Below are positions 1 to 32,000 of a stretch of DNA of 32,000 bases, in pieces (position 1 is the stretch's first letter; the number at the start of each line of letters is the position of its first letter). Source of the stretch: Cupriavidus necator (GTDB lineage Bacteria > Pseudomonadota > Gammaproteobacteria > Burkholderiales > Burkholderiaceae); the NCBI RefSeq assembly GCF_016127575.1, contig NZ_CP066020.1:270001-302000 (forward strand). Reading direction: 5' to 3'. The notes beneath the pieces are model-generated. The model was not told the DNA's origin. It searched no databases and saw only the letters and a program-made list of their open reading frames with translations. A program made the translations under genes and the position numbers.

Positions 1-269
1 CGGTAGGAATACCGGTTGCCCGGTACCCACCGGGTCGCCGTGGCAGTCACCCGCTTCCGACTCCCACGTGTCGCACTTGTCGAAATCTACTACGCGGGCT
101 TTGTCGCCTCCCGTTGTCACGATTCGGGGTGCTCGCAGGGCTCTGGAGCTGCCTGACGTCTAGATGAGCCCGCCGGCGGATACGGCCATCGATGCCGAGT
201 AGGCAGAACAAGAGGCCAACTCCATGAACGAAGTGACGCATACTTTAAGCACCGAACAATCTTGTGGAC

Positions 270-283
270 TTGATCGCGAGCAA
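270..283. promoter_or_regulatory. FNR/CRP-family box candidate (TTGAT-CGCG-AGCAA)
   Basis: 9/10 match to TTGAT-N4-ATCAA in the AT-rich region upstream of the acyl-CoA dehydrogenase ATG (479). A TAATAT hexamer lies about 30 nt downstream (312-317). Confidence 0.3.
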
Positions 284-341
284 ATTAATGTCAATTTATA
301 CAAACCGCCAATAATATGAATTGAATGCATGAAAGATCCAG

Positions 342-355
342 AAAATGATCATTTT
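342..355. promoter_or_regulatory. Perfect 14-bp palindrome AAAATGATCATTTT, a possible operator
   Basis: The sequence is its own reverse complement. It lies 124 nt upstream of the acyl-CoA dehydrogenase start in an AT-rich intergenic stretch. Confidence 0.2.
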
Positions 356-478
356 TTCACTGGGAGCTCCTGCGATAGAGTCGTGATCGGAAGTCGATGA
401 ACGACCGAGCAAGCCAATTTGGTTACCAAGATCGGGATAAGCGTCACTTCCCTTCCATAATCTAGCGAGGGAATCGTC

Positions 479-1705
479 ATGCAATTCGAGTACACGCCGA
501 AGGTCAAGGAGATGCAGGCCAAGCTGCTGGCCTTCTTCGAAAGGCACATCTATCCGAATGAACAGCGCTTCGAGGAGGAGATCGACGCTAACCGCCGCGC
601 CGGCAATGCATGGATTCCCTCCACGGTGATCGACGAACTCAAGCCGCGGGCGCGCGAAGCCGGCCTGTGGAACCTTTTCCTGCCGCGTTCGCCGCGCGCC
701 GCGCAGGGCCTGTCCAACCTCGAGTACGCACCGCTATGTGAGATCATGGGCCGCGTGCCCTGGTCGGCCGAGGTGTTCAACTGCTCGGCGCCCGACACCG
801 GCAACATGGAAACGCTGGAGCGCTACGCCTCGGAAGAACTGAAGGACCAGTGGCTGGAGCCGCTGCTGGCCGGTGAAATCCGCTCGGCCTTCCTGATGAC
901 GGAGCCAGCCGTGGCCTCGTCGGACGCCACCAACATTGCCTGCCGCATCGAGCGCGACGGCGACCACTATGTGATCAACGGCACCAAGTGGTGGTCATCG
1001 GGCGCGGGCGACCCGCGCTGCAAGGTCTACATCGTGATGGGCAAGTCCAATCCCGACGCTGCCCGCCATGAGCAGCAGTCGATGATCGTGGTGCCGGCCG
1101 ACGCGCCTGGCGTTACCGTCAAACGCTTCGTTCCCGTGTTCGGCTACGACCATGCACCGCACGGCCACATGGAAATCGAGCTGAAGAACGTGCGCGTGCC
1201 GGCTTCGAACATCCTGCTGGGCGAAGGCCGCGGCTTCGAGATGGCCCAGGGCCGCCTGGGCCCTGGCCGTATTCACCACTGCATGCGCAGCATCGGTGCG
1301 GCCGAGCGGACACTGGAACTGATGTGCAAGCGCAGCCTGGACCGCGTTGCCTTCGGCAAGGAGATCGCCCGCCACGGCGTGACGCAGGAACGCATCGCCG
1401 AAGCCCGCTGCGAAATCGAAATGGCCCGCCTGCTCACACTCAAGGCGGGGTACATGATGGACACCGTGGGCAACAAGGTGGCCAAGGCCGAGATCGCCAT
1501 GATCAAGGTGGTGGCCCCAAACGTGGCGCTGAAGGTAATCGACTGGGCTATCCAGGTCCACGGCGCGGCCGGCGTGTCGAGCGACTTCCCGCTGGCCAGC
1601 TGGTGGGCGCACCAGCGTACGCTGCGGCTGGCCGATGGTCCGGACGAGGTGCACCGCAACGCCATCGCCAAGCTTGAACTACTGAAGTACCGTTCGGATC
1701 GCTGA
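479..1705 (+). CDS. Acyl-CoA dehydrogenase family protein (408 aa)
   Basis: Uninterrupted 408-aa ORF with a GAGGGA Shine-Dalgarno 6 nt before the ATG. The sequence ([28 protein letters not shown]..., [33 protein letters not shown]) is typical of FadE/ACAD10-11-like acyl-CoA dehydrogenases. Confidence 0.9.
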
Positions 1706-1725
1706 AGCGTAGGCGATTTCTTCAA

Positions 1726-1763
1726 GCCTCCCCCGCGCTAATCACGTTGTGGCGTGGGGAGGC
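1726..1763 (+). terminator. GC-rich hairpin after the acyl-CoA dehydrogenase gene
   Basis: GCCTCCCC(C)GC pairs with GC(T)GGGGAGGC, giving 8+3 bp with one bulge and a 15-nt loop. It starts 21 nt after the stop codon. There is no clear U-tract. Confidence 0.3.
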
Positions 1764-1855
1764 GCTCATCCATGGAGCCCTTTGATTTCCGTGTAACGCG
1801 TGCCAAGAACGTGAGCATCAGGTGACCGATGCCTGCGATGCTTTAGGGAAGATGA

Positions 1856-2250
1856 GTGCGGGGACGGCCCCTCGAAGTCGGATTGCAGGAGCGGGCTTCA
1901 AACCGCCACAAGCTGCGTGGGTGAAGAGCCCCCGTGGTGAGCGTTGTCGGAAAAGTCGGGGGCAACCTCGGCAGGTGGGAGTCAAAGAGACGAACGCGAG
2001 TGAACCGCTGATGACGTGCCGTAAAAATCATAATCGATGTCAAAACCGGGGGGATTGCATGCTCCGGGAAAATTTTGGGCGATGCCTGCTGATGTCCCAA
2101 TCGGCATCCGGCATAAAGGCGGCGTGACTTTGATTCAGGCTTCGGTAAGGAACTGGGGAATCTGTCGTCCCGATGCGAAGGGAGAAATCCAAGCGGAAGG
2201 CTCCGCAAGGATGAGTGCACCGATGCGGGGGGCGTACTTGCATTAATCGA
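1856..2250 (+). ncRNA. Structured non-coding segment, a candidate 5' portion (domains I-III) of a group II intron ribozyme; boundaries uncertain
   Basis: About 400 nt with no credible ORF. It begins with GTGCG (1856-1860) and is rich in short complementary arms. It contains classic stable tetraloops: C(UUCG)G at 2140-2145 and CC(GCAA)GG at 2203-2210. No domain V or reverse transcriptase ORF follows, and the segment abuts an IS5 fragment. Confidence 0.3.
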
Positions 2251-2284
2251 ATCTGAAGACAAAGTGACTCCCGTGATCCGGAGA

Positions 2285-2592
2285 TCAGGCGATGCGGACG
2301 GATTGCGGGCGTGCGAGAGCCACCATGCGGTTAAGCACGCCTACGCGGATCGCCACTTCTGTTGATTGCGAAGCCGATGCCACGCGCCCAAAGGCGATTG
2401 ACGTTTTGAGCCGGTACATCAGGTTCTCGATCAGCGAGCGGCAGTGGTAGCCGCAGCCCCTCTTCCATTCCCCTCGCCAGTTTCGCGCAATGGCGTCAAT
2501 GGCCTCGTTGCGCCACTGCGCGCCGGGCGTTCTCTCAGACCAAGCGCCGCCCCTTCGCGCGGTGGGATCGAGGTTGCGCGCCGCGGGCTTCG
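2285..2592 (-). mobile_element. IS5-family DDE transposase, C-terminal fragment only
   Basis: The translation ...WRNEAIDAIARNWRGEWKRGCGYHCRSLIENLMYRLKTSIAFGRVASASQSTEVAIRVGVLNRMVALARPQSVRIA parallels the C-terminus of E. coli IS5 transposase (...YNRRSIAETAMYRVKQLFGG...ALNKMTKAGMPESVRIA). The N-terminal two thirds are missing. The reading frame fuses into Usp-like sequence near 2592. Confidence 0.7.
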
Positions 2593-3229
2593 ATTTGAGG
2601 CGCATCTCGGCTCCGACGCCATGGCTGGCCAGCCAGCTTGCCAGGCGGGCCCCGCTTTCCTCGTCCGGTTCGCCATCGCTGTTTGAGACAACCACGATCG
2701 AAACAATTGAGGCAAGCCGAAGCATTGGCAGCGCATCGGCAACAGCCCTCGCCGCCTCAGCCTGCCGTTCCACGCAATTGCGACACGGCCTCGCAGTTGC
2801 GGCCAGGCCTTTCCCGGCACCAGCGACACAGGCCGTCCAGCGTTCAGCAACGCGTACTCCGCCGCCTTGGCCATGGGCGCCGGCACGTTTTCATCTGTGG
2901 ACGGCGGCGTCCGGAAGAATGATGTCGGCGAAGCGGCCTTCCCTGGCAAGCGCCCAGCCCTCTTCTGCTTCAACGACGGCTTGCCTGATCGGTATCGACG
3001 GTGCCGCCTGCTTCACCAGGTCTCGCAGGACAGCGTAGTGCTCGGCTGCGAGAGCGGCGTATTTTCCGGCCTCTTCACCAGCGCCGCGGTAAGGCTCCAG
3101 TTGCGTGCCAGTCGCCGTCAGTCCAACGATGCTGCCGTCGAACAGCAACGCAAGTCCTGCTGCGGCTTCAATGCGTGCGTCTCGTGCATCGTCTTCCCTG
3201 AGGTCGACGAGCATTGTCCTGAAGTTCAT
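2593..3229 (-). pseudogene. Tandem-domain universal stress protein gene, frameshifted at least twice and truncated by the IS5 fragment
   Basis: Domain 1 (MNFRTMLVDLREDD...FADIIL) is in one frame. ...AAEYALLNAGRPVSLVP...RVAIAWNG is in a second frame. ...EAARAVADALPMLRLASIVSIVVV...LASHGVGAE is in a third. The Usp-like sequence ends at the IS5 junction. Confidence 0.6.
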
Positions 3230-3339
3230 TAAACCTCCTGCAAGCTTGAAGAAGAAGCCCGGAATGACCGGAGACGGGCCTTGGCGGATTGCATGCGAAC
3301 TGAAGTAAACAGCGATTCACGCCTGCCAGATAACGCAGC

Positions 3340-4695
3340 GCCCCCCGCCAGTCGATCTGGTAAGACTGGCGGTACTCCGGCATGGTGGCGGTCCAACGGA
3401 GATCCCGCTCGATGTGCTGCCGGAGGGCATCGCTGGACTTCGGCTCGCGGTGGACGACGAATGATTGCCGCGGCGTCTGGCCCGCCAAGCCAGGTCACCA
3501 GCTCGGCCGCATCGGCATGCGCCGAGAGATTCTCGATCTGCTCGACCGTCGCGCGCACGACGATGTCCTGCCCGTGGAGCCGGATGTCGCGCTGGCCCGC
3601 GGCCAGTGCGGCTCCCCGTTCCGACCGCCTGGAAGCCCGACAGCAGGATCGTGCTGCGCGGGGTCCTGCCCATACGCCGCAAGGTGGTGCATGCGCCCGC
3701 CGGTTGCCATGCCGCTGCCGGCCAGGATGATCTTGGGACTGCGATCCCGGTTCAGCCAGACCGACTGCTCCATGCTCTGTACCGGCGTTGCCAGGCCGCA
3801 TGCATCGGCGCATGCAGCGCGGTCGATATGCAGCTCTTCCGGATGCAGCGAGAAGATCGTGGTCGCGTCGATCGCCATCGGGCTGTTGAGGTAGACCGGC
3901 ACTTCCGGAATCCGCTTCAGCTCGCGCAGCCTGTGCAGGCAATACAGCAAGCTCTGCGTGCGGCCTACCGCGAAGGCAGGAATGATCAGGCTGTCGCCGC
4001 GCCCGATGGTCCGGCTGATGATTTCGCCGAGTATGCCGATGGGGTCGCCGCCAGGATGCAGCCGGTCCCCGTAGGGCGACTCGACCAGCAAGTAGTCAGC
4101 CTGCCTCCGCTTCCGGCGCGCGCATGACCAAGTCATGCTGGCGCCCGAGGTCGCCCGAGAATACGATGCGCTGGCCTTGCGCGAGCAGCGTGACGATGGC
4201 CGACCCGACGATATGACCTGCCCGGCTGAACTCCGCTTCCACACCGGGAACCACCGTGAAGTGCTGGCCGTAGTGCGTCGGGCCCAGCCGGCGCAGTGCG
4301 TGTTCGACATCCGCACTGGTGTAGGGTGGCAATGTCGGCCGATGGCGCGAGAATCCCTTGCGGTTGGCGTAGGCCGCATCTTCCGCCGCCAGGTGCGCGC
4401 TGTCAGGCAACAGAATGCCGCAAAGCTGCGCGGTACCCATCGTGCAATAGGCGCTGCCCCGGAACCCGTTACGCACGAGCAGCGGCAGGTAACCGCTGTG
4501 GTCGAGGTGAGCATGAGTCAACACCACCCCATCGAGGCTCGCAGGATCAACCGGGAGCGGATCCCAGTTGCGCAGCCGCAAGGTCTTGTACCCCTGGAAC
4601 AAGCCGCAATCGACCATGACGCGGTCGCGCCCGGTGTCGAGCACGTACCTGGAGCCGGTTACCGTATCGGTCGCCCCCAGGAATTGCAGTTGCAT
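3340..4695 (-). pseudogene. MBL-fold beta-CASP metallo-hydrolase gene with at least 4 frameshifts
   Basis: The N-terminus is intact for 199 aa (MQLQFLGATDTVTGSRYVL..., HAHLDHSGYLP, FSGDLGR). It continues in other frames as ADYLLVESPYGDRLH...AFAVGRTQSLLY...GSGMATGGRMHH, then TILLSGFQAVGT, then LSAHADAAELVTWL, then FVVHREP. The 3' end is approximate. Confidence 0.75.
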
Positions 4696-4818
4696 GCCGG
4701 CGTCCTCATATCAATGCGAGAGCTGAATCACAGACCCAGTCTAGGGGCAGCACCACAGGACTGCGATTGATCCAGGTCGACGGGCTGGCGCACGGCGGGA
4801 AGGGAGCTGCCGAATGGC

Positions 4819-6068
4819 TCAGGCGGCAGTCCGCTGCAGGCAGGCCACCACCCACGAAGCCCCGGTGGAAAGCGCCAGCCCGATGCCGACAGGCAAGGCA
4901 AACCTGGCGCCGCCCGTCAGGGCAGCCGCGACGATCTTGCTGACCGTATTGGCCGTCAACGCGCCGAGCACCGGCCATATCGACGCGTGGTCATCCAGCT
5001 TTCCGGCTCCCACGAGCGCCCCGATCGATGTCGCCGCGGCATGCGCGTCCGCGAAGCCGGCCCCGACTGCCAGTGCAAGTAGGCCGTATTGCCGCCCCAG
5101 GCCTGTGTCGCGGCCCCCACCAGCTGCAGGACACCAAACAGCAGCGCAAAGCCACCCGCTCCGCGCCAGTCGAACGAGCGGCCGGCTAACAGCCCCTCGC
5201 CGGCTGCCGGCGTCTCGCGCAGCGCCCGCCACAGCCAGACCCCGCCACAGGCCGCGATCGCCAGCAGGCCCGCAGCCAGCGGCAGTGCCAGCGCCTGCAA
5301 GGCGGAAACGCTAGTGGCGCCGAGCAGCAGCGTTATCTGGATGAAGGTAGCGACGGTCGACAGCAAGGCCGCCGCGACGGGGCCGTGGACCGGGCTGTCG
5401 GCCTTGCGTGCCCGCACCGCCATCGCGCCGATCGTGGCCACGCTGGAAACAAAGCCGCCGAACAGGCCCGTCATGGGCAGCCCGAAGTGCTCGCCGAACA
5501 TGCGCGCGAAAATATGCCCCGCTGCCCGGCCAGCAGCACCAGCAGCACGACCAGCCAGAGCGCATGCGGATTCCAGGCGTCGAGCGGCCCCATGTAGCGG
5601 TCTGGCAGCAGCGGCCAGACGATCAGGGCTGCCGCAGCCAGGATCAGCGCATCGCTCATTTCCTCTCGGGTGACGACGTTGCGCGCGATGTGATGCAGGA
5701 ACGCCTTGCCATGCAGCAAGAGCACCACGGCAGTGGCAAAGCCCGCCGCCAGCACTGCGTGCGTCACTGTCAACGCGCCCAGCAGGATGGTGAGCAGAGG
5801 CGAATTCCGTAGTGAGCCCGGCGTCCCGGTTCGCGGATCGCTGGTAGCTGATCGCTGCCAGCACCGTTGCGCCCAACAACGCGAGGGGCAGCAGCAGCCG
5901 ATCAGGCAGCATCGCGCAGATGGCGCCCGACAGGCTGGCGACAGCAAAGGTGCGCAACCCCGCGGGATCTTCGCCGCCGTCGGCGGCGGACTGGCTGCGT
6001 TCACGCTCCAGCCCGATGGCAAGCCCGATGCCAAGCGCCACTGATACGGAAAGGATCAGGGGGTCCAT
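4819..6068 (-). pseudogene. MgtC/SapB N-terminal plus DUF4010-type membrane protein gene with at least 3 frameshifts
   Basis: MDPLILSVSVALGIGLAIGLERE... switches to ...LLTILLGALTVTHAVLAAGFATAVVLLLHGKAFLHH...LIVWPLLPDRYMGPL.... It then returns to ...HFGLPMTGLFGGFVSSVATIGAM..., and ends in a third frame as ...FADAHAAATSIGALVGAGKLD...ALSTGASWVVACL. Confidence 0.65.
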
Positions 6069-6144
6069 GCCCAGTCCTCAAGTCGCGCGGTCGTCACACC
6101 AGTGAATCCAGTATTGGCCACTATCGGAAACTCTGCCACGCCCG

Positions 6145-6158
6145 CCGCTCCGGGTTGA
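6145..6158. promoter_or_regulatory. FNR/DNR-type box TTGAT-GCAT-GTCAA
   Basis: 9/10 match to TTGAT-N4-ATCAA, in a palindromic form. It sits in the divergent intergenic region, 98 nt from the usp ATG (6256) and 77 nt from the MgtC-like start (6068). Confidence 0.55.
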
Positions 6159-6255
6159 TGCATGTCAAGCGCGTATTACTGCCCGGGGGGTACGCTGAAT
6201 ACAACGAAACGCAAAAAAGATCGCATACTCATCACTACCCGTGAGAAGACACATC

Positions 6256-6711
6256 ATGTACCAGCGCATCCTGCTCGCCGTCGACGGCAGCCGTTCGTCC
6301 GACCTGGCGCTGAGCCAGGCCATCATCGTCGCGAAGGCGACCGGGGCGGAGGTCAAGGCGCTGTTCGTGTTGGACGACAGCGATATCTACTTCGAGACCA
6401 GCTACTTCGACCCCAAGGAATTGTTGGACAACATCATGGCGGATGGCCGCAAGGCGCTGGACGCCGCCACAGCCAGGCTCAGCGAGGCGGGCGTCGGGAA
6501 CACGGCGCAGCTGGTGGAGAAGCCGGTGTCGCCCGGCCGGATCTCGTTGACGATCGTCGGCGAAGCCGATGCGTGGAATGCCGACCTGATCGTGCTCGGC
6601 ACGCACGGCCGTCGCGGCGTCAGGCGCTTGCTGATGGGCAGCGTGTCCGAAGGCGTGATCGCCAGGACCAGCAAGCCGGTGCTGCTGGTTCGCAGCGAAA
6701 CCGAAGGCTAG
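6256..6711 (+). CDS. Universal stress protein (UspA family, single domain)
   Basis: MYQRILLAVDGSRSSDLAL...ADLIVLGTHGRRGVRRLLMGSVSEGVIARTSKPVLLV is the canonical Usp signature. GAGAAG lies 7 nt before ATG 6256. The ORF track starts at an upstream GTG (6241). Confidence 0.9.
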   Translation: MYQRILLAVDGSRSSDLALSQAIIVAKATGAEVKALFVLDDSDIYFETSYFDPKELLDNIMADGRKALDAATARLSEAGVGNTAQLVEKPVSPGRISLTIVGEADAWNADLIVLGTHGRRGVRRLLMGSVSEGVIARTSKPVLLVRSETEG

Positions 6712-6726
6712 CGTGGCGCCCGCACA

Positions 6727-7747
6727 ATGACGGAGCATCGCGCTATGGCCCAGACCATGCGAGCCATGATCTTCGAGGGCGCAGGACTGCCGCTGCGCCT
6801 GCAGGACGTGCCGGTTCCCGACCCGGGGCCCGGCGAGGTGTGCATCGCCGCGGCTGCATGCGAGGTGTGCCACACCGACCTGCATATCGCCGACGGCGAC
6901 CTCTCCCACCCCAAGCCGGCGCTGATCCCGGGGCATGAAGCCGTCGGCCAGGTCGAATCGTGCGGCACCGGTGTCACGGCATTCTCGCCCGGCGAGCGCG
7001 TAGGCGTGCCGTGGCTGGGAAATACCTGCGGTGATTGCCGCTACTGCATGCATCTTCACGGGAACCTCTGCGATGCGCCGCAGCTCACCGGATACACGCG
7101 CGATGGCGGCTACGCGGAATACGTGGTCGCCGACAGCAGCTACTACTTCAGGATTCCGCCCGCCTACGACGACGAACATGCTGAGCCGCTGCTCTGCGCC
7201 GGCCTGATCGACTACCGGACGTTGCGAATGGCGGGCGAGGCCCAGCGCATCGGCATCTACGGCTTCGGCGCCGCGGCCCACCTAGTGACACAAATTGCCG
7301 CCGCACAAGGCCGTGAGGTCTATGGCTTCACTCGCGCGGGCGACACCGGCGCCCAGCAACTGGCCTACGAGACCGGCGCGTGCTGGGCCGGCTCCAGCGA
7401 CCTCCAGTCGCCCGTGGCGCTGGATGCGGCGCTTATCTTCGCCCCGGTGGGTGCGCTGGTTCCCTGCGCGCTGCGCGCCGTGGACAAGGGGGAGCGCTGT
7501 CGTCTGCGCCGGCATCCACATGAGCGACATCCCGCGCATGCCCTACCAGCTGCTATGGGAAGAGCGTCGCCTGTGTTCGGTCGCCAACCTCACGCGCGCC
7601 GACGGAATTGCGTTGATGCAGATCGCCGTCCGGACGCCGCTGCAGACGCACACGACCGCCTACCCGCTCGAGCAGGCCAATGCGGCACTGGCCGATCTGC
7701 GCGAGGGGCGTCTGTCCGGTGCCGCCGTCCTGAGAATCCGTCACTAA
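6727..7747 (+). pseudogene. Zinc-dependent alcohol dehydrogenase with a single frameshift at a G5 run
   Basis: The N-terminal 250 aa carry CEVCHTDLH, GHEAVG and CGDCRYC (both Zn sites). After RAVDKG the frame breaks at GGGGG (7488-7492). The homologous C-terminus (AVVCAGIHMSDIPRMPYQLLWEERRLCSVANLTRAD...AVLRIRH) continues in another frame to stop codon 7745-7747. The start could be 6727 or 6745. Confidence 0.8.
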
Positions 7748-7766
7748 GGCTTCGGCAGATATCCCC

Positions 7767-9110
7767 ATGAGCCGTTACCAGACACGTTTCCAGACGCGGG
7801 AGCAGGCCGGCACGGAGCTGGCGTTGGCATTGCGTCCGTACCAGGGGACCGGCGCCCTGGTCCTGGCGATTCCGCGCGGCGGCGTGCCAGTCGGGCGCAT
7901 CGTCGCCGATTCACTGGGTGCCGACTTCGACCTGGTGATGGCGCGCAGGATCGTGCCAGGCATGGCGCTGGACGAATCCGGCGCGACATGGTGCACGTAC
8001 GAAGCCAACGCGGACGGCGCGACCGACAGCCAGCGTGACGCCCAGTTCGACCAGCTGCGCCGGCAGCGCGCGGTCTATATGGCGGTTCGCAAGATTGCGG
8101 ACCCGAAGGGGCGCGTGGTGATCGTCGTGGATGACGGCCTGGTCAGCGGCGCGACCATGTACGCGGCGTTGGCCGGCCTGCGCAAGCGGCGCCCCGCCCG
8201 GCTCATCTGCGCAATCCCGATCGCCGCCAGGGCCGGGCTGGATCGGGTCCGCGCCCTGGCCGACGAGATCGTCTGTCTGGATACGCCGGATCGTATCGAG
8301 AACCTAGCGCACTTCTATCGCGAGTTCCAGTTGGTCAGCGACGACCGCGTCAGACAATTGACCGCGATACAGCCAGCCCAATCCCAGGCTCGCTCCCGGC
8401 CAGGCGCCGTGGTGCGCATGCCATCGCTCAGCCTTGCCCTGCAAATTCCTTATGGCACCAGCCGGCTACCCGCCATGCTCGAATCGGCGCCGAATCCGAT
8501 GGGCGTCGCGCTGATGGTATGTGCCGGTGGCGCGCAGCGCCGTGCGGCCCGCAGCCAATACCTGGCGCGCAAGCTTCGGGCGAAGGGATTCGCCACCATG
8601 CTTGTGGACCTGCAGCCCGAGAGCAGGGACAATGACGCCCCAGAATCAGAAATCGATGACCTTGCGAGAAGGCTAAACCAGGCGCTGATTTTCCTGCGCG
8701 CCAGGATGCCGTGCGCAAAGCTTCCGGCGGGCTTGCTCAGTACCGGTACCGCAGGGGCGGCCGCGCTGCGTGCGGCCGCATGCAGCGCGGACCTTCTCGG
8801 CGCCGTAGCCTGCGTTGCGGGACGCCCGGATCTCGCGGGCAGTGCAACCTTGCAGCGGCTGGACATCCCCGCCCTGCTGATGTGCGCCAGCGGCGATGCG
8901 CAGAACATCCACATCAATAACCTTGCATTCGAACAAATGCACTGCCTGCGGCAACTGCGGCTCATTCCGACCAGCGGCCGCGGATTCGAAGACCGCAATG
9001 CCATGGAAGACATCGCGACGCTCACGGCAGACTGGTTCGGGCGGCACCTCGCAACCGCGTCGCCTCCCAGTCTGGCATACGGGGGACGACAAACACCCCC
9101 AAACATGTGA
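7767..9110 (+). CDS. Phosphoribosyltransferase-like domain fused to an alpha/beta (dienelactone-type) hydrolase-like domain (447 aa)
   Basis: The N-terminal half reads FQTREQAGTELALAL...VLAIPRGGVPVG...VVIVVDDGLVSGATM, which is a PRTase fold signature. The C-terminal half (VALMVCAGGAQRRAARSQYLARKL...LLMCASGD) looks like an alpha/beta hydrolase. The ATG is 20 nt after the ADH stop. Confidence 0.75.
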   Translation: MSRYQTRFQTREQAGTELALALRPYQGTGALVLAIPRGGVPVGRIVADSLGADFDLVMARRIVPGMALDESGATWCTYEANADGATDSQRDAQFDQLRRQRAVYMAVRKIADPKGRVVIVVDDGLVSGATMYAALAGLRKRRPARLICAIPIAARAGLDRVRALADEIVCLDTPDRIENLAHFYREFQLVSDDRVRQLTAIQPAQSQARSRPGAVVRMPSLSLALQIPYGTSRLPAMLESAPNPMGVALMVCAGGAQRRAARSQYLARKLRAKGFATMLVDLQPESRDNDAPESEIDDLARRLNQALIFLRARMPCAKLPAGLLSTGTAGAAALRAAACSADLLGAVACVAGRPDLAGSATLQRLDIPALLMCASGDAQNIHINNLAFEQMHCLRQLRLIPTSGRGFEDRNAMEDIATLTADWFGRHLATASPPSLAYGGRQTPPNM

Positions 9111-9148
9111 CGCCGCATTCATTCCCGTGCGGCTTTCCCCACCTATAC

Positions 9149-9543
9149 TCAGTGCAGGTGACGGCGCCCCGGAGTCACAGGTACGGTGACCTTCAGCCGG
9201 ATATCAAGCCGGTGACCGTCAAATTCCACGACTTGATAGGGTCGCGTGGCCGAGGGACTTCCCGCTTCGTCATCGTAGAGCGGCGGCCCCTTCAGATGTG
9301 AAGGCTCCAGCCGCTCGAGCAGCCGTGTCAAAGCTGTCCCGGCTGATCCGAGTCGATAGCCGCTGTGGTTCGGGCGTTGGCAGTCGTACTCCGGAAGGCG
9401 CTCAACGATTCGTTGCCGCGCCACATTGATTCCCGGAGGGGACGCCCTTGCCGCGCAAGCATCTTGGCTGACACGGCCGCGTCAAGCCCACCTTCCCGGC
9501 CTGGATCGTAAGCCCCGCCCGCGGGTGGCCAACGTCCTATCAC
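9149..9543 (-). mobile_element. Remnant of a DDE (rve-type, TniA/Mu-like) transposase; fragmentary and frameshifted
   Basis: The translation ...QRPNHSGYRLGS...ATRPYQVVEFDGHRLDIRLKV resembles the region entering the first catalytic Asp of TniA/Mu-like transposases (RP..Q.DHT.LD). It breaks off abruptly about 40 nt from the neighbouring gene. Confidence 0.35.
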
Positions 9544-9639
9544 CTAAGGTCTAAGCCGGAGTTTGATGGTTGTAGTTTGAGTATGGCGATTAATTGCATT
9601 TTGCCCCATGAGTATGGTCGAATGGGTAGAGCTTGCGGC

Positions 9640-10160
9640 CTAAATTGCGGGGCTTGCGGCATCAATCATCAACGATTGCCTGCAGATCCCGGGAAGCGGG
9701 CCGTCGTTCCTGAACGCTGGCTTAGGATGCGGGATCCTGTCCAGCCGCACCTTGCCCGGCCCCTCGTCGACACTGACCACGCGCTCACCGGCGCGATCCT
9801 TCACCGTCACCGGGGTGATCTCCGCCGCAAATGCGCCGGATTCCATGGCCTGCTTCGCGCCCGTCACCGAGGTCATGGCAAATGGGTCCTGCGCCTCGCG
9901 GCTGAACTGGCACTTCGCCGCACAGTCCTCGCCGAAGGTGCCCATCGCTCGCCCAGGCCGGTATCGTTGCGCCCCCTGAGACCATACGCTCATATCGAGC
10001 ACATCGAGTTCTCGGCATGAGGACTCATCGGCAAAACTCCAACACGCAATCTTCGCTCACGACGTCGGAACTGCCGCCGCGTAGCAGCAACGCCAAAGAC
10101 TGGCCTTGTCCTTGGTCGCGGTAGAGGGTTGCACTACGGGCGAAGCCACCCATGAACCGG
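9640..10160 (-). pseudogene. Acetyl-CoA acetyltransferase (thiolase) internal fragment, degenerate
   Basis: MGTFGEDCAAKCQFSREAQDPFAMTSVTGAKQAMESGAFAAEITPVTVKDRAGERVVSVDEGP...KPAFRNDG parallels the thiolase core MG.TAEN.A....ISRE.QD.FA..S...A......F..EI.PV........DE.P....L..LKPAF..DG. Both N- and C-terminal parts are absent. The upstream portion is barely recognisable. Confidence 0.55.
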
Positions 10161-10163
10161 CAC

Positions 10164-10195
10164 CGCGCCTTCTTGCATTATCTCAAGAAGGCGCG
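10164..10195. promoter_or_regulatory. Perfect 12-bp inverted repeat (CGCGCCTTCTTG-N8-CAAGAAGGCGCG) enclosing a TTG-N8-CAA core
   Basis: The arms are 10164-10175 and 10184-10195, with loop CATTATCT. The inner 14-mer TTGCATTATCTCAA (10173-10186) has the FNR-family TTG/CAA core. It is centred 89 nt upstream of the hemerythrin ATG and sits at the edge of the thiolase remnant. Confidence 0.3.
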
Positions 10196-10268
10196 CCCCG
10201 CTTCGGGCGATACTTGATCAATTGGCATCAGGCAACTGGAGACGGCCTGGCCCAACTGGAGTGCGACA

Positions 10269-10781
10269 ATGTTCTCTCCCACCGCCAGCCTTCCTGGCTT
10301 CGATTCACCAATTGAACTGCTGCTGGCCTGCCATGAGAAGGTGCGGCGGTTCGCCGGCTTATGTCAGAGACTTGAGCAGCACGCGGCGCTGCACGGCGCG
10401 GATGATGAGGCACGAACCGCTGCCGCCAGCGTGCTGAGATACTTCCAGATAGCAGCGCCGCTGCACCACGCCGACGAGGAGGAAGACCTGTTCCCAGCAC
10501 TGCGCGAGCTGGGTGACGTCAGCTTAACTGCGCGTATTGACGAGCTAGATGCCGAGCATGGGCGCCTGGGTGATTTGTGGTGCTGCGTGAAACCCTGGCT
10601 GGAGGCGATGTCGCAGGGCGCAAGGCACCCTGCTCCACCAGAACTCAGCGCGTTCGCCACCCTCTATCCCGAGCACGCATTGCGGGAAGAGCGCGAGATT
10701 TATCCTGCCGTCGTCCGGCTGTCCCGGGATCGCCTTGCCGAGATCGGCCAGCGCATGGCACAAAGAAGAGGCGCGCGCTAG
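10269..10781 (+). CDS. Hemerythrin (HHE cation-binding) domain protein (170 aa)
   Basis: Motifs include LLLACHEKVRRF, APLHHADEEEDLFPAL, LDAEHGRL and HALREEREIYP, which are His/Glu di-iron ligand spacings typical of bacterial hemerythrin-like proteins. Confidence 0.85.
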   Translation: MFSPTASLPGFDSPIELLLACHEKVRRFAGLCQRLEQHAALHGADDEARTAAASVLRYFQIAAPLHHADEEEDLFPALRELGDVSLTARIDELDAEHGRLGDLWCCVKPWLEAMSQGARHPAPPELSAFATLYPEHALREEREIYPAVVRLSRDRLAEIGQRMAQRRGAR

Positions 10782-10838
10782 TAGCGGCGCGCACCGGTAA
10801 ACACCCCTTCGCGGACTGGAACCTGAACCGGGAATGGC

Positions 10839-10852
10839 TTGACCGGCGTCAA
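10839..10852. promoter_or_regulatory. FNR/DNR-type box TTGAC-CGGC-GTCAA
   Basis: The half-sites are perfectly palindromic. The box is centred 69 nt upstream of the DUF2249 ATG. A TAGCAT hexamer (10875-10880) is at the spacing expected for a class II (-41.5) promoter. Confidence 0.5.
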
Positions 10853-10914
10853 TCGCGGCAGGCCAGTCCCTCGTTAGCATTCCTGCGTGGACACACGCTA
10901 CCAAGGACGCTACC

Positions 10915-11214
10915 ATGCAAGCCAATTCCCCCTTCCTCTTCGACGCGCGCAGCATTGCCAAGCGCTTTCGCCATGCCGCGATTTTTGGTGCTCTTGAAGC
11001 GCTGGGCGAAGGCGAGTCGATGCGTTTCGTCAACGATCACGATCCCCTTCCCCTGATCGAGCAATTGCGCCGGCGGTATCAAGAGCAACTTCATATTGCC
11101 TACGTTCAGCACGCGGACGGTGTCGTGGTAATTGACTTCACTGTCCATCCGGCGGGTACCGCGCAAGGATGCGGCAGCGGAGACGGTACGGGCTGCGGCT
11201 GCAGCGGCGGCTGA
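10915..11214 (+). CDS. DUF2249-family small protein with a Cys/Gly-rich C-terminal tail (99 aa)
   Basis: AAGGA lies 7 nt before the ATG. The sequence FDARSIAKRFRHAAIFGALEALGEGESMRFVNDHDPLPLIEQL fits the DUF2249 pattern usually found next to hemerythrin genes. The tail is GCGSGDGTGCGCSGG. Confidence 0.75.
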   Translation: MQANSPFLFDARSIAKRFRHAAIFGALEALGEGESMRFVNDHDPLPLIEQLRRRYQEQLHIAYVQHADGVVVIDFTVHPAGTAQGCGSGDGTGCGCSGG

Positions 11215-11380
11215 ACCTTGCCGTCATCCGCCGCATTCAGATCGTCTGGACACCCCTCGCTATTCGCAGCTGGCTTGACCACGGACAAACCGGCCCAGGC
11301 CGGCCTGGGGCAAAATACTAATGAGGCCGCTGGGCTGCGGGGGCGCGCCCGATGACCTCGACGTTGTTGTCCTGCTGAAA

Positions 11381-11413
11381 GCCTGTCCGTACGAACTACG
11401 GGCAGGCTTTTTT
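11381..11413 (+). terminator. Rho-independent terminator
   Basis: GCCTGTCCGTA-CGAAC-TACGGGCAGGC forms an 11-bp stem with one G-U pair. It is followed by TTTTTT (11408-11413). Confidence 0.8.
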
Positions 11414-11448
11414 CACAATCGGCGAGATTGCCAACGCGCCGCCCCGGC

Positions 11449-11462
11449 TTGTTCTTGATCAA
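11449..11462. promoter_or_regulatory. FNR-type box candidate TTGTT-CTTG-ATCAA
   Basis: 9/10 match to TTGAT-N4-ATCAA. It is centred about 42 nt upstream of the start of the NsrR-type operator. Confidence 0.4.
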
Positions 11463-11498
11463 TCCACTGCAATAAGCCTCAACGGCATGATCCTTTAT

Positions 11499-11521
11499 AA
11501 GATACATTTTTAATCTATCTT
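11499..11521. promoter_or_regulatory. NsrR-type operator AAGATACATTT-T-TAATCTATCTT
   Basis: An 11-1-11 inverted repeat with 9/11 symmetric positions. The left half matches the proteobacterial NsrR consensus half-site AAGATGCATTT at 10/11. It overlaps a TATAAG -10-like hexamer and lies 90 nt upstream of the Rrf2 gene ATG. Confidence 0.6.
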
Positions 11522-11610
11522 GGGTTCCACTATGTCTCCCGACGCAAGCGGATGCTGAATTGCCTCAGCTTCCGGTGCTGCCATCCCGGCTGATGCCAAG
11601 GGTCTATACG

Positions 11611-12057
11611 ATGCGCCTTACCACCATGACCGACTATGCGCTACGGCTGCTGATCTACGTGGCGCGGCATCCTGAACGGATGTGTACCAACGACGAGATC
11701 GCGCAGGCCTACGGCATCTCCAGGGCGCATCTGGTCAAGGTAACGCACAAGCTGAGCCGACAGGGCTGGATCGCGACCGTGCGCGGCAGAGGCGGTGGCA
11801 TGCAGTTGTCGTCTGGGCCAGGAAGCATCAATCTCGGCGACGTGGTTCGCAGCGTGGAGCCCGATTTCGATCTGGTCGCTGGCCTGGCCGACGGCAGCGC
11901 CCGCAAGTTCGCGAGCGACGAGCATCTTTGCCGCGTCATGGATGGCGCTCGCTGGAGTTTCCTGCAATATCTTGAAAGCTTTACCCTCGCCGACCTGCTG
12001 GGGCGGGCGTTCACGGAGCCGCCGCCTGCCGACGTAGTGCACCTTGGCAGAAGCTAA
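11611..12057 (+). CDS. nsrR: Rrf2-family transcriptional regulator, NsrR-like but lacking two of the three canonical cluster cysteines (148 aa)
   Basis: MRLTTMTDYALRLLIYVARHPE...ISRAHLVKVTHKLSRQGWIATVRGRGGGMQL is a clear Rrf2 wHTH. The start is placed at ATG 11611, where homology begins. The ORF track begins 17 codons earlier. Confidence 0.85.
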   Translation: MRLTTMTDYALRLLIYVARHPERMCTNDEIAQAYGISRAHLVKVTHKLSRQGWIATVRGRGGGMQLSSGPGSINLGDVVRSVEPDFDLVAGLADGSARKFASDEHLCRVMDGARWSFLQYLESFTLADLLGRAFTEPPPADVVHLGRS

Positions 12058-13258
12058 AAACGTTGCCCTTGGCGGCAATGTGGCCGCGTACCGGCGGCGG
12101 CGCCTGGTGAACGCTCAGGACTGCCTGGGATGCTGCACCGCGCTGACTCGCCATGCCCGGGCTTGCGGCAGCCACGACGGCGATGAAGGCCAGGATGGCA
12201 GCAACGTTGCCGCTCGCAGCCATGGCCTTGACGGCCGGCAGCTGGTGACCGAAGCTCAGCCGTGCAGCCAGGGAGAGGTGCAGCACGGCAAGCGGCACAT
12301 AGAAGCTGTTGCCGAACTTCAGCTTGATGCGCGTGATCGCTGGCAGGATGACAGGCGCATGCGCCATCACCATGCTGACGATAAAGCCCAGTCCCAGCGC
12401 ATGGAGCGCCGCGTCGCGCCATGGCAGCCCTGCCGCGGTGCCCGCCCACGCCGCGCCTGCCACCAGCAGCCAGCCATAGCCCAGCAGCAAGCAGACTGCT
12501 ATGTAGCGGCTCAAGCCGTGGCTGCGCACCGTCCGGCGCGCAATATCGAAGCGTGCCAGCCAACTGGTAAGGAACGCCAGTGAGACGCCATAGACGACGC
12601 CACCGATCCTGCCCGCGTTCCCTTCCAGCGCCGACCCGGCGGCGCCCAGCACAAGCCCCGCAAGGATCGCGAGCAAGGCCGCTTGCGCGCTCGGTCGGCG
12701 GCGCATCAGGCGCGTCATTTCAAGCCGCTCGGCGGCCACCGTGACAACCAGGAAAATGAAGTACCAGGCATTGACCGAGGTCACCCAGCGGCCCGACGCC
12801 AGCGCCACGTTGCCGGCCAGCCAGGCCACGGAGGCGGCCAGCAGCAAGGCCGTGTGGGTAGCCGGCTGGCGCCGCAGCACTGCCACGCTGACGCCCACGA
12901 ACACCAACGCGCCTGCCGCCATGGCCCACGCGCCCGCGGCAGAAGATCCTGCCACCATGAGTATGGCGCCCAGCCCGGATGCCGCCGGTGCGGCGAAGGC
13001 GGCGAGACGGCCGAGCGCCACCGCGCGCTCGATGCCGATGATCGTGCCGAGGAAGCCGCCGGTCATCAATGCCCCATGGAATGAATGCGCGTGCCACTGC
13101 AGATGATGGTCGTCCACCCCGGGCAATACCACGCCTGCACGCAACAGACCGCCGAGCATGCCCGCGAGCAATGCGAACACAGCCAGCAACAACACTGCCA
13201 GCCGCGGCCAGGTCTTGCGCTGGCGCCCTTGTATGCTACAAGCGACCACGCTCACCAT
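12011..13258 (-). CDS. Polytopic (about 10-12 TM) His-containing membrane protein, possibly NnrS-like
   Basis: Long hydrophobic ORF. WHAHSFHGALMTGGFLGT and HALGLGFIVSMVMAH loosely resemble the NnrS WHAHEM.FGF and HAL..G motifs. The start is placed at ATG 13258, overlapping the upstream gene stop (ATGGTGA). The NnrS assignment is tentative. Confidence 0.7.
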   Translation of the reverse strand: MVSVVACSIQGRQRKTWPRLAVLLLAVFALLAGMLGGLLRAGVVLPGVDDHHLQWHAHSFHGALMTGGFLGTIIGIERAVALGRLAAFAAPAASGLGAILMVAGSSAAGAWAMAAGALVFVGVSVAVLRRQPATHTALLLAASVAWLAGNVALASGRWVTSVNAWYFIFLVVTVAAERLEMTRLMRRRPSAQAALLAILAGLVLGAAGSALEGNAGRIGGVVYGVSLAFLTSWLARFDIARRTVRSHGLSRYIAVCLLLGYGWLLVAGAAWAGTAAGLPWRDAALHALGLGFIVSMVMAHAPVILPAITRIKLKFGNSFYVPLAVLHLSLAARLSFGHQLPAVKAMAASGNVAAILAFIAVVAAASPGMASQRGAASQAVLSVHQAPPPVRGHIAAKGNVFSFCQGALRRQAAAP

Positions 13259-13605
13259 CCCATGGCGTGCTTCGCGCTGGCGCTCATGCGCTCCGGCGTC
13301 CATGCGGGCTCCCAGCATAACTCCACTTCAATCCCGTACCCCAGCGGCATCACGCCCTCAAGCTCAAGATGCACGTCATCCAGGACCATGTCGGCCAGCG
13401 GACATGCAGTGGACGTCATGGTCATCGAAACATAGACGCCTGCCTCGAATACGGTTACGGCGTAGATCAGGCCAACGTCGAAGACGTTCAGCGCCAGTTC
13501 CGGATCCACGACGCGGCGCAGGGCATCCGTGATAGGTGCCAGCCATTGCTCGGGGCCCTGGTAGTCAAATCCGCTCGTCCCGTTCGATGCTTGCCTGGAG
13601 AGCAT
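13252..13605 (-). CDS. DUF59 / FeS-assembly-P (SufT/MIP18-like) protein (117 aa)
   Basis: ITDALRRVVDPELALNVFDVGLIYAV...MTMTSTACPLADMV is the hallmark of the DUF59 metal-sulfur cluster assembly family. A purine-rich AAAGGGG lies just before the ATG. Confidence 0.85.
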   Translation of the reverse strand: MLSRQASNGTSGFDYQGPEQWLAPITDALRRVVDPELALNVFDVGLIYAVTVFEAGVYVSMTMTSTACPLADMVLDDVHLELEGVMPLGYGIEVELCWEPAWTPERMSASAKHAMGW

Positions 13606-13648
13606 GTGTCCCCTTTCTTTGATTTTCTGTTATGCACTTTCCATCGTA

Positions 13649-13679
13649 GTACTGGCCACGCTTTCTGCGTGGCCAGTAC
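13649..13679 (-). other. Perfect 13-bp hairpin (GTACTGGCCACGC-TTTCT-GCGTGGCCAGTAC) between nrdG and the DUF59 gene
   Basis: The arms are 13649-13661 and 13667-13679. It lies 36 nt after the nrdG stop and has no U-tract. It could be a processing or stability element, or a partial terminator. Confidence 0.4.
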
Positions 13680-13690
13680 CCGCTGGTCGA

Positions 13691-13704
13691 TTGACATAGC
13701 GCAA
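13691..13704. promoter_or_regulatory. FNR/NnrR-like box TTGAC-ATAG-CGCAA
   Basis: It has the TTG-N8-CAA core. The half-sites are the same as in the candidate box upstream of nrdD (TTGAC-N4-CGCAA). It is centred 92 nt upstream of the DUF59 ATG. Confidence 0.35.
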
Positions 13705-13714
13705 GGGACCTGCA

Positions 13715-14434
13715 TCACGCCTTGCGCAGCGTGAAACTGCTGAAGCGCGCCGCCAGCCTGCTGATATCGTCGCGGCCAAGCGAAGCGCTCGCGCCGCTGC
13801 CGCGGCACTCCTGCAACGCCCAGTGCTTCACGCCAAGGGCGGCGATGCTCTCGGCCAGCGCATGCAGCTCGGCGATATCGAACATGCCGGCGTGCCAGGT
13901 GGTGCGGCACTCGCCTGCCACGTCGCTGGCAACCCAGTGGCGCAGCGATTCCCAGGCCCTCTCCCCGCTGCCCGGCACCCGCGTAATGGCGTCATAGCGA
14001 TGTAGGGGCGCCTTGAGGTCGAGGCCGATCCAGTCCAGTTGGGGCAGGATGGCGGGCAGGCGATCGGGGTACATGCCGGCGGTGTGCAGCGCGACCTCGA
14101 AGCCTCTGGCTTGTACGTCGGCGATGGCGCCGGCCAGGGCCCCCTGCAGGGTTGGCTCGCCTCCGGAAAACACCACGCCGTCGAGCAGGCCCTGCCGCGC
14201 TTGCAGGAAGGCCAGCACGTCCGCCCAGGCGATGCTGGAAGGCGCGCGGGCATCCAGCAGGCCCGGGTTGTGGCAATAGCCGCACCGCCAAGGGCAGCCC
14301 TGGCAGAACACGACGGCAGCCAGGCGGCCGGGGAAGTCGATGGTGGTCAGCGCCGTCATGCCGCCGACGCGCAACGATGCCGCGTCGCGCCGGCGCCCGG
14401 CCGCGGCCTCACATGCATCAGGTGGCGATGGCAT
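13715..14434 (-). CDS. nrdG: Anaerobic ribonucleoside-triphosphate reductase activating protein (radical SAM)
   Basis: LRVGGMTALTTIDFPGRLAAVVFCQGCPWRCGYCHNP contains the CxxxCxxC radical-SAM motif, followed by VVFSGGEPTL. The start is placed at ATG 14434, preceded by GGAG-N4. An upstream ATG at 14485 has no SD. Confidence 0.9.
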   Translation of the reverse strand: MPSPPDACEAAAGRRRDAASLRVGGMTALTTIDFPGRLAAVVFCQGCPWRCGYCHNPGLLDARAPSSIAWADVLAFLQARQGLLDGVVFSGGEPTLQGALAGAIADVQARGFEVALHTAGMYPDRLPAILPQLDWIGLDLKAPLHRYDAITRVPGSGERAWESLRHWVASDVAGECRTTWHAGMFDIAELHALAESIAALGVKHWALQECRGSGASASLGRDDISRLAARFSSFTLRKA

Positions 14435-14618
14435 GGGGCTCCGAGAAGAAGCGGCGCTCGCGGTGCTCGCCCTGCTTGCCGACATTGAAGCTGGAGACCG
14501 GCCGATGGTAGCCCATCACACGGGTCCAGACCTCGCAGGGTTGGCGCTCCTCGTCGCGCAGCGCTGCATGGCCAGGCAAGGATTGCGTGAATTGCGCGGA
14601 TTGGTCATGGTGAATCAT
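14418..14618 (-). CDS. Stand-alone 66-aa protein carrying the class III RNR glycyl-radical signature
   Basis: AAGGAG-N7-ATG at 14618. The translation is MIHHDQSAQFTQSLPGHAALRDEERQPCEVWTRVMGYHRPVSSFNVGKQGEHRERRFFSEPHAIAT. The RVxGY...N.GK..E segment matches the NrdD C-terminal glycyl-radical loop. The stop codon overlaps the nrdG start by 17 nt. Confidence 0.7.
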   Translation of the reverse strand: MIHHDQSAQFTQSLPGHAALRDEERQPCEVWTRVMGYHRPVSSFNVGKQGEHRERRFFSEPHAIAT

Positions 14619-14760
14619 GGATGCACTCCTTCTTGAGATGGGTCGAAAAAACAGGAAAGGACGATGTTTCGGCAAAGACTGGACGGCCAAACACAGAGAC
14701 AAGGAAGCGCCGGAGGCGCTACTGCATAGAGAAATCCCGCGCATTCCATAATGCATCGCA

Positions 14761-16791
14761 CTAGGCAGCGAGCTGGTCTCGCTTGCGGGCGAGGATCTCT
14801 TCGTCGCAGCGCGGGCAGAACGGATGCTCGCCGGCGAGGTAGCCATGTGTGGGGCAGATCGAAAACGTCGGCGTCACTGTGATGTACGGCAGGCGGAAGC
14901 GCGTCAGCGCGCGCCGCACCAGTTCGCGGCAGGCCTCGCCGCTTGATAGGCACTCGCCCATATATAGATGCAGCACCGTGCCGCCGGTATACCTGGCCTG
15001 CAAATCCTCTTGCCGCGCCAGTGCCTCGAAGGGGTCCTCGGTCCAGCCGACCGGCAGTTGCGAGGAGTTTGTGTAGTAGGGCTGCTCAGCCGTACCGGCC
15101 TGGCGGATATCCGGCCAGCGCTTGCGATCTTCGCGGGCAAATCGGTACGTAGCCCCTTCGGCTGGGGTAGCCTCGAGGTTGTAGAGGTGGCCGGTTTCCT
15201 GCTGGAAGGCCACGATGCGTTCGCGCACGTGTTCGAGCAGGCGCAGCGCGAAGGCATGGCCCCACTCCGATGTGATGTCGTGCCGATCCGCGGTGAAATT
15301 GCGAATCATCTCGTTGACGCCATTCACGCCCAGCGTCGAAAAATGATTGCGTAAGGTGCCGAGGTAGCGCTTCGTATAGGGGAACAGGCCCTGGTCCATC
15401 AGGTGCTGGATCAGCTTGCGCTTGTTCTCCAGGCTCTGCTTGCCCAGTTCGAGCAGGCGATCGAGAGCGCGCAGTAGCGCCGCCTCGTCGCCGGCATGCA
15501 GGTAGCCCAGGCGTGCGCAATTGACGGTGACCACGCCAACGCTGCCGGTCTGCTCGGCACTGCCGAACAGGCCGTTGCCGCGCTTGAGCAGTTCGCGCAG
15601 GTCGAGTTGGAGCCGGCAGCACATGGAGCGCACCATATTCGGCTCCAGCTCGGAGTTGATGAAGTTCTGGAAGTACGGCAGCCCATATCTGGCCGTCATC
15701 TCGAACAGCCGCTTGGCATTCTCCGATTCCCACGGAAAATCGCGCGTGATGTTGTAGGTCGGGATGGGGAAGGTGAACACCCTGCCCTTGGCATCGCCCG
15801 CCGTCATTACCTCGATGTAGGCGCGATTGATCAGGTCCATCTCCTTCTGCAACTCGCCATAGGCGAACGGCATTTCCTGCCCGCCGATGACCGGCACCTG
15901 TTCGCGCAGGTCCTCAGGACAGGTCCAGTCGAAAGTCAGGTTGGTAAAGGGCGTCTGCGTACCCCACCGCGATGGCACGTTCAGGTTGTAGATCAGTTCC
16001 TGGATGCACTGCCGCACCTGTGCATAGGACATGGCGTCCTTGCGCACGAATGGCGCCATATAAGTGTCGAACGACGAGAACGCCTGCGCACCGGCCCATT
16101 CGTTCTGGAGTGTGCCGAGAAAATTGACGATCTGCCCCACGGCGGAGGACATGCGCTTCGGCGGCCCGGCTTCCACCTTGCCGGGCACGCCATTGAACCC
16201 CTCGTGCAGCAGCGTGCGGAGCGACCAGCCGGCACAGTAGCCGCTGAGCATATCGAGATCGTGGATATGGATATCGCCGTTGCGATGGGCCTCGCCGATT
16301 TCCGGTGTGTAGACATGGGACAGCCAGTAGTTGGCGGTGACCTTGCCCGCCACGTTCAGGATCAGTCCGCCCAGCGAATAGCCCTGGTTGGCATTGGCAT
16401 TCACGCGCCAGTCCGCCTTGCTCAGGTATTCGTTGATCGAGGCTTCCACGTCGACCAGGGCCTTGCGGTCCTGGCGCAGCCTGGCGTGCTGGCCGCGATA
16501 GGCGATAAACGCGCGCGCGGTGTTCCAGTAATTGGCGGCAATCAAGACCTGCTCGACCACGTCCTGGATCTGCTCGACGCCTGGTGTCTGGTTATGGTAA
16601 CGGTGCGCTAGGACCCTCGCCACCTGTCCGGCGAGGCTGACTGCCTGCGCATCGCCGAACTCGCCGGCCGCAGCGCCGGCGCGGCGTAAAGCCGACTGGA
16701 TCCGCTCAATGGCGAATGCCATGCTCTCGCCAGTGCGCTTGATCACCTCCCTAGGTAGGCTGGCAACAGCGGCTTCGGTACAGTGCTCCAT
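14761..16791 (-). CDS. nrdD: Anaerobic (class III) ribonucleoside-triphosphate reductase catalytic subunit; it ends after the Zn-ribbon and has no glycyl-radical motif (676 aa)
   Basis: ATP-cone-like N-terminus (VIKRTGESMAFAIERI), MCCRL thiyl-radical finger, LEATPAEG, and C-terminal CPTHGYLAGEHPFCPRC. The start is at ATG 16791, with GGGAGA upstream. The ORF track begins at TTG 16806. Confidence 0.93.
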   Translation of the reverse strand: MEHCTEAAVASLPREVIKRTGESMAFAIERIQSALRRAGAAAGEFGDAQAVSLAGQVARVLAHRYHNQTPGVEQIQDVVEQVLIAANYWNTARAFIAYRGQHARLRQDRKALVDVEASINEYLSKADWRVNANANQGYSLGGLILNVAGKVTANYWLSHVYTPEIGEAHRNGDIHIHDLDMLSGYCAGWSLRTLLHEGFNGVPGKVEAGPPKRMSSAVGQIVNFLGTLQNEWAGAQAFSSFDTYMAPFVRKDAMSYAQVRQCIQELIYNLNVPSRWGTQTPFTNLTFDWTCPEDLREQVPVIGGQEMPFAYGELQKEMDLINRAYIEVMTAGDAKGRVFTFPIPTYNITRDFPWESENAKRLFEMTARYGLPYFQNFINSELEPNMVRSMCCRLQLDLRELLKRGNGLFGSAEQTGSVGVVTVNCARLGYLHAGDEAALLRALDRLLELGKQSLENKRKLIQHLMDQGLFPYTKRYLGTLRNHFSTLGVNGVNEMIRNFTADRHDITSEWGHAFALRLLEHVRERIVAFQQETGHLYNLEATPAEGATYRFAREDRKRWPDIRQAGTAEQPYYTNSSQLPVGWTEDPFEALARQEDLQARYTGGTVLHLYMGECLSSGEACRELVRRALTRFRLPYITVTPTFSICPTHGYLAGEHPFCPRCDEEILARKRDQLAA

Positions 16792-16811
16792 ACATTCTCC
16801 CGGCAAAATTC

Positions 16812-16827
16812 ACACTAGATGCGGGGA
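16812..16827. promoter_or_regulatory. Weak NrdR box candidate ACACTAGATGCGGGGA
   Basis: 10/16 match to the palindromic NrdR consensus ACACTATATATAGTGT, with a good left half. It is offset exactly 31 bp from the stronger box, which is the typical tandem NrdR spacing. Confidence 0.3.
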
Positions 16828-16842
16828 AATCGTACGACCAAA

Positions 16843-16858
16843 ACACTATATGTAGTTT
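16843..16858. promoter_or_regulatory. NrdR box ACACTATATGTAGTTT
   Basis: 14/16 match to the NrdR consensus ACACTATATATAGTGT. It lies 52-67 nt upstream of the nrdD ATG. Confidence 0.5.
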
Positions 16859-16870
16859 GACGGCGCGCAA
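16857..16870. promoter_or_regulatory. FNR/NnrR-like box TTGAC-GGCG-CGCAA upstream of nrdD
   Basis: TTG-N8-CAA core, 7/10 match to the FNR consensus. If centred at -41.5 it predicts a TSS near 16822, with TACGAT (16834-16829, minus strand) as the -10. Confidence 0.35.
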
Positions 16871-16932
16871 ATGTATGACATGTCGGCTAGTCTTGGTCGG
16901 CGGTACGAGAGTCCGTGCCGCCGAAACGGAGT

Positions 16933-17944
16933 TCAGCGGGCAGCACCGTCGCGGTAGATCGCCGGGTCAGCTTTGCCGGCGACATCCAGCACTCCGACCA
17001 GGCCCTTGCCGGCGCGCGACAGTGCATGGTCCACCAGCAGGTAGCTGCCGGGGTATTGCACCTTCATTTCGACGATGGCGCCGCTGGGCAGCACCAGGGT
17101 GGTCTGCACATCGTGCTTGATGCCTGTGAGCGAGCCCTCGCTGTAGACCTTATCGAATACTTCACCGATTACGTGGAGCGATGAGACCTTGTTGGGACCG
17201 CCCACGCCGAATTAGATGCGCACGGGCGCGCCATGCGGCCGTGTGGTGTACATCTCGCCCTGCATCACGTAGTAGTCGCGATCGACCTTCGGCAACCCGC
17301 CCTCGGGTTCGACCAGGATCATGCCGTACATGCCGGCCGAGATATGCTGGGGCACCAGCGGCGTCGCGCAGTGGTGTGCCGTCGTCCAGATGGTCGGCCA
17401 GCTCGACCGTTTCCATGCGGTACTTCAGCGTCTGCGGCGCGCGCGTGCCGATGGGCGCGGGCATGGCGGCGGGATCGCCTGCGATGCTCCCGGCAGCCGG
17501 GTCGCGCGGGGCGATGCTGCCGCCGCCGTGTACAAGGCAGTGGCCGAGCGGCCGGCCTCGCTCTGTACCGAGGCGGGCGTCCTGGCCGTGCCACTGACCT
17601 CGAACACACCCTCCATGCCGATCTGCCGGTGCCCGGCCACGGTGCAGATGTAGGCGAATTTACCTGGCTGCGTCACGGTAAAGCGCAGTGTCGCAGGGCC
17701 GGTGCCGGCGCTGAAGCGCTTCGATGTGACATTCAGTTCGGGAATGGCAAGATCATGCTCGGCACCCTCGCCGCTGGCGATGGAGATCTCCACCGTATCG
17801 CCGACTTCCGCGCGCAGCATGGGGTTGACCTTGCCCGCCTCGCCGACGAACACCATCTTGCCGTCGATGATATTCGTTTGCAGGTTATGGCACGGCGGCG
17901 GCAATCGAAATGGAAACGGCAGAGGACAAGTGGAATGTTCTCAT
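16933..17944 (-). pseudogene. nirK: Copper-containing nitrite reductase (nirK) relic with an extra N-terminal cupredoxin domain; frameshifts, deletions and a nonsense codon
   Basis: The signal peptide MRTFHLSSAVSISIAAA is followed by a frameshift. Next comes a cupredoxin domain (GAEHDLAIPE...FAYICTVAGHRQIGMEG, an H..C..H..M type 1 Cu set). The NirK pieces [66 protein letters not shown] and VRI-TAA(17212-17214)-FGVGGPNKVSSLHVIGEVFDKVY...LLVDHAL are in different frames. About 150 aa are missing. Confidence 0.8.
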
Positions 17945-17978
17945 GATGATGTTGTTCTCGTTGTTGACTTCAACCAGG

Positions 17979-18011
17979 GCGGGTTGCCGCGGCAGGGCCG
18001 CCGCAACCCGC
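17979..18011 (-). terminator. GC-rich hairpin 27 nt after the norB stop
   Basis: GCGGGTTGCCGCGG-CAGGG-CCGCCGCAACCCGC forms a 14-bp stem with one mismatch. No U-tract follows on the minus strand. Confidence 0.35.
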
Positions 18012-18037
18012 TACTTGCTGTGATGCTGTAAATGCGC

Positions 18038-20326
18038 TTACCGCTGCGCGGCGTTCAGGCGTCCTTCGGGCGCGGCCAGCGCCGGTGCCTTGCCGAGCAA
18101 CCCAAGCACCACCTGCAACGCGAACGACACCGCGCCGACGATAAATACCACGTCGCCGAAGGTACGCACCCAGCGCAGCGTCTGCAGGATCGGCTGCTGC
18201 ATGAATTCCTCACTGCGCGCATACCAGGTGCCATGCTCGACGCTAGCCAGGAACTGGATGATGCCGACCGGCAGCAAGCTAGTCCCGATCATCAGCACCA
18301 GCCCGGCATTGAGCCCCCAGAACGCCGTCTTCATCAGCCCCGGACTGAGCCGGTAAGCCGGCCGCACATAGCGCAGCACCAGCAGCGTGAAACCCAGCGC
18401 CAGAAAGCCATAGACCCCGAACAGTGCCGCATGCGCATGCACCGGCGTGGTGTTCTGCCCCTGGATGTAGTACAGCGAGATCGGCGGATTGATCATGAAG
18501 CCAAACACGCCAGCGCCAAGCATGTTCCAGAACGCCACCGCGACAAAGCACATCAGCGGCCACTTCAGGTCTGCCATCCACGGTGCACGGTCCTTCAGGC
18601 GCCAGTTGTCCCAGGCCTCGTGGCCTAGCACGATCAGCGGCACCACTTCCAGCGCGCTGAATGCCGCGCCGACCGCCATCACCGGCGTGGTGGTACCGGA
18701 AAAGTACAGGTGATGGAACGTCCCGGGAATCCCGCCCAGCATGAAGAGCGAAGCCGAGGCCAGGCTTGCTGCAGTCGCCATCGGGCGCGACACCAGTCCG
18801 AGCGTGGAGAAAATGAAGGCCAGCGCCGTGGTGGCGAACACTTCGAAGAAGCCCTCCACCCACAGGTGGACCACCCACCAGCGCCAGTACTCCATCACCG
18901 TCAGGCTGGTGCGCTCGCCGTAGAAGAGGCCGGCGCCGTAGAACAGGCCGATCGCCACCACCGACGAGGTCAGCAGCGCCAGCAGGTTCTTGTCGCCGCC
19001 GCTGCGTGCGCGCAGGGCGGGTGCGATGCCGCGCATCATCAGCACGAGCCAGATCAGGATGCCGGCGAACTTGCCGATCTGCCACAACCGGCCCAGGTCG
19101 ACATACTCATAGCCCTGATGGCCCAGCCAGAAATTCAGGTTGGGCGGCAGCTTCTGCGCAATCGCCAGGTAGTTGCCGGTGAAGGAACCCACCACCACGA
19201 CCACCAGTGCCCAGAACAGGATGTCCACGCCGAGCCGCTGGTACTTCGGGTCCTTGCCGCCGTTGATCAGCGGCGCCAGGAACAGGCCGGCGGCAAGGAA
19301 GCCCGTCGCGATCCAGAACAACGCGCTCTGGATGTGCCAGGTGCGCACCAGCGAGTACGGGAACCACTGCGAGACATCGATGCCGTAGAACTTCTGGCCC
19401 TCGACCGTGTAGTGCGCGGTGAAGCCACCCAGGAACACCTGGAACACGAACAGCGCGACCACCAGGAACAGGTACTTGCCGAGCGCGCGTTGCGACGGCG
19501 TCAGCGCGAAGCTCAGCAACGGATCGCGCGCGGGCGCCTGCGGCAGCGCTTCTTCGTGTCCGCGCAGGAAGGCCCATGCCCACACCAGGAAGCCCACGCC
19601 GGCCAGCAGCACGACCACGCTGATCACCGACCACACCACGTTTTCGCTGGTCGGCTGGTTGCCGATCAGCGGCTCATGCGGCCAGTTGTTGGTGTAGGTT
19701 GCCTCGTGCCCCGGGCGTTCGGTGGCGGCGGCCCAGGCGGTCCAGAAGAAGAAGTGCGTCAGCTGCTGCCGGCGTTCTGCGCTCGGCAGCGTGTTCTCCT
19801 TCATGGCGAAGTGCTCGCGGCTCGTGTGCAGCTCGGGCGCATCCGAGAAGAGCTTGTCGTAGTAGCCGGCGGTGGCCGCCATTGCCTGCGCGCGCCGGTT
19901 CGAGACGGTCAGCACGCTTGTGGCCGGATCCGCCGCGTTGCCGCGGTATTCGGCCCGCAGCTGCTCGCGCAGCGCGCCCCTGGCCGCAGCGTCCAGCTTG
20001 TCGTAGGGCTTGTGGTAGGCGTCCTGCGCGGCAAGATCGAGCCACGCCGTCAGCTCGCGATGCAGCCAGTCGGCGGTCCAGTCCGGAGCCTGGTAGGCGC
20101 CGTGGCCCCAGATGGAGCCGAGCTGCATGCCGCCCACCGACTGCCAGGCGGTCTGGCCGTCGAGGATGTCTTCGCCGGTGAAGAGTGTCCGGCCGTCCGC
20201 CGCGACCACTTTGGCAGGCATCGGCGGCGCCTGGCGGTAGACCTCGGCGCCGTAATAGGCGAGCAAGGAAAACGTGACCGCCAGCACGGCGATCAGCAGG
20301 AACCAGAGTCTGCGATATGAGCCCAT
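18038..20326 (-). CDS. norB: Quinol-dependent nitric oxide reductase, single-subunit qNor (762 aa)
   Basis: The long N-terminal extension plus a 12-TM heme-copper oxidase core (HGAYQAPDWTADWLHRE..., WWVVHLWVEGFFEVF, GTFHHLYFSG, HAHAALFGVYG) is characteristic of NorB/NorZ-type qNor. Confidence 0.95.
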   Translation of the reverse strand: MGSYRRLWFLLIAVLAVTFSLLAYYGAEVYRQAPPMPAKVVAADGRTLFTGEDILDGQTAWQSVGGMQLGSIWGHGAYQAPDWTADWLHRELTAWLDLAAQDAYHKPYDKLDAAARGALREQLRAEYRGNAADPATSVLTVSNRRAQAMAATAGYYDKLFSDAPELHTSREHFAMKENTLPSAERRQQLTHFFFWTAWAAATERPGHEATYTNNWPHEPLIGNQPTSENVVWSVISVVVLLAGVGFLVWAWAFLRGHEEALPQAPARDPLLSFALTPSQRALGKYLFLVVALFVFQVFLGGFTAHYTVEGQKFYGIDVSQWFPYSLVRTWHIQSALFWIATGFLAAGLFLAPLINGGKDPKYQRLGVDILFWALVVVVVGSFTGNYLAIAQKLPPNLNFWLGHQGYEYVDLGRLWQIGKFAGILIWLVLMMRGIAPALRARSGGDKNLLALLTSSVVAIGLFYGAGLFYGERTSLTVMEYWRWWVVHLWVEGFFEVFATTALAFIFSTLGLVSRPMATAASLASASLFMLGGIPGTFHHLYFSGTTTPVMAVGAAFSALEVVPLIVLGHEAWDNWRLKDRAPWMADLKWPLMCFVAVAFWNMLGAGVFGFMINPPISLYYIQGQNTTPVHAHAALFGVYGFLALGFTLLVLRYVRPAYRLSPGLMKTAFWGLNAGLVLMIGTSLLPVGIIQFLASVEHGTWYARSEEFMQQPILQTLRWVRTFGDVVFIVGAVSFALQVVLGLLGKAPALAAPEGRLNAAQR

Positions 20327-20372
20327 GATGAGATTCTCTTGATCGTTGATTGGGTGGAACGGTGCCCTTGGC

Positions 20373-21056
20373 TCAGTCGTTTGCCCCGTGCGTGGCGGGC
20401 AGGCCCGGCTCGAACAGCACGTTGTTTTCCAGGTGGATGTGTTCCATCAGGTCTTCGCGCAGCGTGCGCAGCCCGAGGTAGAGCGCCCGCCAGGTATTGC
20501 AAGCCGCGCGAGGCAGCGTGATGTCGTTGGTGAGGTCCGCCAGCCGCTGCAATGCCGCGCCGTGGTCGTCATGCTCCATGCGCATCACGGTGATGGGCGC
20601 ACCGGCTGCGGCATGGAAGCCACGCGCGAGCATTGGGAACAGGACCTGTTCCTCCTTCTGCATGTGCGCTTCCAGCTCGCTCTGCATTTCCGCCAGGTGA
20701 TCGGCCAGCCCGAGCGGGCAGTCGGGGCGGTCGCCATGGACATGCTCCACGCGGCGCGCGAGCCGGATCAGCTCGGGCAGCTGCTCGCGATGGCGGTCAT
20801 GAAAACGCGTCTGGATATGGGCAATCAGCGCAGCGGGCGATACAGTGTTCCAGTCGTTCTCCACCGGCTCGGCGCCCCCTTGCAACGCCAGCAGGCGCGC
20901 CTCGATGGCTGTGGCATCGAGCCCTTTCTCCTGCGCCGCCTCGCGCAGCGTGTGCTTGCCGCCGCAGCAGAAATCCAGCGAATAGTCATGAAAGATCCGC
21001 GTGGCGCCGGGAATGCGGCGGGCCAACTGGCCGAGGGATTGGTCTTGCAGGGTCAT
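20373..21056 (-). CDS. norA: Di-iron RIC / YtfE / ScdA-family protein (NorA), 227 aa
   Basis: GGAGAA-N5-ATG at 21056. Motifs: RIFHDYSLDFCCGG (ScdA_N), HDRHREQLPEL, EAHMQKEEQVLFPM, MRMEHDDHG and HIHLENNVLF (hemerythrin-like di-iron ligands). The stop is 46 nt upstream of norB. Confidence 0.9.
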   Translation of the reverse strand: MTLQDQSLGQLARRIPGATRIFHDYSLDFCCGGKHTLREAAQEKGLDATAIEARLLALQGGAEPVENDWNTVSPAALIAHIQTRFHDRHREQLPELIRLARRVEHVHGDRPDCPLGLADHLAEMQSELEAHMQKEEQVLFPMLARGFHAAAGAPITVMRMEHDDHGAALQRLADLTNDITLPRAACNTWRALYLGLRTLREDLMEHIHLENNVLFEPGLPATHGAND

Positions 21057-21093
21057 GATGTTTCTCCGTCTGAAGTTACGCATGCATGACTTA

Positions 21094-21109
21094 CGCGAGG
21101 ACCGTGCCA
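21094..21109 (-). promoter_or_regulatory. Sigma-54 (-24/-12) promoter TGGCACG-GTCC-TCGC for norA-norB
   Basis: On the minus strand, TTGGCACGGTCCTCGCG compares with the consensus TGGCACG-N4-TTGC. It lies about 38-53 nt upstream of the norA ATG and downstream of the NorR boxes. Confidence 0.7.
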
Positions 21110-21126
21110 AATAAAAACCGCGCTGG

Positions 21127-21138
21127 ATCAATGGCTTA
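21127..21138. promoter_or_regulatory. Possible IHF site ATCAA-TGGC-TTA
   Basis: It matches the core of WATCAANNNNTTR. It lies between the NorR boxes and the sigma-54 promoter, where a DNA bend is expected. Confidence 0.3.
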
Positions 21139-21148
21139 CAAGACATAC

Positions 21149-21206
21149 GGTCATATTTACCTTAAAATTCGCATGGTATATTTGACCCGGACCGGTATTT
21201 ATCACC
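21149..21206. promoter_or_regulatory. Three NorR enhancer boxes GGT-N7-ACC
   Basis: GGTCATATTTACC (21149-21161), GGTATATTTGACC (21175-21187) and GGTATTTATCACC (21194-21206). All have AT-rich spacers. The third box ends one base before the norR ATG. Confidence 0.75.
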
Positions 21207-22751
21207 ATGACGCCCATGTATCCCGAGTTGCTGACCGACCTGGTCACCGACCTGCCGCATGCGGTGCGCCTGCAGCGGCTGGTCAGCGGACTACGCACGC
21301 ATTTCCGTTGCGGTGCGGTGGCGCTGCTGCGGCTGGAAGAAGAACACCTGCGGCCGGTGGCGGTCGACGGGCTGGTGCGCGATACGCTCGGGCGGCGCTT
21401 TGCGGTGAGCCTGCACCCGCGGCTTGCCGCCATCCTCGCGCGGCGCGACGTCACCTGCTTCCATCACGACAGCATGTTGCCCGACCCCTACGACGGGCTG
21501 ATCGACGAACACGTTGGTGAGCCGCTGCCGGTGCACGACTGCATGGGCACGAGCCTGCATTTGGACGGAAGGCCATGGGGCGTGCTGACGCTCGACGCGC
21601 TCACGGTCGGCACGTTCGACGCCGCCGCGCAGGCCGAGCTGCAACGGCTGACCGTGATCGTCGAAGCCGCCATCCGCACCACCCGGCTGGAGGCCGAGAT
21701 CCGCGCCCTGCAGTTGGCGCGTGGCAAACAGCCAGACGGTGAAGGGCCGGCCGACGACGGCGAGATCATCGGCCAGAGCCAGGCCATTGCCGGCCTGCTG
21801 CACGAGCTGGAGGTGGTGGCCGACACCGATCTGCCGGTGCTGCTGCTGGGTGAAACCGGCGTCGGCAAGGAGCTGTTTGCGCACCGCCTGCACCGCCACT
21901 CGCGCCGGCGCGGGCATCCGCTGGTGCACGTGAACTGCGCGGCGCTGCCCGAGTCGCTCGCCGAAAGCGAGCTGTTCGGCCACGCCCGCGGCGCGTTCTC
22001 CGGCGCGACCGGTGAGCGTCCGGGCCGCTTCGAAGCCGCCGCCGGCGGCACCCTGTTCCTCGATGAAGTCGGCGAGCTGCCACTTTCAATCCAGGCCAAG
22101 CTGCTGCGCACGCTGCAGAACGGCGAAATCCAGCGGCTGGGCTCGGACCGTCCGCGCCGCGTCAACGTGCGCGTGATCGCCGCCACCAATCGCAACCTGC
22201 GCGAGCACGTGCGCGACGGCTCGTTCCGCGCCGACCTGTTCCACCGCCTGTCGGTCTATCCGATTCCGATCCCGCCGCTGCGCGAACGCGGCAACGATGT
22301 ACTGCTGCTGGCGGGCCGCTTCCTCGAACTCAACCGCGCACGGCTCGGCATGCGCAGCCTGCGCCTGTCGGCCGCCGCGCAGGACGCGCTGCGCCGTTAC
22401 CGCTGGCCAGGCAACGTGCGCGAACTCGAGCACGTGATCAGCCGCGCCGCGCTGCGTTGCGTGAGCCGCGGCGCGGACCGGAATGACATCGTGACGCTGG
22501 AGGCGGAACTGCTGGACCTGGACGGGCTGGAATTACCGGCAGGGTCAGCCCACCATGCCGCCGAGGCGGCCATCGCGCACCCGGCGCTACCCACGGGCGC
22601 GACGCTGCGTGAGGCGGTGGAGCAGACGCAGCGAGCCTGCATCGAGCAGGCGCTGCGCGCGCATGATGGCAGCTGGGCGAAGGCCGCGCGGCAGTTGGGC
22701 ATGGATGCCAGCAATCTGCACAAGCTGGCGAAGCGGTTGGGCAGCAAGTAG
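21207..22751 (+). CDS. norR: NO-responsive sigma-54-dependent transcriptional activator NorR (GAF, AAA+ and HTH domains; 514 aa)
   Basis: N-terminal GAF-like domain, Walker A GETGVGKE, ESELFGH, the GAFSGA sigma-54 contact motif, and a C-terminal Fis-type HTH (WAKAARQLGMDASNLHKLAKRLG). Confidence 0.95.
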   Translation: MTPMYPELLTDLVTDLPHAVRLQRLVSGLRTHFRCGAVALLRLEEEHLRPVAVDGLVRDTLGRRFAVSLHPRLAAILARRDVTCFHHDSMLPDPYDGLIDEHVGEPLPVHDCMGTSLHLDGRPWGVLTLDALTVGTFDAAAQAELQRLTVIVEAAIRTTRLEAEIRALQLARGKQPDGEGPADDGEIIGQSQAIAGLLHELEVVADTDLPVLLLGETGVGKELFAHRLHRHSRRRGHPLVHVNCAALPESLAESELFGHARGAFSGATGERPGRFEAAAGGTLFLDEVGELPLSIQAKLLRTLQNGEIQRLGSDRPRRVNVRVIAATNRNLREHVRDGSFRADLFHRLSVYPIPIPPLRERGNDVLLLAGRFLELNRARLGMRSLRLSAAAQDALRRYRWPGNVRELEHVISRAALRCVSRGADRNDIVTLEAELLDLDGLELPAGSAHHAAEAAIAHPALPTGATLREAVEQTQRACIEQALRAHDGSWAKAARQLGMDASNLHKLAKRLGSK

Positions 22752-22767
22752 CAGGCTTGCCGTCGGG

Positions 22768-23295
22768 TCACATCCTGCTGTCATGCAGCGCGCCGCCGCT
22801 GAGATCTACCATCTCTGGCTTCACCTCGGCAAAGCGCATCACTTGGCCGCCGAACGACGTGGCGAACTTGCGGGCCGCGGCCTCCTGGCGGAAGCTGGCG
22901 ATCGTCGGCCCCATCGAGCCCCGCCGCCTGCTGCCGAGCACGTAAGTCCCGGTGCGGGCATCGAACCAGTATCCACGCGGCCGGTCCCAGTCGGCCAGCT
23001 CCATGTCCTGCACGAATACGCCCAGCACGGTGCGCACCTGCTCGGGCTTGAGCAGGGTGCTAAACATCTCGGCCGTGTCGCAATACCAGGTGGGCCGGCT
23101 TTCGCCGGCAAAATGGATCTGGGCCTTGGGGCCGGGATAGTCCGCCAGCAGCATGCCGTCCAGGTCGCAGGTGCTGGCGACGTTGAATTCCGCGGGAACA
23201 ACGGTTTGCCCGGTCTTTTGTCCGCAGGCGGACAGCGCTGCTTGCGCGCCCAGCGCACAGGTGGCCAGCAGCAGCTGGCGACGATTGACTCTCAT
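22768..23295 (-). CDS. nosL: NosL copper-chaperone lipoprotein (175 aa)
   Basis: The start is placed at ATG 23295, which overlaps the nosY stop (ATGA). It has the lipobox LSAC and the NosL-like motifs CDLDGMLL, YPGPKAQI and WYCDTAEMF. Confidence 0.88.
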   Translation of the reverse strand: MRVNRRQLLLATCALGAQAALSACGQKTGQTVVPAEFNVASTCDLDGMLLADYPGPKAQIHFAGESRPTWYCDTAEMFSTLLKPEQVRTVLGVFVQDMELADWDRPRGYWFDARTGTYVLGSRRRGSMGPTIASFRQEAAARKFATSFGGQVMRFAEVKPEMVDLSGGALHDSRM

Positions 23296-24116
23296 TGGCG
23301 GAACCTCCAGGTAGCAAGTGCCAGCGGCATAACGATCCAGGCCAGCATCGCGCCGCCCATCAGCCAGGGGCTTGCCAGCGCAGGGGGCACGATGGCGGCG
23401 AGCCCGTAAAGGCTGCGCACCTGGTCGAGGGAAAAGACGTTGAGGATGCGAAAGACATCGGCGGGATTGAGCAGCAGCGCGTACGCCAGCGCTGCGCCGC
23501 CGAACTCGCCGCCGCCGGCGACCAGCAGCCCGAGCAACAACAGGTCGAACACCAGCACGTAGCCGAACCACAGCGCGATCGCCAGCCCCGAGGCGCGCGT
23601 GCGCTCGCGCCCCGTCACGGAAACCAGCAGGGCCAGGCTCAGGAACGCCAGCCCCAGCAGCACCGAGCTGAACATGAAGCCCAGGTACTGGCTCAGTCCG
23701 GCCCAGCCGAACTGGCGCAGCAGCAGCACCGCCACCAGCGCGAAGCCGGCCAGCGTGGACAACGCCAGCGCCGCGGCCAGGCCGAGGTATTTGCCCAGCA
23801 GCAGCTCCAGCCGCGTCAGGGGCATCGCCAGCAGCAGGTCCAGCGAGCCGCGCTCGCGCTCGCCGACGATGGCATCGAAGCCCAGCAGCAGCGCAATCAG
23901 CGGGATCAGGTAGGTCACCAGGCTCACCAGGCTGGCGATCACGTACTCCACCGACCGTGGGCCGAGCTGGCCCTGCTGGGCGCCGCCGAAATAGGTGATG
24001 ACCAGCGAGAACACCGCGAACACCAGCGCCACCGCCAGCACCCAGCGATTACGCATGCGGTCGCGGAACTCCTTGGCGGCCAGCGTGGCGATCTGTCCCC
24101 ATTCTATGTCGGCCAT
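23292..24116 (-). CDS. nosY: NosY ABC-type permease (274 aa)
   Basis: Six-TM ABC-2-type permease immediately downstream of nosF, with a 2-nt gap. Confidence 0.88.
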   Translation of the reverse strand: MADIEWGQIATLAAKEFRDRMRNRWVLAVALVFAVFSLVITYFGGAQQGQLGPRSVEYVIASLVSLVTYLIPLIALLLGFDAIVGERERGSLDLLLAMPLTRLELLLGKYLGLAAALALSTLAGFALVAVLLLRQFGWAGLSQYLGFMFSSVLLGLAFLSLALLVSVTGRERTRASGLAIALWFGYVLVFDLLLLGLLVAGGGEFGGAALAYALLLNPADVFRILNVFSLDQVRSLYGLAAIVPPALASPWLMGGAMLAWIVMPLALATWRFRQ

Positions 24117-24118
24117 GC

Positions 24119-25042
24119 TTATCCCCCCAGTCCAAAGAACAGGTCTTCCAGCGAAGGCTCGCGGATCTGCAAGTCCTGCACGTCGCCCGCCAGCAGCGAC
24201 AGCACGGTCATCTTGGCCGTGCGCGGACAGCGCAGCTCGATCTCGGCACCCGTGGCTTGCCAGCCGAGCACCGGCACCGCGGCGAGGCGTTCGCGCAGCG
24301 CCGGCTGCATGTCCGGCTCGACCCGCAAGGCCAGCGTCAGCGGCATGTCGTTCTGCTCGCGCAGCTGCGCCACGCTGCCCAGCGCCCGCACCCGCCCGTT
24401 GGCCATGATGGCCAGCCGGTCCACGCGCTCCTGCAGCTCGGCCAGGATGTGCGAGGTCATGACGATGGTGACGCCCTGCTCCCGCAGCGCACGCAGCATG
24501 GCGTAGAAATCACGGATCGCGGCGGGATCGAGGCCGTTGCTGGGTTCGTCCAGGAACAGCACGCGCGGCGAACCCAGCAGGGCCTGGGCGAAGCCCAGCC
24601 GCTGGCGCATTCCCTTGGAGTACTCGCGAACCGGCCGCTTGCCGGCCGCGGCCAGCCCGACGCGCTCGAGCAGCATCTGGCAGTCCCCCGCGTCCGCGCG
24701 CTTCAGCCTGGCGAAGAAGCGCAGCGTCTCCAGCCCGCTCAGGTTGTCGTACAGGACCAGGTTTTCCGGCAGGTAGCCGATATGCCGGCGCGCGGCGCGG
24801 AACGCGCGGCTGCGCACACAGGCGCCGTCCACGGTCAGCTCGCCGCCGGTGGCCGGCACCAGGCCCAGCATCATCCGGAACAGCGTGCTCTTGCCGGCGC
24901 CGTTGTGGCCGATCAGGCCGAACATCTCGCCGCGCCGCACCTGCAGGTCGACGCCGTCGACCGCGCGCACGGCGCCATAGTGCCGGGTAACGTCGCGCAG
25001 TTCGATCGCGCAGCCGTCAGCGGCCGGGGTAATGCTTGTCAC
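24119..25042 (-). CDS. nosF: NosF ABC ATPase (307 aa)
   Basis: Walker A GHNGAGKST, signature YSKGMRQRLGFA and Walker B VLFLDEP. GTG start, overlapping the nosD end by 26 nt. Confidence 0.92.
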   Translation of the reverse strand: MTSITPAADGCAIELRDVTRHYGAVRAVDGVDLQVRRGEMFGLIGHNGAGKSTLFRMMLGLVPATGGELTVDGACVRSRAFRAARRHIGYLPENLVLYDNLSGLETLRFFARLKRADAGDCQMLLERVGLAAAGKRPVREYSKGMRQRLGFAQALLGSPRVLFLDEPSNGLDPAAIRDFYAMLRALREQGVTIVMTSHILAELQERVDRLAIMANGRVRALGSVAQLREQNDMPLTLALRVEPDMQPALRERLAAVPVLGWQATGAEIELRCPRTAKMTVLSLLAGDVQDLQIREPSLEDLFFGLGG

Positions 25043-26324
25043 GCCAGAAGCTCCAGTCTCGATGTCGGGGATTCATGCGCGGGGCCGCGTCGACGACGCT
25101 GGGCACCCGCAGCACGGGAAACTGGCGCCCGACCATGCGCAGCGCCTGCACCGCCGGGCTGTCCAGCAGCAGCGCCACACCCGGATGGCGCCAACGCAGA
25201 CGGTCCACGATGTCGTTCGCCTCGTAGGGCACGTCACCGATGCCGTCGCCGTCGCGGTCCCAGCCCAGGTAGTTGCTCCAGTGGTTCCCGCCGGGGCCGC
25301 CTGCGCGGTCGCCCCACGGCTCATCGCGTGCGCCGACATAGCGCACCTGCTCGCGGTTGCCGATGAAGTCATTGCCCTGCACCACATTGCGCGTCGACCC
25401 CGCGGACAGATGTACACCCACGCGGTTGTCCGTCACCAGGTTGCTGCGCAGCGTTGCGTACTCGACGTCGTAGATGAAGAAGCCGCGGTCGTTGCCGGCG
25501 ACCACGTTGCCTTCAATCACGGAGTCCTGCACCGTGCGCAGCATGATGCCGTGGTCAGAATTACCCCAGGTGCGGTTGTTGCGCACGACCTGGTCGCGCA
25601 CTTCCATCAGGGCCAGGCCGCCGCGGTTGTAGTAGCTGTCGTTGTCCTCCCACAGGTTGTGGTAGGAGTTCATGTAGTGGCTGCCATAGCGACTGTGGTG
25701 GAGCCGGTTGCCGCGGAAGGTCGCATGGTGCGAGACGTCCACGTAGAGCGCGTCGCGCACGAAGCCGATGTTGTTGCCGATGATGCGGGCGCCGCGCGTG
25801 TTGTAGAGCTGGATGCCATTGCCGCGCTGCGAGGAACTGTAGTCACGCTTGCCGGTGATCACATTGCCTTCAATTCGCACGTCGTCGGCCTTCTCGATCC
25901 ACAGCCCGAACAGGTTGTAGGTCAGGTCGCAGTGGCGCACGACCGCGCGGTGCGCACCCGGCCGGATGTAGAGGCCGGCGTTCTGGTCCTTCAGGCTGTC
26001 GCCGGAATCCCGCACGATCAGGCCCTCCACCAGCACATCCGGCGCGGTGATGCGCAGCGTGTCGCCGTGCATCCCGCCACTGAGTGTCGGCCTGCCGATG
26101 CCGCGCAGCGTGAGCGGCTTGTCGACGACGAAATTGCCGTCGTAGCGGCCGCGCTCGATCTCCAGCACGTCGCCGGCGTGTGCCATGGCGATGGCCTGCT
26201 GCAACGCGTCGCCCGGCTTCACGCGCCGGGTTTCCGCCAGCACATTGCGCACCAGCAGCGCCATCAACAGTGAGGCCAGCAGCAACGCGCCCAACGACGG
26301 CATCCGGCATCGTGCGTGTCTCAT
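25017..26324 (-). CDS. nosD: NosD periplasmic beta-helix (CASH/parallel beta-helix repeat) protein (435 aa)
   Basis: Only the last 435 codons of the 949-codon open frame look protein-like. They comprise a signal peptide MRHARCRMPSLGALLLASLLMALL and repeated N/G-rich beta-helix turns (GNVITG, GNNIGF, GNRLHH, NNRTWGN, GNVVAGN, GNDFIGN). ATG 26324 overlaps the nosR stop (ATGA). Confidence 0.9.
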   Translation of the reverse strand: MRHARCRMPSLGALLLASLLMALLVRNVLAETRRVKPGDALQQAIAMAHAGDVLEIERGRYDGNFVVDKPLTLRGIGRPTLSGGMHGDTLRITAPDVLVEGLIVRDSGDSLKDQNAGLYIRPGAHRAVVRHCDLTYNLFGLWIEKADDVRIEGNVITGKRDYSSSQRGNGIQLYNTRGARIIGNNIGFVRDALYVDVSHHATFRGNRLHHSRYGSHYMNSYHNLWEDNDSYYNRGGLALMEVRDQVVRNNRTWGNSDHGIMLRTVQDSVIEGNVVAGNDRGFFIYDVEYATLRSNLVTDNRVGVHLSAGSTRNVVQGNDFIGNREQVRYVGARDEPWGDRAGGPGGNHWSNYLGWDRDGDGIGDVPYEANDIVDRLRWRHPGVALLLDSPAVQALRMVGRQFPVLRVPSVVDAAPRMNPRHRDWSFWRDKHYPGR

Positions 26325-28942
26325 GGCAGCAGCAGCCCCATGGCCTTCAGCGTCAGGAACAGCGCCGCGCCGATCAGCAGGTTCTTGAAGCCGACGTAGC
26401 TGACCATGTCCATCCAGCCCGCGCGCCGGTAGCGGTTGCGCCACCACGGGCCGTCCTGGACGTAGCGGCGGCCCGCCATGCGGATCAGGACCTCGTACGT
26501 GCTCCACCCGAACCACCAGGCGATCACGGCCACGGACGACAGCTGCCCGAGTGCGGCCAGCCCCCAGGCCGCCGTGGCGGCCAGCGCCACCGACATGCCG
26601 GCCAGCAGCAGCGCACGCTGCGAGCGCCAGCCCGCCATGCTCCACGGCCAGAGGTGATCGCACAGCTCCAGCCAAAGCCGCTTCAGGCCGACGGCCTTGG
26701 CCATGTGCAACGGCGCGACCGGATCGGTCGGCATGCGCGGATCCGGTCCGTTGGCGACTTTGGCTGGCATTGGCGCCACCGGTTGGATCGGGATGAAATA
26801 GCCGTCGCGGCCAATCGGCGTAAGCGCGAGCCCATCGCGCTCGCGCCGCTTGCGTTCCCTGGCCAGCGGCGGGCAGCCGCCGGCGTCGGTATAGAGCACC
26901 ATGCAATCCAGGCAGTGCAGGCATTCGCGATGGTCGATGCGACCGTTCGCGTCGATTGCCTGCGAGCCGCAGCCGACGGCGCAGGCCTTGCAGCTGTTGC
27001 AGTCCTGCTTGCGCCGCAGCCCAAACCAGCGGAAGGTGCTGGGCATCGCCAGCGCAGCACCGAGCGGGCAGATGTATTTGCAGTAGGGCCGCTCGACGAA
27101 TAGCGACAGGCCCAGCAGCGTGCACACGAACAGGCCGTACGGCCAGGCGCGGTGCGTGATGCCGACCAGGAACGTGGTCTTGAAAGGCTCGACCTCGGCG
27201 AGCTTCTCGGCCAGCCCCATCGAGAACATCGACACCGCCAGCAGCCCGAAGAAGATGACGTACTTCAACCATTTCAGGCGGTCGTGCCAGGCCCGCGGCA
27301 GATGCCGCTGCCAGCGCCGCAGACCGATCATGCCGCCGAACTTGTGGATGGCTTCGGACAATGACCCGAACGGGCACAGCCAGCCGCAGAACAGCCCGCG
27401 CCCGAACACGAATACCGTCAGGATGATGAAGATCCAGAACAGGAAGATGAACGGATCGGACAGGAACAGCGACCACGTCCACTGGAACAGCAGCGCGTGG
27501 AACCACGTCAGCACCTGCGTGACCGACGGCTGTGCCATCGCGCCGAAGCCCACGAAGCCGATGCTCAGTGCCCAGGCGCTGTACTTGAAGGCGTTGACGG
27601 GCCACTTGTTCCGAAGCGTCGCCCGGCGCGTCAGCCGCTCGCGGAATGCATAAACGACGGTCACGACCACCAGCAGCGCGGCGAACAGGGCAATCCCGGC
27701 CGCGCGCGACTTCCACACCCGCACCCAGGGCGCGGCGGGGTCGTCGATCTCCGGCCGGCCACCCTCCAGCAACTCGCCCGGCAACCAGTAGGCCGCATCG
27801 AAGCTGGTAAAGCTGCGCGCCCCCGTGGCGCGGTCGACGCGGTTGCCGAGCAGCGACAGCTTCCACGGATACGCCGACGAGAATGCTTTCGAGCGGATCA
27901 CGAAGATGGCCGATTCGTTGTACGCCGGCGCGCCCTCGGCGGCCAGGCCGTACAGGTTCAGGTAGTCGAGGTCGCGGAAGGTAAAGGAGTCGGCCCCCTG
28001 CTTCACCTGCACACGATCATAGATCCCGCCGCGCACGAAGCCCGAGCCCTTGAACGACTCCGAGCCGGCGGTGCGGATGATGAAGATCGCATGCTCGTCC
28101 GGCTTGAGCTGCGTGCGCAGGTTGGCGTAGCCCTGCTCGCCGAGCAGGCTGCGGCCCACGTCGGGATGGTCCAGGTTGCCGAACCAGAGCTCGATGAAGG
28201 GATCGTCCGAACGTGCCAGCCCCACCTGCTCGGGCATGACGCGCAGCCGCTGGACCGCCCCTTGCGCCGCCAGCTGAGTCCAGCTCGCGTGCGGGTTGCC
28301 CGGCGCGAAGCGGGCCGGCTCGCGCCGCGTGGGCGCGAGGATGCCGACCTGGCGGGCCACTGCGGCGCCGGCGGTCGTCAATACCTGGTTCTGTGCCATC
28401 ACGGTGACCGTGGCGCCAGAGATGGCATCGACGCCCAGCACGCCCTCGTCGGGCCTGGACGCCCCGATCTCGATCTTGTCGGCGACGGACTTGCCCAGGT
28501 ACTGCTGGTTGAACTTCAACAGTGCAGATTCCGGAATGCCGAGCAGCAGGATCGGCTCCGAATGCTTGAGCACTTTTACGCCGACGAATCGCCCATTCGT
28601 GTCCATGCCGATCAGCGTCACCACCGGCTTGCCGGAATAGGCGGGCGTGTCGGTAATGTCGGTGGACAGCATCACGTAGCCAAGCTTTGGCTTCTTGCCG
28701 TCGGCACCGGCGCGGCCGTAGGCCTCGACGTAGGGAGGCTGCCCGATGCGCTCGGAAAAGCTCTCTGCGCCTGGAAAGACTTCCTGGCATGGCACCAGTG
28801 CGCAAAGGTTGCGGGCGGTGCGCAGGTCCGGCGGCAATGCCGCCTCGTAGGCACTGCCCGCATGGACCGGGCGCGGGCCGGCCATGAGCAGCAGGAAAAG
28901 GGCGGCCACGATGGCCGCACCAAAATGCTTCAGGGGCTGCAT
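26321..28942 (-). CDS. nosR: NosR membrane flavo-FeS protein with an extra C-terminal membrane extension (873 aa)
   Basis: The start is placed at ATG 28942 (signal/TM MQPLKHFGAAIVAALFLLLMAG). It has a periplasmic FMN-bind domain with ISGATVT, CGWLCPFG and CKYICPLG motifs, and two ferredoxin-type motifs CNSCKACAVGC and CLHCLDC...CP. About 180 further residues follow, with 3 hydrophobic helices. Confidence 0.9.
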   Translation of the reverse strand: MQPLKHFGAAIVAALFLLLMAGPRPVHAGSAYEAALPPDLRTARNLCALVPCQEVFPGAESFSERIGQPPYVEAYGRAGADGKKPKLGYVMLSTDITDTPAYSGKPVVTLIGMDTNGRFVGVKVLKHSEPILLLGIPESALLKFNQQYLGKSVADKIEIGASRPDEGVLGVDAISGATVTVMAQNQVLTTAGAAVARQVGILAPTRREPARFAPGNPHASWTQLAAQGAVQRLRVMPEQVGLARSDDPFIELWFGNLDHPDVGRSLLGEQGYANLRTQLKPDEHAIFIIRTAGSESFKGSGFVRGGIYDRVQVKQGADSFTFRDLDYLNLYGLAAEGAPAYNESAIFVIRSKAFSSAYPWKLSLLGNRVDRATGARSFTSFDAAYWLPGELLEGGRPEIDDPAAPWVRVWKSRAAGIALFAALLVVVTVVYAFRERLTRRATLRNKWPVNAFKYSAWALSIGFVGFGAMAQPSVTQVLTWFHALLFQWTWSLFLSDPFIFLFWIFIILTVFVFGRGLFCGWLCPFGSLSEAIHKFGGMIGLRRWQRHLPRAWHDRLKWLKYVIFFGLLAVSMFSMGLAEKLAEVEPFKTTFLVGITHRAWPYGLFVCTLLGLSLFVERPYCKYICPLGAALAMPSTFRWFGLRRKQDCNSCKACAVGCGSQAIDANGRIDHRECLHCLDCMVLYTDAGGCPPLARERKRRERDGLALTPIGRDGYFIPIQPVAPMPAKVANGPDPRMPTDPVAPLHMAKAVGLKRLWLELCDHLWPWSMAGWRSQRALLLAGMSVALAATAAWGLAALGQLSSVAVIAWWFGWSTYEVLIRMAGRRYVQDGPWWRNRYRRAGWMDMVSYVGFKNLLIGAALFLTLKAMGLLLP

Positions 28943-29003
28943 GTCGTTCTCGTCTGTCCCGCGCGGCCACGAGGGGAAACCATGGCCGCGCGGCTGCTCG
29001 GGC

Positions 29004-30935
29004 TCAGGCCTCCACAATCATGCGGGTGCGCATTTCCAGGTGGAGTGCGTGGCAGAAGTGGGTGCAGTAGCACCAGAACACGCCCGGCTTGTCGGCAACG
29101 AAGGTGACCGATGCCGTCTCCTGCGGGTTGACGATGAAGTTGACGTTGTACTTCGGGATCGCGAAGCCGTGGGTCAGGTCCTCGATCTTGTCGAGATTGG
29201 TCAGGATCAGCGTGACCTCGTCACCCTTCTTCAGCTTGAACTCGCGCAGGCTGAAGGCCGGCGCCTGCGACGTGATCTTCACGGTGACCTTGCGGCCATT
29301 GCGGAACACGCCCGACTCCTTCGGGTCCTTGATCGCCAGCGGGAAGTCGTCCAGCGCGTAGACCTGCTTCGGCCGCACCAGCTCGCGTTTAAAGATGATG
29401 AAGTCATGCGGCTCGCCACGCACCGGGTGGTCCGCCATCAGCACCATCTTCTGGCCGGAGATGTCGATCAGCTGCTCGTTCTCCGGATGCAGCGGTCCGA
29501 CCGGCAGGAAACGGTCCTTCGAGAACTTGCAGCCGACCGCCAGGTACTTGCCGTCGGCCGCAACCGTCTCGGACTGCGAGGCGTTGACGTGGCCGGGCTG
29601 GTACTGCAGGTCCAGCCGATCGACCACGTACTTGGCGTTCTTGTCACCCTTGTGGAACTTGATCGCCGCATCGAGATTCCATTTCACGAGCTGGCTGTCG
29701 AGGAACAGCGTGGTGTAGGCATTGCCGCGGCCATCGAAGGCCGTGTGCAGCGGCCCGAGACCCAGCTCCACCTCGGCGACGATGGCATCGTCGAGCTTCT
29801 CCTGCTTGCCGTCGAACCAGCCAAGCACGCGCGACAGCTCGATCACCGTGGCCGTGGGCGAGAGCTTGCCCGCGCAGATGAAGTACTTCTGGTCGGGACT
29901 GGCGTTGACCCCGTGCGGGTTCTTCGGCACCGATACGTAGGCCGTCAGCGCGGTCTTCGGGTCCTTGTTGGCCGCTTGCGTGCCGTCGACCACCGGCACC
30001 TTCGAATCGCCGTAGGTCTTGAACTTGCCCGCCTGCACCGCCGCCTCGATACGAGCGATGTTGAAGAATACGCAGGCATCGCGCTCGGCGGACATCATGT
30101 CCTCGAAGTGCGCGCCGTTTTCCGTGTTGTACTGGTTGGTCGCCGCCAGCTTGCCGTCATAGGAGGTGGCCACCAGGTCGCAGTTGCCGTCGATCAGCAC
30201 CTGCCAGCGCACCGCCATCGTCTCGGCGTCCACGCAGGTGAACAGGCTGCGGTACTTGCCGGCATCCTCGGTCGGCGCACTGGGCAGCGGAATGCCAAAC
30301 TCGCCGCCGCAGAACACGCGTGTGGTGTAGTTGATCTTCGTGTCGACCGGATCCCGCTTGTCCGGGAAGATGCCGTGGAAGCCCTGCACATTGGGCAACT
30401 CGGTGATCTTGTCGCAGATGAAGTAGTCGAGGCGGATGCGCGCGATGCGGGAATTGATCTTGTCGTTGACCCAGGCATAGCGGCCGTCGTAGTTGCCGTC
30501 CTTGTACGAAGCATGGGTATGGTGGGTATCGGCCACCGTGTAGCGCAGCGTGCCGTCCGGCCGGGCGCCCATCACCTTCTTCGATTCATTGGTAATGCCC
30601 CAGCCGACCAGCGCATCGGGCACGAAGCACGGGATGCGCAGGATCTCGCGCCCCGACGGCAGCCCCAGCACGCGCATGTCGCCGGTATGCCCGCCGCTCC
30701 AGAGGCCATAGTACGTATCCAGTTCCCCGGGCTTGAGGTGCACGGACGCGCCTGCGCCGTGCGCGGCCCCGTGTGCCCCGCTTGCCGGTGCGCCAACGGC
30801 CGCCGCCGCGGGCGCGGCGCCCTTGTCTGTGCAGGCGACCACCCCCGCTAGGCCGGCCAGCGCTGCCGTGCCGAGAAACTGGCGGCGACCGATACCGCCT
30901 GGACCGTTGCCGATCGATGCCTTCTCTTTGCTCAT
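29004..30935 (-). CDS. nosZ: Nitrous-oxide reductase, clade I, Tat-dependent (643 aa)
   Basis: GAGGG-N7-ATG. Twin-arginine signal GRRQFLGTAALAG, GELDTYYGLWSGGH, seven-bladed propeller His ligands, and the C-terminal CuA motif HGF...CYCTHFCHALHLEM. Confidence 0.97.
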   Translation of the reverse strand: MSKEKASIGNGPGGIGRRQFLGTAALAGLAGVVACTDKGAAPAAAAVGAPASGAHGAAHGAGASVHLKPGELDTYYGLWSGGHTGDMRVLGLPSGREILRIPCFVPDALVGWGITNESKKVMGARPDGTLRYTVADTHHTHASYKDGNYDGRYAWVNDKINSRIARIRLDYFICDKITELPNVQGFHGIFPDKRDPVDTKINYTTRVFCGGEFGIPLPSAPTEDAGKYRSLFTCVDAETMAVRWQVLIDGNCDLVATSYDGKLAATNQYNTENGAHFEDMMSAERDACVFFNIARIEAAVQAGKFKTYGDSKVPVVDGTQAANKDPKTALTAYVSVPKNPHGVNASPDQKYFICAGKLSPTATVIELSRVLGWFDGKQEKLDDAIVAEVELGLGPLHTAFDGRGNAYTTLFLDSQLVKWNLDAAIKFHKGDKNAKYVVDRLDLQYQPGHVNASQSETVAADGKYLAVGCKFSKDRFLPVGPLHPENEQLIDISGQKMVLMADHPVRGEPHDFIIFKRELVRPKQVYALDDFPLAIKDPKESGVFRNGRKVTVKITSQAPAFSLREFKLKKGDEVTLILTNLDKIEDLTHGFAIPKYNVNFIVNPQETASVTFVADKPGVFWCYCTHFCHALHLEMRTRMIVEA

Positions 30936-31029
30936 GGAGAACCCTCGAAGAGATATGTGCCGGAATCACCGGCTGTTTTGCAGATGTTTGTGAACAGGCG
31001 AATCTTCGAAGTTCCGGACCAGTCTGAAC

Positions 31030-31043
31030 TTGACTCGAATCAA
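31030..31043. promoter_or_regulatory. FNR/DNR-type box TTGAC-TCGA-ATCAA in the divergent nosZ / cytochrome c intergenic region
   Basis: 9/10 match to TTGAT-N4-ATCAA. It is centred 101 nt from the nosZ ATG and 110 nt from the cytochrome c ATG. Confidence 0.6.
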
Positions 31044-31146
31044 AAGGCAACAAAACAAGTAGAAAAATGCATGAATAAGGCCGGCACCGTGCAACCACTG
31101 CACGCCTCTGCTTCTTAGAATGGATGCCACACAAACGGAGCATCTG

Positions 31147-31545
31147 ATGAGCAAGAGGAAGATCGTGGTATTGGGCATGGGCATCATCGTTCAGGCACTG
31201 GTCGCCTGCGGCAAGCAGACACCGGCCGAGCCCGCGGCGGCGGCCCCCGCACCAGAGCCGGCAGCAGCAGTGGCCGCCGCCGCGCCCGTGAACGAGCTGG
31301 GCAAGTCGGTGTATGGCAAGACCTGCGCGATGTGCCATGCGGCCGGCGTGGCCGGCGCACCCAAGCCGGGCAACAAGGACGACTGGGGCCCGCGCATCGC
31401 GCAGGGCAACGACACGCTCTACAAGCACGCGCTCGAAGGCTTCACCGGCAGCAAGGGCATGATGCCGGCGCGCGGCGGCAGTACCTCGCTGCAGGACGGC
31501 GACGTCAAGGCCGCCGTCGACTTCATGGTGGCGCAATCGCACTGA
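31147..31545 (+). CDS. nosC: Lipoprotein c-type cytochrome (cytochrome c5-like; probable electron donor of the nos system)
   Basis: GGAG-N6-ATG at 31147. Lipobox ALVAC, an Ala/Pro-rich linker, the heme motif CAMCH, and the distal GMMPARGG. The gene symbol is from my recollection of Cupriavidus nos loci and is tentative. Confidence 0.85.
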   Translation: MSKRKIVVLGMGIIVQALVACGKQTPAEPAAAAPAPEPAAAVAAAAPVNELGKSVYGKTCAMCHAAGVAGAPKPGNKDDWGPRIAQGNDTLYKHALEGFTGSKGMMPARGGSTSLQDGDVKAAVDFMVAQSH

Positions 31546-31554
31546 CGCATCGAC

Positions 31555-32000
31555 ATGAACGCTTCCCGTCCTGACAGGCCGAACCCGGGACGGCGGCGGC
31601 TGCTGTGCGCATGGCCGCTGCTTGCCACGGGCTTATGGATCCGGCCCGCACTGGCCGACCCGCGCGTAGCACAGTCGTCGCGCACGCTGATGGGTACCCG
31701 CGTCGACATCACCGTGCAAGCCCGCCATGCCGACACCGCGGCGCCGGCGATGGCGGCGGCCTGGGCCGAGATGGCGCGGCTCGCCGACCTGATGAGTCGC
31801 TACCGCGTCGGCAGCCAGGTCCACGCGCTGCAACTGGCGGCGGGCGTGCAGCCCGTGAAGGTCGCGCCGGAGATGCTGCGCGTACTCGGCATGGCAAACC
31901 GGATGTCCCGGCGCAGTGCCGGCGCGTTCGACATCACCGTCGGCGCCTTCGCCGGCTGGAACTTCGATCCGGCCCACCCGGCAATGCCGGACCAGGCCGA
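31555..32000 (+). CDS. nosX: NosX / ApbE-family FAD:protein FMN transferase, 5' partial (it runs off the window)
   Basis: My own translation from ATG 31555 gives MNASRPDRPNPGRRRLLCAWPLLATGLWIRPALADPRVAQSSRTLMGTRVDITVQARH...AFDITVGAF.... It has a Tat signal plus the TLMGT.V.IT and FDITVG motifs of ApbE/NosX. The frame is open to the window end, so it is absent from the ORF track. Confidence 0.85.
   Translation, partial: MNASRPDRPNPGRRRLLCAWPLLATGLWIRPALADPRVAQSSRTLMGTRVDITVQARHADTAAPAMAAAWAEMARLADLMSRYRVGSQVHALQLAAGVQPVKVAPEMLRVLGMANRMSRRSAGAFDITVGAFAGWNFDPAHPAMPDQA

Follow-up and report, generated by a model that had tools for sequence, protein, structure and literature searches.

The closest described relatives of the system considered here are the contiguous NrdD proteins of E. 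coli, phage T4, T. maritima (4coi/4u3e) and P. copri (8p23), together with their NrdG, and they belong to the same family as the pair encoded by Cupriavidus necator H16. Common to these enzymes and to H16 are an ATP-cone, a CC finger loop, a Zn-ribbon, the sequence R-V-x-G-Y-x-R-P-V-x-x-x-N-x-G-K and a cognate activase of the NrdG2 type. In T. maritima NrdD, the Zn-ribbon is separated from the glycine loop by 4 residues on one chain, whereas the H16 chain is broken at this point. The glycyl-radical domain of a contiguous NrdD is highly mobile (PMC11226230). As defined in the P. copri enzyme, it comprises the Zn site, the glycine loop and the tail (PMC11226230), so that a break at this junction divides the domain between two H16 polypeptides.

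Small proteins bearing a radical glycine are represented by GrcA/YfiD, in which a variable or disordered N-terminus precedes the Gly-radical loop of a glycyl radical enzyme (GRE), and for which activation by the activase of that GRE and insertion into the large protein are presumed (PMC13450708). The H16 small protein resembles GrcA/YfiD in both respects. Unlike it, the H16 protein is homologous to the C-terminus of NrdD rather than to pyruvate formate-lyase (PFL), and its gene lies inside an nrdD-nrdG operon. Moreover, NrdD, its partner, lacks a glycine loop that could be replaced. The comparison with GrcA/YfiD made in the initial annotation therefore fits an autonomous small protein that bears a radical, but does not fit a spare part.

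Another parallel is provided by the split class II reductases NrdJa and NrdJb of Pseudomonas aeruginosa and Thermus phage phiYS40, in which fission near the C-terminus produced a barrel and a small subunit encoded by adjacent genes, forming a conserved subclass (PMC5704485, PMC3653736). Two features that mark a split ribonucleotide reductase (RNR) are also found in H16, where the products of adjacent genes together cover a contiguous homologue over its full length and the split is conserved across many taxa. Unlike the H16 small protein, NrdJb is a Cys-rich or Zn-finger domain of 150-220 aa that shuttles reductant and does not store a radical, and NrdJa and NrdJb belong to a different RNR class, with AdoCbl as cofactor. 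RNR genes that are physically interrupted yet functional are also known from phages, for instance nrdA-a/nrdA-b of Aeh1, split by mobE, and nrdD genes containing introns or inteins; interrupted nrdD is frequent in phages (PMC3653736). Those splits are sporadic, lie at other positions and go back to introns, inteins or homing endonucleases as mobile elements, whereas the H16 locus has no mobile element (no Rfam match) and a break point that is fixed and conserved across many genera. The beta and gamma subunits of BSS and the gamma subunit of HPAD are not known to bear a radical glycine or to share homology with the C-terminus of a GRE, in which they differ from the H16 small protein. The likeness is that of an accessory polypeptide under 10-20 kDa on a GRE catalytic subunit (PMC12590467).

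The window, the whole stretch of 32,000 nucleotides that was analysed, comes from megaplasmid pHG1 of the denitrifying C. necator H16. On its minus strand, the gene order is nrdD-large, nrdD-small, nrdG. The statements of the initial annotation on open reading frames (ORFs), motifs, spacer, Shine-Dalgarno (SD) sequence and overlap all proved correct on base-level re-reading. The small ORF is already annotated in RefSeq, as WP_011154154.1 'nrdD', but no description of a separate small NrdD protein was found in the literature searched, which did not extend to the original locus paper (Siedow et al. 1999). The large subunit has the following features.

14761..16791, minus strand: nrdD-large, class III RNR catalytic subunit, 676 aa, 76.2 kDa (RefSeq WP_011154155.1)
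16483..16749, minus strand: ATP-cone, residues 15-103 (PF03477, E 1.5e-17; AF2 pLDDT 90-96)
15610..15624, minus strand: finger loop MCCRL, residues 390-394, with the presumed thiyl-radical cysteine(s), from alignment
14806..14856, minus strand: predicted Zn-ribbon CPTH-x9-CPRC, residues 646-662, kept on the large subunit, from alignment
14764..14805, minus strand: C-terminal tail DEEILARKRDQLAA, 14 residues, with a conserved D-E-E-x-L-A-x-K-R element, from conservation and helix prediction

The length of 676 aa is counted from the ATG start; an alternative TTG at 16806 would give 681 aa. The protein matches Pfam NRDD (PF13597) over positions 2-532 of 562 (E 1e-172, 576 bits, cut-off 26.2), NCBIfam NF006126 over positions 3-659 of 684 (1131 bits, cut-off 548) and TIGR02487 (455 bits, cut-off 326). 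An alignment with contiguous NrdDs shows no variation at C391, C392, R393 and L394 of the finger loop or at C646, C659 and C662 of the Zn-ribbon, and the four finger-loop residues are also invariant among 24 split pairs. The reading frame ends with TAG at 14761-14763, 14 codons past CPRC, and reading of the whole ORF revealed no RVxGY glycyl-radical motif, in agreement with what had been claimed for nrdD. The radical glycine, which lies on the same chain as the Zn-ribbon in contiguous enzymes, is missing from nrdD-large alone and is found when the two ORFs are taken together. The remaining features belong to the small gene, the spacer and the activase.

14619..14760, minus strand: intergenic spacer, 142 nt, GC 0.47, with a hairpin at 14706-14720
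14626..14631, minus strand: Shine-Dalgarno AAGGAG, read from the sequence, followed by 7 nt and the ATG at 14616-14618
14418..14618, minus strand: nrdD-small, glycyl-radical-loop protein, 66 aa, 7,685 Da, stop TGA at 14418-14420 (RefSeq WP_011154154.1)
14535..14561, minus strand: motif LRDEERQPC, residues 20-28, presumed docking element, signature of split and long-linker forms
14508..14522, minus strand: RVMGY glycyl-radical motif, with the Gly36 codon GGC at 14511-14513
13715..14434, minus strand: nrdG activase, 239 aa (TIGR02495 NrdG2, Radical_SAM, Fer4_12; RefSeq WP_011154153.1)

The claim that a separate ORF of 66 codons, opened in a different frame by AAGGAG-N7-ATG, carries RVMGY was borne out by profile searches: nrdD-small corresponds to NRDD positions 531-562 of 562 (E 7e-8, 31.9 bits, cut-off 26.2) and to NF006126 positions 649-682 of 684. 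The two ORFs complement each other along the NRDD model, and this is the only model matched by the small one, since a Pfam scan at E up to 1 gave PF13597 and no Gly_radical (PF01228). RVMGY has its aligned counterpart in RIVGY of the T. maritima enzyme (4coi) and in the same segment of all contiguous homologues, and residues R33, V34, M35, G36 and Y37 are invariant among 26 small proteins. The best 120 homologue clusters of nrdD-small are all stand-alone proteins of 53-108 aa. Twenty-eight residues of the small-ORF core are invariant, and its diversity at codon positions 1/2/3 is 0.153/0.132/0.431; judged from the aligned sequences, purifying selection acts on the protein that the small ORF encodes. 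The motif LxDxER(Q/T)xC occurs in small proteins from bacteria (78/78), databases (120/120) and viruses (72/79), and among contiguous NrdDs in 11/18 long-linker but 0/95 short-linker forms. Downstream, nrdG scores 179.8 bits against TIGR02495 NrdG2 (cut-off 131). Its ATG at 14434 is preceded by GGAG-N4, with an alternative ATG at 14485, and overlaps the small-ORF stop by 17 nt; the overlap reported earlier thus agrees with the RefSeq start of nrdG.

Conservation of this arrangement was surveyed in the best 80 loci from a one-genome-per-species collection, 78 of which were assessable. All 78, from many genera, have a large subunit, a stop and a separate small ORF, which encodes 43-101 aa (59-68 in most), and in most of them nrdG follows within about 100 nt. 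The CxxH...CxxC pattern of the Zn-ribbon is present in every one of the 78, and the large-subunit tail, 11-45 aa long, follows the same pattern. Additional split clades are represented by P0248/L084 and P0314/L083, the latter belonging to a second, cone-less clade. On the evidence of these loci, the split is widespread, extending beyond Cupriavidus and Ralstonia and reaching phages.

An ORF truncated just before an essential motif invites by default the suspicion of a sequencing error or a decaying pseudogene, in which H16 nrdD would be a broken contiguous gene and the locus non-functional, and contiguous relatives do exist at 68-75% identity. Against this, the locus sequence is identical between two independent H16 assemblies, and the same break recurs in every assessable locus. 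Additionally, the top 120 homologues of the large subunit are all 617-693 aa long, too short for a glycine loop, and the small ORF is subject to the purifying selection noted above. On genetic evidence, the pHG1 nrdDG genes are required for anaerobic growth on nitrate, with B12/NrdJ as a bypass (PMC2864759, citing Siedow 1999). The probability left to an error or pseudogene is negligible, and this reading is effectively refuted by the comparative data.

The spacer had been described as poorer in GC than the flanking coding DNA, and it is (0.47 vs 0.64-0.75). The hairpin ascribed to it, AGCGCC-TCC-GGCGCT, also exists, but it did not pass a terminator scan, and the spacer folds no better than shuffled sequence (z = 0.06). 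An Rfam search of the spacer gave no match, and the hairpin is not convincing as a terminator. In relatives, the spacer ranges from -32 to +298 nt, with a median of about 25, and measures 123 and 82 nt in those from Cupriavidus.

The frame of the small ORF is +1 relative to nrdD and is open in H16 across the whole spacer, back to at least 14846. A +1 shift inside the tail codons at 14764-14805 would therefore spare the Zn-ribbon, and the initial annotation was wrong to argue that a frameshift must destroy it. This open frame favours programmed recoding, in which a +1 frameshift or stop read-through would fuse both ORFs and the active enzyme would be a single-chain NrdD. Shifting within the last 14 nrdD codons would yield a fused protein with a 47-residue linker; 23 of the 78 loci have both ORFs in the same frame, divided only by stop codon(s), and fused long-linker proteins such as P0450 exist. 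On the other side, a slippery heptamer in 14764-14805 is not evident by eye. Relative frames 0/+1/+2 are distributed over 23/25/30 loci, which means that no single recoding event could be conserved, and in 43 of the 78 the frame of the small ORF is closed by a stop after the Zn-ribbon and before the small core. Overlaps of 4 nt of the ATGA type, typical of separate coupled genes, occur in 11 loci, and nearly every locus offers a start codon with an SD-like motif ahead of it, which is a weak test in GC-rich DNA. Moreover, nrdG, or nrdG and another gene, stands between the two pieces in L084, L087 and L089, and 68 viral loci have the small gene alone. It is this comparison with other loci, and not the reading frames of H16, that excludes recoding, and we regard it as very improbable.

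The origin of the split can be approached through the nearest contiguous homologues, in which 4-48 residues separate the Zn-ribbon from the glycine loop. Short-linker NrdDs have 4-13 residues at this place and long-linker forms 16-48, and the latter carry both junction elements, including that of the large-subunit tail. Alignment with eight contiguous NrdDs places an insertion of 36-38 residues at the junction, with nothing missing from end to end. As the linkers of contiguous relatives mark the position of the break, the split can be understood as gene fission inside an expanded linker. In one lineage, the linker would have expanded to a helix with DEExLAxKR, a variable stretch and LxDxER(Q/T)xC, and the signals that end one gene and open the next (stop codon, ribosome-binding site, start codon) would then have arisen within the variable stretch. 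The reverse order, with long-linker forms as re-fusions, is possible, and the existence of fused long-linker relatives (P0450, P0403) suggests that covalent and split states interconvert.

The presence of the split in all 78 loci, the selection on the small ORF, the mixed frames with stop codons in between, the contigs with the small gene after nrdG and the contiguous homologues strongly support the proposal that a gene of its own encodes the glycyl-radical loop, as part of a two-piece class III RNR. Comparison at the sequence level establishes how the genes are arranged, that this arrangement is conserved and under selection, and to what each piece is homologous. The locus most probably encodes an obligate two-subunit class III RNR, with assembly, activation in trans and a selective advantage as its presumed properties; the small protein would be an obligate subunit because the large one has no glycine loop of its own. 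An AF2 model was built for an artificial fusion of both proteins from an alignment that included, and was driven by, contiguous homologues; it reached pLDDT 82 and pTM 0.76, with pLDDT 75-88 for small-subunit residues 691-740. The model has the fold of solved class III RNRs (TM 0.72-0.76 against T. maritima NrdD), with the glycine at the tip of a predicted beta-hairpin and the tail as a predicted helix (residues 660-680, pLDDT 89-95). The finger loop is modelled with low confidence (pLDDT <50 for 392-398 and 405-415).

In such an enzyme, the 76-kDa subunit would provide the ATP-cone, a ten-stranded barrel, the cysteine finger loop and the Zn-ribbon, and the 7.7-kDa subunit the radical-storing glycine, its beta-hairpin and the C-terminal tail. 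The three genes would be co-expressed under anoxia, with the small ORF translated from its own strong SD sequence and nrdG coupled through the 17-nt overlap. We infer that NrdG radicalises the 7.7-kDa protein, taking the C-alpha hydrogen from Gly36 while this protein is free or already bound, and that the protein docks into the barrel. Its hairpin would enter beside Cys391/392, where the LxDxERQxC element, together with the C-terminal tail, would keep it in place. A cut made by oxygen at the radical glycine would then call for a new copy of the 66-residue protein only.

Phage-like contigs differ in that the small gene is positioned after nrdG. The order is large-DUF7487-nrdG-small in L084 and large-nrdG-small in L087 and L089, and in L116/117 an NrdD-core ORF starts 2.6 kb downstream of the small gene. 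The small gene is separate in all these loci, but does not always lie between nrdD and nrdG. Among 80 viral loci, 68 contain the small gene only, and neither an NrdD core nor NrdG is encoded within ±10 kb of it, which suggests that the small protein can work with a partner encoded elsewhere. These phage-borne orphan genes parallel Y06I of phage T4, a PFL spare part, and they might act as a replacement for a cleaved glycine domain.

Such viral loci also favour the view that the small protein is mainly exchangeable or regulatory rather than stoichiometric, either as a diffusible cartridge charged by NrdG or as a decoy titrating NrdG, its availability regulating the large subunit. Precedent for this is given by YfiD/GrcA, which is activated by PFL-AE while free (PMC13450708), and the glycyl-radical domain of contiguous NrdD is dynamic (PMC11226230). 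In bacteria, however, the nrdD-nrdG operon almost always has the small gene in its middle, often with translational coupling, and this speaks for constant co-expression, which would be expected of a subunit. Nor can the small protein be a regulator only, since the large subunit offers no other glycine. We consider this view unlikely, and it overlaps with the two-subunit explanation rather than excluding it.

Within the two-subunit reading, the split may be neutral to selection and no adaptation; otherwise, having to replace only a 66-residue protein would suit facultative denitrifiers. A more far-reaching suggestion, which we put forward tentatively, as somewhat less probable than an even chance, is that the small protein serves as a free-standing, exchangeable radical cartridge. 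It would be charged by NrdG off the enzyme, plug into the NrdD barrel and be replaced after oxygen damage, and the many phages that have only the cartridge gene, for 50-100 residues, and neither NrdD core nor activase would re-arm the anaerobic RNR of their host during infection. In a 2026 review of GREs, small stand-alone radical proteins are known for formate lyases only, and others are posed as an open question. If the cartridge reading is true, the 'spare-part' principle would for the first time extend beyond the formate lyases to another glycyl radical enzyme, and the small gene would represent a previously unrecognised phage auxiliary metabolic gene.

The nrdD-nrdG locus of C. necator H16 lies on the minus strand in a denitrification island of the megaplasmid pHG1, with nosZRDFYL, norB, norR and ytfE as neighbours. 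The window matches pHG1 at 100% identity (NC_005241.1, about 238857-270856), as it does a second independent assembly. Re-reading the sequence confirmed all coordinates of the initial annotation, namely the end of nrdD, the spacer, the SD-ATG start, the small ORF and the overlap with nrdG.

Layout of the H16 locus (window coordinates)
14761-16791, minus strand: nrdD-large, 676 aa, ending in a TAG 14 codons past CPRC of the C-terminal Zn-ribbon
142 nt, minus strand: spacer between nrdD-large and the small ORF, GC 0.47
14418-14618, minus strand: small ORF (nrdD-small), 66 codons in the +1 frame, with an AAGGAG-N7-ATG start and RVMGY inside
The stop of the small ORF and the start of nrdG overlap by 17 nt.

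The two ORFs divide the family models between them almost exactly. Their coverage of Pfam NRDD (562 positions) is complementary, the large ORF matching 2-532 and the small one 531-562; in NF006126 (684 positions) the corresponding ranges are 3-659 and 649-682. The small ORF by itself exceeds the Pfam gathering score (31.9 vs 26.2 bits). The computed mass of the 676-aa ORF is 76,191 Da, and the abstract of Siedow et al. 1999 reportedly gives 76.2 kDa for NrdD, which is equal to it. The split is already in the annotation, where the small ORF is WP_011154154.1, "nrdD", in RefSeq and bore the earlier GenBank name "oxidoreductase", but it is apparently undescribed and unstudied. RNR surveys enter H16 simply as "NrdD, NrdG" (PMC3019208), and no published description of the split arrangement was found in the open-access literature.

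The small protein is common. The 66-aa query gave 6190 matches in the protein database, and in each of the best 120 clusters the protein stands alone, with a length of 53-108 aa; the sources are Burkholderiales, Pseudoxanthomonas, Acidithiobacillus, Hydrogenophilales and other groups. When these proteins are aligned, 28 residues are invariant within a 39-residue core, and both termini vary. The best 120 homologues of the large subunit, at 617-693 aa each, are too short to hold the Gly loop. A scan of one genome per species returned at least 600 pattern matches, from which the best 80 loci were fetched and 78 could be assessed. In all 78, drawn from many genera, the large ORF ends 11-45 residues past the CxxH...CxxC ribbon and the Gly motif sits in a separate ORF. 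Between the stop and the start lie -32 to +298 nt (median about 25); eleven loci have a 4-nt overlap, and nrdG follows within about 100 nt of the small ORF in most of these loci. Nucleotide diversity in the core is 0.153, 0.132 and 0.431 at codon positions 1, 2 and 3, and this third-position excess indicates selection on the encoded protein. Conservation of the break across loci excludes its reading as an artefact or a pseudogene; judged from these sequences, the split is real and widespread.

Another possibility is that recoding fuses the two ORFs into one chain. The frame of the small ORF is open through the spacer in H16, where recoding may be a minor event. Across the 78 loci, however, the relative frames 0, +1 and +2 occur 23, 25 and 30 times, and a stop in the small-ORF frame separates the ribbon from the core in 43. 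Mixed frames and intervening stops mean that no single recoding mechanism is conserved, which rules out recoding as the general mechanism.

The spacer was also considered as a conserved RNA element or the remnant of a mobile element. This was rejected, since the H16 spacer had no Rfam match at E up to 1, folded no better than its shuffles, and varies among loci in length from -32 to +298 nt. Each of the three Cupriavidus spacers has a GC-rich hairpin with a T-rich run behind it (window 14706-14720; 1420-1444 and about 1420-1470 in two other Cupriavidus genomes, L244 and L241, respectively), although their sequences are otherwise poorly conserved. Of the three, only L244 passed the terminator scan; H16 and L241 did not. 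The ratio of large to small subunit expression may be set here by the hairpin, acting as a partial terminator or a processing site.

Further features surround the operon. Downstream of nrdG lie a 117-aa FeS_assembly_P (DUF59-type) protein (window 13252-13605, minus strand) and a hydrophobic protein of roughly 430 aa (12011-13303, minus strand); the gene pair is syntenic in L241 (2502-3204) and L244 (2512-3216), and its products may be operon members serving the Fe-S cluster of the activase. A palindrome-like AAACTACATATAGTGTTT lies at window 16841-16858 on the minus strand, some 50-65 nt before the nrdD ATG. Its resemblance to the NrdR-box consensus suggests that the operon is under NrdR control. 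Directly upstream of nrdD there is no FNR-type TTGAT-N4-ATCAA box with at most one mismatch. Four such FNR/Dnr-like boxes, each with one mismatch, occur in the window (270-283, 6155-6168, 11449-11462 and 31030-31043; chance expectation 0.23), in front of other denitrification-island genes, e.g., those for a universal stress protein, an Rrf2 regulator and nosZ.

Gene order offers a second line of evidence. In most bacterial loci the small gene lies between nrdD and nrdG, upstream of the activase gene, but in three phage-like or viral contigs it follows nrdG. Other truncated NrdDs were found among representatives at about 50-60% identity (P0248, P0314, P0377 and P0274), and the arrangements differ as follows.

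Other split loci
L084, 3001-7023, phage-like metagenomic contig (with DnaB, MazG and Rad50): NrdD-large, DUF7487, NrdG, then a 61-aa protein with ECQIWSRVMGYYRP
L083: cone-less 605-aa NrdD and, 22 nt on, a 64-aa protein with TYTRVSGYYRN
L087/L167 and L089/L169, viral contigs: order large-nrdG-small
L116/117: small gene first, with the NrdD-core ORF beginning 2.6 kb downstream

This variety is strong evidence that the two pieces are separate polypeptides. The proposal of a two-piece class III RNR is supported at the genomic level, by conservation together with gene order.

The origin of the break can be approached through NrdDs that carry the Gly loop on the same chain. A profile search yielded 113 such contiguous proteins, 68-75% identical to H16 large plus small and covering 96-99% of it, and the Gly motif is on the same chain in all of them. 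Counted from the ribbon CxxC to (C)E[VI]W[TS]RVxGY, the linker has 4 residues in 51 proteins, 7-13 in 44 and 16-48 in 18. The long-linker forms open with a D-x-E-I/L-L-A-x-K helix, the same as the C-terminal end of the H16 large subunit, and close with L-x-D-x-E-R-Q-x-C, the element that lies before the small subunit's Gly strand; in P0450, for example, the junction reads CPRC-DAEILARKERDS...IRLTDTERQAC-EVWTRVMGY.

Occurrence of LxDxER(Q/T)xC
Bacterial small proteins: 78/78
Database small proteins: 120/120
Viral small proteins: 72/79
Long-linker contiguous forms: 11/18
Short-linker contiguous forms: 0/95

Relative to more distant contiguous enzymes (46-51% identity), the H16 pair lacks nothing and has an extra 36-38 residues precisely where its two chains meet. 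The Gly motif of T. maritima NrdD (4coi) begins 4 residues past the ribbon. The simplest history would be expansion of the linker followed by fission in its variable part. Alternatively, a number of the long-linker proteins may have arisen by re-fusion; in same-frame ORF pairs, one stop-to-sense change would fuse the two. The idea that the invariant Cys28 acts in trans as a fourth Zn ligand was not supported, as the large subunit already has Cys-His-Cys-Cys, like T. maritima NrdD in the alignment.

AF2 modelling of a large-small fusion was uninformative without an alignment (pLDDT 35). With an alignment of 110 rows of database proteins that included contiguous homologues, it reached pLDDT 82.2 and pTM 0.76, although such a model is homology-driven and is no independent test of docking. 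The small-subunit core (fusion residues 691-740) has pLDDT 75-88, with a predicted beta-hairpin (705-710 and 713-716) bearing the glycine at its tip and a helix after it; the variable N-terminus of the small subunit has pLDDT 61, and the finger loop is poorly predicted. Foldseek comparison with solved class III RNRs gave TM 0.72-0.76 for T. maritima and 0.68-0.74 for T4, a fold match that shows compatibility but is no independent proof of docking. In P. copri NrdD, cryo-EM and HDX revealed a glycyl-radical domain that is highly mobile though covalently attached (PMC11226230), so that a version held without a covalent bond is plausible.

Under anoxia, the large subunit, the small subunit and NrdG would be produced from one operon, the small ORF being translated from its own strong SD and nrdG being coupled through the 17-nt overlap. 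NrdG would take the C-alpha hydrogen from Gly36, and the hairpin would be seated in the barrel beside Cys391/392. Affinity would replace the covalent link, provided by LxDxERQxC and the C-terminal tail, and possibly by the DEExLAxKR helix of the large subunit. The small protein is unlikely to be purely regulatory, given that the large subunit itself lacks the glycine. Oxygen cuts glycyl-radical proteins at the glycine (PMC3019208; PMC13450708), and such damage to the split enzyme would cost only the 66-residue protein. The split genomes belong largely to facultative denitrifiers and sulfur oxidisers (Cupriavidus, Acidovorax, Hydrogenophaga, Thiobacillus, Castellaniella, Azoarcus), whereas strict anaerobes, for example Desulfovibrio-type organisms and Riflebacteria, are found among the named contiguous relatives. 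Anecdotally, these lifestyles fit an advantage under oxygen exposure.

To our knowledge, every glycyl radical enzyme (GRE) studied so far has its radical glycine on the catalytic chain. The H16 pair departs from this; in all other respects that were tested it is a class III RNR. Like GrcA/YfiD, the H16 protein is a small, autonomous radical-bearing protein; unlike them, it has no PF01228 match, and its partner has no glycine loop to replace, which places it outside that family. The split class II NrdJa+b (PMC5704485) and the phage genes-in-pieces RNRs (PMC3653736) are parallels, but a different piece is split off in H16 and, unlike in the phage genes, no mobile element is involved. In evolutionary terms, a gene has been split at a flexible linker, which is a familiar process.

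Viruses carry the small gene as well. A scan of IMG/VR with the small-protein alignment gave 404 confirmed matches; in the best 80, 78 were stand-alone ORFs of 49-118 codons, none was the end of a long NrdD, and only 12 had an NrdD core nearby. In the other 68, neither an NrdD barrel (HMM search) nor NrdG (phmmer) was found within ±10 kb.

Viral orphan loci (small gene with neither NrdD core nor NrdG nearby)
L167-L240, also L088-L166, L106, L124, L131, L143, L149 and L164: each 20-kb locus has the small ORF at about 10001-10180

Contigs covered completely include L180 (15.9 kb), L198 (17.0 kb) and L206 (15.4 kb). These phages appear to carry only the radical-bearing piece, and the orphans look like phage-borne "radical cartridges", reminiscent of the T4 GrcA-like gene. 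They suggest an unrecognised way in which viruses keep up the dNTP supply when the host is anoxic. In L178 (7743-9997), and also in L175, L180, L214 and L224, the small gene directly follows the genes for two radical-SAM/SPASM proteins (336 and 432 aa). As dedicated activases they were rejected, since a CxxxCxxC ORF lies within 2.5 kb in only 6/68 orphan loci and the proteins are of the SPASM type, peptide-maturase-like (PapB/SCIFF), not NrdG.

The NrdD family holds other variants. Many 50%-identity representatives (among P0241-P0390; L086 426-4040) have 800-1900 aa with 2-5 matched stretches, a sign that inteins have often inserted; in P0377, an intein (Intein_splicing/PT-HINT matches) occurs together with a C-terminus lacking the glycine loop. 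The contiguous P0256 (798 aa) and P0295 (790 aa) bear, after the glycine loop, a thioredoxin/glutaredoxin-like domain of about 100 residues with CPNC, which would be a fused reductant. P0390 (666 aa) and P0355 (829 aa) are NrdD-like but without CC finger loop, Zn-ribbon and glycine motif, and may be degenerate or repurposed paralogues.

According to a June 2026 review, formate lyases alone among the GRE classes have small spare-part proteins, and their existence for other GREs is yet to be determined (PMC13450708); split NrdD bears on this question of stand-alone radical proteins outside pyruvate formate-lyase. Surveys of RNRs in which NrdD is selected by its C-terminal glycine motif will place the whole split clade wrongly, and annotation pipelines give one name to 60-residue and 676-residue proteins. 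In GRE activation, a buried loop must swing out into the activase, a step that is hard to observe. A separate 7.7-kDa loop protein is a ready-made system for trapping the NrdG-substrate complex, and it permits selective isotope labelling of the radical-bearing piece and measurement of radical transfer in trans. Split NrdD is mechanistically useful and directly testable, and it would surprise GRE specialists.
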